Of a stretch of 64,000 bases of DNA, positions 1 through 64,000 are shown in pieces (within the stretch, counting starts at the first letter, position 1; every line of letters begins with the position of its first letter). Below the pieces are notes generated by a model. It worked only from the letters and a program-made list of their open reading frames with translations, was not told the origin of the DNA and searched no databases. The stretch spans positions 32,001-96,000 of the IMG/VR virus record IMGVR_UViG_3300036987_000310; one strand, 5' to 3'. The translations under genes and the position numbers were made by a program. This stretch comes from a virus. Lineage: Duplodnaviria; Caudoviricetes.

Positions 1-2499
1 GCGTCTGACATAACGACGATAGGAACCGCCGGTTCTGCAAGAAGAAACTACATAACGCCCGTAGTAAAACGGTCTGTGCGCCCAGTTTTAAACCCGTCTT
101 CTGAATTTTCCACATTGCGTCCGGCACACATATCCAGGGGGTTTACTCTCGCAAAGATGGGTTCGTCTTCATCTGTTCTGCAACAAGGCGTTGACTACGA
201 CCTTGGCGACGACGGCGTGATAAAATTGAAGTTGGACATTGCGTATGGAGATGTTCTTCGCGCAATGTATGTAGCTCGCGTCATGCAGCCATCCGGAACT
301 GTTTTCGAGTTCAACTTTGCTCGAGAAATAGCCCCGGACGGTTCAAACGGGCTGGCTGGGCAGAAATTGGTGGCGCATTACAACCTCCTGGCGCCTGATA
401 CGTTTTTTTACCGAGTTGAAACAGTTGTTTCCATGCTTCCGGAAGCCAAGGAGACTGTTGTTGGTGGGGACGTTGCCACTTCTTCTGGACCCAACATAGT
501 CAGCACTCCTTCTCAGCAAACAAAGGACTCCGGCCTTCCAAGCCCGTGGTATTATAGCGCCCATTACCGGAACGTGGACGTTGTCGTGCAAAGGTTTTTG
601 CTATACTATAACGATCTAATAAACATGTACGAAGATTTGTTCGAGTATGTTGATGGAAGACATGTTGGAGGGACGTCTGGAAGATTCAGATACGACGGCG
701 TTTTAGGGAGAGTTGTTTCAACTTATGACGAAATCAAAAACGACATAGACGACAGCGTTGTGTTGTACAACTCATTCTCCATGAGCAGTGCATTTCCGCC
801 CACCCAGGTTTCTGTACCGGTCTATGGAAAAATGTCTGACACAAACAACTTGTCCAGAATTTTTCCAACAACTAAGACCGGTGCTGCGTTCATTGGAAAC
901 GTCAGCACAGCAACCACTGGACAGCAAGTTGGAAGCTATGACATAGAAAACATCGTTTCCACGGGCACAACTGTTACATCCAGAGCTTCTGCATTTTTCA
1001 CTTCATCCCTTCCAATCACTGGAGGGACACAGTTCACCTTGGACTCGTCCTCGTCAGCTACGGAGTTAACAAATGTTTTGACTGGCGGGTCAGTTCATTA
1101 CGGAACGAATGGGGACTCAAGCTCGCTGACGCCTCCATTCACGATTGGTCAAAAAATTCAGGCATTCGATTTGGACGAGATAGTCATCGGGGAAGGTGAA
1201 ATCACGGACGTAGATCCCGTGGACGCATATGTCGTGTTTACGACGATTAAGACCAGTGTTCAAATCGGAAGTCTTGCCCAAACGGCGGCAGACTTTGAAG
1301 GCGACGCGAACATGCAGCATATGTACACGCCGGGGGTCGACTACCTCGTGTCCTCCGATTCTGGGCAGATTGTGTATTTTAAAACGCCAACAGGATCTCT
1401 TTTTCAGAACAACCCACTTCAGGGAAATGAGATCATCCATGCTAACATAACTTTCGGTAATACAGACCTGGCGCCGTTCAGATTTCCTGCCCTTGACGGT
1501 TTGGAACTGGACGATTCCGGACATCAAAGCGTTCCGAGAACGAGAAGCAAATGTGAGCTCAGGTGTTTGATTCAGGAACTTTCGTCAGTTAAAGTTGGAT
1601 CTGCAAAGTATCCGATTTTTAGCGGACCACTGACTGATGTTGAATCCAATGTTCCGCTAAAAATCGGGGATGAAATTCAGTTTGTCAACGGTCCGAACAA
1701 TGGATTTTCTACGACAGTCACGAACATCTCGTCCGGAAATGTGCACACTAGCCCCCCATTACCCTATTTAACCCCCTCCGAAAGCGACTTTGTGGTTGGG
1801 GTCCATGAGTTCGAGTCATTTCTTGGCGACGAGGTAATGATTCTAAACAAGGAATTGGAAAAGCTGGGTTCTGTCATGGGGATGTTTGGGACGACTGTTA
1901 CTGGCGGGTCCGGGATCGCCACGTCAACCTCTACGTGGCAAGACGCTTCTGCCAACTTTTCTGAAACGGAGGGCATGTTGCTCAGGGTTATGGACGGTCC
2001 GAGCATGGGTCTTTACAGAATAGATTCAGCTTCTGGAGACACAATAACGATAAGCCCGTCTCCTTATTCCCAGTTCATATTGGGAATAGGGCAATACCTG
2101 ATTGTGGAACCGTGGCCGTTTTTGAACGAGTCTGAGTTCCAATTCGTGTCATGGTTCCACAGAAGCACTCTCGAGTTTCTTCAGTCCACGACGTCTTGGC
2201 TCGCGTCCCCGACGCTTTCCGGCTTTGTAGGAAGAATGAACGACGTGGAACGGAGAAGAAGAGATTTGAACGATGCGGTAAGCGACTCCGGGTCTCTCAC
2301 AAGTTTGCTTCGAAACGGCGACAATCTTTATGACACGAGGTACCTGTGGATAAATCAAAGAACGAACAGGGAGACCGGACTGGTTCAGCTTCAAGCTCGG
2401 GCATACCTTCAGGGTGTGATCACGATAGCAAAAGTGACGGAGAACCAACGCAAAAGGTTTCTGATGGAGTCGGTTGCGTCGGTTGCGGGTCTGGTGTGA
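1..2499 (+). CDS. Large virion structural protein, 5'-truncated by the window edge
   Basis: Frame 1 is open from base 1 to TGA at 2497-2499, so the ORF starts before the track's 76. It is S/T/G/V-rich and lies in the baseplate block. Confidence 0.7.
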   Translation, partial: ASDITTIGTAGSARRNYITPVVKRSVRPVLNPSSEFSTLRPAHISRGFTLAKMGSSSSVLQQGVDYDLGDDGVIKLKLDIAYGDVLRAMYVARVMQPSGTVFEFNFAREIAPDGSNGLAGQKLVAHYNLLAPDTFFYRVETVVSMLPEAKETVVGGDVATSSGPNIVSTPSQQTKDSGLPSPWYYSAHYRNVDVVVQRFLLYYNDLINMYEDLFEYVDGRHVGGTSGRFRYDGVLGRVVSTYDEIKNDIDDSVVLYNSFSMSSAFPPTQVSVPVYGKMSDTNNLSRIFPTTKTGAAFIGNVSTATTGQQVGSYDIENIVSTGTTVTSRASAFFTSSLPITGGTQFTLDSSSSATELTNVLTGGSVHYGTNGDSSSLTPPFTIGQKIQAFDLDEIVIGEGEITDVDPVDAYVVFTTIKTSVQIGSLAQTAADFEGDANMQHMYTPGVDYLVSSDSGQIVYFKTPTGSLFQNNPLQGNEIIHANITFGNTDLAPFRFPALDGLELDDSGHQSVPRTRSKCELRCLIQELSSVKVGSAKYPIFSGPLTDVESNVPLKIGDEIQFVNGPNNGFSTTVTNISSGNVHTSPPLPYLTPSESDFVVGVHEFESFLGDEVMILNKELEKLGSVMGMFGTTVTGGSGIATSTSTWQDASANFSETEGMLLRVMDGPSMGLYRIDSASGDTITISPSPYSQFILGIGQYLIVEPWPFLNESEFQFVSWFHRSTLEFLQSTTSWLASPTLSGFVGRMNDVERRRRDLNDAVSDSGSLTSLLRNGDNLYDTRYLWINQRTNRETGLVQLQARAYLQGVITIAKVTENQRKRFLMESVASVAGLV

Positions 2500-2645
2500 A
2501 ATGGTCGCATTCGCACAAGCTAGCCACAAACCCGGCTTTCAAGAATCTTCTTTTGGCTTTGCGTGACGGGTTGGAAAAAACGATAGACGCTGAAAAAGCC
2601 AAACTTGAAGAATACGTTCAGGCGAGGAAGCGAATGGGTGGCTGA
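2496..2645 (+). CDS. Small hypothetical protein (49 aa)
   Basis: The GTG at 2496 overlaps the upstream TGA (GTGA coupling). Helical sequence MKWSHSHKLATNPAFKNLLL; fills the gap to the next gene. Confidence 0.6.
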   Translation: MKWSHSHKLATNPAFKNLLLALRDGLEKTIDAEKAKLEEYVQARKRMGG

Positions 2646-2647
2646 TC

Positions 2648-4858
2648 ATGGCCGAGTCTTGGATCAACCTAAAGTTAAAAGTAGACCCGCTTGCCTCGCT
2701 GCGGCCACCGCTGAAGTCTGCGCTCGTTGTTCTTGAAGCTATTGAAAAAATCCTGGAAGCTTTGCTCGCCTTGATAAAAGCTTTCATGCTGGACCTATTA
2801 AACCCGCTTCGAGCGCTCATTGCTCTTCTTCTCGCAGCGATTCGCGCAATTTTGAATCAGATAAGGTCTACAGGATTTGCTGTTTTGCTGGTTAGGCCGG
2901 ATTTTCGTAGATCCGATCTCCGCGGCGTTTTTAACTCTGTGTCTGGAGGGTACAGAGCATTCGAGTCAAAAGTAATAGGAAAATTTTACGATGATTCTGA
3001 CCCATTTCGCCCTCAGTATACTCCCGGCATGTATGCTGCGATGGCAGTTTTTTACATAGGAGTTGAGTCTCCCGGAGACTTGATGGGAGAAATACTGGCG
3101 CTGCTTGACTTGATAAAGCATCCCATGGACGACATAGGAGTCGCCGCTCCCGTTGGACTAACAGTCAGCACTCCATCGCAAAGTGGAGACCCGGCTTCTC
3201 AATTTTGGCGCCTCTTTGAACCGTCTGCTGCAAACAAATCTCTTGTGCTCGAGTGGAAAATGCCTACGTCTGTTTCAGGCATTGGGTCCCCAACTCTTGT
3301 AGGACAAATTGCGTCTTCTCTTCCAAGTTACAATCTTGGGCAGAAATTCATAGTGGAAAGAACTGACGACGACAAGCCGTCTGGCGAGGTTGTGCTCGTA
3401 AAGCTCGACACTAAAACGCAGGGCAGCAGAGTTGAAAACACCATTCGTCGATACAATGTTCCGTCTGTTTCCACAAAGGTAGCTGTCAAAGAAAGAAATG
3501 GCGGAAAGTATAGGTTTTTCAAAGTTCGAAGAAAAGCAGATGACTCCACGTATTTGGGGGGTTTGACTGGAACATATAGATACATAGACACTGGTCTTGT
3601 TCCAGGCAGGGCGTACCGGTACAGGGTTCGAGCGTACATGGGGACCTTGAACGAAACTTATGTCGACAATGATCACATTAAAACAGCAGACGACGCCGCA
3701 AAGTATTTGACAAAACAGGATGCGAATAGCGGAGTGATCATAAACTATGGCAAAAAAGTTGTCATGGGGAAGCCAAGCTCAGTTGTTCGCGGATATGTTC
3801 CTGAAGAGACGTCCGACAACGACATATTCAACATGTACACGGACATCATGAATGCCGTCATGGCAGCTTTGTTGTTGAACTTTGAGCTTCCTCCCGCGTC
3901 CTTGGGCGACAATGCCACTGTTGTTGAACAAAAAACCGGGTGGGGAAGTCTGGCGGTTTTGGCTGGCCCAGTTGGGTGGATGAAGGTTGAGAAAAAGTAC
4001 AAGGCCTCGTCATTTTCAGGACACCCGTTCTTGAAGCCCGCGATGCGGAGGGTTGTAAACCCAGTGCTGGAGAAGCTCAGGAAACAACCACAACTCGTAA
4101 AAAGACTTTCTAAGTCATGGTCGGCTGGCGTTAAAGAAACTGTTGAAAGAATTTTGCTTCAGGTCGGGTATGAATTTGAGACGAGCGGGCTCGGTCCACC
4201 TCCTCAATATGACTGGGGCGTATTTGGTCTCAGAGGAGATGTGACAGACGCCATGAATGCTAATATTAGAACATATTTGGCGTTGGAAGATCCGAGTTAT
4301 GCCACATCGGCTGTTGGTACATATTACGGTCCGCTTCCACGCGAAGCCGGCGCTCAAGGCGCGCATGCTACCGTTCAAGAGCGCACCGACCTTGCCGACT
4401 TTTTGAGGCTAGCCCTTGCCATAAACGATCAGTCAGCAAACTACTTGCAGTGGTATTCGGTGACGGTCGGAGACTTGTTCCCTGCTCTTGTCCCTTATTT
4501 GTACGACTTCGAGCAGTGGATTCTGGCTCTCTTGAAAGCTTTAAACAGTGCCTTGCAAGAAATTGCTGACATAATCGAAACCCTGCTTCAGCGCGTTAGA
4601 GACTTGGAACAGCTTCTCAGAGCGATCATGGCGCTTCTTGAAATGTTGAACATCGATTTGACTGTAAGCGCCATGTCGGTTACTGGAAATAACGGCGTAG
4701 AAGACTTGGTTCAGGGGCTATTGGCATCTGAAGACAAGCCTGGAGACCTGCCGTTCGGTTTGCATGCAGGATACGTCTTCACGGCTGGCGGTCCCGGACC
4801 AGGGTTCACTAAGGCTCTTGAAGCGCTGACATTTCTAGTCTCTGGTGGAAAACTGTGA
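2648..4858 (+). CDS. Virion structural protein with fibronectin type III-like segment
   Basis: 736 aa; YRYIDTGLVPGRAYRYRVRAY is the typical FN3 strand motif. Amphipathic Leu-rich helices at both termini. Confidence 0.6.
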   Translation: MAESWINLKLKVDPLASLRPPLKSALVVLEAIEKILEALLALIKAFMLDLLNPLRALIALLLAAIRAILNQIRSTGFAVLLVRPDFRRSDLRGVFNSVSGGYRAFESKVIGKFYDDSDPFRPQYTPGMYAAMAVFYIGVESPGDLMGEILALLDLIKHPMDDIGVAAPVGLTVSTPSQSGDPASQFWRLFEPSAANKSLVLEWKMPTSVSGIGSPTLVGQIASSLPSYNLGQKFIVERTDDDKPSGEVVLVKLDTKTQGSRVENTIRRYNVPSVSTKVAVKERNGGKYRFFKVRRKADDSTYLGGLTGTYRYIDTGLVPGRAYRYRVRAYMGTLNETYVDNDHIKTADDAAKYLTKQDANSGVIINYGKKVVMGKPSSVVRGYVPEETSDNDIFNMYTDIMNAVMAALLLNFELPPASLGDNATVVEQKTGWGSLAVLAGPVGWMKVEKKYKASSFSGHPFLKPAMRRVVNPVLEKLRKQPQLVKRLSKSWSAGVKETVERILLQVGYEFETSGLGPPPQYDWGVFGLRGDVTDAMNANIRTYLALEDPSYATSAVGTYYGPLPREAGAQGAHATVQERTDLADFLRLALAINDQSANYLQWYSVTVGDLFPALVPYLYDFEQWILALLKALNSALQEIADIIETLLQRVRDLEQLLRAIMALLEMLNIDLTVSAMSVTGNNGVEDLVQGLLASEDKPGDLPFGLHAGYVFTAGGPGPGFTKALEALTFLVSGGKL

Positions 4859-4865
4859 GGACTCG

Positions 4866-5564
4866 ATGGCGTTCAATTTTTTCGGAACTTTCACCAGAGC
4901 CCAATGGTACGATTTCAAAGACTTCGCCACAGTTCAACGAACCGAACTTGAGGCTAGAAAGCGCTGGGTTGACATGGAGCTTGTTAGAACTGGACAAGTT
5001 TCATGTACCTACGACGAAGATGGAGCCAACCCGATAAGCTTCGAGGCTTCTCCGAAGAGCTACATGGGGAAGCTTCTTCTTGCTTACAGAATGCTCGGGG
5101 GAGTTCCTGAAAACGATATGCTTTTGCGAACTCGAAACCAAGCTGTTTTTCTGAAGCAGGGCATAGACATGTATGACACCCCAGCTTATTCCAATGGAAG
5201 AAGGCAAAGGGGGTCCCAAAGGTTTGACCGCACGCTTGGTTTAGCAGTTGAAGCCATGAAGAAATGGCAATTAGAGGCTGTGAAAGCGAAAAGAGAACAT
5301 TTGGAGTATAAAATAAAGCGCGCCATGGACTATGCCGATCAGCTTGAGCAAGAATCGGAGATGCTTAAAGAGCTGATCGATGGCTTCCTTGTGGACGATC
5401 AAATGGTTAGAGTGGAAACCACGATCGCTCAACCGGACAGATATAACGTGCCAGAAGGTCTTGGAGACAGATTCGGAAACGAAATCGGTTCTCCGGGAGA
5501 CGGAGCCTTTGACGACGCCGGCCTTGTGGCAGCCACGGATAATCAGCGCGTTCCCCAAGGATGA
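4866..5564 (+). CDS. Hypothetical virion-block protein with coiled coil
   Basis: In-frame ATG at 4866 (MAFNFFG) just after the upstream stop. The track start at 4845 overlaps the upstream gene. Confidence 0.65.
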   Translation: MAFNFFGTFTRAQWYDFKDFATVQRTELEARKRWVDMELVRTGQVSCTYDEDGANPISFEASPKSYMGKLLLAYRMLGGVPENDMLLRTRNQAVFLKQGIDMYDTPAYSNGRRQRGSQRFDRTLGLAVEAMKKWQLEAVKAKREHLEYKIKRAMDYADQLEQESEMLKELIDGFLVDDQMVRVETTIAQPDRYNVPEGLGDRFGNEIGSPGDGAFDDAGLVAATDNQRVPQG

Positions 5565-5567
5565 CCC

Positions 5568-6728
5568 ATGAGCTACGATTTCGCTCTGCAAAAGCTGTGC
5601 AGTCATGAGATCCGAATGGAGAACGGTCTATACGATAGGGATACAAGCACAATTAGATTTAGGACGCCACCGTCAAATCAGAACGTGACCGTTTGGGTCG
5701 ATGGCGTGAAAGTTCCGCAGGCCGGATTGTGGTCGTACGCCACGCTAATTTTCACAAATGCAGGTCCTTACAGGATAAAGCGTGGCGAAAATGACTTGCT
5801 CTACATGCAGGTTGGAAATGAGCCGCCCACGTTCGTTCAGCTTTTGACCGGGAACGTGCGGGCTAAGGATATGGTCAAGGATTTGGCTTTGAAGGTGCCG
5901 TCTCTGGTTTTTTCGGTGGAGCGAGAAAGGGTCGTAATCAAGTCAAAAACTCCTTTCCATGGGGCGGCTTTTACTTTTTCAGACCCTAGGTGGACCGATC
6001 GAGCGCAGTCTCTTCCCACCACTGCAAGAGTTTTAGCTGCTTATTCCAGGCTCGGAATTGTTCCGGGGAGAGTTGTGACTGGAAAAATGCTGTTCCCATC
6101 ATGGTCGATAGAAGGAGATGTTTTGTCGACATGGGATAAAGACAGGGTTGTGAAATTTCATAAAAGGATACCGAATCAGGCCCCGGTGACGCATGTGAGC
6201 TATGTCACATACCCTACATATTGTAGACGTTGTGGCGGGACGAAGGTTGAGTTTGACTACAATATAGTTGGAACGACGTACGAGAGAGTCACAGACGCTG
6301 ATCTTTTGTCTCAGGAATTCGACAAGTTTTTGTTCACCAGGCTCGGATCCCATTGGAAATGGACATGGCTCGGGTCCAGACTCATTGATCGCATAGGCGG
6401 GAAGGGGTCAACTGGACAAACGACTGTCAACTCCATGCTGTCAATGGACATTAGCCAAGCTTTCTCCGTATATCAAAACATCAAGATGCAGCAAAGCCAA
6501 AACTCTCCGGAGCAACAGGTTACGGATGCCGAATACCCGTTTTCCGTACGCAACGTCAATGTCAATTTGCTTCCAGACGACCCGACTGTGGCTCTTGTTG
6601 GGATAACGGTTGTGTGTAGGAGCTTGGAGCCCGTGTACCTCAAGAGGGTTGTCGGCAACCCGAATCCTTACACAATAGGTTCCAACCTAAGTTTGGCCAC
6701 CACTCCAGATTTTCTCCTTAGAGGGTGA
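5568..6728 (+). CDS. Baseplate wedge protein, gp25-like C-terminal domain
   Basis: CRRCGG motif followed by a C-terminal alpha/beta segment (QQVTDAEYPFSVRNVNV...VALVGITVVC) resembling gp25-like wedge domains. Immediately upstream of the baseplate J-like gene. Confidence 0.55.
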   Translation: MSYDFALQKLCSHEIRMENGLYDRDTSTIRFRTPPSNQNVTVWVDGVKVPQAGLWSYATLIFTNAGPYRIKRGENDLLYMQVGNEPPTFVQLLTGNVRAKDMVKDLALKVPSLVFSVERERVVIKSKTPFHGAAFTFSDPRWTDRAQSLPTTARVLAAYSRLGIVPGRVVTGKMLFPSWSIEGDVLSTWDKDRVVKFHKRIPNQAPVTHVSYVTYPTYCRRCGGTKVEFDYNIVGTTYERVTDADLLSQEFDKFLFTRLGSHWKWTWLGSRLIDRIGGKGSTGQTTVNSMLSMDISQAFSVYQNIKMQQSQNSPEQQVTDAEYPFSVRNVNVNLLPDDPTVALVGITVVCRSLEPVYLKRVVGNPNPYTIGSNLSLATTPDFLLRG

Positions 6729-6760
6729 CGGCCAATTTTTTATTGCGTACCGTATGGTAC

Positions 6761-9700
6761 ATGGCCACTATCCCTAAGCTGAACTATCCGGACGGTTCCG
6801 GAACGACCACCGGTCTCACTATCACTACGAATGTGAGTGAGATGTCGTTTTCTGGAACCGTTGATGCGAACACAGTCGACATTCAAATCGACGTGAACGG
6901 ATCGGGCTTTGTTTCAGACCCGACTCTCGTCGAGATTTCGGCCGGCGTCTTTCGCGTTCCCAATTCATCAAGTTTTCCCGACGGATTTCAGTTTGAACAT
7001 GGAGAAAACTCCATTCGACTGAGGGCTGTCGATCTTAGCGGCGGCGTAAGCCCTCCGGCAGTCATCTCGGTGTCAGTGTTTACCGACGACGAGCTTGGAG
7101 TCACGACGCAGTCTCCTACGGGCGTTGTGGTGAACAGGAGGGCAAAATCCGTCGACATATGCTGGTCTGACGTCATGACTGAAGGGGCCAGCGGATACAA
7201 CATATATGCTGCCACGGGGTCTGGGGGGACGGGGTCCGGGTACCTAAAAGTCAATAAAGACATGATATCCGTCGATTCCCCGACTGTGTCCGAAATATAC
7301 GAAAACCCAGTTGGAAACTTTCAGTATGAACTTCCGGAAGCTGATGGGAGCAGCGATCTTCAAATCGTAACGGACACGACAGACCCCGCGAACGGGGAAG
7401 TCATCGAACGAAAGTCGGTAAACTGGATATCCCTTGTTGGACAGTCTAGATATAAACTGTCTGTGGATGTTGTGGCCACGATTCCCGTGAAACGGTTCGT
7501 TTTCAATCACGACAGAGCCAGAGGCGTAGGCAGCGGGATTATGAACTCCGACGTGTTTGGGACCGTTGGAAATGACGATCCGCTTTTTTACGTTGTAACA
7601 GCTCTGTACTTTGACGTGTCCACAGGGGGTTACCTAGAGAGCAGGTTTTCCCAAGAGCTTTCCGCGGCCCCGCTACCTCTTGATAAAACTGTTCGCGGCA
7701 TCAACATTAGGAACCAGTCAACTGTTGCTCGAGACTATATTGAAGAAGTTCAAAAGGCTGAGCCGGTCTTGTCTTTGATTCCGGGGTCCACTGTCCGAGA
7801 AGTTCACATAGAACCGTTTGCAAACGAAGCTCAAAGGGTGTACTTCCTTCTTGACTTCGTGCACAGAGCGAAATCTTTTACTGCTTTGTTGGCAGTCGAC
7901 GACCCAAACTCCACCGGGACGAGCATTCCGGTGGACAATTCGCAGTATAAGTCAAATCTGAGATCGGCGCTGAACCTTGCTGACAACACAACAACCCAAA
8001 GCTTAATAGATGGAGCTTTCGATTCTCTTGCTCAGAATTTCGGAGTTCCTCGTCAGGGGGCTCGAGCAGCGACGGTGGTGCAAACTTTCTATACGACCAT
8101 TCTCCCCACGCGCGATCTTCTAGTGTCTCAAAATGCGTCCGTTTCGTCATCTATAGACAGCACAGCGCCCAGGTTTGTGTCTCGCGGCGCGGTGTTCATG
8201 TATGCCAATAGAGCTTCTCAGTATTGGAACGTTGAAAAAAGCCGATATGAGGTCAAAGTTGAGATGATTGCAGAGTCCCCGGGGTCTGCTGGGAACGTGT
8301 CAGCAAATGTTTTGGACACTGTTGTCTCAGGCGCCACTGGGCTCAAGACCTTGAACGAACAAGCAGCAAACTTCGGCAGGGACGCTCAAAGTAATCTTGA
8401 GCTTGCTGAGTCTGCCATGCTTGCTTTGACATCTTTGGACACTGGAACTGAAGGAGGATATTATAAGTCTGCGGTGTCCATACCCGGCGTTCTGGAAGTA
8501 AAAATTGTCAAGTCTGGCGACCCGTTTATGATGCGCGACTGGGACCCGGTTCGAGGCAAGCATGTGGGGGGAAAAGTAGACGTTTACGTGAAGGGAACAA
8601 TTGAGAGAACAATTGTTGAAAGCTTCGCGTTCCAGTTCACAATCGCTAAAAATGTTAGGTTTGAGGTTGTTGACGCGACAGCCTTGACGTTCAGAGCCTT
8701 GGACTCGCGATTGACTCCGTCCAATCCGATTCAAGAAATCATGAATAACCCTTCGCAAGATTTGGGGGTCAGGAATCACTCGACAACTCCGACTCAGTCT
8801 TACGATTTGACCGGTGCGATCATCGTCAATTACAACACAATTCAGTTGAACTCCGCCATTCCTCAGCCTGTGACAATGTTTGATGATTTCGTCGAAGGCG
8901 ATTACAGATACCGGAGCAACAACCAGTTCATAGCTAGCGTGCAACCGATTCGGAGGGTTTCTTCTGTCGTTGGGGAGGTGTCGGGAACTCTGGATTCGAC
9001 GCTTGGGTACGACTTGTACAAGACGCAAGATCCGCTTCTCGAGGGAGAAAGCTCGCTGGCCAAGGACTATGTGTCCATAAATCAAGTAGATGGAATTCCT
9101 GCTGGAAACATGGTCCAGGTCAATGATGAGCAGCACGTTTTGATAGGGCAATTTGAAGAGCCGATGGGATCTGTCGGAATAAACTCTCTCACTCTATCCG
9201 TATACAGCCGAGATAGGCTCATCGAGTACCAGGGGCCAAATTCTGCAAATCCAGATTATCTTATTGTCGAAGGAACGCAAACGACGGCTTCGAGGATAGT
9301 TAGGACAGCGCTTTCCAACATAGACAGTGGAGACACTGTTTCCATTGATTACCAGCACGATGAAAACTTTTACGTGACTTATGTTGTGAACGACGTCGTT
9401 CAGCGCGTGGCGTCGGTTGTGTCGAACATGCGTCACGTCACTGCAGATGTTGCTGTTAAACAGTCCTTGGACAACCCTGTGTCTATGGAGACGATAATTC
9501 AACTACTTCCGAATTCAAACCAGTCCACCGTCGATTCAAACGTGAGGACTTCGCTCACGAGGCTCACGGATTTGCGCGGCCTAGGCAATCCGATACATCA
9601 ATCGGACGCCACGGGCGCCATCGAAGCTATTTTTGGCGTCGACTATCTAGTGCAACCTCTTTCCAGGTTCACTCTTCAAACAGGGGCATATCGCATTAGA

Positions 9701-10189
9701 GAAAAGGTGTACTCCGACTATGAGTTTATGCCTGGTTTGAGCTATGGAGCGAATGCCGTATATATTTTGACGCAGCCTCTGCCTTTCAACACCACTGATG
9801 GAGGAGGCCCCAACACTTTGCATGTCGGCGTCTACCTTGACGAACAAGTCATGACGAAAGCTCCGTCTTTATATGACGTCGGGAGGGGCTACCAGCAATG
9901 GTGGGTAATCGGGAGGCTAGGGGCTGTCATAATTGGATATTCTGACGACGACACGCTATACCCGGATTTTTTGACCGCCGAAGCTGTTGAAGCAGAACGT
10001 GTTCGAAGAACGGCTAACAAGGTTGTCGTATCTCTTGACGCTAGCGTTACGCCTTTTGACACGCCCGACAATCATTCTTTTGCAGCCACATACATTGTCG
10101 AGAACGACAAGGGCGTCAAAGACATATCTGTGTCTCCAATAGAATACCTCACGATCGGCGATGTTACACTGACATACAAGTCCGCGTAG
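6761..10189 (+). CDS. Baseplate J-like (gp6-like) wedge protein
   Basis: Baseplate-J motifs: IAESPGSAGNV, GRDAQSNLELAESA, LDTGTEGGYYKSAVSIPGVLEVKIV, GGKVDVYV, IHQSDATGAIEAIFGVDYL. The ATG at 6761 is the likely start. Confidence 0.8.
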   Translation: MATIPKLNYPDGSGTTTGLTITTNVSEMSFSGTVDANTVDIQIDVNGSGFVSDPTLVEISAGVFRVPNSSSFPDGFQFEHGENSIRLRAVDLSGGVSPPAVISVSVFTDDELGVTTQSPTGVVVNRRAKSVDICWSDVMTEGASGYNIYAATGSGGTGSGYLKVNKDMISVDSPTVSEIYENPVGNFQYELPEADGSSDLQIVTDTTDPANGEVIERKSVNWISLVGQSRYKLSVDVVATIPVKRFVFNHDRARGVGSGIMNSDVFGTVGNDDPLFYVVTALYFDVSTGGYLESRFSQELSAAPLPLDKTVRGINIRNQSTVARDYIEEVQKAEPVLSLIPGSTVREVHIEPFANEAQRVYFLLDFVHRAKSFTALLAVDDPNSTGTSIPVDNSQYKSNLRSALNLADNTTTQSLIDGAFDSLAQNFGVPRQGARAATVVQTFYTTILPTRDLLVSQNASVSSSIDSTAPRFVSRGAVFMYANRASQYWNVEKSRYEVKVEMIAESPGSAGNVSANVLDTVVSGATGLKTLNEQAANFGRDAQSNLELAESAMLALTSLDTGTEGGYYKSAVSIPGVLEVKIVKSGDPFMMRDWDPVRGKHVGGKVDVYVKGTIERTIVESFAFQFTIAKNVRFEVVDATALTFRALDSRLTPSNPIQEIMNNPSQDLGVRNHSTTPTQSYDLTGAIIVNYNTIQLNSAIPQPVTMFDDFVEGDYRYRSNNQFIASVQPIRRVSSVVGEVSGTLDSTLGYDLYKTQDPLLEGESSLAKDYVSINQVDGIPAGNMVQVNDEQHVLIGQFEEPMGSVGINSLTLSVYSRDRLIEYQGPNSANPDYLIVEGTQTTASRIVRTALSNIDSGDTVSIDYQHDENFYVTYVVNDVVQRVASVVSNMRHVTADVAVKQSLDNPVSMETIIQLLPNSNQSTVDSNVRTSLTRLTDLRGLGNPIHQSDATGAIEAIFGVDYLVQPLSRFTLQTGAYRIREKVYSDYEFMPGLSYGANAVYILTQPLPFNTTDGGGPNTLHVGVYLDEQVMTKAPSLYDVGRGYQQWWVIGRLGAVIIGYSDDDTLYPDFLTAEAVEAERVRRTANKVVVSLDASVTPFDTPDNHSFAATYIVENDKGVKDISVSPIEYLTIGDVTLTYKSA

Positions 10190-10197
10190 GAGTTTCC

Positions 10198-11001
10198 ATG
10201 CCGATCGTTCGAGTAAATCTCAATAGTTACGAAGACGGTGAAGAGTACCTGGGAAGACTCAGTCAAGAAGCTGATACTAACTTCCGGGTGTTTCTTGCGC
10301 TTCTGTCTTCTTACTGGAGGTCAACTGTTGACGGGCCAAACTATGCCAGAGAGCTTAAAGCCATGGCAGTCTCCATGGCTCGCATAAGAATCGCTTTGGA
10401 CGACGTGAGAGCAGACGCTGATTATCGCTCGACTAGAGCTGAATTCTTGTATCAAGTTTTAACATCTATGTTATTTCCTAAGGAAGCTGCCAATCCAGAT
10501 TTTGGAGATTTGGATTTTGCTGAGTTTTTGCGGGAGTTGGTTAAAGTATACTTCGCCGGAAGCACCCCGCCAAGCATGGGAAAGGCTGTTGAACTTGTCA
10601 CTGGCGGCATGACTGTTTTGATTACGGAAAACTTTCAAGAAGCCAGGAAGCCAGGGTCTGGGTTCGACATATCGGACGAGCATACTTTCAATGTTGATGT
10701 TTTTCTTCCTTCTCCCGGTTCCATAGACGTTTTTCTCGCAGAAAAGAACATAAGAATTCTTCTGGGGATAATTCGCCCGGCGCACACCCTTTACAGGTTG
10801 AAATTTGTTTTGCAAGACGAATATGTTGGAAACAAAACAGATCTTCAGCCTGCAAAGGTTTTGGACTCTTTTGTCTTTGAATTGTCAAACTATGGGTATG
10901 AAGACTTTCGGAAATTTGTCGAGGGCGTAAAAGGGATTGACCCGCTCGGGGTCAAAAAACCTGTTCATGTGATTGATGAAGACCACAGCGGGAACTGGTA
11001 G
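10198..11001 (+). CDS. Baseplate wedge / tail protein (P2 gpI/gp7-like)
   Basis: Follows baseplate J; has RELVKVYFAGST...KAVE and LLGIIRPAHTLY motifs typical of this class. SD AGGAG upstream. Confidence 0.65.
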   Translation: MPIVRVNLNSYEDGEEYLGRLSQEADTNFRVFLALLSSYWRSTVDGPNYARELKAMAVSMARIRIALDDVRADADYRSTRAEFLYQVLTSMLFPKEAANPDFGDLDFAEFLRELVKVYFAGSTPPSMGKAVELVTGGMTVLITENFQEARKPGSGFDISDEHTFNVDVFLPSPGSIDVFLAEKNIRILLGIIRPAHTLYRLKFVLQDEYVGNKTDLQPAKVLDSFVFELSNYGYEDFRKFVEGVKGIDPLGVKKPVHVIDEDHSGNW

Positions 11002-11024
11002 ACTTTAATGAGCAGGGAAACGCA

Positions 11025-13382
11025 ATGACGACGGTTGGAATTTTCGTTCACGATCTTGGGTCTAGGGAGGTAAGGGTTCGTTTCGACCTTCCCGTTCCAG
11101 ACGCCGAGACTCCGTCGGATTATGTGTTTTCGTCGACGTCAGGTTATGTTCCGTCAATTGTTAGCGTGTCTTACTACGACGCCAACATGACGTCGGTGAG
11201 AGTTTTGTTTAATGCGGCGCTCACAAATGGAGAAACATATTCTTGTCAGATTTCGAATCTTCAGTCCTCTGACGGGTCTTTGGTGACTACGGCCCCGTTT
11301 GACTTTGTTGCTGCTGACGAAGATCTTCCGCAAATTCTGGGGGCTTATCAGTCTACTCGAAGATGCGTTGACATAGTTTGCGACAGACCTGTAGCAACAA
11401 CTTCCACAAGCGCTTCCGCACGCATAAAAGAGCCTGGGGGCGCATCTGTTGCAATGTCCTTGGTTCCTTGGACTGCCGACCAACACGAAAACTCTGTCAG
11501 GTTCTCATACGGCTCTGCTCCTACAGCAACAGAATATGCCATACAATTTTCCGACATAGTGGACATGTCCGGAAACACGTGCAGGAGCGGGGAAATTCCT
11601 TTGGATTTAGCCTATGGGCCGACGGGGTACGCGGATTTGGTTCAGGCAAGAGCTACACTGGCCACGGTTGCTGACATCAGCAACGCTGAAGGATTTGCTG
11701 CGACTGTTTTGCGTGTGTTTTTTAACTGCCCGATGTTTGCAAGCGACGTGTTGAACGAGTCGAAATGGGTAGTAAGCCAAAACGGATCTCATGTCGCTGC
11801 GGATTTGACGAATGCAATCACGGCTCCCAACGCGATCGACACATCATCGTTTGTGAACCTGGCAAATGATGGGAAAGCGATGGCGAACGCTCATTTGGCT
11901 TCCCATGCTCATCTTGTCACGGATTTTGTCAATCAAATCTTTACTGCTGACGCCATCGATTATGCAACAGCGTCAAATTTGGCTGATGAAGTGTTTAGCG
12001 TGTTGTCTGCACATTACGAGCGGACAGACATGCACCTATATGCCGATCACGTTCATGTTTTGGACTCTTCCATATCGGATCCAATGGATAGACTGAACTC
12101 TTTGAAAGAAAAGTTCAATGAACACCTTGAGGAGTCTTATGGCCTTGAGTTCTCTGATGCTTATGATCCAATCGGCCCGATTGTGAATTTTGCGTCGTCC
12201 GGAAACGCTTCGTTTGTGTTGGACAGGTATACATGGTTTGCAGATTTGCACATTGCATCGGATGCTGACCGAGCTATTTTTTCAATAAGCATGACGTCTA
12301 TCCGTAGCGAAGACCTTGCAAGCTCTGTTACGAGCACGATTTTGGCTGGCCCGTTGAATGGACCGCCAGCGGTCATGTCCGTTTCTAGATCCTTCCGCGG
12401 AGCGATTGTGAGGATGAACTGTGACACTGATGTTGAGGGCGCTGACCTTTGCTCGTTGACGGATGTGGACTGTGGCGTTTCTGTGAAGTTTTCTGTTCGC
12501 GCGTCGTCTTCCGTGCCTGTTTTGCTATGGGCGCTAAACAACGTTCTTCAAGCATACAGAATGCACATAAGCTACTCCACTCATCCGCTTCTTGGAGCAT
12601 TGCACAAAAATCCGGATGTAACGAACACCGTTTCTTTTTCCAACTATGTCACAGACATGGATTTGGACGTTTTGATTCAAAAAACCAATTGGTTGAAGTG
12701 GAAAATCGACGCCCATATGACGTCTGAGCTTTACCACTATGGAGCCGATGTTCCGATTGAAGTTCCGGACGCGGTTGATTTCAACTCTTTAGAAAAGCTG
12801 ATACTCAGTCTCCGCAACCGTTTGTCTCGTCACAACTCGTCTGGTTTTTCTCAGATTCGCGACATCATTCCGGCAACGAGAAGTCTCCATGCCCATCCTG
12901 GAGCTGGCATCGTTTCGGCAAACATCGGAAACCTTGTTGTCGTATCTTTTGACGGCGCCATAGACGGAAACTCTTTGGTTTTCAAGGCTCCTGTTTTGAA
13001 AACGTGGAAAGACAACCGTCCAAACGTGGTGGAACGCGTGATTCCTGGTTTCGTAAACATTGAGTTCATAGCGTCTGACAACCTTCCGACTCTCACTTCG
13101 GCAGTTGCTCGCCCGGGTTTTTCTGCGTCAAGTCCGAGTCCATACCTCATGTCGGACACGATTGAATTGTACTTGTCGAAGCCTATGAGGAATCAAACCA
13201 TTTCCATGGGAACAAACATTGTCATTACTGGAGCTTCCATAGTGGCATCGGACGCTTGGTGGACGAACGATCGAACGATTTCTGTTCAAGTGTTGAGCAT
13301 GCTTGCCGCAACGTATTCCATTGAAGCGTTCGACATGTGCGATTTTGCCGGAAACCTTGTACCAACTCTGATTGTGTCTTGA
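11025..13382 (+). CDS. Virion structural protein with Ig-like modules and His-pair helical repeats
   Basis: 785 aa; beta-rich modules plus two triplets of LxNxxKxxxNxH-x(5-12)-H repeats, some degenerate. Confidence 0.6.
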   Translation: MTTVGIFVHDLGSREVRVRFDLPVPDAETPSDYVFSSTSGYVPSIVSVSYYDANMTSVRVLFNAALTNGETYSCQISNLQSSDGSLVTTAPFDFVAADEDLPQILGAYQSTRRCVDIVCDRPVATTSTSASARIKEPGGASVAMSLVPWTADQHENSVRFSYGSAPTATEYAIQFSDIVDMSGNTCRSGEIPLDLAYGPTGYADLVQARATLATVADISNAEGFAATVLRVFFNCPMFASDVLNESKWVVSQNGSHVAADLTNAITAPNAIDTSSFVNLANDGKAMANAHLASHAHLVTDFVNQIFTADAIDYATASNLADEVFSVLSAHYERTDMHLYADHVHVLDSSISDPMDRLNSLKEKFNEHLEESYGLEFSDAYDPIGPIVNFASSGNASFVLDRYTWFADLHIASDADRAIFSISMTSIRSEDLASSVTSTILAGPLNGPPAVMSVSRSFRGAIVRMNCDTDVEGADLCSLTDVDCGVSVKFSVRASSSVPVLLWALNNVLQAYRMHISYSTHPLLGALHKNPDVTNTVSFSNYVTDMDLDVLIQKTNWLKWKIDAHMTSELYHYGADVPIEVPDAVDFNSLEKLILSLRNRLSRHNSSGFSQIRDIIPATRSLHAHPGAGIVSANIGNLVVVSFDGAIDGNSLVFKAPVLKTWKDNRPNVVERVIPGFVNIEFIASDNLPTLTSAVARPGFSASSPSPYLMSDTIELYLSKPMRNQTISMGTNIVITGASIVASDAWWTNDRTISVQVLSMLAATYSIEAFDMCDFAGNLVPTLIVS

Positions 13383-13391
13383 GGAGGAAAA

Positions 13392-16300
13392 GTGGCGCCT
13401 GTTTCACTGTCAGGGTTGAGCTCGATTGCGGATAGAATACTGTTCACGCGTCGTGCTCCCATTGTGAAACAACCTTTGTCGCTTTTGACTGGAGGGGACC
13501 TAGTAATACTTTCTGAAACGTCAGTCAGAATCGTGTCCGCGAATTTCACTTCTGACGACATTGGAAAAACTCTTGAGATTTCCGGAAGCTATGGAGCCAG
13601 AAACGATGGACTGTTTTCCATAGTCGAGGTTCTAAACTCGGTCACAGTTGAATTGGGCGGGGCGAACTTTGACATGGTTGATGAAACCGCCATGACTGAG
13701 GCGCTTGTCGCTTTGTCAAACAACTTGAAGGCTGTTTACAACAGGCACAGAATCCACATAGACTTGAGGCTCGACGGACCTCCGTACACAACACACTTGG
13801 TGAACGACACCACAAACGATGTTGTGTCCCCAGACGCCTCCACGCTTCCGATGTGCATAACATTGTTGAATGAGCTCAGAAGCAAATTCTCCAACCATAT
13901 TTCAAACTCTGGAGACGACTTTCACATAAACATTGACCAGTGGAACGGGGTTGTGTTTGGAGAAGCTGACGGCCTAGCGAGCGCTGTCATGCTTGCCAAC
14001 GAGTTGAGGATAAGATACGAATCGCATAGAATAGAGCGCAGGTCTCACTCTCTTGGCGACGCAGACAGTCGTGTTACTGCTCCGCGCGTGAATGTTGTTA
14101 GACAGTCTTCGCCAGGATCTCTTGTTGGTCCGTTTTTCTGGACTTTGTACGATCCAAGGCTCGGAATGGTTGCAGACTCTCCAAGCGATGTCGTGGTTCG
14201 TGTGAACGGAACCCCGGTTGACGCTGAGGCAGTTTTTGGGATGCTTGGGGCCGTCGTTCTTCCGTTGAAGCCAACCCCAACGGACACTGTGGCAATTGAT
14301 TATGACTTTTTAAACAACCCTCCTGCAAGATTTTTGCGCCTCAATTCCCCGGAGTTTGTCCTTAACCAGGATAAGAATAATGGCATGATGGGGTTTCCAT
14401 CGCACAGGTATCGCGCTAGGTCTTACCTGATTGACCCTGGAAACACGCCAGACTTCACATCCGCTGTATCTCCATATAAGGCTGGGTGGAAGTATAAAGC
14501 ATGTGAGAGGCAGTATACGGCCGCTTCAAACGACCCAGCTACGCTATTGCTAAACTCGCCTTTCAAGAGAATAAAATACCCTGTACTGCGCACATTTGTA
14601 AAAGAGACCACGATATCGTACGATCCTGTTGCTCTTCCCCAGGACGCGTCGGACCCATGGAACTTGGAAGGAGAGGGGCAGTTTTATCTTTCTAGTGGTC
14701 TTCTCACGATAACGGACAACGACGTTCAAAATACGCTAGACAGCAAGCCTCCGTTTTTCACGCACACGTCTGACATAATCACCGACAGCATAGTGTCTGC
14801 TGCTTTCAGAGCTCGCGTTGACGAGTCTCAGCTAGATGGCGTTTTTACTGGCGTCGGGTTTGGCGTGTCTGACGGGTTTGATGTCATACTTGTCGGCTTC
14901 GTAAAAACAGAAGCCACGAACCTGTCGTCTTCCATAGCTATCGCAAACGACATAAAAGCAAAGTTCAACCTTCACCTTGTTGAACCCACGGTGCATGGGA
15001 CAGACGATTTGTCTGATGTGATTGGAATTGTTGACGCTAGAGACTTGAGTTCTTTGATCATTTTGTTGAACGCGCTAAAGCTGAAGTTCAACACCCATGT
15101 TTTGAAAGCCGACCCTACTTTTGTCAGCGTCGACGTTCACAAAGACTTTGACACAAACGAGATTTTGTCTGATGACGCCGAAAACTTGGACACATCTCTG
15201 ACTCTTGCAAACGAATTGCGATCGAAAATTGACGCCCACAGAACATCCACGGGCATTCACTTCGTTGACGACACTTTCAACGAAATTCCTCTCACCATGC
15301 AGGTTGGCATCCTAACCAACTCTGGGGCGTATGAATTCCAAGACAGCTGGGAATCCGGAGCTGTCAACTGGACTGTGTTGAGAACATACAGAGTGCACAG
15401 AGATTCTGACGGCAACGCCAGTTTATATATGAGCGGGGACGTGGACCCTCTGGCAACGGTTTCAAAAGCAGACCTTCCTTCCATTTCTGACTTTGGAGGG
15501 AAATTCGACCCTGTGCAGCAGGTGTTTTTTGGGTCAATTAGTAGAGAAGCCACATCTGTCAGCACATGGAATTTGATTCGTGCGAATATAAGCCCAGTGA
15601 ATTCAAACTTGTTGGAAGATAACAAATCTGTGGCTTTTGACGGGTCTACGACACCTGAACTTGACCTCATTAGTCCGTGGGTCACGCTAGGACACGGCGG
15701 CACAGAGCGCACGTATCCAGGGTCTCCCGGGGGCGTCCAAGTTGACTCGACTTGTTCCGCATACCCGTCTGAGATTGTAGCAATGGGGGCCAGTTCTGGG
15801 GCGTTTCGCGGGTATATGCGGTTTGAACCCATGCTTGCCCCGTCAACGTCCTGCGCTATTGAGTTTGAATCCTCCGTTGATTACTACACGTTTGGCCTCG
15901 GAAATCGGTCCAACGGATTGTTTATGGACGACGGGCAGCTTTCGGTTCATTTTGCATTCTTATACTTCTCCCCGAGCCCTGCCCATGTTGTCGGATCGGC
16001 AAGCACTTTTTCAGTTAACTCATCTGATAAGATGTACATCAGTTTTGACGGAAGCGCGTCAAAAACTGTGAGTTTCACATCAACTTTAACGTCGGCAGCT
16101 GACGTGGCTTCTGTGATAAACGCAACAGTCGGATCCTCCATTGCTGGAGACGACGGGTTGAATCACGTTGAAATAACATATGGAACGGGGGCTTCTTCAT
16201 ACATTTCGATAGACGGTGGCTCCGCGTCTCAAAAACTCGGGCTAACTGTCGGAAAATATTTTGGCCGAGATTCAAATCCGGAGCCTCGAGTCTCGTGGTT

Positions 16301-19300
16301 TAGCGAAGCTCCGCCAGATTCTGTCGACATACCATGGACAAAGTACGGATCCGCCAGCGTTCAAATGATTGGAGCTGTTCATTCTCCTGTCATGCGCTTG
16401 ACTGATTCGATTGCTACAGAATATGTCACGTTTTCCATGTTGAACCCTATTGTCGTCACTGACGTCATGGAGCCAGCGAACGATTGGAAGCTGGACATCC
16501 GTTTGACAGTTGACAGTTTCACCGCTGGCGACGCCGTTCCCGCCACGATTCCGCTTGTCAATTTGCATTTTGCCGGCGTTTTGGTGAACGTGGACGAAGG
16601 GTACGGGGGAAAAAACATTGAGCTCCATTGTTCAGTGGACGCTTCTGGAAATCCATATTTGAACCTTGTCACTTACAATGCAGGAACAGACACAATAGAC
16701 CCTATCGCTCAGTATTTGTTTTCTTGGAACGATGGGGAAGCTCACAGTTTTAACATATTCACAAACAAGGGAGCTGACCAGCTTTTTGTGTATGCCGATG
16801 GCGCGCAGCTCATCCCAACCGCCGGCATTCCGGCATATTCGTCGTTCGGGACGGCAACTGGGGCGACCCCGTCTGTTTCCTTTGGATCTGGAGCGGAAGC
16901 AGTGTCGAATGTCGACTTGAAGACGGCAGTGTCCACAGTCGACTGGGAATCCGTGGCCGTGTTTAAAGACAGCAAACTGTCTGATCTGACGGCTTCTTCC
17001 AAAAGATATATCGGGATTCACCGTGGCGGAAATCCCGCCTTACTCAGTTCTTGGTATGTCGCGAATGTGGACTGGGCATCATTCCACACATACAGGATAG
17101 TAAGAGACCCAGGAAGTTTCATAGCTGTCTACTTGGATGGAGGAAACACCCCCGTCTTGTCCGTTAGCTATGACCCAATAAGGCTTCCTCCTTGCTCTTC
17201 CAGCTTTTTCAACGAAATAACCAACGATCGGTCCATCGTTGCTTGGGGAACGTTTGACCCCCAGGAAATTAGCAGAACTAGATGGAAATTCGTCAATTAT
17301 TCGATGGGCAAGCTTACTCTGACAGATAGGCTTGTCCCCCCACATCAGGTTTTGAACCAGTCAAACGTGATGGCATCTCCGGATCACGCGAACACTGGGG
17401 TTAAACACAGTCACTTTGGATTCTCCGTGTATTCGGGAGGAACTCCAAACGACGATTTCATGGCTGACTTAAACGTTCCAGCATACACGATTCTTGGCGA
17501 AAGAGTTCCTCCTGTTCCAAAGACTCAAGACTTGGAGTCCAGGGGAGGCCTAGTCAGAAGCGCTGTTCCTGCAATGGACGTTTCCGCAGTGGATTTCATA
17601 AACCAAAAGGGGCTTCTTGGACAATTTGAAAACGACGATGAAAATCTTGTTTCGGTTGAGGACTCCATAAGTCCTACATATGCCGTTTCCGTCGTAGTCG
17701 ACGTGGCGAACGATGCTTCAACAGCGTATGAAAGTCATCGTGTTCGCCATGATGTTGCCGCAAACGTCCACTCCGTGGACGATGTTCTGAATATCATAAC
17801 AACATCAGCTGCTTCCGATCTGCCGACGTCCATTGTCAGACTGATAGATTATAAAGCAGTTTTCAATGCCCACATTGTCGATGCCGTTTCGCACCTTCCA
17901 TCTGACGCGGCGAACATGATTTCGTCTCCAGATCCGACAGACCTAGATTCTTCAATCGTTCTTTCGAACGAGATATCGAGTCGATATGGAAACCACCTTC
18001 TAAAAGGATTTTTTCACTTCATACCGCCTGGCGCTCCATACTTTGACAACTTAGTAACGGTTGCTGACGCCACGGACGCCGCTACATGTTCGACGTTGTT
18101 GAACGACGCCACGGCTGGCATAAAGCAAAGATTTTTGGAACATGTAGCGTCTCTGAACTGGCATGGAAAGACGGCAAACTATTCTGTGACGCTAAACTAT
18201 GGATCCACATCGGTTCCAATTTCTTTCATCATAACTCTGGCAAACCATCTGAAGCGCTTGTTTAATCAACACATGACCACGGATGGCGTTCATGTGTTGA
18301 ACGACTCCGTCAATGTGATCTTGACTAGCGACGCGCACGATGTTGACACAGCGATTGCCCTGACCAATGAGGTTAAAGCTGCGTATAACGCGCACGTTGT
18401 TGGACAGCTTGTGCATTCGATCATTGGAACACAAGACGCATATTATCACGCGCCAATTGCAAACCCGTTACAATCCGTCGTTGAGCTGGCAAACGACATT
18501 TTGACCACATTCAATGCGCACGCAGTGTTTCTTAAGTCCCATGTTGAAAAAGACATAGACAGCCTTGTGAAAGCTCAACCCGCGTATGACACTACGTCCG
18601 CAATTGAACTGGCAAACGTTCTCAAATCTTCGTTCAACGCGCATAGAACTGCAGAACATAGGGGGAGCAAAGTGCACGTTCGCGATGACGTAGTAAACAT
18701 CGTGTCTACTGCCGATGCCACGGACTTGGACACCGCTTCAAGTTTGTTGAATGCTGTGAAGTCAGCGTACGAAAGCCATCGAGAAGAAGTTGGAGTTCAT
18801 GGGTCCGCCGCTTTCATACGCTTGGAAGCGCCTTCCCGAGTTCTATACGAAGGAATGAAATTTTGGACGTCTGAGGACGGTGTCGAAGGCCTTGTGTCTT
18901 CTTTTTCAGACGATGAGACATGGCATATTGACGCAGTCAAAAATCAGTCGGACAAATCGTTGACGTACACCGGGGAAGCTTTGCCAGAACAAGCTGTTCT
19001 TGTTAGCATTTTTGCAGATCCGACAAAAATCGTGGATGGTGACACGCTTGTTCTTGAGATTGATCGAAATCATCCTTCGACAATAACTTTTCAGGCCTCC
19101 GACACGACTCTTTTAGATGTCGTTGACAGAATAAACGCGACAGTGCCATCGTGCGCTTCTGTCGAGGGTTCTGAAATAAGGCTTGAAAGTCCGGCCCCGG
19201 GTCCGACTTCGTCTGTTATTGTGAACAGTGGGACAGCGCTTGAAAAACTAGGTTTTTCAATCCCCCATCACTCTCCTTGGTATATAATTTCAAACAATCC

Positions 19301-19700
19301 ATCCAACGTTTCAGTTTCTCTTATGTCCATGGGAGGAGAAAACTTTTTAAGATATGGTGTGACTGATGCGTCAAAAACAGTATACGCAAACTTTGTTGGA
19401 TATCCAGCAATGGCCTCAGCCAGCTTCAGTCTAAACTTTCGCGTTAGAATCAATCGCGATTTTGGAGTGGAAGACTCAGGCGTATATGTTGGTCTTTCCG
19501 GGTCTGCCAATGTTTTTGGGTATGCTGTCGCCATAGGGTGGGGAGGAACTTTGTCAAACAGATACGTCAAGATTCAAGACATGAATTCGAACGAGATTTT
19601 GAACAAGATTCCATTCGATTGGTATGACGGCGATTTTCACACATATTTGTTCTCATACGATGGAAGAAGTCAAACTTTCAAATTGTCTATTGATCCATGA
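13392..19700 (+). CDS. Giant virion/tail protein (2102 aa) with 15 His-pair helical repeats
   Basis: SD GAGGAGG before a GTG start. Repeats of LANxLKxxFNAH-x(6-15)-H occur in clusters of 3, 3 and 9, interspersed with beta-sandwich-like segments. Confidence 0.7.
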   Translation: MAPVSLSGLSSIADRILFTRRAPIVKQPLSLLTGGDLVILSETSVRIVSANFTSDDIGKTLEISGSYGARNDGLFSIVEVLNSVTVELGGANFDMVDETAMTEALVALSNNLKAVYNRHRIHIDLRLDGPPYTTHLVNDTTNDVVSPDASTLPMCITLLNELRSKFSNHISNSGDDFHINIDQWNGVVFGEADGLASAVMLANELRIRYESHRIERRSHSLGDADSRVTAPRVNVVRQSSPGSLVGPFFWTLYDPRLGMVADSPSDVVVRVNGTPVDAEAVFGMLGAVVLPLKPTPTDTVAIDYDFLNNPPARFLRLNSPEFVLNQDKNNGMMGFPSHRYRARSYLIDPGNTPDFTSAVSPYKAGWKYKACERQYTAASNDPATLLLNSPFKRIKYPVLRTFVKETTISYDPVALPQDASDPWNLEGEGQFYLSSGLLTITDNDVQNTLDSKPPFFTHTSDIITDSIVSAAFRARVDESQLDGVFTGVGFGVSDGFDVILVGFVKTEATNLSSSIAIANDIKAKFNLHLVEPTVHGTDDLSDVIGIVDARDLSSLIILLNALKLKFNTHVLKADPTFVSVDVHKDFDTNEILSDDAENLDTSLTLANELRSKIDAHRTSTGIHFVDDTFNEIPLTMQVGILTNSGAYEFQDSWESGAVNWTVLRTYRVHRDSDGNASLYMSGDVDPLATVSKADLPSISDFGGKFDPVQQVFFGSISREATSVSTWNLIRANISPVNSNLLEDNKSVAFDGSTTPELDLISPWVTLGHGGTERTYPGSPGGVQVDSTCSAYPSEIVAMGASSGAFRGYMRFEPMLAPSTSCAIEFESSVDYYTFGLGNRSNGLFMDDGQLSVHFAFLYFSPSPAHVVGSASTFSVNSSDKMYISFDGSASKTVSFTSTLTSAADVASVINATVGSSIAGDDGLNHVEITYGTGASSYISIDGGSASQKLGLTVGKYFGRDSNPEPRVSWFSEAPPDSVDIPWTKYGSASVQMIGAVHSPVMRLTDSIATEYVTFSMLNPIVVTDVMEPANDWKLDIRLTVDSFTAGDAVPATIPLVNLHFAGVLVNVDEGYGGKNIELHCSVDASGNPYLNLVTYNAGTDTIDPIAQYLFSWNDGEAHSFNIFTNKGADQLFVYADGAQLIPTAGIPAYSSFGTATGATPSVSFGSGAEAVSNVDLKTAVSTVDWESVAVFKDSKLSDLTASSKRYIGIHRGGNPALLSSWYVANVDWASFHTYRIVRDPGSFIAVYLDGGNTPVLSVSYDPIRLPPCSSSFFNEITNDRSIVAWGTFDPQEISRTRWKFVNYSMGKLTLTDRLVPPHQVLNQSNVMASPDHANTGVKHSHFGFSVYSGGTPNDDFMADLNVPAYTILGERVPPVPKTQDLESRGGLVRSAVPAMDVSAVDFINQKGLLGQFENDDENLVSVEDSISPTYAVSVVVDVANDASTAYESHRVRHDVAANVHSVDDVLNIITTSAASDLPTSIVRLIDYKAVFNAHIVDAVSHLPSDAANMISSPDPTDLDSSIVLSNEISSRYGNHLLKGFFHFIPPGAPYFDNLVTVADATDAATCSTLLNDATAGIKQRFLEHVASLNWHGKTANYSVTLNYGSTSVPISFIITLANHLKRLFNQHMTTDGVHVLNDSVNVILTSDAHDVDTAIALTNEVKAAYNAHVVGQLVHSIIGTQDAYYHAPIANPLQSVVELANDILTTFNAHAVFLKSHVEKDIDSLVKAQPAYDTTSAIELANVLKSSFNAHRTAEHRGSKVHVRDDVVNIVSTADATDLDTASSLLNAVKSAYESHREEVGVHGSAAFIRLEAPSRVLYEGMKFWTSEDGVEGLVSSFSDDETWHIDAVKNQSDKSLTYTGEALPEQAVLVSIFADPTKIVDGDTLVLEIDRNHPSTITFQASDTTLLDVVDRINATVPSCASVEGSEIRLESPAPGPTSSVIVNSGTALEKLGFSIPHHSPWYIISNNPSNVSVSLMSMGGENFLRYGVTDASKTVYANFVGYPAMASASFSLNFRVRINRDFGVEDSGVYVGLSGSANVFGYAVAIGWGGTLSNRYVKIQDMNSNEILNKIPFDWYDGDFHTYLFSYDGRSQTFKLSIDP

Positions 19701-19757
19701 AAGTTTGATAAGCCGTGGTAGCGACCGGAGCAGCAACCGGGAATAACGGAGAAAAAG

Positions 19758-20180
19758 ATGGCGGCCAACAAGTCAGAAACTCTTGCAAACAATGTTATCA
19801 ACTTCTTTCTCAGGGCAAATGCTGGATCGGTAACTGCCCCGGCGACGGTATATGCCGCTCTTTTCACTGTGTCTCCAACTTCTACGACGTTTGGAACAGA
19901 AGTGTCTGGTGGCAACTATGCCCGAGTAAACTGTGGAGAAACTTCTGCTATCACTTTCTCTGCAGCGTCCGGCGGTGCTTCTGCAAATGCTGCGGCCATT
20001 CAGTTTCCAACTGCCAATGCGTCATGGGGAGAAATCAAAGCCGTTGCTATTTTGAATCATGTTTCTGATTCAAACCCGTCGAACATCATATACTGGGGTG
20101 CATTGTCAGCTTTCAAAACAGTTGACAGCGGCGACACAGTCACTTTCAACACGTCTGCTTTGGCGATCGCTGAAACCTGA
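19758..20180 (+). CDS. Small tail-fibre-associated structural protein
   Basis: TVYAALFTVSP...EVSGGNYAR...NAAAIQFPTANASWGEI...YWGAL...KTVDSGDTVTF, a widespread phage minor tail/fibre module usually preceding fibre genes. SD GGAG. Confidence 0.7.
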   Translation: MAANKSETLANNVINFFLRANAGSVTAPATVYAALFTVSPTSTTFGTEVSGGNYARVNCGETSAITFSAASGGASANAAAIQFPTANASWGEIKAVAILNHVSDSNPSNIIYWGALSAFKTVDSGDTVTFNTSALAIAET

Positions 20181-20270
20181 TTTTCAACGAAGTTCTGCAG
20201 ACATCTGTGGACCGTATCGTTTAGTTTGGCGCCTCTTTAAGCTCTTTTGAAAGCTTAGCAGAGGAGTATC

Positions 20271-23200
20271 ATGGCTGATCATCAAGTATCCGCAGATTTG
20301 TCTGGAGACGCCTCTTTAAACGGCGCTCTAAATCAAGATTTCGTTGTCGCTTCAAGTTTGTCTGGTGATGCTGCTCTGAGCGCTGCAGATTCCACGACAG
20401 TTCCTGTTGCTTCTTCTTTGTCTGGCGACGCCGCTTTAAGCGCCATGCTGTCTGGCGAATTGCCTGTCGCTTCTTCTTTGTCTGGCGACGCCGCTTTAAG
20501 CGCCATACTGAACCAAGATTTCATTGTCGCTTCAAGCTTGTCTGGAGACACCGTTTTAAGCGCCATACTGTTTGGCGAATTGCCTGTGGCGTCCTCTTTG
20601 TCTGGTGATGTCGCCCTGAGCGCCATACTGTCTGGCGGGTTGCCCGTCGCTTCAAGCTTGTCTGGCGACGCTGCTCTGAGTGCTGCTTTAAACCAAGATT
20701 TCGTTGTTTCGTCTTCTTTGTCTGGCGACGCCGCTTTAAGCGCCATGCTGTCTGGCGAATTGCCTGTCGCTTCTTCTTTGTCTGGAGACGCCTCTTTAAG
20801 CGGGTTTGCCATTTCTCCAAGATACTCGATCGAATCGATCTCTTTTGATGGAGTTGACGATCATGTAGCCATGGGGGACGTGCTCGGGTTTGAGCGGACT
20901 GATGCTTTTAGCGTATCTCTATGGACCAAGTCTGTGCAAACCGGGGTGGAGGCCAATTTCTTTTCCAAGTGTGGTGACGGCCCTAACTATCGTGGCTATT
21001 TGCTCAACCAGGATGACATCGATGATTCGCTGGTCTTTTACCTGATTAACGTATGGCCCACCAACTGCATTGAGGTTCGACCGACTCAGACTGTCAACGA
21101 CGGACAATGGCACCATGCTGTGGTCACTTACAACGGGTCTAGCCAAGCTTCAGGCATCACTTTCTACATTGATGGCGTGGCTGTTCCATTCACCACTCTG
21201 AAGAATACGCTCAGCGCCACCATTCTGACCCCCACTCCGTTACAACTGGGGCGTCGAACATCTTCGGGGCTTCTCCAGCCCTACACCGGGAACCTGGACG
21301 AGGTCTCGTTCTGGGATAAGGCTCTTTCGGAGTCGGACATTGCTGGCATCTACAACGACGGGTGCCCGACCGATCTTGCCCAGCATAGTTCGGTCACCAA
21401 CCTGGTTGGCTGGTGGCGGATGGGAGAGGGCTCAGCTTTCCCTGTCATCCCGGACCTTGGCACCGGAGGCGTCCCTTATCCTCTCGTGCAGGATCTCTCA
21501 GGTAATGGGTATGACGGCACCATGATGAACATGGAGGTGACCGATGTCACCTCTGATGCTCCTTATGGTAAGTGCGTGGCGTTCGATGGTGTGGACGAGT
21601 ATGTCGGGCTTCTGTCCGCTCGACCAATTCTTGATACACCTCAGCCGTTTTCCCTGTCGGCTTGGGTGTACATCACTTCGACGTCAACAATCTATCGTAC
21701 CATAATGGGAACATGCGGCAGTGGGGCCCCGTATGGAATAACGTTTGGTTACACGGTAATTGATACCACTAGTGACTTCACCATCTGGGCGCATTTCATA
21801 TACGACAATGCAACTAACGCCATAAAGGTCGGTAGCACAACTCCAAGACTGCCAGCGAACTCCTGGGTGTTCGTGACTCTTACCTGGGATGGGAACGCAT
21901 CACCGGGTGCCACTGGTTTGAAGCTTTACGGTAACGGGAGCCCGCTTGCGACCGCAACGTCTCAAGACAATCTTGGAACTAATTCACTTGTAAACTCAGC
22001 CTATCCATTTTCAATAGGCAGTCGTAGCCCGGCTTCTGACCCGCTTTATTTCCGTGGAAAGATCGACAACGCGGCGGTCTGGAACAAGGAGCTTTCCGCC
22101 GCTGAAGTAGCCGAATTGTACAACGACGGGCATCTCCACCCCGCTACAGAAGTGAGTTTTGTCGGGAACCTTATCGCCTACTGGCCGATGGGCGAAGGCG
22201 ACACCTTCCCTACGCTCCAGGACCGACGGTTTGGTTCGGAGGTATCGGCGACCTACCCGACCATCCTCGACGCCAAGTCGTCGGAAACGCTTGCTGCCTA
22301 CCCGACCATCCTGGACGCGAGCGGATCGGGGTTCAACGGCACGATGACGAACATGGCGATAAACGACATCGTCCTCGACTCTCCGGGTGGGACCTTCTCT
22401 AAGTTTGCCTTGGACTTCGACGGCAGCGATGACTATGTCGCCTGCGGAAACGTTTTGGGGTTCGAGAGGACGGATGCATTTTCCGTAGAGTTTACGTTTA
22501 AAGCCGGGGCGTCTGTCGACAATGAATTCGTTATCGCCAAGGCAATAGCTGGGACACCTGAAGGGTGGCATATTATCCTGTCTAGCACGGGGCAGATAAT
22601 ACTTGGCATGGTTCGTACATGGCTCACTAACGCCATTGTTGTAGAAACCGTACTGGGGTATCGGGATAATGTTTGGCATCAGGCAGTGATGACCTACGAT
22701 GGGTCTAGCTCGGCCACTGGTGTTGCGTTTTATATAGATGGAGCCGCAGTTGTTTCATCTACTTTCACAGACACCCTAAGCGCTAGCATTGTTTCGGCGG
22801 CTGAACTTAGGATAGGTACTCGGCAACTAGGCTACCCGAACGAGTGCTATTCTGGTCGGCTTGAAGAAGTGGCGGTTTGGGACAAGAAGCTTTTCGCCGC
22901 AGAGGTGCTTGAAGTCTATAACGGCGGTGTCCCAACCGACAACCGCCTTCTGTCCAGCGCAGACAATCTTGTCGGCTATTGGCGCATGGGTGACCAGGTA
23001 CGATTCGACGGCACCATGACGAACATGGCTGTCAACGACATCGTGCTTAACAGTCCTGGGGGGACCTTCTCGAAGTTCAGCACGGACTTCGATGGTAGCG
23101 ATGACTACGTGACGATGGGCACTGTCCTCCAATTTGAGCGGACAGATACCTATTCATTGTCGATATGGTGTAAAACTAGGTCTATCGGATCAGAACAGAA

Positions 23201-25427
23201 ACTCATAAGCGCACAGAATTCAGGCGGATGGAGGGGGTATTCCCTAGCTGTGTTCCCCGACGGTCGTATTCACACTGGAATCTGTAACACTTGGAATAGC
23301 AACGTAATTTATTTATACACGACAAACGCCACTCTTGTCAACGATGGCAACTGGCATCACATCTCAATAACCTATGATGGATCATCTGTTGCTGCTGGTT
23401 TCAAAATATACTTAGACGGGACATCCCTTCCTACAACTGTTCAATATAACAGTCTCAGTGCAACAACGGTTGATTTAACTGCACCGTTTGCCTTGGGCTA
23501 TGCTATTGGATATGGTCAGGCTTATAACGGCAATATAGGAGACTGTGGAGTCTACAACAAAGAGCTTTCTGCCGCAGATGTAACGACAATTCATAACGGC
23601 GGTGTCCCTACCGACAATCGCCTGCTCTCCAGCGCAACGAACCTAGTCGGTTATTGGCGAATGGGTGATCAGGTCCGCTTTGACGGCACCCTGACCAACA
23701 TGGAAGCCGAGGACATTGAGGATCGTGCGGTCAACTCGGCCCTAGCCTTCTCAAAGAAAAGTCTCGCATTCGGGGGTACAAACGAATATGTCACGATGGG
23801 CAACGTGCTCGGATACGAGTATACTGATGCCTTTTCGTATTCATTTTGGGTTAAAACTTCGGGTTCAACCGGCGGCTACCTTGTTTCCAAGATGGAAGAC
23901 GCCCCGAACTATCGAGGTTACGGCGCTAACCGATTGGCGGGCGGAACGCTGCGTCTGCACTTTATCAGTATCGACGCTTCAAACAAGCTCACTGTGGACA
24001 CGACAACAACCATTCATGACGGCAAATGGCACCATGTCGTCGTAACCTATGACGGTAGTGCCACCCCGTCGGGCGTGGTTTGCTACATCGACACGGTTCC
24101 AAGTGGACTGACCATAGTTCAGGATAACCTAAGCGGCACCATGCTCACTTCAGCTTCGTTCAACATCGTTGGACGTGGTGACGGCACTTGGGGTCTGACC
24201 ATAGCCACAGTTGACGAGGTGTCTGTTTGGGGCAAAGAGTTGTCGGTTGTGGAGGTTGTTGACATTTACAACACGGGAGTTCCGAAGGATCTGTCGAGTT
24301 ATGCGGACCTCGACGGGTACTGGCGTCTTGGGGACAGTGTCCCAAACGATGGCCTCATGGTCAACATGGAGGCTGAAGACATCGTTTTAGACGCTTCTTG
24401 GTCTTGGTTAATAGATGCAAGTTTGTCTGGCGACGCCGTTTTAAGCGCCACGCTGTCTGGTGAGTTGCCTGTGGCGTCCTCTTTGTCTGGCAACGCTGCT
24501 CTAAACGCCATACTGAACCAGGATTTCATTGTCGCTTCAAACTTGTCTGGCGATGCTAGCCTCGTTCCTGATCTGACTTGTTCCATGCTGGTGGAATCCG
24601 ACTTGTCTGGAGATGCAGAGATTGGTGCCGGTTTATCTGTTGAATTGTTTGCACAATCCGACTTGTCTGGCGACGCTGCTCTGAATTCTGCTCTGAATCA
24701 AGATTTCGTCGTCTCGTCAAGCTTGTCTGGCGACGCAGTTTTAAGCGCCATACTGAACCAAGACTTCGTTGTTGCTTCAAGCTTGTCTGGCGACGCTGCA
24801 GTCAATGCCACCTTGTCTTGGGTGTTGTATGTGGCGTCTTCTTTGTCAGGCGACGCCGTTTTAAGCGCCGAAGTTGACACCAATGTATCAGTGGCGTCTT
24901 CTTTGTCTGGAGACGCTTATTTAAGCGGTGCTCTGAATCAAGATTTCGTTGTTGCTTCAAGTTTGTCTGGAGACTCTGCTCTGAATGCTGCAGACTCCAC
25001 GACAGTTCCCATCAACTCTTCTTTGTCTGGAGATGCCGCTCTAAACGCCGAATTGTCTGGCGAATTGCTTGTGGCATCCTCTTTGTCTGGCGACGCTGCT
25101 CTAAACGCCATACTGATCGCTATATACGGCACGTCATCTTCTTTGTCCGGCGACGCATCTCTTGTTGCGACTTCCACAGCGACGTGTCCAGTTTCTTCCA
25201 ACTTGAGCGGACACTCGTCTCTATCGGCAATGGTTGTTGAAGACATTTCTCAACAAGCTAGCCTGTCTGGATCAGCATCTTTGCAAGCCTTCTTGTCGTC
25301 TGACGTCAATGTTCACGCCAACATGTCTGGTCAGGCAGACATGTTGGCAACTTTGTCTTTCTTCGTAATGAGAGAAAAAAGAAGTCACGCCATACACTTG
25401 AGCAGGTTGTCTCATTTAAAGCCATGA
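20271..25427 (+). CDS. Tail fibre/adhesin with five LamG-like (concanavalin A jelly-roll) domains flanked by 20-aa repeat arrays
   Basis: Five FDGxDDYV-like...WHHxVVTYDG-like...LVGYWRMG units. 9 N-terminal and 16 C-terminal VASSLSGDAALxAxLxxxxx repeats. SD GAGGAG. Confidence 0.85.
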   Translation: MADHQVSADLSGDASLNGALNQDFVVASSLSGDAALSAADSTTVPVASSLSGDAALSAMLSGELPVASSLSGDAALSAILNQDFIVASSLSGDTVLSAILFGELPVASSLSGDVALSAILSGGLPVASSLSGDAALSAALNQDFVVSSSLSGDAALSAMLSGELPVASSLSGDASLSGFAISPRYSIESISFDGVDDHVAMGDVLGFERTDAFSVSLWTKSVQTGVEANFFSKCGDGPNYRGYLLNQDDIDDSLVFYLINVWPTNCIEVRPTQTVNDGQWHHAVVTYNGSSQASGITFYIDGVAVPFTTLKNTLSATILTPTPLQLGRRTSSGLLQPYTGNLDEVSFWDKALSESDIAGIYNDGCPTDLAQHSSVTNLVGWWRMGEGSAFPVIPDLGTGGVPYPLVQDLSGNGYDGTMMNMEVTDVTSDAPYGKCVAFDGVDEYVGLLSARPILDTPQPFSLSAWVYITSTSTIYRTIMGTCGSGAPYGITFGYTVIDTTSDFTIWAHFIYDNATNAIKVGSTTPRLPANSWVFVTLTWDGNASPGATGLKLYGNGSPLATATSQDNLGTNSLVNSAYPFSIGSRSPASDPLYFRGKIDNAAVWNKELSAAEVAELYNDGHLHPATEVSFVGNLIAYWPMGEGDTFPTLQDRRFGSEVSATYPTILDAKSSETLAAYPTILDASGSGFNGTMTNMAINDIVLDSPGGTFSKFALDFDGSDDYVACGNVLGFERTDAFSVEFTFKAGASVDNEFVIAKAIAGTPEGWHIILSSTGQIILGMVRTWLTNAIVVETVLGYRDNVWHQAVMTYDGSSSATGVAFYIDGAAVVSSTFTDTLSASIVSAAELRIGTRQLGYPNECYSGRLEEVAVWDKKLFAAEVLEVYNGGVPTDNRLLSSADNLVGYWRMGDQVRFDGTMTNMAVNDIVLNSPGGTFSKFSTDFDGSDDYVTMGTVLQFERTDTYSLSIWCKTRSIGSEQKLISAQNSGGWRGYSLAVFPDGRIHTGICNTWNSNVIYLYTTNATLVNDGNWHHISITYDGSSVAAGFKIYLDGTSLPTTVQYNSLSATTVDLTAPFALGYAIGYGQAYNGNIGDCGVYNKELSAADVTTIHNGGVPTDNRLLSSATNLVGYWRMGDQVRFDGTLTNMEAEDIEDRAVNSALAFSKKSLAFGGTNEYVTMGNVLGYEYTDAFSYSFWVKTSGSTGGYLVSKMEDAPNYRGYGANRLAGGTLRLHFISIDASNKLTVDTTTTIHDGKWHHVVVTYDGSATPSGVVCYIDTVPSGLTIVQDNLSGTMLTSASFNIVGRGDGTWGLTIATVDEVSVWGKELSVVEVVDIYNTGVPKDLSSYADLDGYWRLGDSVPNDGLMVNMEAEDIVLDASWSWLIDASLSGDAVLSATLSGELPVASSLSGNAALNAILNQDFIVASNLSGDASLVPDLTCSMLVESDLSGDAEIGAGLSVELFAQSDLSGDAALNSALNQDFVVSSSLSGDAVLSAILNQDFVVASSLSGDAAVNATLSWVLYVASSLSGDAVLSAEVDTNVSVASSLSGDAYLSGALNQDFVVASSLSGDSALNAADSTTVPINSSLSGDAALNAELSGELLVASSLSGDAALNAILIAIYGTSSSLSGDASLVATSTATCPVSSNLSGHSSLSAMVVEDISQQASLSGSASLQAFLSSDVNVHANMSGQADMLATLSFFVMREKRSHAIHLSRLSHLKP
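20286..20825 (+). repeat. Coding tandem array, 9 x 60 bp
   Basis: Recurrent core (t)ctttgtctggcgacgccgctttaagcgcc at 60-bp period. Confidence 0.9.
24411..25370 (+). repeat. Coding tandem array, 16 x 60 bp, same unit as 20286-20825
   Basis: Same ttgtctggcgacgc core at 60-bp period, decaying toward the 3' end. Confidence 0.9.
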
Positions 25428-25759
25428 CACCGCCAGAAAAAACTCCAGGGTATATCTATTTTTCTCCTGCAATGTTTCCAGTTGCGGGGTCTGAAATAGA
25501 TGTGGCTCGAATTGTGTTTACAGCTCAAGTTGCAGACACATATTTGAGCCAACAGCCTGCCGACGCTTTGCGGCCTTTTTTGCTGGGCCCCGCACCGCTG
25601 GCTCCATCTGGAAGAGCATGGCCTCCAGATTTTTCTGCTTCATATGAACCAATGTTGAACAACACGCAGTATGGTTTCATGAGCAACAAGCCTGGAGTTG
25701 CAGTGCGTGGCGAATTGTTCAACACTTCGACGCTGGAACTGACCGTGGTGTTGGTTTAG
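25424..25759 (+). CDS. Hypothetical protein (111 aa)
   Basis: ATGA-coupled to the upstream gene and fills the operon gap. Confidence 0.65.
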   Translation: MTPPEKTPGYIYFSPAMFPVAGSEIDVARIVFTAQVADTYLSQQPADALRPFLLGPAPLAPSGRAWPPDFSASYEPMLNNTQYGFMSNKPGVAVRGELFNTSTLELTVVLV

Positions 25760-25768
25760 GAGCTGAAA

Positions 25769-26437
25769 ATGCCAATTCTTCGTGAAATTTTTAGACACGC
25801 AAAAGACCGAGGGGTCCAGTTTGCTCTTAAAAGCCTCGGGTATGATGAATACTCTCGAGAGAGAATGAGCGGGGAAGTTTTCTGGACTTTGCGCGATTCT
25901 GCGACGGGGAAAGAGACCCGCGGGCATCACAAAAACATTGTGACCCTTGACGCCGGGATTTTGTTGGCGACGTTCATGAAGGGAACGGGAACAGCTGTTG
26001 CGAATCAATGCGTTCCGAGCTTTGGCATATACGCTCTCGGAGTTGGAACTGGCGACGTTTCATGGGACCCCATGAGCCCTCCTCCCGCCACGGTTACGCA
26101 AAGGTCTTTGTATAATGAGTTGGCGAGAAAAGCCGTCGCCATAACCAGCTTCATTGATGAGAACGGGTCCATTTCTGGCGTTAGAACGCACATAGTGGAC
26201 TTCACTACAACTTTTACAGAGTCCGAAGCTGTGGGGGCTCTGACCGAGATGGGCCTTTTGGGTGGCGACATCGACACCAGCATGGCTGTTAGAAACCCAG
26301 TGCTTCCGCCAAATGGATCGTACGATCCAACGGTGGACACGTCTGCAAAGGACATCTTGGTTAACTATGTCACGTTTCCAGCGATAAACAAGCCACCGAC
26401 CAGCACTCTTAGTTGGACATGGAGGATCATTACATGA
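25769..26437 (+). CDS. Baseplate/tail-fibre attachment (collar-like) structural protein
   Basis: HKNIVTLDAG...YALGVGTG...TQRSLYNELARK...FTTTFTESEAVGALTEMGL...NYVTFPAINK...LSWTWRI, typical of myovirus fibre-attachment proteins. SD AGGAG. Confidence 0.65.
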   Translation: MPILREIFRHAKDRGVQFALKSLGYDEYSRERMSGEVFWTLRDSATGKETRGHHKNIVTLDAGILLATFMKGTGTAVANQCVPSFGIYALGVGTGDVSWDPMSPPPATVTQRSLYNELARKAVAITSFIDENGSISGVRTHIVDFTTTFTESEAVGALTEMGLLGGDIDTSMAVRNPVLPPNGSYDPTVDTSAKDILVNYVTFPAINKPPTSTLSWTWRIIT

Positions 26438-26451
26438 TCTGGATTTGAGTC

Positions 26452-26460
26452 TGGTAGAGT
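26452..26460 (+). promoter_or_regulatory. Extended -10 (TGG-TAGAGT), predicted leaderless promoter of the endonuclease
   Basis: The hexamer ends 6 nt before ATG 26467 and no SD lies between them. Confidence 0.5.
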
Positions 26461-26466
26461 TCTTTC

Positions 26467-27441
26467 ATGGACTCTTCCAAACCAATCCGCTACACGATCT
26501 ACTGTCACATCCACATTGAGTCTGGACGCCGCTACGTTGGTTTGACCAAAAAGACCATGATGCAGCGTTGGAATCGGCACATTCAAGCCGCTAACCGCCA
26601 ATTAGGTGGATGGTCCCACTTCGCCAATGCTATTCGTCTTTATGGCAAGGACGCTTTTTCGCACGAAGTGCTTGAAGTGTGCAATTCGGTCGAAGCAGCC
26701 AACGTCGCGGAGCAGAAGTGGATCGAGCACTTCAAGACTCGGGACCCGGAATTTGGCTTCAACTTGACTCCGGGCGGCGCTCACACGCCGCATCTGATCA
26801 AGAACCCGTGGGACCGTCCGGAATTTCGCGAAAAGGCGATGGCAACACTGCCGAAGCTCATCTCGGCTGGCCTGTCTCCCGAAGCTCGAGCCAAGACCGT
26901 TGCGACTCTTCGGACTCCAGAATTCCGTCAAAAGGCGGCCGAGCTGACGAGGAAGCAATTTTCTTCCCCCGAGTCTCGTCAGAAGATGTCCGAGACTGTT
27001 AAAGCTCTCCATCAGATTCCGGAGATTGCGGAAAAATTCGCGTCGGGGTTCCGCAAGACCAATGCCGAACGCGCGTCCAAGACCCGTTGCAAGCACGGTC
27101 ACGAGTTCACCCCGGAGAACACGCGAACGGACGAGAACGGATGGCGTTATTGCAAGCGGTGCGCGGCCGACCGCGCCGCCAAGAAAGCTCGCGAAGAGCG
27201 CACGCGCTGCGCAGGCGGCCATGAGTTCGTCGAGGGTAGCTTCAAGCTCAGCTGCAGCGGCGAGCGTGTCTGTCTGCTGTGTGTCCAAACGCATTGTAAG
27301 CGCGGCCACGAGCTGTCGCCAGAGAACACCTACCTGAACAACCGCGGCAGCCGCGTGTGCAAGCTCTGCGAGCGCATTCGCGGCCGGCAGTCCGACGCCC
27401 GCAGGAGAAATCGGCGGAAGGCGAGCCAAGCAAAAGGCTAG
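26467..27441 (+). mobile_element. Free-standing GIY-YIG homing endonuclease with C-terminal Cys/His zinc-binding repeats
   Basis: YTIY...RRYVGLT...QRWNRH, E in NVAEQKWI and N in GFNLT form the GIY-YIG core. Three CKxGHEF-type repeats follow. The 3' half is GC-richer than the flanks (42/60 at 27121-27180 vs 28/60 at 25801-25860). Confidence 0.85.
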
Positions 27442-27592
27442 CTCTCTGAGCGATAGCCCATGAACTCGTACACCTTGAACCACCCGTAAGGACAGCCTTT
27501 GTGGAAGTCATTTCGCGAGATTCTCACCTTGAAGGATCTCGCAAGTTGAAAGTGATATAGCCCGATTCGTATGTTGACCAGTAGGTCGCTCA

Positions 27593-27691
27593 TTGCTTAT
27601 ACGCCATTTCTCTTGTCAAGTTACACCTGGTATTGTTCATTGCTCCTTCCAGCCTCTTATTGAAATGGCATGAGAAATGGCGTATAAGCAA
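27593..27691. repeat. Perfect 20-bp inverted repeat covering the start codon of the 27677 gene
   Basis: ttgcttatacgccatttctc (27593-27612) is the exact reverse complement of gagaaatggcgtataagcaa (27672-27691); 59-nt loop. Confidence 0.95.
27654..27662 (+). promoter_or_regulatory. Candidate late-promoter motif CTCTTATTG inside the inverted-repeat loop
   Basis: TATTG at 27658-27662 lies 14 nt before the ATG, matching the TAWTG motif seen before other virion genes. Confidence 0.4.
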
Positions 27692-30241
27692 CTCGGCCCA
27701 AACGTAAGCCAACTTCCACAAACCGTTTCGCCGGGCGGCGGTTCTTTCACAGCCGAGGATCATTCCTGGGAGTGTCTTGTTTTTCAGCACAACAGGCCAG
27801 TCATGGACTGGGAAATGAACCTGAAAAATGAGATTGACGGGGCGTATGGCTTAGGACAACATGTTCGAAAAACGTTGTCTTCCGGTTTTCTCAATGGAGA
27901 TTTTTACGAGTCTGGAAGCGTCGGGAACTCCTTCTCGTTCTTGACTCCGACCGCAGGCAATGAGAACAGTTTTTTGATTGCGGCGTCTGACATTGTCGTC
28001 AATGGTTGGAGCATTCGATTCGAGTATTCGGACACGTCGACTGACGGTTGGAATCAGATACTCCTTCCTGTTCCGCCGGCATCTGGAACGGACACGAATG
28101 TGGTGATTCTAGAAGTTTGGCGGGCCCTCGTGGTGGCCGGAACCACTGACAACAAGAGCCTTTCCGGACAAATTTTGCGCTTCGGAAACGCCAAAGCTCC
28201 GGACTCCGGAACAAACAGAAACCTGGCCGACGATCTCACAGACGTCACATACTTGCAAGAGACACAGGCCAGAATTCAAATTCAGTACAGGTATAGAGTT
28301 GTTCCTGCGTGGGATCTGAGCACGTACCCGGAAGCTCCAGACCAAATCGTTGCCAACACGGTTCCATATCTCAGCGCTTCGGACGTTGACGGCGCTGCTT
28401 CAGCATATTCCTACGATCGGGTTGACGGGGACTCGGGGCTGTGGCGTGCAGGAAATGGGGACCTTGCCTCTACAATAGCTTTGGGGACCGTGGACGGGTA
28501 CATTTATGCCGTGCCTTTGTGTGCTGTTTTTAGGCGAAATTCCACGGCTTTCGATCGTGCCACCAACTTGAACGGCGCTGCTTTGATTGCCGCGGGAGTT
28601 TCAGACAGGCCAGACGGCTTTTTCTCCGACCAGATTGTTGCCGCTGATGTGCAAGATATGAGAAAAGGAATGTCCGCGGATTTCCAAGAAGTTCTTGCTA
28701 GAAATTTCCAGTATCTGATGCAGAACGAGCTCGGAACTGAGCATGAGACAACCGCAGACGATTGCTCCGGAACAACAATTTTCGCACGAGATTCCCTTGG
28801 AAGCGGGGATAGGCAGCCAGATGCAGTCAGGGTGTACTTTAGCGACCGCGCTGTCACGGAAACTGTTGTTTGCAGCGTAGACCTCACTGTCGCTCCATTT
28901 ACGCAATGTGACATAGACGCCACAGCCGTTCCAGTGATTTGGTATGGAGACGTTGACATAACGTCCCTGGCCCCTGTTGGAACCTCCATCCTGGAAGTCA
29001 GAAAAGTTCGCATTCGCATCAGCGACATCAGCGAAGAAGTGGACGGGCTCGATAACACAAATGGAAAAATCTATGTGGACAACATAGACCTGACGGCCAG
29101 CCACGTCACTTTGTATTTGCAAGAAGACGTGTCATATGCTGGTCCTCTTGAAGTCTTGGTGGAGCTTGCGATCGGATACCCCAGCGGATGCGGTCTAGAT
29201 CGGACTCCAAACGGATCTGTGGCTTTGTGGATGCCGACGGGGGCGTCGGCGTGGATAGACCCGGCTTTGGCTTCGGGTACTTCGGACGCCACAAGAAACA
29301 GTGTCGATTCGACTTTGTGGTCAATTGACAACGCCCATAGGGAAATTCGCGCGACGTTGAAGCAAACGTCCGACACTGTTTCCCTGTATGCTTCGCCAAC
29401 TGGCGACTATGTCATGCTCCCCCAAAGGCTTGATGGGTCCCAAGTTGACATAGACGATGGAATCAATCCTCCGTACTCCACCACGAACTACATGGTGGAC
29501 ACCGCATATACTCGCATTGAACTAAGCTTTGTTGTTGCCGCCAACACTTCCGTTGACGTCACTTATAATGCCACAATTCCGATTCCGCCAATTCCGGTCG
29601 CCCCGGACTCCACGTACGAAGTTTTTTACCAGTCCAAGGCTGTTCAATCCATCGCTGTTCCCGCTGGGTCCAATTACATAAAGCTTCGATTGCGCGCGAT
29701 GCCTTCTTTTTTGACGGTTTCAACCGCTGGTTCCGCCAGCCCGGACGATTTGACCTGGCCTTCCATGACCGGATTTAGTCAAATTCCAATGTCTGACTTG
29801 AGTTCAGATAGCGCCGTTAACTCGTCTCTAGAGGTGCAGCTTCCATCTTCGAGCCCCATAGCCAGTGGAGTTGCTGATCTTTCGTTGAAATTTTCGTATC
29901 TTCAAAATGGCGAAGTGATCCTGGTAAATCTTGGAGACGCGACGCAGGACGCTGACGGGAGACACTTTTGGCCACGCACAAATTATGACGGGGTGTCGTT
30001 TTACGGATACCCAGATTTGACGTCCGATGTTCTTCGTCGCACTTTGTTTCCTGTTCTCATGGAAGTTGTTTCGACGGATACAAACATGGTCAGACCCGGA
30101 ACCCTTGTTCTGGCAGTGTTCACATCGTTCGATTTTGGGTCTCAGCCCGTCGTGTCGTTGTCCACGTCCACGGGGTCTGGATGCGCTGCTCTATATAGGG
30201 TTCGAGGCAATCTGACGAACCCTAGGAGACTCACTCCATGA
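27677..30241 (+). CDS. Virion structural protein, paralog of 30957-35645
   Basis: Shares LEVW, RFGN, RIQIQYRxRVV, GLWRAG, GTVDGYxYAxPLCAVFRRN and RPDG motifs with the downstream 1562-aa protein. Confidence 0.7.
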   Translation: MAYKQLGPNVSQLPQTVSPGGGSFTAEDHSWECLVFQHNRPVMDWEMNLKNEIDGAYGLGQHVRKTLSSGFLNGDFYESGSVGNSFSFLTPTAGNENSFLIAASDIVVNGWSIRFEYSDTSTDGWNQILLPVPPASGTDTNVVILEVWRALVVAGTTDNKSLSGQILRFGNAKAPDSGTNRNLADDLTDVTYLQETQARIQIQYRYRVVPAWDLSTYPEAPDQIVANTVPYLSASDVDGAASAYSYDRVDGDSGLWRAGNGDLASTIALGTVDGYIYAVPLCAVFRRNSTAFDRATNLNGAALIAAGVSDRPDGFFSDQIVAADVQDMRKGMSADFQEVLARNFQYLMQNELGTEHETTADDCSGTTIFARDSLGSGDRQPDAVRVYFSDRAVTETVVCSVDLTVAPFTQCDIDATAVPVIWYGDVDITSLAPVGTSILEVRKVRIRISDISEEVDGLDNTNGKIYVDNIDLTASHVTLYLQEDVSYAGPLEVLVELAIGYPSGCGLDRTPNGSVALWMPTGASAWIDPALASGTSDATRNSVDSTLWSIDNAHREIRATLKQTSDTVSLYASPTGDYVMLPQRLDGSQVDIDDGINPPYSTTNYMVDTAYTRIELSFVVAANTSVDVTYNATIPIPPIPVAPDSTYEVFYQSKAVQSIAVPAGSNYIKLRLRAMPSFLTVSTAGSASPDDLTWPSMTGFSQIPMSDLSSDSAVNSSLEVQLPSSSPIASGVADLSLKFSYLQNGEVILVNLGDATQDADGRHFWPRTNYDGVSFYGYPDLTSDVLRRTLFPVLMEVVSTDTNMVRPGTLVLAVFTSFDFGSQPVVSLSTSTGSGCAALYRVRGNLTNPRRLTP

Positions 30242-30879
30242 AGTTTTTAGCTCGAAGAAGCAACGGCCAAATTGTTGGTCGTTTTGCGGATTCAGACATC
30301 AGGTTTCCTTTGCCGAGCGACATCATTGTTATGGACTCGGCTACCGACATTTTAGAGAGAGACCTCCCAAGCGGATCCAACTTGGAAACATTTTCGGATG
30401 CCAAGTTGGCGTCGTTCAAAAGTTTGCACCCTCTTTTCACGCACTCCCTTTCGATGTGCGAAGAGATGATAGTCCCGAATTGTGACCTGAACCACTCGAA
30501 CCTTGTGACCAGAGGTCCAGGAAAAACTACAATTGTTCGCCCCGGCGGGAAGATGGTCAGCGAAACAATCGCATGCGATAACACCGTTGCGTTTTGTTTT
30601 CGCTACCATGCTTTCATCATGGGGTCCCCGACCGGGAAGCCTAACTTGCGATACTATAATTTTGACGAAACACTGCAGGAGTTCGTGACGCCAAACATCA
30701 CAGTGTCCATGGTTGACGCCGTGGACCCAAACAGCATTTTGGACTTTGTCACATTCGATGCTGAGGGAGCGTTCGGCTATTTTCCTGATTTTCGGATGGC
30801 GTTTGAGAACAGTGGGTCTGTGCCGCTATTCGTGTCTGGGTGGTCGTTCATCACTTACAAAACAAGGTTGGAAGTCTAA
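30238..30879 (+). CDS. Hypothetical virion-block protein
   Basis: 213 aa, ATGA-coupled to the upstream gene. Confidence 0.65.
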   Translation: MKFLARRSNGQIVGRFADSDIRFPLPSDIIVMDSATDILERDLPSGSNLETFSDAKLASFKSLHPLFTHSLSMCEEMIVPNCDLNHSNLVTRGPGKTTIVRPGGKMVSETIACDNTVAFCFRYHAFIMGSPTGKPNLRYYNFDETLQEFVTPNITVSMVDAVDPNSILDFVTFDAEGAFGYFPDFRMAFENSGSVPLFVSGWSFITYKTRLEV

Positions 30880-30956
30880 TCAATACTGTTTAAGTCTAAG
30901 CCACTTATGCGGTTTTTTGATGGCCACAATAATGACTACGACGGAGCTGTGCGAAT

Positions 30957-33900
30957 ATGCCGACTAATCCTCTCGGACCAGGCGTGTCACGCTACATTGA
31001 CGATAGAGACCGGCAATACGCGGCTGTTGTGTTTCAAAAGGTTAAGCCACCGTGTGACGCTGAGCTGAACCTCATTTCTTTGATTGATCTGGAGACGCGT
31101 GCCGACATCGTTAGGTCTACACATCCTTCCGGATGGCTCACTGACCCGTCAAATCCATACGGGGATTATAGCACGCATCCGTCAAACTCGAATCAGTTTT
31201 ACTTCGGCAGAAACTCGTCTACTGAAGTCAGAAATTTGACATGGGCTGTCGTAAATGGGTGGCTTGTTCCTGTCGCTGGAACTAGAACCGGCAGTCCCCC
31301 ATTGGCTCCTGATGATGTCAACACATGGAACCGCATAGCTCTAAACCCACCCAGCACGTCAACTGGCGGCAATCGCGCAGAGTTTGTGTTTCTTGAGGTG
31401 TGGCTCGCAAGAATAGACCCGGACCCAGCTCCTCCCACGATTGCTCCAGGAAAACCGCAGCGCGGGTCGGTTTGGCGATTCGGGAACGTTGAAGGTGGTT
31501 TCTCGTTCTTGCCGGACGGAATCATTGACCCAGATTTAAACATTGAAACGACAAAGCGCGTGCAGATCCAGTATAGGATTCGCGTTGTGGCAGATGCCAA
31601 CATGACGCAAAATCCTGAAGGGTTTGACCAAACGATGGTTTTTGCTCAGGGGCTTTTGTCATCCCAGAGCGCAATTCCGTTTCAAAACATGCGGCAGGAG
31701 CTTGGGGACCCGGGTTTGTGGCGCGCCGGGACGGGGGACCCCGCAACTTTTGGAACGGTCGATGGATACGTGTACGCGATTCCTTTGTGTGCCGTGTTCA
31801 GACGAAACTCTGCTGGATTTTCGGACATTGGGAACCTTGCTGGAGGCTTCAACAGAAACAGCGTCGCGACAAATCGCAACGGAGCAACAGCGTATGCGAA
31901 CGATGTTTTCTTGCCGTTTGACCTGCTCAGCACTGATTCGTCGTTCACTTTGACAAGCATAGCTGGGACGTTTCTGTCCACCATGACTTCGTTCGGGGAG
32001 GCATACTTCAAAATTGACGACGAGATTGTCAAAGTTGACAGCATTGTTCAAACCGGTCCGACTGCGTTTGTCGTCAACATCAACCGTGGAGCCTTGCAGA
32101 CGGTCATCAGGGACCACAAATCTGGAACGATTGCTATTCTTGTCACGACAAGGCCCGACGGCTTGTATGCTGACCAGGTTGCGTCGACAGACATCTTGGA
32201 CATGCGACACGCTGTGTCGGAGAGCTTCGATTACGGAACTGTTCTCAAAACAAACTTGACAGAGCTGTTGAAGGGGAATCTGAGGACGACGTGGAAGAGA
32301 TATGGGTCCACAAACTCTGCAGGCCCTATTGTGTTTTATGGGGACAGAGTCACCGATTCTTCCGTGTTTGTTGGAGGCTTGTCGAGGTTGGACGAGCCAA
32401 ATGGAAATCGGCGCGCATTTTCCGATGCTGTCGTCACTGAGCGCTATACGGCCACGGCTATCGTTCCATCAGACGCCGGAACGATATTAGATTATTTGAC
32501 TGTCAACGTGGTTCCGTATGTCAATCAGGTTCAGTGGACCGGTTCAGATGCATCTCGCGTTCCCGGATCCGGACTCAGACTGAATGGCGGAATCGACTGG
32601 TGGTGGAACGGCGACGAAATTACCATAAAGCTGTCCGATTTTCAGGCTGGCTTGCCGACATCGGACGCTGACCAAGTTCGATTTGTTCTTCCAAGCGAAG
32701 ATGAAGACGCCGTGCTCATCCACTTCGAGGGCATGACCACTGATCCCAACGGGGGTGAGCCAACGGATCCGCCTGAGACTGCTCCCACGGCTACGATTCC
32801 GACCATGGACGACGCCGGAAACGTTTACGCGCCTATTGGCAATCGCATTCTAAAGCATGGCCAGGGCATCACGGTGTCCACGAACATGTCAGGAGACCTT
32901 GTCATCACGCTGAACTCTGGGACTGCAGGGTTCATGCTAGACGAGTTCACTGACGCCATGTTTGGTTTTGCGACACCCACGCAAGCTCTTGCTGTGCTCA
33001 CGACCATGCACATAGAGTTTGCGGTAGTTTACGGAGCCGGACGAGGTTTGTCGCACAAGCCGAAGCACATCCACACAGTGAACTGGCTTGGAAGCCCAAG
33101 CAACTCGTCCAAGGTCATGCTGCGGCCCGGCCTTCCTTCCATGAACCGTATGATTCCCACATACTTGGGCGAATCTCCGCTGGTTCAAACCGGGAAAAAC
33201 AGAACGCTGGCCCGAACGTCCGAGGTCATGGTGGACCCCGGGTCAAAGTCTGTGTATGTGGCTCCATATCGAAATATGCTGATTCCGAGTCTTTTGGCTC
33301 GAAGTGGATATCAACTGAACTGGTTTGGAGCTTCACCTTTCACGTTTCAGGGCCCGATGCCTGAGCTCAGTCAAGACGGGTCCACGGTGGTCCACGCCAC
33401 GACTGATCCGCTTGACTTGTTCTATAGCCATCGCTTGAACGGCGTAGTCAACTACGCTCTGACAAGATACGTCGAGATTCCAATGGAATGGCTGCCGCGT
33501 CCCGGCTTGCACCACATTCCGATCATGGCTGTCACAAACAGCGTGTTTTCTTCTGGCTTGAACCTTTTGCTCATGTCGAAGAAAGGCCCATTTGTTGGAC
33601 CAAACACGTCCGATTGGAATAGAAACCTTGTTAGCTATCCGGACAGGGCTGGATACTATATTGTGACTCCTCGTCCCTCTGAGACTTACGGGGGGTCCAG
33701 TGGCTCCTACTCGATTTTCGGGCAGAAATACACTAATTCGAAGATTTCTTTGGCGGATGGAACATACTTCAGAGGCATTCAATTCCCTCCGTTCATGGCT
33801 CCTGCTCGAATAACCGGCGTTTACTTGAGAGACCCGGCGACCTATCCGGTGGTTCCGAACCTCAGTCCCTTCGATTTAAACCGTCAATACGTTGGACTTC

Positions 33901-35645
33901 CGGGTTCCGATGTGAACCTGCTTCGTGACGATTGCGACGCTGCCACTGTTCTTCTTGACGTCGACACCAACGGCGATCTGACTTTCATTCTGAGCTTGGA
34001 CGCGATAGACCTAAGCAAAGCTCCGGCTGGAACCACGTTTGAAAGTTCACACTTTTTGGTTGAATGCACACTGTTTGCATTTGATCGCGGGTTCCTTCAA
34101 ACAAACGGGCGCTTGCTGGTTTGCAAAACCACTGGTGGCGGCTCGGTGTCGATTGACGTCAACGGATTCACCAACGCCACAGATGCAGCTGTCGGAATCA
34201 TCGCGCCAGCGCCGATGACCTCTGGTGCCACAAACAATGAAGTCACGATTTACTATAGTCGTGTGCCATATCAGGGGGACGTGTTCGGGACTCAAAACGC
34301 ATACTCGGACGATCCTCAGCGCGTTGGACCTCTAACTATCGGCGAAGCTCAAGCAGTGTTTCAGCACCCGCTCGGGTCTCCTGACACGTTAAGTTTGCAA
34401 AACAAGACCGGGTTTGAGATTCTGGCTTCGATGTCGTTCACTACTTCTCTTGGAACCGGCAGACTTTCCGGTTCAACCCCAATTCCTCTTCTCAGCACTG
34501 TCAGCAACCCTGATGGAGTCCCGGACTACGTCGGAACCTTGGTCGATCTTGATAGAAGGTTTTCGCTAAATCGTGTTGGGTATGAAGATTGGGCAACTCA
34601 AAAATTCCCGATTACCGCTGCATCTGTTGCCAATAGGCCGGAAATTAAAAGAGATGGCCTTTCAGAGGTTTACGATAGGGATTTGCACCCAGAGTTTGCC
34701 GGGTGTGTGAGCAATCTCCCGCTGGGAATATGGTTCAGAGACAAGGATTTCGTTGGAAAAATCCTATATCAAACCAGGTCGGCGTCTGACGCTGCTTCAA
34801 TTCCGATTGGAACTCTATCGTTTCACCCGTTCCACTCCGCTCAGACTTTATCAACTGCAGGGTTTTCGCGCTGGGAAGGCACCGAATTCGTGTGTGGAAG
34901 CGCGTCTAACGTGACTGGCGTCGGCAGCGAATCCCTGATCAAGGTTGACGGAACATCTGTGCCGACAGACGTGTACAATTTCAAGACGACAAGAGGTGGC
35001 GCTGCGTACTCGGTCACGACTCCTTGGGCTGGCACTGACATCGCTGCCAAGGTTACAAAGGCCAAGCCGAATGCTGAAGTTGGCTCTGTTCTAGCAGGCG
35101 TAGCCTATTTGGTCCGATCGCAGCCGGAAACGGTCGGTTCTGTTGAAGTTCATGCAGGGCACGAGCTTCAAATGTTCATCGTAACTCAAGCGTCTCCGTC
35201 ATATTTCCGGGGCACGGAGGTAGTCCACTCTGCCTCTGGAACGAATGAGGGCTTTACAGCCGTTGACAGGTTCCGGATTTGGGGAAGGCCCCTCCAAAAG
35301 CAGAGAGGCGGCGTCGACATGTCGATTGTTCCGTCTGCAAAGCCTGTATTTGTGAACGATGTGTGGGATGATCCGATCTTTTACGGATCCAGCGACCCCA
35401 GCTTGTCGTCGTACAAGCAGGAAGCTGTCACAATTTCGTCAAATGGGCAAACGCTGTTTCCGAACGCTCTCAGCGTCAGGCCGCTTGATCCGTCGACAGT
35501 TCAAGCCTATTTGAACGGAGTGAAGCTTCGATATGGAGTCGATTACATTGTTGGCGGGCCGCCTTTGAATAGAGATTTGACGTATATGGGGGCCCCTTCT
35601 CTTGTTGTTGCTGACGTTCTTGAAGTTTGGTACGCACAGCTCTAA
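30957..35645 (+). CDS. Large virion structural/tail protein (1562 aa)
   Basis: N-terminal domain paralogous to the 27677 gene. C-terminal small domain (VQAYLNGVKLRYGVDY) is common in tail proteins. SD GGAG. Confidence 0.75.
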   Translation: MPTNPLGPGVSRYIDDRDRQYAAVVFQKVKPPCDAELNLISLIDLETRADIVRSTHPSGWLTDPSNPYGDYSTHPSNSNQFYFGRNSSTEVRNLTWAVVNGWLVPVAGTRTGSPPLAPDDVNTWNRIALNPPSTSTGGNRAEFVFLEVWLARIDPDPAPPTIAPGKPQRGSVWRFGNVEGGFSFLPDGIIDPDLNIETTKRVQIQYRIRVVADANMTQNPEGFDQTMVFAQGLLSSQSAIPFQNMRQELGDPGLWRAGTGDPATFGTVDGYVYAIPLCAVFRRNSAGFSDIGNLAGGFNRNSVATNRNGATAYANDVFLPFDLLSTDSSFTLTSIAGTFLSTMTSFGEAYFKIDDEIVKVDSIVQTGPTAFVVNINRGALQTVIRDHKSGTIAILVTTRPDGLYADQVASTDILDMRHAVSESFDYGTVLKTNLTELLKGNLRTTWKRYGSTNSAGPIVFYGDRVTDSSVFVGGLSRLDEPNGNRRAFSDAVVTERYTATAIVPSDAGTILDYLTVNVVPYVNQVQWTGSDASRVPGSGLRLNGGIDWWWNGDEITIKLSDFQAGLPTSDADQVRFVLPSEDEDAVLIHFEGMTTDPNGGEPTDPPETAPTATIPTMDDAGNVYAPIGNRILKHGQGITVSTNMSGDLVITLNSGTAGFMLDEFTDAMFGFATPTQALAVLTTMHIEFAVVYGAGRGLSHKPKHIHTVNWLGSPSNSSKVMLRPGLPSMNRMIPTYLGESPLVQTGKNRTLARTSEVMVDPGSKSVYVAPYRNMLIPSLLARSGYQLNWFGASPFTFQGPMPELSQDGSTVVHATTDPLDLFYSHRLNGVVNYALTRYVEIPMEWLPRPGLHHIPIMAVTNSVFSSGLNLLLMSKKGPFVGPNTSDWNRNLVSYPDRAGYYIVTPRPSETYGGSSGSYSIFGQKYTNSKISLADGTYFRGIQFPPFMAPARITGVYLRDPATYPVVPNLSPFDLNRQYVGLPGSDVNLLRDDCDAATVLLDVDTNGDLTFILSLDAIDLSKAPAGTTFESSHFLVECTLFAFDRGFLQTNGRLLVCKTTGGGSVSIDVNGFTNATDAAVGIIAPAPMTSGATNNEVTIYYSRVPYQGDVFGTQNAYSDDPQRVGPLTIGEAQAVFQHPLGSPDTLSLQNKTGFEILASMSFTTSLGTGRLSGSTPIPLLSTVSNPDGVPDYVGTLVDLDRRFSLNRVGYEDWATQKFPITAASVANRPEIKRDGLSEVYDRDLHPEFAGCVSNLPLGIWFRDKDFVGKILYQTRSASDAASIPIGTLSFHPFHSAQTLSTAGFSRWEGTEFVCGSASNVTGVGSESLIKVDGTSVPTDVYNFKTTRGGAAYSVTTPWAGTDIAAKVTKAKPNAEVGSVLAGVAYLVRSQPETVGSVEVHAGHELQMFIVTQASPSYFRGTEVVHSASGTNEGFTAVDRFRIWGRPLQKQRGGVDMSIVPSAKPVFVNDVWDDPIFYGSSDPSLSSYKQEAVTISSNGQTLFPNALSVRPLDPSTVQAYLNGVKLRYGVDYIVGGPPLNRDLTYMGAPSLVVADVLEVWYAQL

Positions 35646-35669
35646 TGACGGGTGGACTGAGGAATTAAC

Positions 35670-38600
35670 ATGACTAGGCCTCGCGCATATCAGGTAAACG
35701 ACCCCGGAACTCATCACGTCAAGTTTCAGTTGCCGACCGTTCCAACTTCGTCGACGATGAGTTTTGTTGGCGGAGACTACACTGATTTTCTAAACGCTAC
35801 TGAAACTCAAATTTATGGCGGGGCAGAAGAGCCTCTTCCCGCAAGAATTGTTGGGCCAACGCAAGAGCCTTTCACCAATATTTTTTCGGCCAACCAGCTT
35901 GGGATAGTCATGACCGGCGTAAACAGCGGTCTTGTCATGCCAGTCATTTTTCAGGCGGGAGATTTTGTGACAATCGGGGGAATTTCTTCCCTTACAGTTT
36001 CAAAATTGGCTGCAAGAATTAACGCTACGTTGGCAACATACGGTGTCACCTATGCTGCAGCAACAAATGAAAACGGATATCTGAACGTTGTTAGCGCCTT
36101 CGGGGCTGACATGTCTACCGGGGTTGGCGCTTCCGTGACTCTGACGGAAACTGGTTTCACCGCCGGGATTATTCAAAAGCTTGGTTTCGGAGCCGTTTCG
36201 TCGGTAACTGCTTCCGGGTCCGCTCCCACTCGAGGAATAATAACAGAATCCGCCGACGGGCGCGGCGGACACTTTCCTCTCAGATACACGAATGGCGAAT
36301 CTGTTTTGTCTCAAACGACAAATTTGATTGGCTGGGTTGACAGTTCTTCAAGAATCAAAGCATGGCCAAACATTGTTGGTGGCCAAACAATATACGGGCG
36401 TCTTTCCCGTACGTCCACGCCGTCGTGGAAACTATCGTTTTTTGCAAACGGATATCAACCTCCCACTGTCACGTCAATTGGCGGCAACTTCTGCGCTTTA
36501 ACGGCGGCAGACACAATTCGTTTCCAGGTTAGCGGAATTGATCCGATTGATGGGAACAGCTTCAGCATACTGACAACTGTCAATTTTAACCTCGTCATCA
36601 ACAGCGTCGTCGATGTTGTGAACGCCATCAACGCAGCTTGGTGGACTGCGTCTGGCAGTGGTCAGGGGACAATGGTGTCCTCTTTGCCTGAACCGTATGT
36701 TCTAGAGTCTACAGATTCTATATACATTCGCGTTGACGGGTCCACAGCCATAACGGTCACTTTTAGCGCTGCAGACGGTCCGATGACCGCCAAAAGCGTT
36801 GTTGACGCAATCAATGCTGCATGGACTCTAGCCGGACAACCTGGGGTTCTTGCTTATGTTCATGTCATTGGCGGTTTGAATTATGTGAAGCTTGTTTCGC
36901 AAACAGTTTCCGGCCCCACTTCCAGCGTTGAAGTTGCTGGCGCGCGCACTGCGATAAACAAAATTGGCTTTCCTTATGGGAAGGTGACGGGGTCAAATCT
37001 GGTCAGCGTCTATGGGCAATCAGAGCTCAGAGTTTTGGTCCCGATCATTGATGTGATGGACGGTGGCGGGTCCGTGTCGATGTTTATCATGAACATGCTC
37101 GGATCAGCCAAAACTCTGCTCGGGCTCGGACATGTGACGTCATGGGTGTACGCTAGCGTTCAAGAGATTGAAGCCACGCCGATAATCTATCCTGACACAT
37201 CAGGAAGCGTTGGCATAAATATGCTCATTCCCGAAGTCATGGAACTGGGGGAGGTTCCCCTGGATGAAATGACTACGCTGCAGGAGTTTGTGAACCAAGA
37301 CACTGTTCAACAAGTTAGAACATGGGCCGGAGCAACCAACGCAAACCGCCCCGTCGTATATGACCGTAACGGCCGGGTTTCAAAAAACGCCGCCGCCGGC
37401 ATGGTGTATGACGTTCTTGAAGCCAAGGGAGTTGTTCTTGGCAGCGATCAATCAAACAACTACACCCCGCGTTTGAACATTCCTTTTAGGTACGACGCCG
37501 CCGCTGTCGACGTCGTCACCGCTCTTTCCGAATCATTTGCGACTCCGTCAAACGTGGCAAGCGCGAGTCCAGTGACTCAAGCGTTCAGAAAATATGTCGT
37601 CAACAATCAGACCTTGACTCACGACTACGCGTCTTGGAATGCGAAACGGGCTGCGCAATGGGAAAAAGACATTGATGGACGCGTAGCTGCGGCCATGTCG
37701 TTCGACAGTCGAGGCAACTTTGCAATAGCTATTCGAGATGCGGCAAACAATGCTCCGTGGTCTGTTTGGGACCGCATGCCTTTTACGATTGATCTGAGCA
37801 CGCCAGACTCTCCAACGCTCTATTTGAGAGGGTCTTCTGCAACAATTTCCACGCCAGATTCCAGAATGACGCTGATCGACGCCAACATATCCGGAAACAC
37901 TGTTGGAGAAAATCACGTTTCTGCTTATTACAACGGTGGTCAATTTCTGCGCATAGCCGATCGTGACGCCACGGAGCTTGATGACGGGTACTCGTTGATG
38001 CATTCTGTCAACGCTCGCGCGTCAGTTACATGTGGCGACGGGGTTAACACTTTCGGAGACTTTAACGGAACCAATGCAATTTCTTCAGCCATAAACTTCA
38101 TAGAGACCAATGTTTCTCCTAACGCAAATGCGACAATCTATGTCAAAAAAGGCGTTTACAAAGCGAGTTCGCCGATAAACACAAGTTTAAACTTGTCGAT
38201 AATCGGGGTTGCGCAAGCTGACGACACAGCAAGCTGCACAATATACAATCCGTCATCCATAGGGGACACGCTTACAATAACGAGATCCGGAAATAACGGG
38301 TCTCTACACCTGAAAAATGTCAACCTGCTTTTTGACATCAGCGGCGTTTCTTCAAGGTACAGCCTGGTTTTGGTGGACGGAGCCACTGTAGTAGCTGAGG
38401 ACTGTTCGATTAAACAAACGAAGATTGAGAATCCAATTCCTCAATCCGAAAGTAATGAAGGAGTTTGTGGACGTCCAGCACAAGGTGTATTTAGGCGTTG
38501 CAGAATGTCCAATATTGGCTTGAATGGAAGGCCGATACTAACGTTTAACAACGTTGTTAGCGGAAACAGTTTTGTTTTTGAAAATTGCATGTTCAAGGCC

Positions 38601-40286
38601 ATAAACCCGAACACTCAATGTGTGCAAATCAGGGCTGCAAACAGCTTAACCACATTGAGCGTGTTTGATGGTTTGAGATTTGTTGGATGCGATTTTAGCT
38701 TAAGCTATGCCACGAAGACTGGAAACAATCTCACAGCAAACACTGGTTTGATAGATCTTCATCCGGGTCTAGACGCAAATCCTGGTGAAAACGATGTTAG
38801 AATTAACAAGGGTCTTTTAGTTAAAAACATTGTGTTTCGGGATTGCAAAGTCCGCGTTGGTTCTCCGTCATCCGGCATCAACGTTCTTTTGCATTTGATA
38901 CCAACAGCAAACGGAACAAATGCTAACGTTGTCGGAACGCCGTTCACATATGTGGACAACCTCGTGTTCGAAAACACCTCGTTCACCCACACGCCTCCGA
39001 CGGTTAATGGAAACCCAAACGCCTTCACTATCGCATATGGCGCCAGAAGCGTTGTGATAATAAACTGCAAATATGAGCTGACGGGGTCCGGGCTGTTGTC
39101 GGCTCATGGCATTGCAACTCACGATGTTGCTTGGGCTTTGCATGGTGGCTTGTCCAACGGGGGCGCATCTGGAGATCCGCAAAACGCGTGGGCGTCTGCG
39201 CCAGACACGCCATGGGGCACTATTGCCATCATGGCAGACGATGTTAAAATAGACAAGTTCGACGTAACTGGTCTTTTGCAGAAGTGTTCGACAATTGGAG
39301 CTAGCACGTGGTATGAAGGAGATGCATACATCCTTTACGGTCGCACTCTTTCCATAAAAGATGTCACATGCAGTTACGAAACATTCGCTGGGGCCACCAG
39401 CAGAAGCTATCCGATCCATAGATGGAGGCTTTTCAATTTGATGCACGAGTCCATGACTGGTAGCGGAGTCACATATGAGCCCTCAGGGACTGCTGATGGG
39501 CTTGTGCTCATCGGCAAACAGTCGTTGAGCACTTCGGACCCGCATTGGGCTCTTTTGAGTTTCATTAGGCTGCACGCTAAGAACATTCATCTAACAAATT
39601 CGTCAGTTACTGGCTTCAAAACTGATGGTGGAGACCCGAGCGACGGGTGCGGCGCGTTGGTTTCCATTGAAGGTAATGGGCTCTGGTACTCGCCATATAT
39701 GAATGGAATGGCGAAGATAACGAACTCAGTGTTTAGAGACACTGGTTATGGGATCCGATACGACTATTTTGAAACAGTGCATGGAGCCATGAATTTCGAC
39801 ATCTCTGGAAACACGATTACTGGATGTGAAGAGTATGGCATCAGGCTTAGAATCAGTTATTCTGGGTACGGAACTGTTTCAAAAAATTATGTTTCAAATT
39901 GTGACAAACCGGGAATGGGATTCTTTTATGACCTCGGGTACTCTAACTTGAACATTGTGGACAATATTTTTATTGATAACTACCCGACAGATGGTGAACT
40001 CAACTGCAGACAAATTCATATATACCCGTTGTACACTTCCAGTACAAGAAGCCCGAAAGTCTTTTTAGACAGGAACACTGCTTATGAAACGATTAAGGGC
40101 GGGGGCATAGGCATAACACTTTTGTCAGGCGGCTCGCCAGCCGGACTTCCAGCCACTGGTTCCATAAGCACAATTTATGGAGCAGAAACCGGTCTAAATG
40201 CATTTCCGGCTACTTACAGATGGACTCCCGCTGCACTCATGGTCAGAAACCCAGGTTACCTAGTTACGCCATCCCCTAGTATTTAA
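35670..40286 (+). CDS. Tailspike/fibre with right-handed parallel beta-helix (pectin-lyase-like), putative depolymerase
   Basis: VTCGDG...AISSAINF...ATIYVKKGVY beta-helix cap, then N/C-laddered repeats (ITNSVFRDTGYGI, ISGNTITGCEEYGI, IVDNIFIDN). SD GAGG. Confidence 0.75.
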   Translation: MTRPRAYQVNDPGTHHVKFQLPTVPTSSTMSFVGGDYTDFLNATETQIYGGAEEPLPARIVGPTQEPFTNIFSANQLGIVMTGVNSGLVMPVIFQAGDFVTIGGISSLTVSKLAARINATLATYGVTYAAATNENGYLNVVSAFGADMSTGVGASVTLTETGFTAGIIQKLGFGAVSSVTASGSAPTRGIITESADGRGGHFPLRYTNGESVLSQTTNLIGWVDSSSRIKAWPNIVGGQTIYGRLSRTSTPSWKLSFFANGYQPPTVTSIGGNFCALTAADTIRFQVSGIDPIDGNSFSILTTVNFNLVINSVVDVVNAINAAWWTASGSGQGTMVSSLPEPYVLESTDSIYIRVDGSTAITVTFSAADGPMTAKSVVDAINAAWTLAGQPGVLAYVHVIGGLNYVKLVSQTVSGPTSSVEVAGARTAINKIGFPYGKVTGSNLVSVYGQSELRVLVPIIDVMDGGGSVSMFIMNMLGSAKTLLGLGHVTSWVYASVQEIEATPIIYPDTSGSVGINMLIPEVMELGEVPLDEMTTLQEFVNQDTVQQVRTWAGATNANRPVVYDRNGRVSKNAAAGMVYDVLEAKGVVLGSDQSNNYTPRLNIPFRYDAAAVDVVTALSESFATPSNVASASPVTQAFRKYVVNNQTLTHDYASWNAKRAAQWEKDIDGRVAAAMSFDSRGNFAIAIRDAANNAPWSVWDRMPFTIDLSTPDSPTLYLRGSSATISTPDSRMTLIDANISGNTVGENHVSAYYNGGQFLRIADRDATELDDGYSLMHSVNARASVTCGDGVNTFGDFNGTNAISSAINFIETNVSPNANATIYVKKGVYKASSPINTSLNLSIIGVAQADDTASCTIYNPSSIGDTLTITRSGNNGSLHLKNVNLLFDISGVSSRYSLVLVDGATVVAEDCSIKQTKIENPIPQSESNEGVCGRPAQGVFRRCRMSNIGLNGRPILTFNNVVSGNSFVFENCMFKAINPNTQCVQIRAANSLTTLSVFDGLRFVGCDFSLSYATKTGNNLTANTGLIDLHPGLDANPGENDVRINKGLLVKNIVFRDCKVRVGSPSSGINVLLHLIPTANGTNANVVGTPFTYVDNLVFENTSFTHTPPTVNGNPNAFTIAYGARSVVIINCKYELTGSGLLSAHGIATHDVAWALHGGLSNGGASGDPQNAWASAPDTPWGTIAIMADDVKIDKFDVTGLLQKCSTIGASTWYEGDAYILYGRTLSIKDVTCSYETFAGATSRSYPIHRWRLFNLMHESMTGSGVTYEPSGTADGLVLIGKQSLSTSDPHWALLSFIRLHAKNIHLTNSSVTGFKTDGGDPSDGCGALVSIEGNGLWYSPYMNGMAKITNSVFRDTGYGIRYDYFETVHGAMNFDISGNTITGCEEYGIRLRISYSGYGTVSKNYVSNCDKPGMGFFYDLGYSNLNIVDNIFIDNYPTDGELNCRQIHIYPLYTSSTRSPKVFLDRNTAYETIKGGGIGITLLSGGSPAGLPATGSISTIYGAETGLNAFPATYRWTPAALMVRNPGYLVTPSPSI

Positions 40287-40771
40287 TGAAATATTTCAAG
40301 GCGTTGTCTAAAAGGTTGTACGAGCTGATGGTGGAATATCCATTGGCTGTTGCTGCCGCCGTTCTTTTGGCCGTCGGCGCCATCGCAATGGCTCTTGCTG
40401 GGCGTGATGTTCAAATAGGCGGTTTGCTGGAAAAACTCTTCGGGAAGAAAAAGACAGACCCCAATATTCGTGTCATTCCGCCGTTAGGGCGCGTAGACGC
40501 CAATGGGAACCCCATTCCTCTTGGCGAATCAGACAAAAAAGGCTACGTGCAAGCGCCAATAAGCACTAAGATCATTGCCCCCGGTGTGTTTTCAAATCCA
40601 GACACGATAGTCGTTGTCCACCCAAACAAGGGTGAGATAACGATTCCACTTCCGGTTGGGGTTAAAAACAAAGACGTGTCTGAAGTCATTGAAATTCATC
40701 CGAACGTATATGAAATTAAAAACAATGACAAGGGTGTTAACACGTCTGAGCTTGAGGAAATTTTGAAATGA
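40286..40771 (+). CDS. N-terminally membrane-anchored protein (holin- or i-spanin-like)
   Basis: Hydrophobic segment PLAVAAAVLLAVGAIAMALAG followed by a soluble domain; at the end of the virion operon. Confidence 0.45.
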   Translation: MKYFKALSKRLYELMVEYPLAVAAAVLLAVGAIAMALAGRDVQIGGLLEKLFGKKKTDPNIRVIPPLGRVDANGNPIPLGESDKKGYVQAPISTKIIAPGVFSNPDTIVVVHPNKGEITIPLPVGVKNKDVSEVIEIHPNVYEIKNNDKGVNTSELEEILK

Positions 40772-41382
40772 AATTTGTCGTGTTGGCGCTTTTTGTTTTG
40801 TTGTTCAGTAATTTGGCGTCAGCACAAGACTGTGTTCCATGCGACGGTAAATGTTTAACGCCAGATCAAGTGGAAAAGCTGCGCGAAGCGGTTAAAGAGT
40901 TGAAAGACATTCACGAGTCGCCAACAACGATTGAATTTCAGGACATCATTGTCATAATTCGTGATCTGGACGGGCGAGTTTATGTTAACGGCGGGTTTAA
41001 AAAACCATTGCGTTTGAAAGTGAGGATTGGTAAACACGTCGACAGGGACGTTCTTGCGACAGTTGAAAGTCGTATCTGGTACAGGCCCGAACCTGAATCT
41101 CCGATGTTTCGTTTAAGAATTCGAGCTCAAGCTGGGATTCTGATTCCTGAAATGATAAAAACAATTTCAGGAGATGAAAAACAATTTTGGGATGGCGGAG
41201 TTGGGTGGGACTTTTTTCACATTGGGGACGTGAACCTGGCGGCGTTTACGGGAGTTCGTAGCGCTGGGATCGGACCTGGAGTCGACATAACAAAAAACTT
41301 TGGCGTTCATGCCGGATATGCTGTAGTATACGACGGTTTTTCGTCAAGTGCACTGATGACAGCATATTTTAGCTTTAACTGA
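40768..41382 (+). CDS. Exported protein with C-terminal amphipathic beta-strands (outer-membrane-like)
   Basis: Signal peptide MKFVVLALFVLLFSNLASA, Cys cluster, coiled coil, then Gly/aromatic alternating strands ending AYFSFN. Confidence 0.55.
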   Translation: MKFVVLALFVLLFSNLASAQDCVPCDGKCLTPDQVEKLREAVKELKDIHESPTTIEFQDIIVIIRDLDGRVYVNGGFKKPLRLKVRIGKHVDRDVLATVESRIWYRPEPESPMFRLRIRAQAGILIPEMIKTISGDEKQFWDGGVGWDFFHIGDVNLAAFTGVRSAGIGPGVDITKNFGVHAGYAVVYDGFSSSALMTAYFSFN

Positions 41383-41389
41383 GGACTTC

Positions 41390-41614
41390 ATGTCAACTCA
41401 ACACACTTGGGGACAACCATCACACACTGTGCAAGAGTATGTGGTTGACGAGAAATTGGCTGAAAAATTTCCGGGACGATTCGTAGGGTCCAGTGATGTG
41501 TGGACTAAAACATGTACGAATTGTGGCTTGGAAATTGGATCTCCATCAGGAGATTTCACAAGATCAGACGTGATTTTTCCTGACTGCGAATCGTACGAAG
41601 CCGCAAAAACATAG
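41390..41614 (+). CDS. Small Cys-containing hypothetical protein
   Basis: 74 aa with CTNC and a distal Cys; SD GAGG. Confidence 0.6.
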   Translation: MSTQHTWGQPSHTVQEYVVDEKLAEKFPGRFVGSSDVWTKTCTNCGLEIGSPSGDFTRSDVIFPDCESYEAAKT

Positions 41615-41750
41615 TCATGACTGTAATCTGTGTTGATGATTTCAGTCGACTCGCAGCACATTGAAAACCCGTTAAATTCGATTGCAGCCTGGTCTCAAGT
41701 CGGAAGCTTGATTTGTACCTCATGCACTCAACTGGCCGTATGAAACACTC

Positions 41751-43871
41751 ATGATTCATACTGACTCTGGAAAGACCATGGAACAAGCTGCTTTTTTGGA
41801 AGAGCTGCGTAAAATTCGCAATATGGAGAAGATTAATCTTAAGCCTTCTCCATATCTCAAAAGTGAATTCATGGACGACGGGGGCGAAGTCAGACCGGTA
41901 GTTCTTCGCGAGTATCAAAAGAAGCATGTGTTTGAAATGCTTCAAGTGGTAAAACACATAAACGGGTCGGACACGGGGCTGGGTAAGACGCTCGAGATTT
42001 TGAGCACGATTGGATATGTTTGGCTCAAAGAGCCGGAATACGTCCCCATCGTGTTGACAAAGAAGTCAGCTCTTCATCAGTGGGCTGCAGAAGTCGACAA
42101 GTTCATGCAAAGCATGGAAGTGACCACAGTCGACGGAAAACCATATGACCGGGAGAAAACTTACATAAAATTCTTTCAGAGCGATTTAAACAAGAAGCGC
42201 TTGCTGATAATGACGTACGACGTTTTGTTGAAGGATGCGAACGGGTCCGTCGTGCGAAACTCCGATCATAAGGCGTCTTCTGCTGATCATAAGGCGCTGG
42301 TTAAAGCTCGCAAGACTTTGAAGGAAGTTCAAAAGGCTGCCAAAGCCGAGTCTGAGGTGTTCGAAACCTGGTTCAACAGCCGTCCGTACGAAATTTGGGA
42401 TCACGCAAAATCTGTCGTAGCTGTCGGTCCAGAAAAACCGCCGAGGCCCCCTGTTCCGAATAACTGGACCGAAGAGGACGAGAAGCAAACCCAAAAGTTC
42501 GAGGCGCTTGTCAACGCCGCTCAATCTTGGAAGGTTGAAGCTGATCGTTTGGACGCTATTGTGCACCCAACTGTTGTTACCCCCGGCATCATTGGGCAAA
42601 TCAAAGCCTTCATGGCATCACATCCGAACGCCAAATTCATGCTGGTGATGGACGAAGCCCACGTGGTCAAAAACCATCGCGGGAAAATACACGCAACTGT
42701 GGCTGAGCTTGCAAAGCACTGTGAGAGGGTTTACGGCCTCACCGCGACTCCGGTTAAAAATCGCTTGATGGAGTTTTTCTCTCTATTTCGGATTGTTGTT
42801 CCTGGCTTGTTTCCGAAAGTCACCCAGTTTCAGAACGAATTTTGCATCACCAAGCTCCAGCGCATCGGCGGCGGCAAGCAAGTTCCCATAATAGTAGGCT
42901 ACAAAAACCTTTCCAGGTTTGTCGACGTCATAGAACCATTTTACTTGTCGCGTCGCAAATACGATGTGGCCGCTGAGCTTCCGCGCTTGGTCACTAGGGA
43001 GCTGCAATGCGAACTGACTGACCTGCAGGAAGAGTTGTATGACATGGCCGAGGCCGGCCTGTTGGAAAAGGACTCCGACCCTGACGCGTCGAGCGCGGCT
43101 GTGCTTGGGGCCATGACATACGTGCAGGAGGCCGTCAACTCGCCGACTTTGTTGAACAACGATGATGGTGAACCATGGGAAGGAAGTTCTCCGAAAGTCG
43201 ACACGCTTTTGGAGCTTCTCGAGGACGAACTTGACGGGGTTAAAACCATCGTCTTCTCCCGGTTTGAGCGCATGGTTTCTCTAACCGAGACAGCTTTGAA
43301 GGCGAATGGTGTCAAATGTGTGCGCATTACCGGAAAAGAAAATAAGGCGTCGGACAGAGAAAAGGCCAAAACAGTTTTTCAAGATCCAAATTCGGGCGTG
43401 AACGTGATTCTGATAACAGAAGCCGGGTCTGAGTCGATCAATCTTCAAGCAGCCGAGCATTTTGTTCTACTGGACTCTCCATGGTCTTGGGGGACTTATC
43501 TTCAGCTCATCGGCCGCATGATTCGCATAGGAAGCCATCACACAATGACCGTAGCCACCCATCTCGTGGCTGTAAGGCAAGATGGACGCAAAACTATCGA
43601 CCACTACGTGATCAAGAAGCTCAAGACGAAAAAAGCTCTTGCAGACAAGGTCGCGGGGGAAGGGCTGAAGGACGGGTTGAAGTTCGTCAAGGACGACGCC
43701 ATGGAGCTCGTGTCCATGCTAAAGGAAGACACAAAAGATACTTCGAAGGGCCAGAAGGGCGCCAAAGCTGCCAAAACAAGTTTGGGCGGTTCAAGTCCTA
43801 AGAAGACCCTTTCTTGTGTCAAGAACGACCCTCCCGTTGCCGTGGTGAATGTCGACTTGTCGGAGATATGA
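41751..43871 (+). CDS. SNF2-family (SF2) helicase
   Basis: Motif I DTGLGKT, II DEAH, III LTATP, C-terminal IVFSRF, GSESINLQ and QLIGRMIRIG; large helical insert before motif II. Confidence 0.9.
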   Translation: MIHTDSGKTMEQAAFLEELRKIRNMEKINLKPSPYLKSEFMDDGGEVRPVVLREYQKKHVFEMLQVVKHINGSDTGLGKTLEILSTIGYVWLKEPEYVPIVLTKKSALHQWAAEVDKFMQSMEVTTVDGKPYDREKTYIKFFQSDLNKKRLLIMTYDVLLKDANGSVVRNSDHKASSADHKALVKARKTLKEVQKAAKAESEVFETWFNSRPYEIWDHAKSVVAVGPEKPPRPPVPNNWTEEDEKQTQKFEALVNAAQSWKVEADRLDAIVHPTVVTPGIIGQIKAFMASHPNAKFMLVMDEAHVVKNHRGKIHATVAELAKHCERVYGLTATPVKNRLMEFFSLFRIVVPGLFPKVTQFQNEFCITKLQRIGGGKQVPIIVGYKNLSRFVDVIEPFYLSRRKYDVAAELPRLVTRELQCELTDLQEELYDMAEAGLLEKDSDPDASSAAVLGAMTYVQEAVNSPTLLNNDDGEPWEGSSPKVDTLLELLEDELDGVKTIVFSRFERMVSLTETALKANGVKCVRITGKENKASDREKAKTVFQDPNSGVNVILITEAGSESINLQAAEHFVLLDSPWSWGTYLQLIGRMIRIGSHHTMTVATHLVAVRQDGRKTIDHYVIKKLKTKKALADKVAGEGLKDGLKFVKDDAMELVSMLKEDTKDTSKGQKGAKAAKTSLGGSSPKKTLSCVKNDPPVAVVNVDLSEI

Positions 43872-43872
43872 C

Positions 43873-44667
43873 ATGGTTGAAGGGTGCAGTTGCGGCGGAA
43901 ACGGGATTGTTGAGAAAGATGGAAAGCTGTACGAGTGCGTATGCGCTTTGTTGAGGCGGCGCGCTGCGTCCATGCCCCCTTTCATTCGGACTGCAAATTT
44001 GCAACCCGGACACACGTCGCACAGGTTGCACGATCTGACAAAGAAGTCTTTGTTCATTTTGGCCACTTGGCCGGACATGAAGGCAATCATCAAAGCTGTC
44101 ATGATCCGTCACATGAACTTGTTTGTGCGAATCACATCCGACAACGACATACTTCACGCTTACGTCGGGGCGATGTCAAAGAAGAACAAGGGCGACAACG
44201 AAGCTACTTTTGAAACTGTTGGCGACTTTGTTGGCCCTCCCGATTTGGTGATCATAAGGCTAAATGCTTTGACCAGGCCAAACAAGGCTGCTGCCGGGGC
44301 CCTGGAAGAAGCCATGGTTTGCCGCATGGACCAAGACAAGGCAACATGGTTTGTGTCGGACATGGACCGCCCATTCACCTCGTCAAGCCCAGCTCACTCG
44401 GAGACTCTTTGGGATCTCATGGAAGCATGTGCCAAAGTTCGTGTTCCTCCAGTTTTGCCTAGAAATCTTCCGACCGGAATGTTCGATTTGGAATCAGTCG
44501 AGTCCAGCATCAGTCCTGTTGCTCATAAGAGTGAGCCGAAGAAGGAGACAAAGAAGCGTTCGAAGCCGGATCCCACCCCGAACGTTGACCAAGAAGACAA
44601 CTCTGGTTTGGGAATGTACGGACAAGGTGTTGGTAAAAGCAAGAGCTTCGGTCGAGGCGGGGACTGA
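43873..44667 (+). CDS. DnaC/DnaI-like helicase loader-like protein, degenerate ATPase
   Basis: N-terminal CSCGGNG...YECVC Zn motif and DLVII Walker B-like strand, with no GxxxxGKT. Lies directly upstream of DnaB. ATG 43873 follows GGAGA. Confidence 0.5.
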   Translation: MVEGCSCGGNGIVEKDGKLYECVCALLRRRAASMPPFIRTANLQPGHTSHRLHDLTKKSLFILATWPDMKAIIKAVMIRHMNLFVRITSDNDILHAYVGAMSKKNKGDNEATFETVGDFVGPPDLVIIRLNALTRPNKAAAGALEEAMVCRMDQDKATWFVSDMDRPFTSSSPAHSETLWDLMEACAKVRVPPVLPRNLPTGMFDLESVESSISPVAHKSEPKKETKKRSKPDPTPNVDQEDNSGLGMYGQGVGKSKSFGRGGD

Positions 44668-46187
44668 TGGAACGCATTTTGCGCGGTTTGATGCAGATCG
44701 GGTCGGTTCCGGAAGCCGAAGACTGCCTTCGGAATTGGAACCGGCTCCAAGAATACTCTCTCGATTTTCCGACTGTTGAAGATAAGCTTATCTTTGACTA
44801 CTTTCGAACTTTTTACAACCAGATGTCCGCTCCTCCGGACTTTGCAATAGTTCGCGAGTATTTCGAAAAAGAGGACAATATTGAAGTGGCGTCCCGCCTC
44901 GACGAAGTCAAGGCGGCTCAGCCATACATTGGGACAAACTACCTTGCCATAGTTCGCGCCGAAGAAGATAGACAACAGACTAAATCCATAGTCATGCTGT
45001 TTCGAGATGCGAGCATGATTGCTGAGCACGGGCGGAACGTAGACAGGCCTGTCAATGGAAAGAAGGTTTTGAAGGGCGTTCCTGACGCCGTGAACTACGT
45101 ATACGACAAGCTGCACGACTTCACGCGCGTAGAAGGGGGCGAGAAGCTTGAAGGAGTGGTCAGCGAGGACGCCGACGAGTTCATGGAAGAGTATGAAGTC
45201 GTCGAAAAGATGGATAAATATGCCGGGCGAAACTTGTTCGGGCTCGAGCCTGTCGACACTGTGTGTCGCGGCCACCGAATGGGGGAATATTGGATCCACA
45301 CGGCTTTCGCCGGAGAATTGAAGACGTCGCTTGCTTTGAACTATGCGTACAACAATGCATTTGTGTACGGCAAAAACATTTTCTACGCGATTTTGGAAAT
45401 GCCATACAAGCAGCTTCGGCGCCAGTTGTACGTAATCCACTCTTCTCACGGAAAATTTGTGACTGAATGGTGGAAAGAAGATCAAAAAGCTGGAATCCCT
45501 CCTGAGCACAGATACGTTGGTCTCGACTATCGCAAAGTTCGCGACGGGGAATTGTCTCCTCGCGACAAGGAGCGTCTAAAGAAAGTCGCCCAAGACTTCA
45601 AAGCAACATCCAGGGGTAGGCTCTTTGTTTGGAGGCCGTCAGACGAGGCCACGATCATGGACATCCGCCGCAAGGCCGAGATGTTTCACAACAAGTACGG
45701 GTGTGACGGCATAGTTGTTGACCATTTGGGCTTGGTCAAGCCAAAACACAGAACAAGCGACTTCGTCACAACTCAGAACGCCGTTGTTCGAGATGGACGC
45801 CTGATGGCTTTGAACTTTGCTCGAGGTCGTGGCGTTCCCGTCATGGCACTGTTTCAGATGAACAGGCAGGGAAAGCTTCGAGCTGACAAGAACGATGGTC
45901 GCTACGACATGGCAGCTATCAGCTATGCAAACGAGGTTGAGAAGAGCGCGGATGTCATCACATGGACATATTTGAACGATCAGCTTCGTAAAGAGGGCAA
46001 GTTCTATATGGGGAACTTGAAAAATCGAGACAATCCAATGTTCGATCGCATGATCGGTAAGATTTTGTGGATGTCGAAGCGCATGCGCGCAATCGAGTCG
46101 GGGCTAATTGACATGGACAACGATCGCCTGATCGTGTCTGCTGGAGAGCACATCAGTCAGCTCACGGCTGCAGACCTGATGATCTGA
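44667..46187 (+). CDS. dnaB: DnaB-like replicative helicase
   Basis: HTAFAGELKTSLALN (H1), YAILEMP (H1a), IVVDHLGL (H2), ALFQMNRQG (H3), EKSADV and LKNRD (H4). Confidence 0.85.
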   Translation: MERILRGLMQIGSVPEAEDCLRNWNRLQEYSLDFPTVEDKLIFDYFRTFYNQMSAPPDFAIVREYFEKEDNIEVASRLDEVKAAQPYIGTNYLAIVRAEEDRQQTKSIVMLFRDASMIAEHGRNVDRPVNGKKVLKGVPDAVNYVYDKLHDFTRVEGGEKLEGVVSEDADEFMEEYEVVEKMDKYAGRNLFGLEPVDTVCRGHRMGEYWIHTAFAGELKTSLALNYAYNNAFVYGKNIFYAILEMPYKQLRRQLYVIHSSHGKFVTEWWKEDQKAGIPPEHRYVGLDYRKVRDGELSPRDKERLKKVAQDFKATSRGRLFVWRPSDEATIMDIRRKAEMFHNKYGCDGIVVDHLGLVKPKHRTSDFVTTQNAVVRDGRLMALNFARGRGVPVMALFQMNRQGKLRADKNDGRYDMAAISYANEVEKSADVITWTYLNDQLRKEGKFYMGNLKNRDNPMFDRMIGKILWMSKRMRAIESGLIDMDNDRLIVSAGEHISQLTAADLMI

Positions 46188-46215
46188 CCATAGCGCTTTT
46201 GTGTTTCGTCGACGC

Positions 46216-46668
46216 ATGAACTTCGTCAGAATCGCCATGCGCATTGCGTTCAACGTGCGCACTGCCGACGACCACCTCAAAACTTCAGATATAAGAAAGC
46301 TTATCGGGAGCGATCCGGAGCTCACTGACGACTTCTTGTTTGCCCTCATGAAGCACGACGACTTCATGGAAACTTTATATGGCTTGGCTGGCGATCGGCT
46401 GTCAGACAGCAACATACGAAAGCTGAAGTTTTTGCACAGGGGCCTGGCGAGCGAGTTGTCTTCTTTAATGAACAAGTTGGCGGAAAGATTTCCCGGTGCG
46501 AATTTTCTGCTTTTCAAAAAAGAGGTTTCTCGAGTTGTGGGGGAAGAGGTCCTTAACCCGAACGTCATGATCAGGGAAATGAACGAATGGACTTATCAAT
46601 GGCACGATGTTTTTTCCCACATGGTGCGTGAGGCCGGTAAGCTCTTGGCTGCCGAGTCAAAATCCTGA
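46216..46668 (+). CDS. Hypothetical protein with N-terminal RIAxRIA motif
   Basis: In-frame ATG at 46216 (MNFVRIAMRIA); all-helical appearance. Confidence 0.6.
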   Translation: MNFVRIAMRIAFNVRTADDHLKTSDIRKLIGSDPELTDDFLFALMKHDDFMETLYGLAGDRLSDSNIRKLKFLHRGLASELSSLMNKLAERFPGANFLLFKKEVSRVVGEEVLNPNVMIREMNEWTYQWHDVFSHMVREAGKLLAAESKS

Positions 46669-46690
46669 GATTTTGTTTAGCTTTGTCCAC

Positions 46691-47308
46691 ATGTGGACAA
46701 AGCTAAAATCTTTCCTGCTGAATCGTACACTGTTTCTGATTTCGATGGGGGTCTTCACAGTTGTAGTGATTGGACTGTTGACGTACTTCCAAGCAATGGG
46801 TGTCAAAAAGATTCCCCTTGACGATCTGATGGAAGTTAAGCACTATCGAGACTCTGTCCAGTTTCCGCTACGCGTGTACTGCAGCGGATTTAATGAGCAT
46901 CAGATGGAGATGTGGGCAGAAGCGAGCGCAGCCTGGAAGCGAGCGGACGACAGGTTGGACGTCCAGTTCATCTCATGGGAACCGCCCACCCCGTTTTCCG
47001 AAGATTTTTACAAAGACTTCGAAAAACGGACGCTTTGGCAACTTGACCCGAACGACAAAGAAACAGCGTTGATGTTTCTGAAATATAGCATTCGCACAGA
47101 CGGGTTTGCCGTTGGAAATTTCATTGCCATCGTTCACGACAAAGAATTGACAGACCAGCAGAGCTTGACGATGTATGCGCACGAACTTGGCCATATGGTG
47201 GGCTTCGAGCACATCAGGGACGCGTACCCAGCCATGATGAATTTGACTGCCAAGAAGGCGATTACGAAATATGACCTTATGCAGGTCGACTACGTGTACC
47301 CTCGCTAA
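46691..47308 (+). CDS. Membrane-anchored metzincin (matrixin-like) zinc metallopeptidase
   Basis: HELGHMVGFEH zinc motif, Met-turn AMM and an N-terminal TM helix. Confidence 0.8.
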   Translation: MWTKLKSFLLNRTLFLISMGVFTVVVIGLLTYFQAMGVKKIPLDDLMEVKHYRDSVQFPLRVYCSGFNEHQMEMWAEASAAWKRADDRLDVQFISWEPPTPFSEDFYKDFEKRTLWQLDPNDKETALMFLKYSIRTDGFAVGNFIAIVHDKELTDQQSLTMYAHELGHMVGFEHIRDAYPAMMNLTAKKAITKYDLMQVDYVYPR

Positions 47309-47718
47309 CCCAGAACACTTAAGATTGGCTGGACGTGTTCCATCGTCAATCCGCTCGGATAAGTGCACACGTGTCTTTTTGCAACTTTTCCCATGAAAGT
47401 CATATCGTCGATGACGACGTATGACTCGGCGGGGTTCTTTTCCAGGAAAGCGAGAATTTCGTCGTCTCGACTTCCGAAAGAAGGAGTTTTTCCGACAATT
47501 TCTCCTGTGAACCCTGCTTTTTTGAATTCTTCCCTGATGTCCGGGAGAGATTTTCCGAGCCGGAACGCCGATGAAATTACGACAAGTGCCCCTGTGTGTG
47601 CGATGATGTGGTTAAGGACTGACACGTGCTCCGGCATCAAAGCCGTGCCCATGTCTAACGGGTTGTGGACGATTCCCGGGTTCATGACCCCATCAATGTC
47701 AAGAAACGCGAATTTCAT
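47305..47718 (-). CDS. HAD-superfamily phosphatase (Swiss-Army-knife RNA-repair-type HAD)
   Basis: MKFAFLDIDGVMN, VVISSAFR, R-D-EI, YVVIDD and GLT motifs. The ATG at 47718 is the likely start. Confidence 0.8.
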   Translation of the reverse strand: MKFAFLDIDGVMNPGIVHNPLDMGTALMPEHVSVLNHIIAHTGALVVISSAFRLGKSLPDIREEFKKAGFTGEIVGKTPSFGSRDDEILAFLEKNPAESYVVIDDMTFMGKVAKRHVCTYPSGLTMEHVQPILSVLG

Positions 47719-47789
47719 GGAAAATGATACTTGCTTTGTTTTCACACTTTCGTTTTGTAAATTCCGGGCATAAGCGAGTACCCTCAGCC

Positions 47790-48131
47790 ATGACAACCGG
47801 GCAATTTTGGTCCAGAGTATACACCACAGACTTTGACCTCTTTGAAGGAGATCTTGTTAACGGACCAATCAACACTGCGTTGAAAGCCGCTTTTGTCGAT
47901 GCATGTTTTGCGGTGGAAAGTGTCGGGGCGGGCTCGAGGCCCGGTTCCCTTGCGTCCGTGACTATTTCGATGACTGAAGACGGGGACTATCGCCTAGAGG
48001 CTGTTTCGGAAGGGAAGTCTTATGCGATTGTTACACAAAAATGTCACAAGTGTTTAGCAACAATCCATGGGGACTTGCACCCGTTCAACGGGTGTGACGA
48101 AGTCCTTTTGGAAGAAATTCATAACAGTTAG
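47790..48131 (+). CDS. Hypothetical protein with C-terminal CxxC/H/C cluster
   Basis: In-frame ATG at 47790; CHKC...H...C. Confidence 0.55.
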   Translation: MTTGQFWSRVYTTDFDLFEGDLVNGPINTALKAAFVDACFAVESVGAGSRPGSLASVTISMTEDGDYRLEAVSEGKSYAIVTQKCHKCLATIHGDLHPFNGCDEVLLEEIHNS

Positions 48132-49030
48132 ACCGAAGCCAGTTTTTTGGCAATTCTGGCAAGCTTCGATGCGTTTTTCTTTTCCGCGGTCAAGGATTCG
48201 AACATGGCGGTGATGAGCTCGTGCGCATACGAACTCCATACGTTTGTTTCAGCAATGTTTGACGTCAGGTCATAAGACGCCAACGAAGACGCAGCTTTTT
48301 TAAACTTTTCGGAATCAAACCCGTCCGCGTCATGAGCCATTTCCATGATTTTCTGCGCGTTCTCCATCACGCTGTCTTTGGCAAACTTTAGCCCTTTTAG
48401 CGCAGACGAATCCGTGAGAAGGTCCATGCTGTATGCCTGAAAATCTGACTTCGCCTCCAAAGCATTCTTGAAAGCTCTTTTCATCTCCGGATCTAGACTG
48501 GAGTTGTTTATGTCAGCAACTTTTATATGGTCTCTTTTGGTCAGGTTTATTGGTGGCGGCAATGCCGCCACCCGGAAGGCGATCCTGACAAGTGTCGACA
48601 AACGCGGGCTGCCCAAGCTTTTGTCGATGACCCTATACATTTCTGATATTAGACCATGCATTTCGAAAACCCAACTGCTTGCCTCTTGAGGCAGTTCTGG
48701 CCCCATCATGAACTCATATGACGCTAGCTTGTTGAACGCGTCATTGTATCTCAGCCAGTCAGCATCTGGAACTTGAGCTTTCACTTGTTTCATCAAATGT
48801 TGGATCACGTCCAGAAGAGGTCCCTGACGCATTTTTAAGTTTCTGAAGACTTTTGCATCCGTGATGCTTTGACGACTTGGGATTGCTGCAAGAACGTCTT
48901 CTCTAGTTTTCAGCGCTTTCTTGAACGCTCTTTTCCACTCGTCCGGAATTTTAGACATTTCCAAGGCGCCAATGTACAAATGCGGGCCGGTGATGTCGAT
49001 TCTTGGCGGCTTAGACGACGTTCTGACCAT
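48128..49030 (-). CDS. Two-repeat helical hypothetical protein, possible internal virion protein
   Basis: Two ~140-aa units (PP-I-----H...KRAFKxAL...LASY...H-LI--M...L-RIA--(V/L)A). Confidence 0.7.
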   Translation of the reverse strand: MVRTSSKPPRIDITGPHLYIGALEMSKIPDEWKRAFKKALKTREDVLAAIPSRQSITDAKVFRNLKMRQGPLLDVIQHLMKQVKAQVPDADWLRYNDAFNKLASYEFMMGPELPQEASSWVFEMHGLISEMYRVIDKSLGSPRLSTLVRIAFRVAALPPPINLTKRDHIKVADINNSSLDPEMKRAFKNALEAKSDFQAYSMDLLTDSSALKGLKFAKDSVMENAQKIMEMAHDADGFDSEKFKKAASSLASYDLTSNIAETNVWSSYAHELITAMFESLTAEKKNASKLARIAKKLASV

Positions 49031-49065
49031 ATACAGGGGTCAACATTAGAAGTGTACTGTTCTTT

Positions 49066-49671
49066 GTGGATCGAACATCGGACCAGGAATGGGTTCAAGA
49101 GCGCATACGAGCTGTGTCAAGACAGTATGGGGCTTTTGACGCGTTGACTGAAGAAGGGATTGAGCTGGAGGATAAAAATTCGACTGTTCAAATTCCGTGT
49201 CCTCTTCCCGGTCACGGGCCTGACAACAGGCCGTCTGCCAGGTACTATGCCGCTGAAGGGTCCAATTCAGAACACTTCTTTTGTTTTAAGTGCAAAGTTA
49301 GATTGGACGGCATCGGCCTCATGGCAAAAATGCGCGGCATGGAGTTTATGCGCGCTTTGTCGGAGCTTGAGAGACGATTTGGCATAAAGACCCCGCGGCG
49401 TCCAGAGGCGGACATTGGCATACCGGCAGACAAAAGCGGGTTGTATGAATCTGAAGCGTGGGCAGACGTGCCACGCGTCTTGTCGATCCTGGAGAAAAAG
49501 CTCAAGAGACTTCGACACAGAGTTGCAATGCTCGACTATGTCAAATGGTGTAGAGTGTTGGATGCGATGCAGTGGGATTTGGATCGTGGAGCTGCTCCCA
49601 CCATCATGGTGCCCACTCTCATGAAGCTCAAAACATTGATGGACAACGCCGGGCAAGATGCAGATCTTTGA
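49066..49671 (+). CDS. Stand-alone CHC2 zinc-finger (DnaG N-terminal-like) protein
   Basis: IPCPLPGHGPDNRPSA...FFCFKCK...EFMRALSELERRFGI; no TOPRIM domain. Confidence 0.75.
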   Translation: MDRTSDQEWVQERIRAVSRQYGAFDALTEEGIELEDKNSTVQIPCPLPGHGPDNRPSARYYAAEGSNSEHFFCFKCKVRLDGIGLMAKMRGMEFMRALSELERRFGIKTPRRPEADIGIPADKSGLYESEAWADVPRVLSILEKKLKRLRHRVAMLDYVKWCRVLDAMQWDLDRGAAPTIMVPTLMKLKTLMDNAGQDADL

Positions 49672-50116
49672 GTATTCTTTGAGCCTTTGCACTGGGGAAA
49701 CGATAAAAGTGTCTGAGATATCGATGGGGGCTCTCGATAAATTTGAGAAGGCGGCTTTCAAGGATCCAGCGGCTTTCAAGGCAATGTCCAGCGTGGTGTC
49801 TCTATGTACGAAGGCTCCTCGTCAAGCGATGGAAGACGCAAAAATCGGGCACACGAAGCCTCTCGAGAAGCTTTTGGGAACGCCTCCTGTGGGAACTCTC
49901 ATGAAAATAGACCGACCCGTGTGCATGAACGTATCGGACTGCGCAATGGCCGACAGTAAAAAATGCACCGCGCGTTTCTCAAAATTCCCTGAATGCTGGG
50001 ACTATTCCATGGATGTTGATGTCGATTTCACCGACAGCATGGCGGCGGCTCATGAGATCGTTAAAGAAATCGTGATGGCATGGCGCAACGGCAGGTATGT
50101 AATCATTTCCGAGTGA
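49658..50116 (+). CDS. Hypothetical Cys-rich protein
   Basis: 152 aa with a C...C...C...C cluster; overlaps the upstream stop. Confidence 0.6.
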   Translation: MQIFEYSLSLCTGETIKVSEISMGALDKFEKAAFKDPAAFKAMSSVVSLCTKAPRQAMEDAKIGHTKPLEKLLGTPPVGTLMKIDRPVCMNVSDCAMADSKKCTARFSKFPECWDYSMDVDVDFTDSMAAAHEIVKEIVMAWRNGRYVIISE

Positions 50117-51008
50117 ACTCGTAAGCGAGCTCTTCCATCAAACGTGAAGCCCTGGCCGTGAACCTCGATGGTATTTCGACTTGAACTTCGATTATCAGAT
50201 CGCCTGTTCTCCCCGTTTGCGCGTTTTTCACTCCATGTCTTAGAACAGTCAGCTGGCCCCCCGGCTGGATTCCGGCTGGAACTGGAATTTCAATGTCTGA
50301 CCCGTTCAGTCCCACAATTGACGTCATACAGCCACGAATCGCGTCCAACACTCCAATTTTGACAGTTGTGGTCAAATCGTCACCGCATCTTTTGAAGCGC
50401 GGGTGGGGGATTCCGACAATTTTGATGAAAAGATTCCCTCTTAAACGGTTGTCTGCGCTTCCAAAAAAACTGATCGTCTGACCAGCCTCCACGCCCGCTG
50501 GGATATTTACTTTTACCTCAACCTCGCCTTTGGTTTTTCCTTTTCCTCGACAGCGAGGACAAGCTTGTGCGGGAATTGTTCCAGATCCTTTGCACGTGAG
50601 ACACTGGCGAGATGTGTTATTGAATCCCCATATTCCTTTTGTTTTTCCCGTGCCTAAACAGCTCACGCACGGCATCATCGGTGTTCCGGGAACAGCTCCA
50701 GCTCCAGAACACTTTTTGCATTTTACAGATTCTACTTCCACATTGACTTTTTTGACACACCCGAAAACTGTTTCTTCCATGGTGAGACACACCACGGCTT
50801 CCATATCTTCGTCTATGAACTCCGGCTCTTCTGAAAACCTCCGGGAGTCCTTCATGGTGTTGAATGCGTCAGTTATTTCCCTGAATTGTTCCGCATTTCC
50901 GCCTTTGTCAGGGTGAAACCTGGCGACAAGCTTCCTGTAAGCTTTTTTGATGTCGTCCAAGCCGGCATCTTCCGCAACGCCAAGCACTTCATATGGCTCT
51001 CTCGGCAT
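50103..51008 (-). CDS. dnaJ: DnaJ chaperone (J domain, Zn finger, C-terminal domain)
   Basis: PYEVLGV...IKKAYRKL...HPDKGG, four CxxCxGxG repeats and a C-terminal substrate domain; no G/F-rich linker. The second ATG (51008) is favoured by -10 spacing. Confidence 0.9.
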   Translation of the reverse strand: MPREPYEVLGVAEDAGLDDIKKAYRKLVARFHPDKGGNAEQFREITDAFNTMKDSRRFSEEPEFIDEDMEAVVCLTMEETVFGCVKKVNVEVESVKCKKCSGAGAVPGTPMMPCVSCLGTGKTKGIWGFNNTSRQCLTCKGSGTIPAQACPRCRGKGKTKGEVEVKVNIPAGVEAGQTISFFGSADNRLRGNLFIKIVGIPHPRFKRCGDDLTTTVKIGVLDAIRGCMTSIVGLNGSDIEIPVPAGIQPGGQLTVLRHGVKNAQTGRTGDLIIEVQVEIPSRFTARASRLMEELAYEFTRK

Positions 51009-51047
51009 CATATAACGCTACCCGCTGGTTTCGTTGTATGATCGAAC

Positions 51048-51257
51048 ATGGCAAAGTGTCACATGTGTGCCATGGAAGCCGATGTTGTCGATTTGGAGCG
51101 GGGAGTATTTTTGTGTCGTTGCAACAGCTCCATGTTCGAACGGGTTAAAGCCCGTTTCATGTACCGATGCGTCACGTTCAACGACAATTTTTCCTCGCAC
51201 CCGCGTTGGGAGCCGTCCATTTTTGAAACAATCGTCGACCTTGTCGATGACAGCTAA
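51048..51257 (+). CDS. Small zinc-binding hypothetical protein
   Basis: CHMC...CRC; preceded by TATGAT-N5-ATG. Confidence 0.6.
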   Translation: MAKCHMCAMEADVVDLERGVFLCRCNSSMFERVKARFMYRCVTFNDNFSSHPRWEPSIFETIVDLVDDS

Positions 51258-51266
51258 GAGGTACTC

Positions 51267-54095
51267 GTGTTTTTGCAACAAGCAGACGACAAAGTCTCAA
51301 TTAGTCGCGAGTGGTTTTCTCAATACGGGTTTCACCTTGTCGACGGCATTCCCAAGCTCAAAAAGCTTGTCGACATGTGCATCAGCAGGGGTTTGTACTC
51401 CATAGACTTGGAAACCACAGGGGTCGACAATCGGATTTACAAAGACGAGTATTTCGAAGACGGAAAAGTCACAAGACATGGCATGAGAACGATCGACAGG
51501 ATCGTCGGCGTGTGCATCTCGTTTGATGGTCAGCACGGGTACTACATTCCACTGTCGCATGAGCCGGAAGACTCTGGGAACCTTCCGTGGAATGAGGCAT
51601 GGGACGAGCTTTCTAGGCTTGTCAACAGTAAAGCTCGGGCAATTTTTCACAACAAGAAGTTTGACGCAGAGTTTTTGTTCCCGGTTGTCGGGAAAGAATA
51701 TTACAAAGTAGATGAGCATGAAGACACCATGCTTTTGGCCAGAGTGATAAACCCAATCAGAAGTTCTCCTGCTGGTCTTAAGCCGCTGACGAAGATTCAT
51801 TTCGGCATTGAAATGGTAGAACTCGATGAGCTTTTCACGCCAGAGAAAAAAGAGCAGCTGCGCAAGGAGAAGAAAAAGTACAACTTTGCTCTTCTCCATC
51901 CGAGAGAAGGTCTCGAGTATGGATGTTCAGACGGGATTTTTACATACAAACTGTGGTTTTCTATGAAAGACAAAATCCACGGCCACGACTTGATGATGTA
52001 CAATCTGGAAAAGTCGTTTTGCAACGTGGTCCAGAAGATGGAGCGGAACCGCGTTCACGTGGATGTTGAACGTGTCGAACAATTGTCGGTGGAATGCGAC
52101 ACCATGTTGAAAGAGACCGGCGACACTGTCCGGAACATAATTGAGTCCAAAACAGGCAACACCGGCAAATGGCGCACTTTGAATGTCGGGTCCCCGAAAC
52201 AGCTCTCTATGGCTTTGCTTACGGACCCTGAGGGGCTGCTGCTCAAGCCAACGAAGTTCATGCTCGGCGACGATGGCGATGCGTTGTCCGACGACAACGA
52301 TGACGATGATGATGACGACGGAAGCACTGCGCAAAAGCAGTATACGCTCAAGGACGAAGCCTTGAAGTCAATGGACGCTGCTTACGGAAAGCTTTTTAAA
52401 ATCCAACGCAACGGCGTCGTTGACAAAGAAGGAAAACCGAAGCCAGAAAGCATATTTGACATTGTGCTTGAATATAGGCACTATTTGAAGATGAAGGGGT
52501 CATATATAGACAAACTCATGGCCTCGCACGACAAATATGGCGACGTTCGGCCTGTGTTTAATCAAATGGGCACGGATACAACTCGCATGTCTTCGAAAGC
52601 TGGAAAAATAGCAGACGGGTTTTCCGGCATCAACTTCCAGGGGATTCCTCGGGATTCGGACGATGACAAGCCCGAACTGTTTAAACAGATCCGCACATGC
52701 ATCATTCCGCGTCCTGGATGGTTTCTCGTGAAACTTGACTACTCTGGCGAAGAGCTTCGTGTTGTGACCAATCTGTCTGGCGACCCTGTGTGGACAAAAT
52801 CTTTTTTGCACGAAGACGGGGACGTCCATAGCATCACTTCAAAAACATTGTTCGGCAAAAGCGACGTTTCCAAAGACGAAAGAAACCGCGGCAAACGATG
52901 CAACTTTGCATTCATCTATGGCGGAGGAGCCGGAGCCATCTCTCGTAACGTCGGGTGCTCCATTGAAGACGGTAGCAGACACATGGCGAATCTTCGCGCC
53001 GCCGTGCCTGTTTTGATGGGGTATGTTGATTATCAGAAGGAGTTTGCGCGCAAACACAAATGCATATATACGGCATTTGGGCGCCGTATCCCAATCCCGA
53101 CGATAGACTCCCCGATCAGGGCGATTAGGGCTAAGGCTGAAAGATGCGCGATCAATTACACGATTCAGGCTACTAGCGCCGACGTGTTGAAATTTGCTCT
53201 ATGTCTAGTTGATAAAAAGATCCGCGAACTCAAATGGGAAGATCGCGTTCGATACGTCATGACAGTGCACGACGAAGTCGTGTATGAAGTGAAGCCGGAG
53301 TTTTTGATGGAAGTCGTCAGGAAGCTCGATGAATGGATGACGTTCCCATGGAAGCTTCCTAAGGCTCACGGCCGGGACTGGCAAGTCCCTCTCATGACTG
53401 AGCCTGGAATTGATGTCAACTGGAAGGCCAGGTATGACTATTTCAAGATGGTCGATGGCGTTCCTCCTGTTCCAAAGGACATAGTTGACGGCGTTTTTAA
53501 AGGCAAGCTGAAAAAAGACGAGTTTTTCTCAAACGGAAAAATATACCAAAAGGTACCCTCATTTCTCGATGGTTACATATACCGTTTGGAAGAGGACGCT
53601 GACTCAAGAGTACCTCAAGAGATACTCGAGCCTGATGCTGGTGTGGCTTCTTCAGGTCAAGCGCCTGAGAAAATGCCTGATGCTGGTGTGGCTTCTTCAG
53701 ATCAAGCGCCTGAGAAAATGCCTCCCGCGCCAACAGAAACGCCAACAGAGACGCTTGCGACTGACTCCCTGCCCGATATAGGCTTGGAGGTGTCGGAGCC
53801 CACTCTGGACAAAGAAAACCCCGGGAAGACAGTTATGTTGTCGGCGACTTTGACGCGAACGGGGCCTTTGGTTAAAGCGCCTGAAAATTCACCGGGACAG
53901 GTGTTCAGGTGGATTTTTGGAGCCATTCCCTCAAAATCTGCCATGAAAAAACTCCACGCCGCGTGCGTGCTTGCTGAGGGAGATGTTCCGATCCGAATTG
54001 TCAATCAAAAAGGAGACATCCTGATCAGCGAATCCGAGAAAATTCTTGTTGATGCCGCCAAATTCAAGGTGTTGGCTGAACTGTTCGGTATTTGA
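51267..54095 (+). CDS. polA: Family A DNA polymerase (3'-5' exonuclease plus polymerase, no 5'-3' exonuclease)
   Basis: ExoI DLETTG, ExoII HNKKFD, ExoIII YGCSD; motif A DYSGEELR, motif B RNRGKRCNFAFIYG (Phe at the E. coli 762 position), motif C VHDE. Confidence 0.95.
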   Translation: MFLQQADDKVSISREWFSQYGFHLVDGIPKLKKLVDMCISRGLYSIDLETTGVDNRIYKDEYFEDGKVTRHGMRTIDRIVGVCISFDGQHGYYIPLSHEPEDSGNLPWNEAWDELSRLVNSKARAIFHNKKFDAEFLFPVVGKEYYKVDEHEDTMLLARVINPIRSSPAGLKPLTKIHFGIEMVELDELFTPEKKEQLRKEKKKYNFALLHPREGLEYGCSDGIFTYKLWFSMKDKIHGHDLMMYNLEKSFCNVVQKMERNRVHVDVERVEQLSVECDTMLKETGDTVRNIIESKTGNTGKWRTLNVGSPKQLSMALLTDPEGLLLKPTKFMLGDDGDALSDDNDDDDDDDGSTAQKQYTLKDEALKSMDAAYGKLFKIQRNGVVDKEGKPKPESIFDIVLEYRHYLKMKGSYIDKLMASHDKYGDVRPVFNQMGTDTTRMSSKAGKIADGFSGINFQGIPRDSDDDKPELFKQIRTCIIPRPGWFLVKLDYSGEELRVVTNLSGDPVWTKSFLHEDGDVHSITSKTLFGKSDVSKDERNRGKRCNFAFIYGGGAGAISRNVGCSIEDGSRHMANLRAAVPVLMGYVDYQKEFARKHKCIYTAFGRRIPIPTIDSPIRAIRAKAERCAINYTIQATSADVLKFALCLVDKKIRELKWEDRVRYVMTVHDEVVYEVKPEFLMEVVRKLDEWMTFPWKLPKAHGRDWQVPLMTEPGIDVNWKARYDYFKMVDGVPPVPKDIVDGVFKGKLKKDEFFSNGKIYQKVPSFLDGYIYRLEEDADSRVPQEILEPDAGVASSGQAPEKMPDAGVASSDQAPEKMPPAPTETPTETLATDSLPDIGLEVSEPTLDKENPGKTVMLSATLTRTGPLVKAPENSPGQVFRWIFGAIPSKSAMKKLHAACVLAEGDVPIRIVNQKGDILISESEKILVDAAKFKVLAELFGI
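53631..53720 (+). repeat. 45-bp tandem duplication in the polA C-terminal linker
   Basis: cctgatgctggtgtggcttcttca(g/a... )caagcgcctgagaaaatg twice with one mismatch, encoding PDAGVASS(G/D)QAPEKM x2. Confidence 0.9.
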
Positions 54096-54131
54096 CATCA
54101 GCGAGGGCAGACCCCGTCACCACAGAAGCGA

Positions 54132-54788
54132 GTGTCTTGGCTGGAAAGACTCATTAACATGGTTGGAATGTTCGAATATGGTGAAGTTGAGTGTACGTGC
54201 TCAGACCATCTGACTAGACAAATAGCCATAAAAGTTAGTGCCCCGTGGTGCGTTGTTCAAACAGCCATGGCGATAATGCTTGGTCATGGGTTCGTAGACG
54301 CATTGTGTCTGAAGCAGCCGCTCGTGGCCTGGGTTCCGCAGATACCGCTTGATCGCTTTCAAGCTTCGGCAATTGCCGAAGTTCCAAACATGCCTGAAAG
54401 AGTTTCGGCAGTTGTTCAGGACAGGGTTTCCTCATCTTTGCAGCTGTTTGCCGACCTTGCGCAAGTGTTGAAAAACCCAGATGACGCAATCGGATTTCTC
54501 CCGATGGGAGTGTACGTGGTTTTTCAATTCCGAAGCACGTATGAAGGGTTAGCTGAGATTGTGCAAAAACTGGAGCCGATGGGGACTCCCGGCGTGCTCG
54601 AATTTCGCTATGCTGTCGCTTCAGTTTTGGCTGAAGTTCTCATCGACGCAGGAAGCATTGACAGTATCGAATTTGACGCTAACAATATACCATTTTTGCT
54701 TGGACCCGCTGCTCTTGACAATTTTTCCGATTTGGCAGCGTCCGCCATTCCCGCACAAGGACACGATTCTTTTCGCAAGGATGGATGA
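54132..54788 (+). CDS. Hypothetical protein
   Basis: 218 aa; the 3' end overlaps the convergent gene. Confidence 0.5.
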   Translation: MSWLERLINMVGMFEYGEVECTCSDHLTRQIAIKVSAPWCVVQTAMAIMLGHGFVDALCLKQPLVAWVPQIPLDRFQASAIAEVPNMPERVSAVVQDRVSSSLQLFADLAQVLKNPDDAIGFLPMGVYVVFQFRSTYEGLAEIVQKLEPMGTPGVLEFRYAVASVLAEVLIDAGSIDSIEFDANNIPFLLGPAALDNFSDLAASAIPAQGHDSFRKDG

Positions 54789-55481
54789 AAAGAGCTCAAT
54801 TCGGTGAAACGCCAGGTTTGCCGACTGTTCCATCCCAGCTGCGTTCTCCCTGCCAAACTCTATCTCATGCCACGGACCGTCCATTTGTACGAAAGACACC
54901 ACGTCTGCCAGCTTTTGTTTTGCAATTTCCACTATTTTGTCCGGGTCGGACAAATGAGCAAATGCTATTTCGTTCCCTGACAAAGCTATTAGAGCATGCT
55001 CTTTTTCTGCCTCATGGGCTGCTATGGCTAGACTTGATGTTATGCCAGGGTGCACTATGGGCCCCGCCTTGTGCAGGTCTCCATCCATGCCTCGATATTC
55101 TGGGGGATGGTAAACGTCTTTTTCCCCTATTGGCATTACAGACAGGCCGGTTTCGCAGCTGACTAGATATAAGCCAGGGGCTTTCCTTTGTTGTTCCAGC
55201 TCTTCCAGCAGCGTTCCCGCGGCTTTGTCAAGAAGATGCTCAGTTCCGGGCTTCACAAGCTCCACAGCTTTGACGAGATACGATTTCGCCTCGATGGCTT
55301 TGTCGTGAGCGGCAACCACGTCGGCAAGTTCTTGATTTTGTTGCAAAAGATTGCGCAGCTGTAGCAAATATCCAGCCACAACATCTTTTTCCACGCGCTT
55401 TGCGAGAGGAGACCCCGGAATTCGAGCCAAGACGGATCCCGGGTCGTCCCCCCATTCATAGTCATTCTTCGCCATCGTCAA
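54621..55481 (-). CDS. Hypothetical protein
   Basis: 286 aa with natural composition; coupled to the upstream minus-strand gene. Confidence 0.6.
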   Translation of the reverse strand: MTMAKNDYEWGDDPGSVLARIPGSPLAKRVEKDVVAGYLLQLRNLLQQNQELADVVAAHDKAIEAKSYLVKAVELVKPGTEHLLDKAAGTLLEELEQQRKAPGLYLVSCETGLSVMPIGEKDVYHPPEYRGMDGDLHKAGPIVHPGITSSLAIAAHEAEKEHALIALSGNEIAFAHLSDPDKIVEIAKQKLADVVSFVQMDGPWHEIEFGRENAAGMEQSANLAFHRIELFSSILAKRIVSLCGNGGRCQIGKIVKSSGSKQKWYIVSVKFDTVNASCVDENFSQN

Positions 55482-55968
55482 AAACGAAGACGCAGCCAGG
55501 CCCCGCCTCCGCCTCCTCTGTTTTTAAATTGTGGCCCCCGACCATGACCGGTTGTTCAAATGGCGTGTTGGGGGCGTTGGCCTGACGCACGGGCAGTTGC
55601 TCTTCGACTGGCGTCACTGCTTCCTTTGTGTCAGCATCTGTGTCTGGAACGTCATCATATGTCATGAATTCATCGGGCGCTGGTGATGGAACTGTCTCAA
55701 ATGACGGAGTGCTGACAATTTCTGGAATTTTCCCTGAACCAATGGGTTCGAACTTTAGGTTGGCTGCGCTTGGATTGTTTGATCTCTGCACATTTTCAAA
55801 CAAAACCGATCTCCAGTTTTTGACTCGATTGTCAAAAACTGATGCGTTCCCCCAACTCCTTGCACATTCTCTATTGGAGCACAGAGTGCAAAACTCTCGA
55901 TTAAAAGCGTCAATCGGAGCTCCTTTGAACTCTGACATGCACTCGCTCAAGTAGTCGGCTTTGTCCAT
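55462..55968 (-). CDS. Hypothetical protein with N-terminal Cys cluster and acidic tail
   Basis: C...CTLCSNREC motif; TGG-TATCGT-N6-ATG upstream. Confidence 0.65.
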   Translation of the reverse strand: MDKADYLSECMSEFKGAPIDAFNREFCTLCSNRECARSWGNASVFDNRVKNWRSVLFENVQRSNNPSAANLKFEPIGSGKIPEIVSTPSFETVPSPAPDEFMTYDDVPDTDADTKEAVTPVEEQLPVRQANAPNTPFEQPVMVGGHNLKTEEAEAGPGCVFVFDDGEE

Positions 55969-56113
55969 TAATCGACGATACCACTAAGGTGTTGCACCCT
56001 TTCGGCAAAGGTGAGTCTATCTCTGAGCTAGTCGCTTACTTGAGTAGTGAGTCAAGGTAGGACGCGAACGCATCGATCGATGAACACAGTATAATCGTAC
56101 ATGCACAAAAACA

Positions 56114-56142
56114 TTGTGCGAAGCTTGCGTCCGTGGTATGTT
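56114..56142 (+). promoter_or_regulatory. Sigma70-like promoter for the sigma-factor gene
   Basis: TTGTGC (56114-19)-N17-TATGTT (56137-42) with an extended TG. SD GGAGG precedes ATG 56170. Confidence 0.5.
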
Positions 56143-56169
56143 TAAAGTGTTTTTCGTCGGAGGTGTCAG

Positions 56170-56841
56170 ATGAGTCTGCCCATGGGGGAACGAATAAGGG
56201 TAGTTAAGACTTCTTCCAAGCCTTCAAAAGCGCCCCCGGAAAGACTTCCGTGGCCAAGGAAAGCCTCTGACGACCTTGACGTGGAACTCGGGGTTGACGT
56301 TGAGGCCAAAATTCAGGACATCACAAAGATCGTCCACAAATACTTTCGCGTGGCAGACATCCCAATGGAAGAGCTCATGCAAGAGGTTTTTGTGACGATA
56401 GTCCACAAAAACCACACGAGATCGGCCCACGATCCGCGGAAGAGCTCATTCGGCCATTATGTCTACATGATTGCAAACAACGTTTGCATAAACCTCGTTC
56501 ATCGCAAAAAGCGTTATGATAAAGAACGGGATTCCCTCGACGCCCCAAGCGGCTCTGACGATTCCAGGAGCTTGTTGGACACGCTGGACTCTTCCTCAGT
56601 TCGTCCATGGGACGAAGACCTCCTGAGCGACCATATGAAAAATATGGAGTACATCATGCGTCGTCATGGACAGAGGGACCTGGCGAGGTACATGCGAGCG
56701 GTCCGCAGCGGCGCTAGCCCAGATGTTATTAGAGAAGCGTTGTCTTGGGGTGATAGAAAGATGTCCAATAAAACAATTCGGGATTTCAGGATTCAGATAA
56801 AGATGACGCTAGGAGCGTTGTTGGACCAATCCGCAGCCTAA
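56170..56841 (+). CDS. Phage-encoded sigma70-family (ECF-like) sigma factor
   Basis: Region 2: EELMQEVFVTIV...HDPRKSSFGHYVYMIANNVCINLVHRKKR. A region-4-like HTH follows (GASPDVIREAL...SNKTIRDF). Confidence 0.75.
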   Translation: MSLPMGERIRVVKTSSKPSKAPPERLPWPRKASDDLDVELGVDVEAKIQDITKIVHKYFRVADIPMEELMQEVFVTIVHKNHTRSAHDPRKSSFGHYVYMIANNVCINLVHRKKRYDKERDSLDAPSGSDDSRSLLDTLDSSSVRPWDEDLLSDHMKNMEYIMRRHGQRDLARYMRAVRSGASPDVIREALSWGDRKMSNKTIRDFRIQIKMTLGALLDQSAA

Positions 56842-57077
56842 TTTCTGGCTTTCCAGCCGGAAATCATTTCCATATATTTGTTGATCATGCGGTCCAGCTT
56901 CATCGGCTGAACTTTTCCTTTCAAATTCATCGACAAATGGCTTCTTAGGAGTGGAAGAGCCGTTGCTGGGTTTTTTAGCAAGTCCCAACAGTTATCGCAC
57001 ACGTAAATGTCTTTTTCCAAGCCGTCTTGCTTTCCAACTCGAATTTTTCCAACAGAGTTGCAGTATTCGCACGTCAT
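56838..57077 (-). CDS. Small zinc-finger hypothetical protein
   Basis: CEYC...VCDNC; ATGA-coupled. Confidence 0.6.
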   Translation of the reverse strand: MTCEYCNSVGKIRVGKQDGLEKDIYVCDNCWDLLKNPATALPLLRSHLSMNLKGKVQPMKLDRMINKYMEMISGWKARN

Positions 57078-57670
57078 GCTACGAATTCCTTAGCTATTGA
57101 AGCAATTATGTTGTCGAAATCCGGGCCTGGGTCCATGGACAGCTTCTCCGCAATCAAGAGAGCTATTGGCATCGGGGCTTTCGTTCTTAAAAAACTGTCT
57201 TTCCCAACCGCTATTTCAAATTGCTTCGCAAATGTTATATGTGCTTCCGACGATTCGTATGGCTCGTAAAAGTTGACGGACGTGGAACCCGGGCTGCAGG
57301 CTTCTGGGGGAGACTTGACGAAGTGGGCGGAACAAGTTGTGGGGCGAACTGGATAAGCGTCGCATCTGGCTTGGTTCAACACTGGACACGGAATGCCCAT
57401 TTTGAACCAAGCCAGAGGCTTCACTTTTGCCGCCATTTTTCTTTGCTCTTCTGCCGTTTTTGCCACTCTGTCCCATTTGCTGTTTTTCTTCAAAAAGTCC
57501 ACCATGACCATGGCTTCGGCCAAGCTTATAGCCACATATCTTTTACAGCAGGCGCTGCACCCTGGCTTGCATGAAACTTTCGAAGTTTTGACAACGCTAA
57601 TTGACGCCTGCTGAGTTGCTGCCTTCATCGCAGCCCTCACCGGTTCAATTATCGCCGTTTTGACGTTCAT
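57074..57670 (-). CDS. YkgJ-family cysteine-cluster protein
   Basis: CKPGCSACC...CPVL...CDAYPVRPTTC motif. Confidence 0.85.
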   Translation of the reverse strand: MNVKTAIIEPVRAAMKAATQQASISVVKTSKVSCKPGCSACCKRYVAISLAEAMVMVDFLKKNSKWDRVAKTAEEQRKMAAKVKPLAWFKMGIPCPVLNQARCDAYPVRPTTCSAHFVKSPPEACSPGSTSVNFYEPYESSEAHITFAKQFEIAVGKDSFLRTKAPMPIALLIAEKLSMDPGPDFDNIIASIAKEFVA

Positions 57671-58005
57671 TAGTTCACGATTGGGAACGCATCGTCCAAC
57701 GATCTGTTTTGTATGTCGGCTGTGACGGTTTTTAGGATGGATGCGTCTTCTGTAAGGCGCCCTATGCTTTCGATAGCTCGTCGTCTAATTTGTTCTTCTA
57801 TTTTTTCCCTGCACCATTTGCTTGTCAACAAACGCCGATGCAAAAGGTCCCTTGCTTCGAAAACGAGCTGGTTTTCCACCGCCAATACCGAGTGGCCTGT
57901 CGGACATAGATGCTCTAGTAGACATTTTCGCGCAAATCGCGTGGCGTATAGCTCAATTGGTTTCAACAAGCCCTTTTTTGAGTTGGCCACGACTTCGATT
58001 TTCAT
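57670..58005 (-). CDS. Hypothetical protein
   Basis: 111 aa, coupled on both sides. Confidence 0.6.
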   Translation of the reverse strand: MKIEVVANSKKGLLKPIELYATRFARKCLLEHLCPTGHSVLAVENQLVFEARDLLHRRLLTSKWCREKIEEQIRRRAIESIGRLTEDASILKTVTADIQNRSLDDAFPIVN

Positions 58006-58661
58006 TGAACGCTGCTCACGGCCTGGCTGCTCTCCACCTGACTGATGAAGCTTTCGGCCTCGGCATCGTCAACTTTGTTATTGAACAAAGAAAACTGGTC
58101 TTCGTGTCGGGAAAACGACTTCTCGTCCTTCAACACGTTGTACAGGGACTGCCTGGACCAGTACCCCCATTTTGACGTAGCCTTTTTCCAAATGTCGGCA
58201 GCAGACATTTGGGTTTTATCTGCAAGGATTTGCTTCACCGCATCTTTGAGAAGAGGGCGCCCTTCCACAGTCTTTTTTTCGGAAGCAGAGGCTGCTTTCG
58301 CCGGCTTGGCGGGCGCGGGTTTCTTTGCCTCGGGCGCTGGCTTCTTCGCTGCCTTTGGCGCGGGTTTCTTTGCCGCGGGCTTCTTCGCCACGGGCTTCTT
58401 CGCCACGGGCTTCTTCGCTGCGGGCTTGGGTTTTGGCTCAAGTTTTTGCGCAGGCGCGGGCTTCTCCACTTTTGCCGTCTGCACGTTCGATAGGCCTCCC
58501 ATCAGGCCCTTCATCTCCTTGACAGCATCGGTCAAAACCGCCTTTTGCTTGTTGATGGCAATAACGGAGTTGTCGATTCCCTTCAGCAACGAGTTGATTC
58601 TGGCGATTGCTTGCTTCGGGGTTTTCTTTGTTTTCGGGGTTTTCTTTGTCTTCGTATCCAT
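58002..58661 (-). CDS. Histone H1/AlgP-like basic protein with C-terminal winged-helix-like domain
   Basis: KTPKTKKTPK N-terminus and (P/V)AKKP repeats, then LKDAVKQIL...MSAADIW...SRQSLYNVL...F...F. Confidence 0.65.
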   Translation of the reverse strand: MDTKTKKTPKTKKTPKQAIARINSLLKGIDNSVIAINKQKAVLTDAVKEMKGLMGGLSNVQTAKVEKPAPAQKLEPKPKPAAKKPVAKKPVAKKPAAKKPAPKAAKKPAPEAKKPAPAKPAKAASASEKKTVEGRPLLKDAVKQILADKTQMSAADIWKKATSKWGYWSRQSLYNVLKDEKSFSRHEDQFSLFNNKVDDAEAESFISQVESSQAVSSVQ

Positions 58662-58662
58662 G

Positions 58663-58911
58663 TCACTTGCCTTTCTTGTCGTTGGATCCGTCGATCCGAC
58701 GCTGGATTCTAGTCACGTCAGCAAAGCTGACAATGTTAAGCGTCCGGCATATTTTTTCTTTTTGGTGGCTAAAATTGTCGAGAATGGCTTTTTGTCTCGG
58801 CATGTCAGCCGCCTCAAACGCTGCTTTGGCGCTTGACCATAGGGCGTCCCAATTTATTTTTTGTTTTTTGGCAGACGCCCTTGAAACTTGTAACTTGTAT
58901 GGTTGTCCCAT
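58663..58911 (-). CDS. Hypothetical protein
   Basis: 82 aa; TTG-TAAAGT-N7-ATG upstream. Confidence 0.55.
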   Translation of the reverse strand: MGQPYKLQVSRASAKKQKINWDALWSSAKAAFEAADMPRQKAILDNFSHQKEKICRTLNIVSFADVTRIQRRIDGSNDKKGK

Positions 58912-58955
58912 TTGTCAGACTTTACAATTTGAACAATCTTTTTGTATAGTAATAT

Positions 58956-59123
58956 ATGACATATGACGAATTTTCCGGCAAGCTGCGCGAGATAAAGGAA
59001 GAGTATGAGTGCGCCAAAAAGTCAAAAATGAGCACCATAAAACAGCTTGAGGACTATCTCGTTGAACGTAAGGGAAGACGTTTTTCCAAGGGTTTGAAAT
59101 CGCTAAAAGGCCTGAAAGTGTGA
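58956..59123 (+). CDS. Small basic hypothetical protein (55 aa), absent from the ORF track
   Basis: Read manually: MTYDEFSGKLREIKEEYECAKKSKMSTIKQLEDYLVERKGRRFSKGLKSLKGLKV*. Preceded by TATAGT-N5; ends 4 nt before the next gene. Confidence 0.6.
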   Translation: MTYDEFSGKLREIKEEYECAKKSKMSTIKQLEDYLVERKGRRFSKGLKSLKGLKV

Positions 59124-59127
59124 GAAC

Positions 59128-59454
59128 ATGAACGTTTCTGACGCTTGGACCGTTCTTGGTAAAGATTGGAACTCAATAGCTGAGACCCTCTCGTCTTTAC
59201 CCGACGCTGCCGCTCGTATTCAAGCCACTGAAAGCCTGCTCATTGATGCCAAGAAGCTTGCCAAGAAGTTGATGGCCGTACATCATCCGGACAAAAATCC
59301 TGGAGATTTTGACGCTGCCGCTCGATTCCAACGCGTGAAAGACGCTTTGTTGACGATAGAAGATAACACGGAATCGTTTAAAGCCAAACACGAGTCTATG
59401 AAAGCTCGCGCTGAACAGAGAGCAGCCTCGGATGGCTTCATCGTGATAAAGTAG
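59128..59454 (+). CDS. Small J-domain-like protein
   Basis: AWTVLG...KKLMAVHHPDKNPG...AAARFQRVKDA; HPD motif. Confidence 0.7.
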   Translation: MNVSDAWTVLGKDWNSIAETLSSLPDAAARIQATESLLIDAKKLAKKLMAVHHPDKNPGDFDAAARFQRVKDALLTIEDNTESFKAKHESMKARAEQRAASDGFIVIK

Positions 59455-59476
59455 ACCTCTCATCGGGTGGTTTTTC

Positions 59477-60238
59477 GTGCCAATCCTAACAGCCATCCAG
59501 TATAAGCCCCGGTTTGCCACTTGTTCGGCAGACGTGTCTGACAACTTCAGGAGATGCGCCGACCTGGTGAATCAAGCCGCAGCGCTCGGGTCAGAAGTTG
59601 TTGTTTTTCCGGAGCTGACTTTCACAGGATATAGCTTTCTGTCGTTTGACGACGCCATACTTGTTGCAGAGCGTCGTGACGGGCCTACGTTCCAACGCAT
59701 GTCCAACATGGCGAAGATCTTGAAATGCTATGTTGTGTGGGGTTTTGTCGAAGCAGACGGGGACTTTTTATATAACTCAGCTTCCATGGCTGGTCCGAAC
59801 GGGGAGTTGCTTTTGACAAACAGGAAACTGAATCTTTGGGGAAATGATTTCCTGTGGGCCACGCCAGCAGACGACCTTCCCGGGATAGTTCAAACCGAGC
59901 TCGGGTGGCTGTCTGTTGTGGTGTGTAGAGATATTATCGATAAAGTTCCCGCAAAATCTGGAAAACCTGGAGTTTTTGTCAACAGGAAGGTTGACCTTGT
60001 AGCCGCACCCATGAACTGGGGAGGCGGGGGGTTTCCTGCAACTGATTGGATGGAGTTTTCGCAGAACAACTCGTGCGCCTTAATAGTTGCCAATAGATGG
60101 GGCGTTGAAGAAAACAGGTCTTTTCGACACGATTTCGGCCAGGGTGGGTCATTGATTGTCGGGAAAGATCTGAAGTCGCACATAGGTGGTTTGAAGTTCA
60201 ACAGCAACAGCGTGGTCGCCGCTATGGTCGACCTTTGA
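59477..60238 (+). CDS. Carbon-nitrogen hydrolase (nitrilase superfamily)
   Basis: Catalytic E (VFPEL), K (NRKLNL) and C (VVCRD); YNSA and ANRWG motifs. Confidence 0.85.
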   Translation: MPILTAIQYKPRFATCSADVSDNFRRCADLVNQAAALGSEVVVFPELTFTGYSFLSFDDAILVAERRDGPTFQRMSNMAKILKCYVVWGFVEADGDFLYNSASMAGPNGELLLTNRKLNLWGNDFLWATPADDLPGIVQTELGWLSVVVCRDIIDKVPAKSGKPGVFVNRKVDLVAAPMNWGGGGFPATDWMEFSQNNSCALIVANRWGVEENRSFRHDFGQGGSLIVGKDLKSHIGGLKFNSNSVVAAMVDL

Positions 60239-60244
60239 GGCATT

Positions 60245-60640
60245 ATGGCAGATGACTGCAGTCAAACTCCATGCAGACGAGACCCTAATGAAGAGTATGG
60301 CCCGAACACTCGGGTCAACCCAGACGCCACAAAGTGCACATTATGCACTGGAGACAAAACGAACAACATTTTCTATGTTCCTAGGGCTGAAGGGTACCCA
60401 TGGAGATGCGTGCTGGACGAGTTAACATACGAGCAGGTGGCCTCTGTCATTCAACGCGTTCCTGGGGCCAAAGAAGACTTGATGCGGATAACGGACGATC
60501 CCATACTGCTAGCCATGGCTAGAGATTTGGAACTGGTGGAAGATCCGATTGACGAGAACGAGCGCATACGCAAAAGGCTGCATGCAAACAGCCTCCCCAT
60601 GTACACAGTCCTTAAGGGAAATATTGACGGAACCCCATAA
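60245..60640 (+). CDS. Hypothetical protein
   Basis: 131 aa, Cys-containing N-terminus; GAGG upstream. Confidence 0.55.
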   Translation: MADDCSQTPCRRDPNEEYGPNTRVNPDATKCTLCTGDKTNNIFYVPRAEGYPWRCVLDELTYEQVASVIQRVPGAKEDLMRITDDPILLAMARDLELVEDPIDENERIRKRLHANSLPMYTVLKGNIDGTP

Positions 60641-60643
60641 ATG

Positions 60644-61360
60644 TCAGGCATACTGCCTGAACAATGGTCCGCCATAGTAGCCTAATCTGGCTCTATCAAT
60701 TACAACATGCGCTTTTTCTGTCACTAGCTTTGTGAGATCTATGTCCATCACATATGCCAAAACAAACGCATAGATGACGACATCGGGAAGTTCAGAGAGC
60801 ACTGCTGCGCGAAGACCCTCGCTAGCGTCTCCTCCATGGCGGAACGCCTTGACCATTTTGTTTAAGAGTTCCCCGGCCTCGCCTGCAACACCAGCCGAGT
60901 AATAAAAAGCCGGGTTTTGTCCGTAGGCTTCTTTCTCACCCATTTGCTTGATGTTGCACAGTATTTTGTGTGATTCGACGATGGCTGAAAAGATGTCGTC
61001 CGGCGCTTGTTCTCGCTCTTTCTCCAATTGTTGGATACGATGCATTAGAAAGTCCCGGATTTCCACTCCGCTGTTATAGGCAGATAAGCGAATCTCGTCT
61101 TTGGCCTTGTTCAACACGGCGTTTAACTCGTTGAGCCGGGCGTCAATTTCTGATTTCGTGTGCTTCGGAATGAAGTCTGTGTTGCATGCAAAACTTGCTT
61201 CATGCAACACTAGAGACGTTCCATATACGCCAACGCACTCGCCGTCTATCTTTGGCTCAGGCTGAAGCCACACTATTCCGGTTGTGTTGTCGACATCGTG
61301 AACCGAGTGCAGCCTTCCTCGAAACACGAGTTGCATTCCTGGCTCTAGCGAATCGATCAT
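60644..61360 (-). CDS. MazG-like NTP pyrophosphohydrolase with N-terminal extension
   Basis: GVAGEAGELLNKMVK...LSELPDVVIY (ExxE...ExxD). Confidence 0.8.
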   Translation of the reverse strand: MIDSLEPGMQLVFRGRLHSVHDVDNTTGIVWLQPEPKIDGECVGVYGTSLVLHEASFACNTDFIPKHTKSEIDARLNELNAVLNKAKDEIRLSAYNSGVEIRDFLMHRIQQLEKEREQAPDDIFSAIVESHKILCNIKQMGEKEAYGQNPAFYYSAGVAGEAGELLNKMVKAFRHGGDASEGLRAAVLSELPDVVIYAFVLAYVMDIDLTKLVTEKAHVVIDRARLGYYGGPLFRQYA

Positions 61361-62097
61361 CAGACTACCTTTCTTCTGGCTTCGACTGTCACCGCGTGAA
61401 GTTTTTTCGACTCCTTCTCCAGGAACTGATAATACGGGCTCAGCTTGTTTAACGGATAAGCTTCCGTCATGTTGGAAGAATGCATGACGGAAAAATCTTC
61501 TACCATGCGATGAAGAAAATTCCTAATCTCGCAGTTTCCTCGCAAGACTTCCCGACGCATGAACTGATAAAGGCTCATAAAATCTGCAGCTTTGACAACC
61601 GCGTCCACATATGTGGCGGCACTGGCTTGGGCAGCTGTTTGATCTGCCAACCATGACACTTGTTTTACCGCTGTTGGAATCAAATTTTCAATCATGTCTT
61701 TTTCTGCTCTATCCATTTCTTTTTTCAAAGCAGATGAGCTATATTTGAACGGCCTCACCACGTCTCCCGTCACGGCTTCTCCCATGTCGTGCGTGGCAGC
61801 TTTCAACATTATTGCGAGCAGAACAGACTGTTTTCCGTACTTCTTTCTTTCGCGACTTGAGCTTTGGCGTTGAAGCTCTTGATGTATCATAACTGCATAT
61901 AAAACTACCCAAAAACTGTGGTCTGCAACGTTTTCTGGAGTTGTTATTGGGATGCTGCTATACCTCCATACGTTGGATAGCCGACGGATCTCTCCTGACG
62001 AAGCACATACAACATTGCTCCATGGGTTTAAACTTACGGAAGGATCAGGGTCGTCGATTGCTTCGTCGAGTTCCGGTTCGCGCTTAGACTTCTTCAT
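61360..62097 (-). CDS. HD-domain phosphohydrolase, YfbR/DatZ-like
   Basis: RLSNVWRY...ENVADHS...THDMGEAVTGDVVRPFK...VKAAD. Confidence 0.85.
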   Translation of the reverse strand: MKKSKREPELDEAIDDPDPSVSLNPWSNVVCASSGEIRRLSNVWRYSSIPITTPENVADHSFWVVLYAVMIHQELQRQSSSRERKKYGKQSVLLAIMLKAATHDMGEAVTGDVVRPFKYSSSALKKEMDRAEKDMIENLIPTAVKQVSWLADQTAAQASAATYVDAVVKAADFMSLYQFMRREVLRGNCEIRNFLHRMVEDFSVMHSSNMTEAYPLNKLSPYYQFLEKESKKLHAVTVEARRKVV

Positions 62098-62284
62098 TTG
62101 TAGACATTACAGGAAGCATAGGCAAAGGATCTGTTTGCGGGGACAAGTCGCACACGCATCCCTGAATGCCGTTTTCAATCATTTTTCGCAACACTTCCGA
62201 AGCTTCCTCAGGCTCCAAAAAGGCGTGTTTGACAATCAGGTCGCCCTCGTGATCAGTGTATTCTATTGAATAAAATTTTTTCAT
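62084..62284 (-). CDS. Small hypothetical protein
   Basis: Likely ATG at 62284 (MKKFYSIEY). The track's TTG extension overlaps a + strand gene. Confidence 0.5.
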   Translation of the reverse strand: MKKFYSIEYTDHEGDLIVKHAFLEPEEASEVLRKMIENGIQGCVCDLSPQTDPLPMLPVMSTNEEV

Positions 62285-62320
62285 TGCGTAAATCCGGCAA
62301 TATCCGAAGTAACCAGAAAC

Positions 62321-62659
62321 ATGGAGAACTCTAAAGTTTGCATTTTTGACCCCGGGGACGTGGATGAGATTGGCCCATGTTCCGGGTGTTTGAAACCGCT
62401 CCGGTTGGTAAATCACGCCTGCAAAAAATGTCGCTCGCGCTTCGGTCAAAACTGCGGAATACTTTTTCGAAGATTCCGTGAAAACCCGACTCTATGCGCC
62501 AGGTTCTATGAGGTTTTGCCGCCCGGAAAGCAAAAAGTGTTCATAGACCTTTTCGGCCTCCCTCCTGACTGTCTTGCACCCGACGAAACACCTCGGAAAG
62601 TGTTTCGTCCCCATTTGCGCGTTGTTTACTCAGCGTCGAAGCAAAATCAGGAAGACTGA
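62321..62659 (+). CDS. Hypothetical Cys-rich protein
   Basis: CSGC...CKKC motifs. Confidence 0.5.
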   Translation: MENSKVCIFDPGDVDEIGPCSGCLKPLRLVNHACKKCRSRFGQNCGILFRRFRENPTLCARFYEVLPPGKQKVFIDLFGLPPDCLAPDETPRKVFRPHLRVVYSASKQNQED

Positions 62660-63059
62660 GACTGCGCAAGTTCGCAGCGCTTTCAAGCATGTTCAGCACA
62701 CGAAGGGGGTCTCCCTTCACTTCCATGGCCTTTTGAACTAACTCCATGGCAAGCTTGTCCCGCCAGCGGTCAATTTCAGCTACGGAAATCGGCCGCAATT
62801 CTCCCCCTTCCACCACCACCCACTCTCCACTTCCGAGCCATAAATCGGCCTTTGAAATTGTGTGGCGGTCTTTGTCAGTACACGGTCTTTCAACGCGGTT
62901 TTTTGACATTATTTTGACGTCGTCGTTTTTGTCAATCATGACTGCATCCGGTACGGACGGATCGAATTTTGTTGGAAAAAATCCGATCACATGAATGCTT
63001 TCATGACCACTATCATAAAAAACGCCATCACTAGACATATGACCGCAACCCCCATCCAC
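62541..63059 (-). CDS. Hypothetical protein, start uncertain
   Basis: 172-aa ORF that overlaps its neighbours at both ends. Confidence 0.45.
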   Translation of the reverse strand: MDGGCGHMSSDGVFYDSGHESIHVIGFFPTKFDPSVPDAVMIDKNDDVKIMSKNRVERPCTDKDRHTISKADLWLGSGEWVVVEGGELRPISVAEIDRWRDKLAMELVQKAMEVKGDPLRVLNMLESAANLRSLSLPDFASTLSKQRANGDETLSEVFRRVQDSQEGGRKGL

Positions 63060-63337
63060 TTCATCAAGTTCATGGACACCGAGAGCCAGTCCATCGACAA
63101 TTCGACAGTCTTTTGTTCTGGAGAACTATTGTGGGAAACCCTGCTGTAGGAAACCATGCTGTTCAGCTGATCCAGGGTCATATACCCAGCTTTCACCGGG
63201 ATATTTGCCGGCATGAAAGACGACGCGGGGACAATCGTCCCTGATCGCAGCAACTTGTGCGGACTATTTCCACATTGCACGCAAACAGTTGCCATGTCAT
63301 CATTTGAAAAACCGCACGTGTGACAAAGCTTCATCAC
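62987..63337 (-). CDS. Zinc-ribbon protein with C-terminal TM helix
   Basis: CHTCG...CVQCG; hydrophobic C-terminus WMGVAVICLVMAFFMIVVM. Confidence 0.65.
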   Translation of the reverse strand: MMKLCHTCGFSNDDMATVCVQCGNSPHKLLRSGTIVPASSFMPANIPVKAGYMTLDQLNSMVSYSRVSHNSSPEQKTVELSMDWLSVSMNLMKWMGVAVICLVMAFFMIVVMKAFM

Positions 63338-63987
63338 AATTTCCTGTTCAACTGCTTGATCCCTTCAGTCAACAGCGTCTGCACTGAGTCTGTTCTGTCC
63401 TGAACGGATTCCACGAATTTTTGCACATCATGCTTAGCGAAACCGAGTCCCCTTAGGCCAACGCCGAGCTGGTTCATAGTTTCACTGCACTCTACCGATG
63501 GTTCGAGCTTTTCATCGGATTCAGACCCGAGTTGTTCCCGCGATTGTTCCCACTCGTGCAGTCGCATTGCAGACTCAATCTTCATGTCAGCGTTTATTCT
63601 GTCAACTTCAGAAAGAGATTGCTGGAACAACCCGATTAAGAATGGGGAGTCCAGCCACCAATCTGAGTCCACTATGTCGATCATAAAGTCGACAAACGAC
63701 ACTGACTCCATGATCGATGATCGAATTTGAGGTCGCTGTGTGCTGACGGACACAAGTCCGCATGTGGCACTCACAGTTCCATTTTCTTGCGTGATGGCCT
63801 CGATCATGTGCACGGCGTTCCTGTTTTCGGCTTCGACCAACAGGAACCGGCTCACTGACCCACTGGGTGAAAACATCCCAAACACATACCAGGCACGGTC
63901 CAACCCAAAAGACGGGTGTCCGGGTCCAGCCACGACAACATCTTTTACCCGAATGTTTCCCATGCCTTGGATACGTTGTCCAGGCAT
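63334..63987 (-). CDS. Hypothetical protein with RuvA C-terminal-like domain
   Basis: C-terminus LGVGLRGLGFAKHDVQKFVESV...SVQTLLTEGIKQL matches the RuvA domain III pattern (L-LGY---EA---V...E-LLR-AL). Confidence 0.55.
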   Translation of the reverse strand: MPGQRIQGMGNIRVKDVVVAGPGHPSFGLDRAWYVFGMFSPSGSVSRFLLVEAENRNAVHMIEAITQENGTVSATCGLVSVSTQRPQIRSSIMESVSFVDFMIDIVDSDWWLDSPFLIGLFQQSLSEVDRINADMKIESAMRLHEWEQSREQLGSESDEKLEPSVECSETMNQLGVGLRGLGFAKHDVQKFVESVQDRTDSVQTLLTEGIKQLNRKL

Positions 63988-64000
63988 GAATTTTCGCTAT

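Follow-up and report, generated by a model that had tools for sequence, protein, structure and literature searches.

Just upstream of an 854-aa, virion or tail-fibre-like gene of an uncultured jumbo phage (27677..30241, + strand), the gene's own 26-nt translation start region occurs a second time in inverted orientation, very probably as the product of a young duplication. RNA that reads through both copies is predicted to bury the start of the gene in a long stem, and a mechanism in which this stem acts as a T4-type mask on read-through RNA is plausible by analogy. Comparison with related genomes does not support the repeat as an adaptation to the GIY-YIG homing endonuclease encoded nearby. 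The window, i.e. the whole stretch of 64,000 nucleotides analysed here, comprises bases 32001–96000 of a virus record of 376,674 bp with direct terminal repeats and a genome GC content of 51%; positions refer to the window unless given as genome positions. Public runs containing the stretch are groundwater, coal and soil metagenomes, with no RNA run listed among them, and the repeat locus belongs to a long series of very large virion genes on the + strand.

As claimed in an earlier note on this DNA, the inverted repeat is perfect over 20 bp, with 27593–27612 being the exact reverse complement of 27672–27691, and its 3′ arm has the makeup described there, namely the five nucleotides GAGAA followed by ATG GCG TAT AAG CAA of the 854-aa ORF. 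A repeat finder lengthens the repeat to 26 nt with 92% complementarity (27593–27618 / 27666–27691). The 5′ arm (27593..27618, perfect over 27593–27612) is an inverted copy of −11..+15 of the 854-aa gene, while the 3′ arm (27666..27691, + strand) holds a weak Shine–Dalgarno-like GAGAA, the ATG and the first five codons, spanning −5..+15 in its perfect and −11..+15 in its extended form. The perfect arms enclose a loop of 59 nt (47–59 nt counting the extended arms). By our own arithmetic, a perfect local inverted repeat of 20 bp is expected by chance ~5e-5 times per 377 kb, and on this reckoning the repeat is not a chance match. It ranks fourth in length among the perfect inverted repeats of the genome, the other long ones being mostly intergenic and terminator-like, with loops of 4–19 nt.

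The origin of the 5′ arm is indicated by an arm identity of 20/20 (24/26 over the extended arms) and by the outgroup L005, which has homologous flanks and shares a minus-strand 51-aa gene and the loop with the window, without the 5′ arm between them. Because two mismatches on the loop side are common to the window and its relative L004, the duplication must be older than the split between these two. Since that split, we estimate a neutral expectation of ~0.7–1 substitution in the 5′ arm, and on this estimate the perfect arms of the window are unsurprising under neutrality. Template switching, including that during break repair, is reported to create and homogenise inverted repeats (PMC8604942, PMC7202029, bioRxiv 10.1101/2023.08.09.552703). 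The locus resembles template-switch quasipalindromes, as portrayed in two of these reports (PMC8604942, PMC7202029), in being an exact inverted copy of nearby sequence that is missing in outgroups with homologous flanks, and in lying at a site prone to breaks and cassette exchange; unlike them, the copy here lands on two start codons, suggesting filtering by selection.

Relatives were gathered by a search with the 854-aa protein and contig look-ups, plus a DNA pattern on the conserved leader; one contig retrieved with the latter (L014) was discarded as a chance match. Pattern-based locus searches with the 854-aa protein found none in viral or metagenome contigs, and a DNA search of a phage collection gave zero matches, while a protein search returned distant jumbo-phage matches only. 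The 854-aa protein itself has 236 homologs, mostly of 845–900 aa, and gives a weak tblastn match to an annotated tail fiber gene of Tunturiibacter phage Tunturi_5.

Across the relatives, different cassettes occupy the slot that separates a 222-aa gene from the 854-aa gene, which makes it a hotspot. Found there are a GIY-YIG gene and the 51-aa gene in the window and in L005, a GIY-YIG gene and a minus-strand operon of NDK and then the 51-aa gene in L010, NDK alone in L012, a Mom/GNAT-like gene of 629 or 556 aa in L004 and L008, six small genes in L006 and L007, and other content in one further contig. The window's own genome has an NDK gene outside this slot, at genome positions 152863–153246, comparison with which was uninformative.

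The 5′ arm is limited to three places: the window, with an identical contig in run X4; a soil strain in runs X5 and X7; and, in decayed form, L004. The soil strain differs from the window at 3 of 684 bases, and its DNA from 26423 to 27416 is unlike that of the window (breakpoints at 26422 and 27417), with the repeat retained. Its sole arm change, 27602 C>T, turns the pair in the + strand RNA into G-U and does not alter the peptide of a minus-strand upstream ORF (uORF) formed by the arm; an AG insertion follows 27618. L004, at 92% aa identity, carries a Mom-like gene in the slot and a decayed repeat, whose arms have suffered a 3-nt deletion and two mismatches, so that 10 perfect pairs over GAGAAAUGGC and 6 more remain, and whose RNA folds with a z-score of −2.2. 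In six more distant relatives (L005, L006, L008, L009, L010 and L012) the 5′ arm is missing, and the structure is thus kept among related phages in a narrow clade only.

This distribution bears directly on the earlier proposal that the hairpin is an accommodation switch, i.e. that it evolved upon insertion of the endonuclease and mutes early transcripts leaving it. The endonuclease is indeed a neighbour of the 854-aa gene on the same strand, T4 does offer a genuine precedent for hairpins that control genes around homing endonucleases, and L004 contains a short remnant that by eye resembles the 3′ end of a GIY-YIG gene, so that its ancestor may have had the endonuclease. However, in L005 and L010 an ortholog of the GIY-YIG gene, at 73% and 65% aa identity, occupies this slot together with the 51-aa gene, and neither genome has the 5′ arm or the hairpin, while the arm persists beside other cassettes, namely the Mom-like gene in L004 and other DNA in the X5/X7 strain. 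On this evidence, accommodation of the endonuclease is not supported. A further GIY-YIG copy of the genome (copy B, genome positions 18046–19089) has its next gene 26 nt off with no comparable hairpin there, a conserved opposite-strand gene lies between endonuclease and repeat, and the endonuclease copies have a start-codon hairpin of their own instead. Taken together, an accommodation switch appears very unlikely, and the link between endonuclease and hairpin can be dropped irrespective of whether the repeat is a mask or a scar.

What stands of the claim that a hairpin hides the start codon of the 854-aa gene is the predicted folding of the long RNA. The RNA of 27585–27700 folds at −44.5 kcal/mol, compared with −21.6 ± 3.0 kcal/mol for shuffled sequences (z −7.5), and 0/200 shuffles are as good. 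The stem includes the AUG region: over −8..+12 of the gene, bases of a −150 transcript are unpaired with a mean probability of 0.05 in either the window or the X5-type strain, a value that rises to 0.51–0.62 in window transcripts starting inside the loop. For −150 transcripts of the other genomes it amounts to 0.29 in L004 and 0.35–0.56 in the remaining relatives, and for starts at −35 or −10 to 0.45–0.65 in all genomes compared. By upstream-dependent start masking, the 854-aa gene ranks 1/412 genes, in a ranking that is a continuum with the next genes scoring 0.10 and 0.12. On the + strand between the stop of the endonuclease and the repeat, a simple scan detects no terminator-like site; an Rfam search gave two sub-threshold chance hits only.

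In the corresponding model, + strand RNA from a local rightward promoter in the loop would contain the 3′ arm only and be translatable, while + strand RNA entering from the upstream virion genes or from the endonuclease would contain both arms and form a stem of about −44 kcal/mol. This stem would bury GAGAA, the AUG and five codons and thereby leave the 854-aa gene untranslated from read-through RNA. In the opposite direction, the leftward mRNA would gain a 5-codon uORF with the start region of the virion gene, stop–start coupled (ATGA) to the 51-aa gene. As locally started RNAs would have one arm each, the stem could not form in them. The promoters, the read-through and the effect on translation are the parts of this model that we infer, and the proposition that a cis mask of the T4 e/soc/I-TevI type operates in vivo is one we hold tentatively, at slightly less than an even chance.

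Start-masking hairpins are known from the T4 genes e, soc, 49 and I-TevI, as well as from segB and from mobE of Aeh1 (PMC3014915, PMC2988022), and the precedent of e, soc and I-TevI cited in the earlier note is borne out by these papers. The locus shares with the T4-type masks a stem that takes in both the AUG and the ribosome-binding region, a 5′ strand preceding a candidate promoter, which would restrict folding to RNAs initiated further upstream, and the setting of a late, virion-type gene next to a homing endonuclease. In contrast to them, the stem is a perfect 20–26-bp duplication rather than a short evolved stem, its 47–59-nt loop contains two divergent promoter-like motifs, and its 5′ arm doubles as the leader, predicted to be translated, of a gene on the opposite strand; moreover, the repeat is confined to a narrow clade.

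Several points weigh against the mask. The six distant relatives without the repeat evidently manage without it, and in L004 it is decaying, as the deletion, the mismatches and the modest z-score attest. At 20–26 bp, the perfect duplex far exceeds evolved regulatory stems in length and has the look of a recent duplication, and RNase III would also accept it as a substrate. Since the 854-aa gene is itself late, and transcripts running in from the virion genes upstream would be too, the benefit of a mask is questionable. Finally, both the synonymous change at 27602 and the in-frame deletion in L004 suit an explanation built on the minus-strand uORF equally well or better.

That explanation starts from a gene overlooked in the earlier note. 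Placed between the endonuclease and the repeat and abutting the 5′ arm, a conserved 51-aa ORF (27593..27438, − strand) is in convergent orientation to the endonuclease and in divergent orientation to the 854-aa gene. Its length is identical in the window, L004, L005 and L010, third codon positions account for 21/33, 22/36 and 32/49 of the differences between copies, synonymous changes outnumber non-synonymous ones, and all + strand frames across it are closed; because of this combination, the ORF is a real gene. Its protein has zero matches in Pfam, PHROG and Atlas, the AlphaFold2 model (pLDDT 57) is too poor for a structure search, and there is no second copy of the gene in the genome. With the 51-aa gene on the minus strand, 27594–27676 separates two divergent genes and does not belong to the end of the endonuclease unit.

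The 51-aa gene has no Shine–Dalgarno sequence. Read on the minus strand, the 5′ arm constitutes the leader of this gene, with its outer end falling exactly on the A of the 51-aa ATG, and forms a 5-codon uORF, MAYKQ* (27589..27606, − strand), the TGA of which overlaps the 51-aa ATG (ATGA). The uORF is retained as MAYKQ*, with the synonymous change, in the X5-type strain, and as MAKQ* in L004 after the in-frame 3-nt deletion, with ATGA intact. In every context examined, some upstream ORF stops ≤4 nt from the 51-aa start, be it NDK as in L010 and one more contig or a 4-codon ATGA uORF as in L005, and ATGA gene overlaps are frequent in this genome. A 5-codon ORF with an ATGA overlap to the next gene is reminiscent of stop–start coupling and short uORF leaders in phage operons; what sets the present case apart is that the uORF is a copy of another gene's start region and five codons.

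The 5′ arm may thus have been selected on the minus strand, as a donated start region, with the hairpin as a by-product. After loss of the NDK gene found ahead of the 51-aa gene in relatives, the copied virion start would have supplied a translated uORF, and termination at ATGA would restart ribosomes on the 51-aa gene. The invariance of TGAGAAATGGC down to 53% aa identity suggests a functional start region worth copying, and the exact fit of the arm's outer end, the survival of the uORF in both other carriers, the proximity of an upstream stop in all contexts, the prevalence of ATGA overlaps and a promoter-like GTGTAA motif 14 nt ahead of the uORF ATG all agree with such a donation. Yet, by our own estimate the uORF of L005 has a ~1-in-3 chance of occurring at random, a deletion is in frame with the same 1-in-3 chance, and ~12 nt rather than 26 would suffice. 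We consider a donated start possible but doubtful; it is compatible with the mask, as the two could hold together.

The loop and the 3′ arm are the only sequence upstream of the 854-aa gene that is conserved in the eight relatives. Both CCTCTTAT (at ~−24) and TGAGAAATGGC (at the start) are invariant in 8/8 relatives regardless of upstream content, and GGTATTGT at ~−48 is retained in four genomes, window included. The conserved block upstream of the 854-aa gene (27629..27662, + strand) reads GGTATTGT, N17, CCTCTTATTG, the last of which holds TATTG at −19. The candidate late motif of the earlier note, CTCTTATTG, does lie within the loop at 27654–27662, but as a late motif used across the genome the word CCTCTTAT was rejected for lack of recurrence, with 2 copies in the genome and, at ≤1 mismatch, 7 observed vs 3.7 expected occurrences in upstream regions. 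The most enriched 5-mer at −17..−28 of genes is TAATG (10 observed, 1.08 expected, p 2e-7), including that of several large virion genes, and the TATTG at −19 of the 854-aa gene is a one-off variant of it.

Facing the uORF and the 51-aa gene is the GTGTAA motif (27621..27626, − strand), which is found in 12 upstream regions vs 2.0 expected, five of these at 14–15 nt from the start codon. At the loop site it is present in the window, X5/X7 and L004, and by eye in L010 and L008. GGTATTGT, facing right, directly adjoins GTGTAA, placing two promoter-like motifs back to back within a region of ~80 bp. NDK and the homolog of the 854-aa gene are 78–79 nt apart in L010 and L012, and as this spacer aligns entirely with loop and 3′ arm, both promoters would have to lie inside it there. 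A sigma-70-like site, TTGAAA-N18-TATGTT (27546..27575, + strand), is found shortly before the 5′ arm in the antisense strand of the 51-aa gene, where the scan expects 0.6 sites and finds 1; L004 has TTGAAA-N18-TATATT at this place, and L005 and L010 have CTGAAA...GGATGT. Two other candidates were rejected, namely the minus-strand TTGACA at 27618–27613 as a −35 (by eye, no −10 at 16–18 nt) and GCGTAT in the arms as a copy of a CGCGTAT-type promoter (lost in L004/L005, no matching −35).

A third explanation dispenses with function altogether: the repeat could be a neutral scar, left at a recombination hotspot when a template was switched or a double-strand break repaired, perhaps following endonuclease cuts, and too young in the window for decay. 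Its confinement to one narrow clade fits well, as does its decay with distance, the arms being perfect in the window, altered by a single transition in X5/X7 and by a deletion plus two mismatches in L004, and so does the slot as a cassette hotspot, in which strains 3/684 bases apart are separated by breakpoints at 26422 and 27417; template switching is reported to make inverted repeats (PMC8604942, PMC7202029, bioRxiv 10.1101/2023.08.09.552703). What a scar explains less readily is the striking placement of a copy whose source is exactly one start region and which ends exactly on the start codon of another gene, and that the core surviving in L004 is the part over the AUG. In addition, one history of the pair 27602:27682, from A-U via G-U (X5/X7) to G-C (window), needs 2 changes vs 3 for the alternative and would be a classic compensatory path, which, with three genomes, is only suggestive. 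We regard a neutral scar as a real possibility, if not a probable one. By sequence alone, the mask, the donated start and the neutral scar cannot be separated.

The mask and the minus-strand leader might also have been selected jointly, as an insulator for the hotspot with double use: the stem would tie translation of the 854-aa gene to its own promoter, while the leader on the minus strand couples the 51-aa gene. Translation of the 854-aa gene would then be indifferent to the cassette in the slot, be it GIY-YIG, Mom-like or other, all of which occur inside the narrow clade, and the compensatory change at 27602:27682 would reflect selection on the RNA stem. We consider such a selected double use improbable.

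If the mask works, the start-hiding trick of T4 can arise in one step, by backward copying of a gene's own start region, and would extend to an uncultured jumbo-phage lineage far from T4; an arm that is both antisense mask and translated leader would, if true, be a compact example of the evolution of divergent promoters by a mobile-gene hotspot. If the repeat is only a scar, it still offers a dated case of duplication by template switching next to the slot of a homing endonuclease, as well as a caution against taking perfect hairpins for regulators.

Two further roles for the stem are less probable still. As RNase III substrates are duplexes of about two helical turns, the 20–26-bp duplex, at roughly this length, would be compatible with cleavage by the host enzyme; alternatively, it might stall or terminate polymerase, in either case separating the upstream unit from that of the 854-aa gene, and the other long perfect repeats of the genome are mostly intergenic and terminator-like. 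However, the stem lacks a trailing U-run and is not called as a terminator by the simple scan, the loop of 47–59 nt contrasts with the 4–19 nt of the other long hairpins, and cleavage within the 3′ arm would cost the message its first codons. Processing or termination hence seems quite unlikely. Acting on the DNA level, the arms could bound a promoter segment that inverts, or form a two-fold operator recognised by a DNA-binding protein, given that promoter-like motifs occur on either strand of the segment between them. As both arms have the same start region, inversion would swap the promoters and leave each gene's start unchanged. Still, a single loop orientation is seen in the window, L004, the X4/X5/X7 contigs and all relatives, and contigs of four runs show no strand-switch joints, bearing in mind that contigs drop rare forms; besides, a segment of 47–59 bp is very short for recombinase synapsis. 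A role of this kind is the least likely of those considered and can almost be set aside.

The endonuclease of the slot is encoded by a free-standing 324-aa gene (26467..27441, + strand). Matches to Pfam PF01541 (E 2.7e-8) and to the homing endonucleases of PHROG 314 (E 3e-25), with C-terminal repeats matching PHROG 314, 1492 and 826, identify its product as a GIY-YIG homing endonuclease. The gene has a low codon-usage score. GIY-YIG copies are present at four genome positions, 5834 (a fossil), 18046, 58467 and 358003, and both these several copies per genome and a patchy occurrence between conserved neighbours in the relatives are in line with a free-standing gene.

The extended −10 attributed to this gene in the earlier note is there as letters, TGGTAGAGT-N6-ATG preceding the 324-aa ORF, but TGGTAGAGT is the 5′ arm of a hairpin around the AUG and need not be a −10. 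This hairpin over the endonuclease's own start codon (26452..26479, + strand) uses as its 5′ arm TGGTAGAGTTC, the sequence formerly taken for the promoter element. All four GIY-YIG copies are preceded by a GGTAGAGT-N5/6-ATG leader, and these leaders pair with codons 1–5, enclosing the AUG, at −15.6 to −33 kcal/mol across the four. A start-codon hairpin is no worse an account of the 'extended −10' than a promoter would be, and this type of control is known from segB, mobE and I-TevI (PMC2988022). By likeness to the start-codon hairpins of segB and Aeh1 mobE, the structures at all four copies here would regulate the endonuclease, not its neighbour, and the one in the window is separate from the repeat at the 854-aa gene. 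The GIY-YIG gene in loose ends of the X4, X5 and X7 contigs is paralog D (genome position 358003), the upstream flank of which resembles the leader of a 1770-aa gene.

The slot that the GIY-YIG homing endonuclease occupies in the window (26423-27416), together with its equivalents in the relatives' contigs L004-L012, lies between two virion genes, of 222 aa and 854 aa, and is a hotspot at which cassettes are exchanged. Among the genomes, its occupants are GIY-YIG, NDK, series of small genes or a Mom/GNAT-like gene whose PHROG matches also include HNH and homing-endonuclease families; strains just 0.5% apart already differ in this respect. The phage also has its own NDK homolog away from the slot, within a minus-strand operon at 152863-153246 (minus strand) of its whole genome, G000; this homolog and the slot NDK of L010 are 57% identical.

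Next to the slot lies a conserved 51-aa gene (27438-27593, minus strand), always oriented convergently to the cassette and divergently to the 854-aa gene. Two contigs, L010 and one more, have it as the second gene of a minus-strand NDK operon. Family searches with the 51-aa protein (Pfam, PHROG, Atlas) returned no match, and its AlphaFold2 model has a pLDDT of 57.

Directly upstream of the 5′ arm of the 20-bp inverted repeat, synonymous codons of the 51-aa gene make up a sigma-70-like site, TTGAAA-N18-TATGTT (27546-27575, plus strand). The sister contig with the decayed repeat, L004, carries a better version (TATATT), and the site is absent from L005 and L010, both of which also lack the repeat. 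A 2-nt loop deletion, present in the window alone, opens a longer minus-strand uORF of 16 codons. Copies of the direct repeat AAATGGC lie 12 nt apart (27662-27683), creating a window-specific mini-ORF, ATG GCA TGA (27665-27673), just 5′ of the 854-aa start.

The GIY-YIG genes have start-codon hairpins of their own. All copies in the genome carry the leader GGTAGAGT-N5/6-ATG, which folds as a hairpin across each copy's own AUG (window 26452-26479; G000 5814-5851, 18030-18059 and ~357990-358015), with a stem of as many as 19 bp in the fossil. These own-AUG hairpins match the T4 segB/mobE-type arrangement. A 22-nt element, GA(A/G)TATTGGTTTCGCTCGGTAG, is found ahead of both the 1770-aa virion gene (G000 ~29150-29172) and GIY-YIG copy D (~357968-357990); copy D may have landed behind a copied virion-gene leader.

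This phage may make wider use of start masking. The three genes that follow the 854-aa gene in strength of start masking (G000 170352-170825, minus; 146516-147034, plus; 174690-174986, minus) have their masking sequence 30-150 nt upstream of the start, whose accessibility is 0.10-0.16 in the long RNA versus 0.52-0.57 in the short RNA. A second long perfect inverted repeat over a start codon lies outside the window (G000 120977-120995/121062-121080; 19 bp, 66-nt loop), its 5′ arm starting at the TG of an 89-aa ORF's ATG and its 3′ arm lying within the same ORF.

At 17-28 nt ahead of start codons, TAATG (or TATTG) is the top enriched 5-mer (10 observed versus 1.08 expected). Its sites include window 11006, 27658, 30930 and 35643 and G000 156391; several stand ahead of very large virion genes, and the motif is a candidate late-promoter core. 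GTGTAA(A/T)-N8-ATG without a Shine-Dalgarno sequence (e.g. G000 6764-6809, 108200-108407, 272280-272575 and 329454-329559) may represent a promoter class yielding leaderless or near-leaderless mRNAs. Another promoter-like class, comprising (T/C)CGGA, ~16-17 nt and CGCGTAT or GAGTATT, stands 6-9 nt ahead of a GGAGGTGA Shine-Dalgarno sequence and is restricted to one GC-rich region outside the window (G000 ~217-254 kb).
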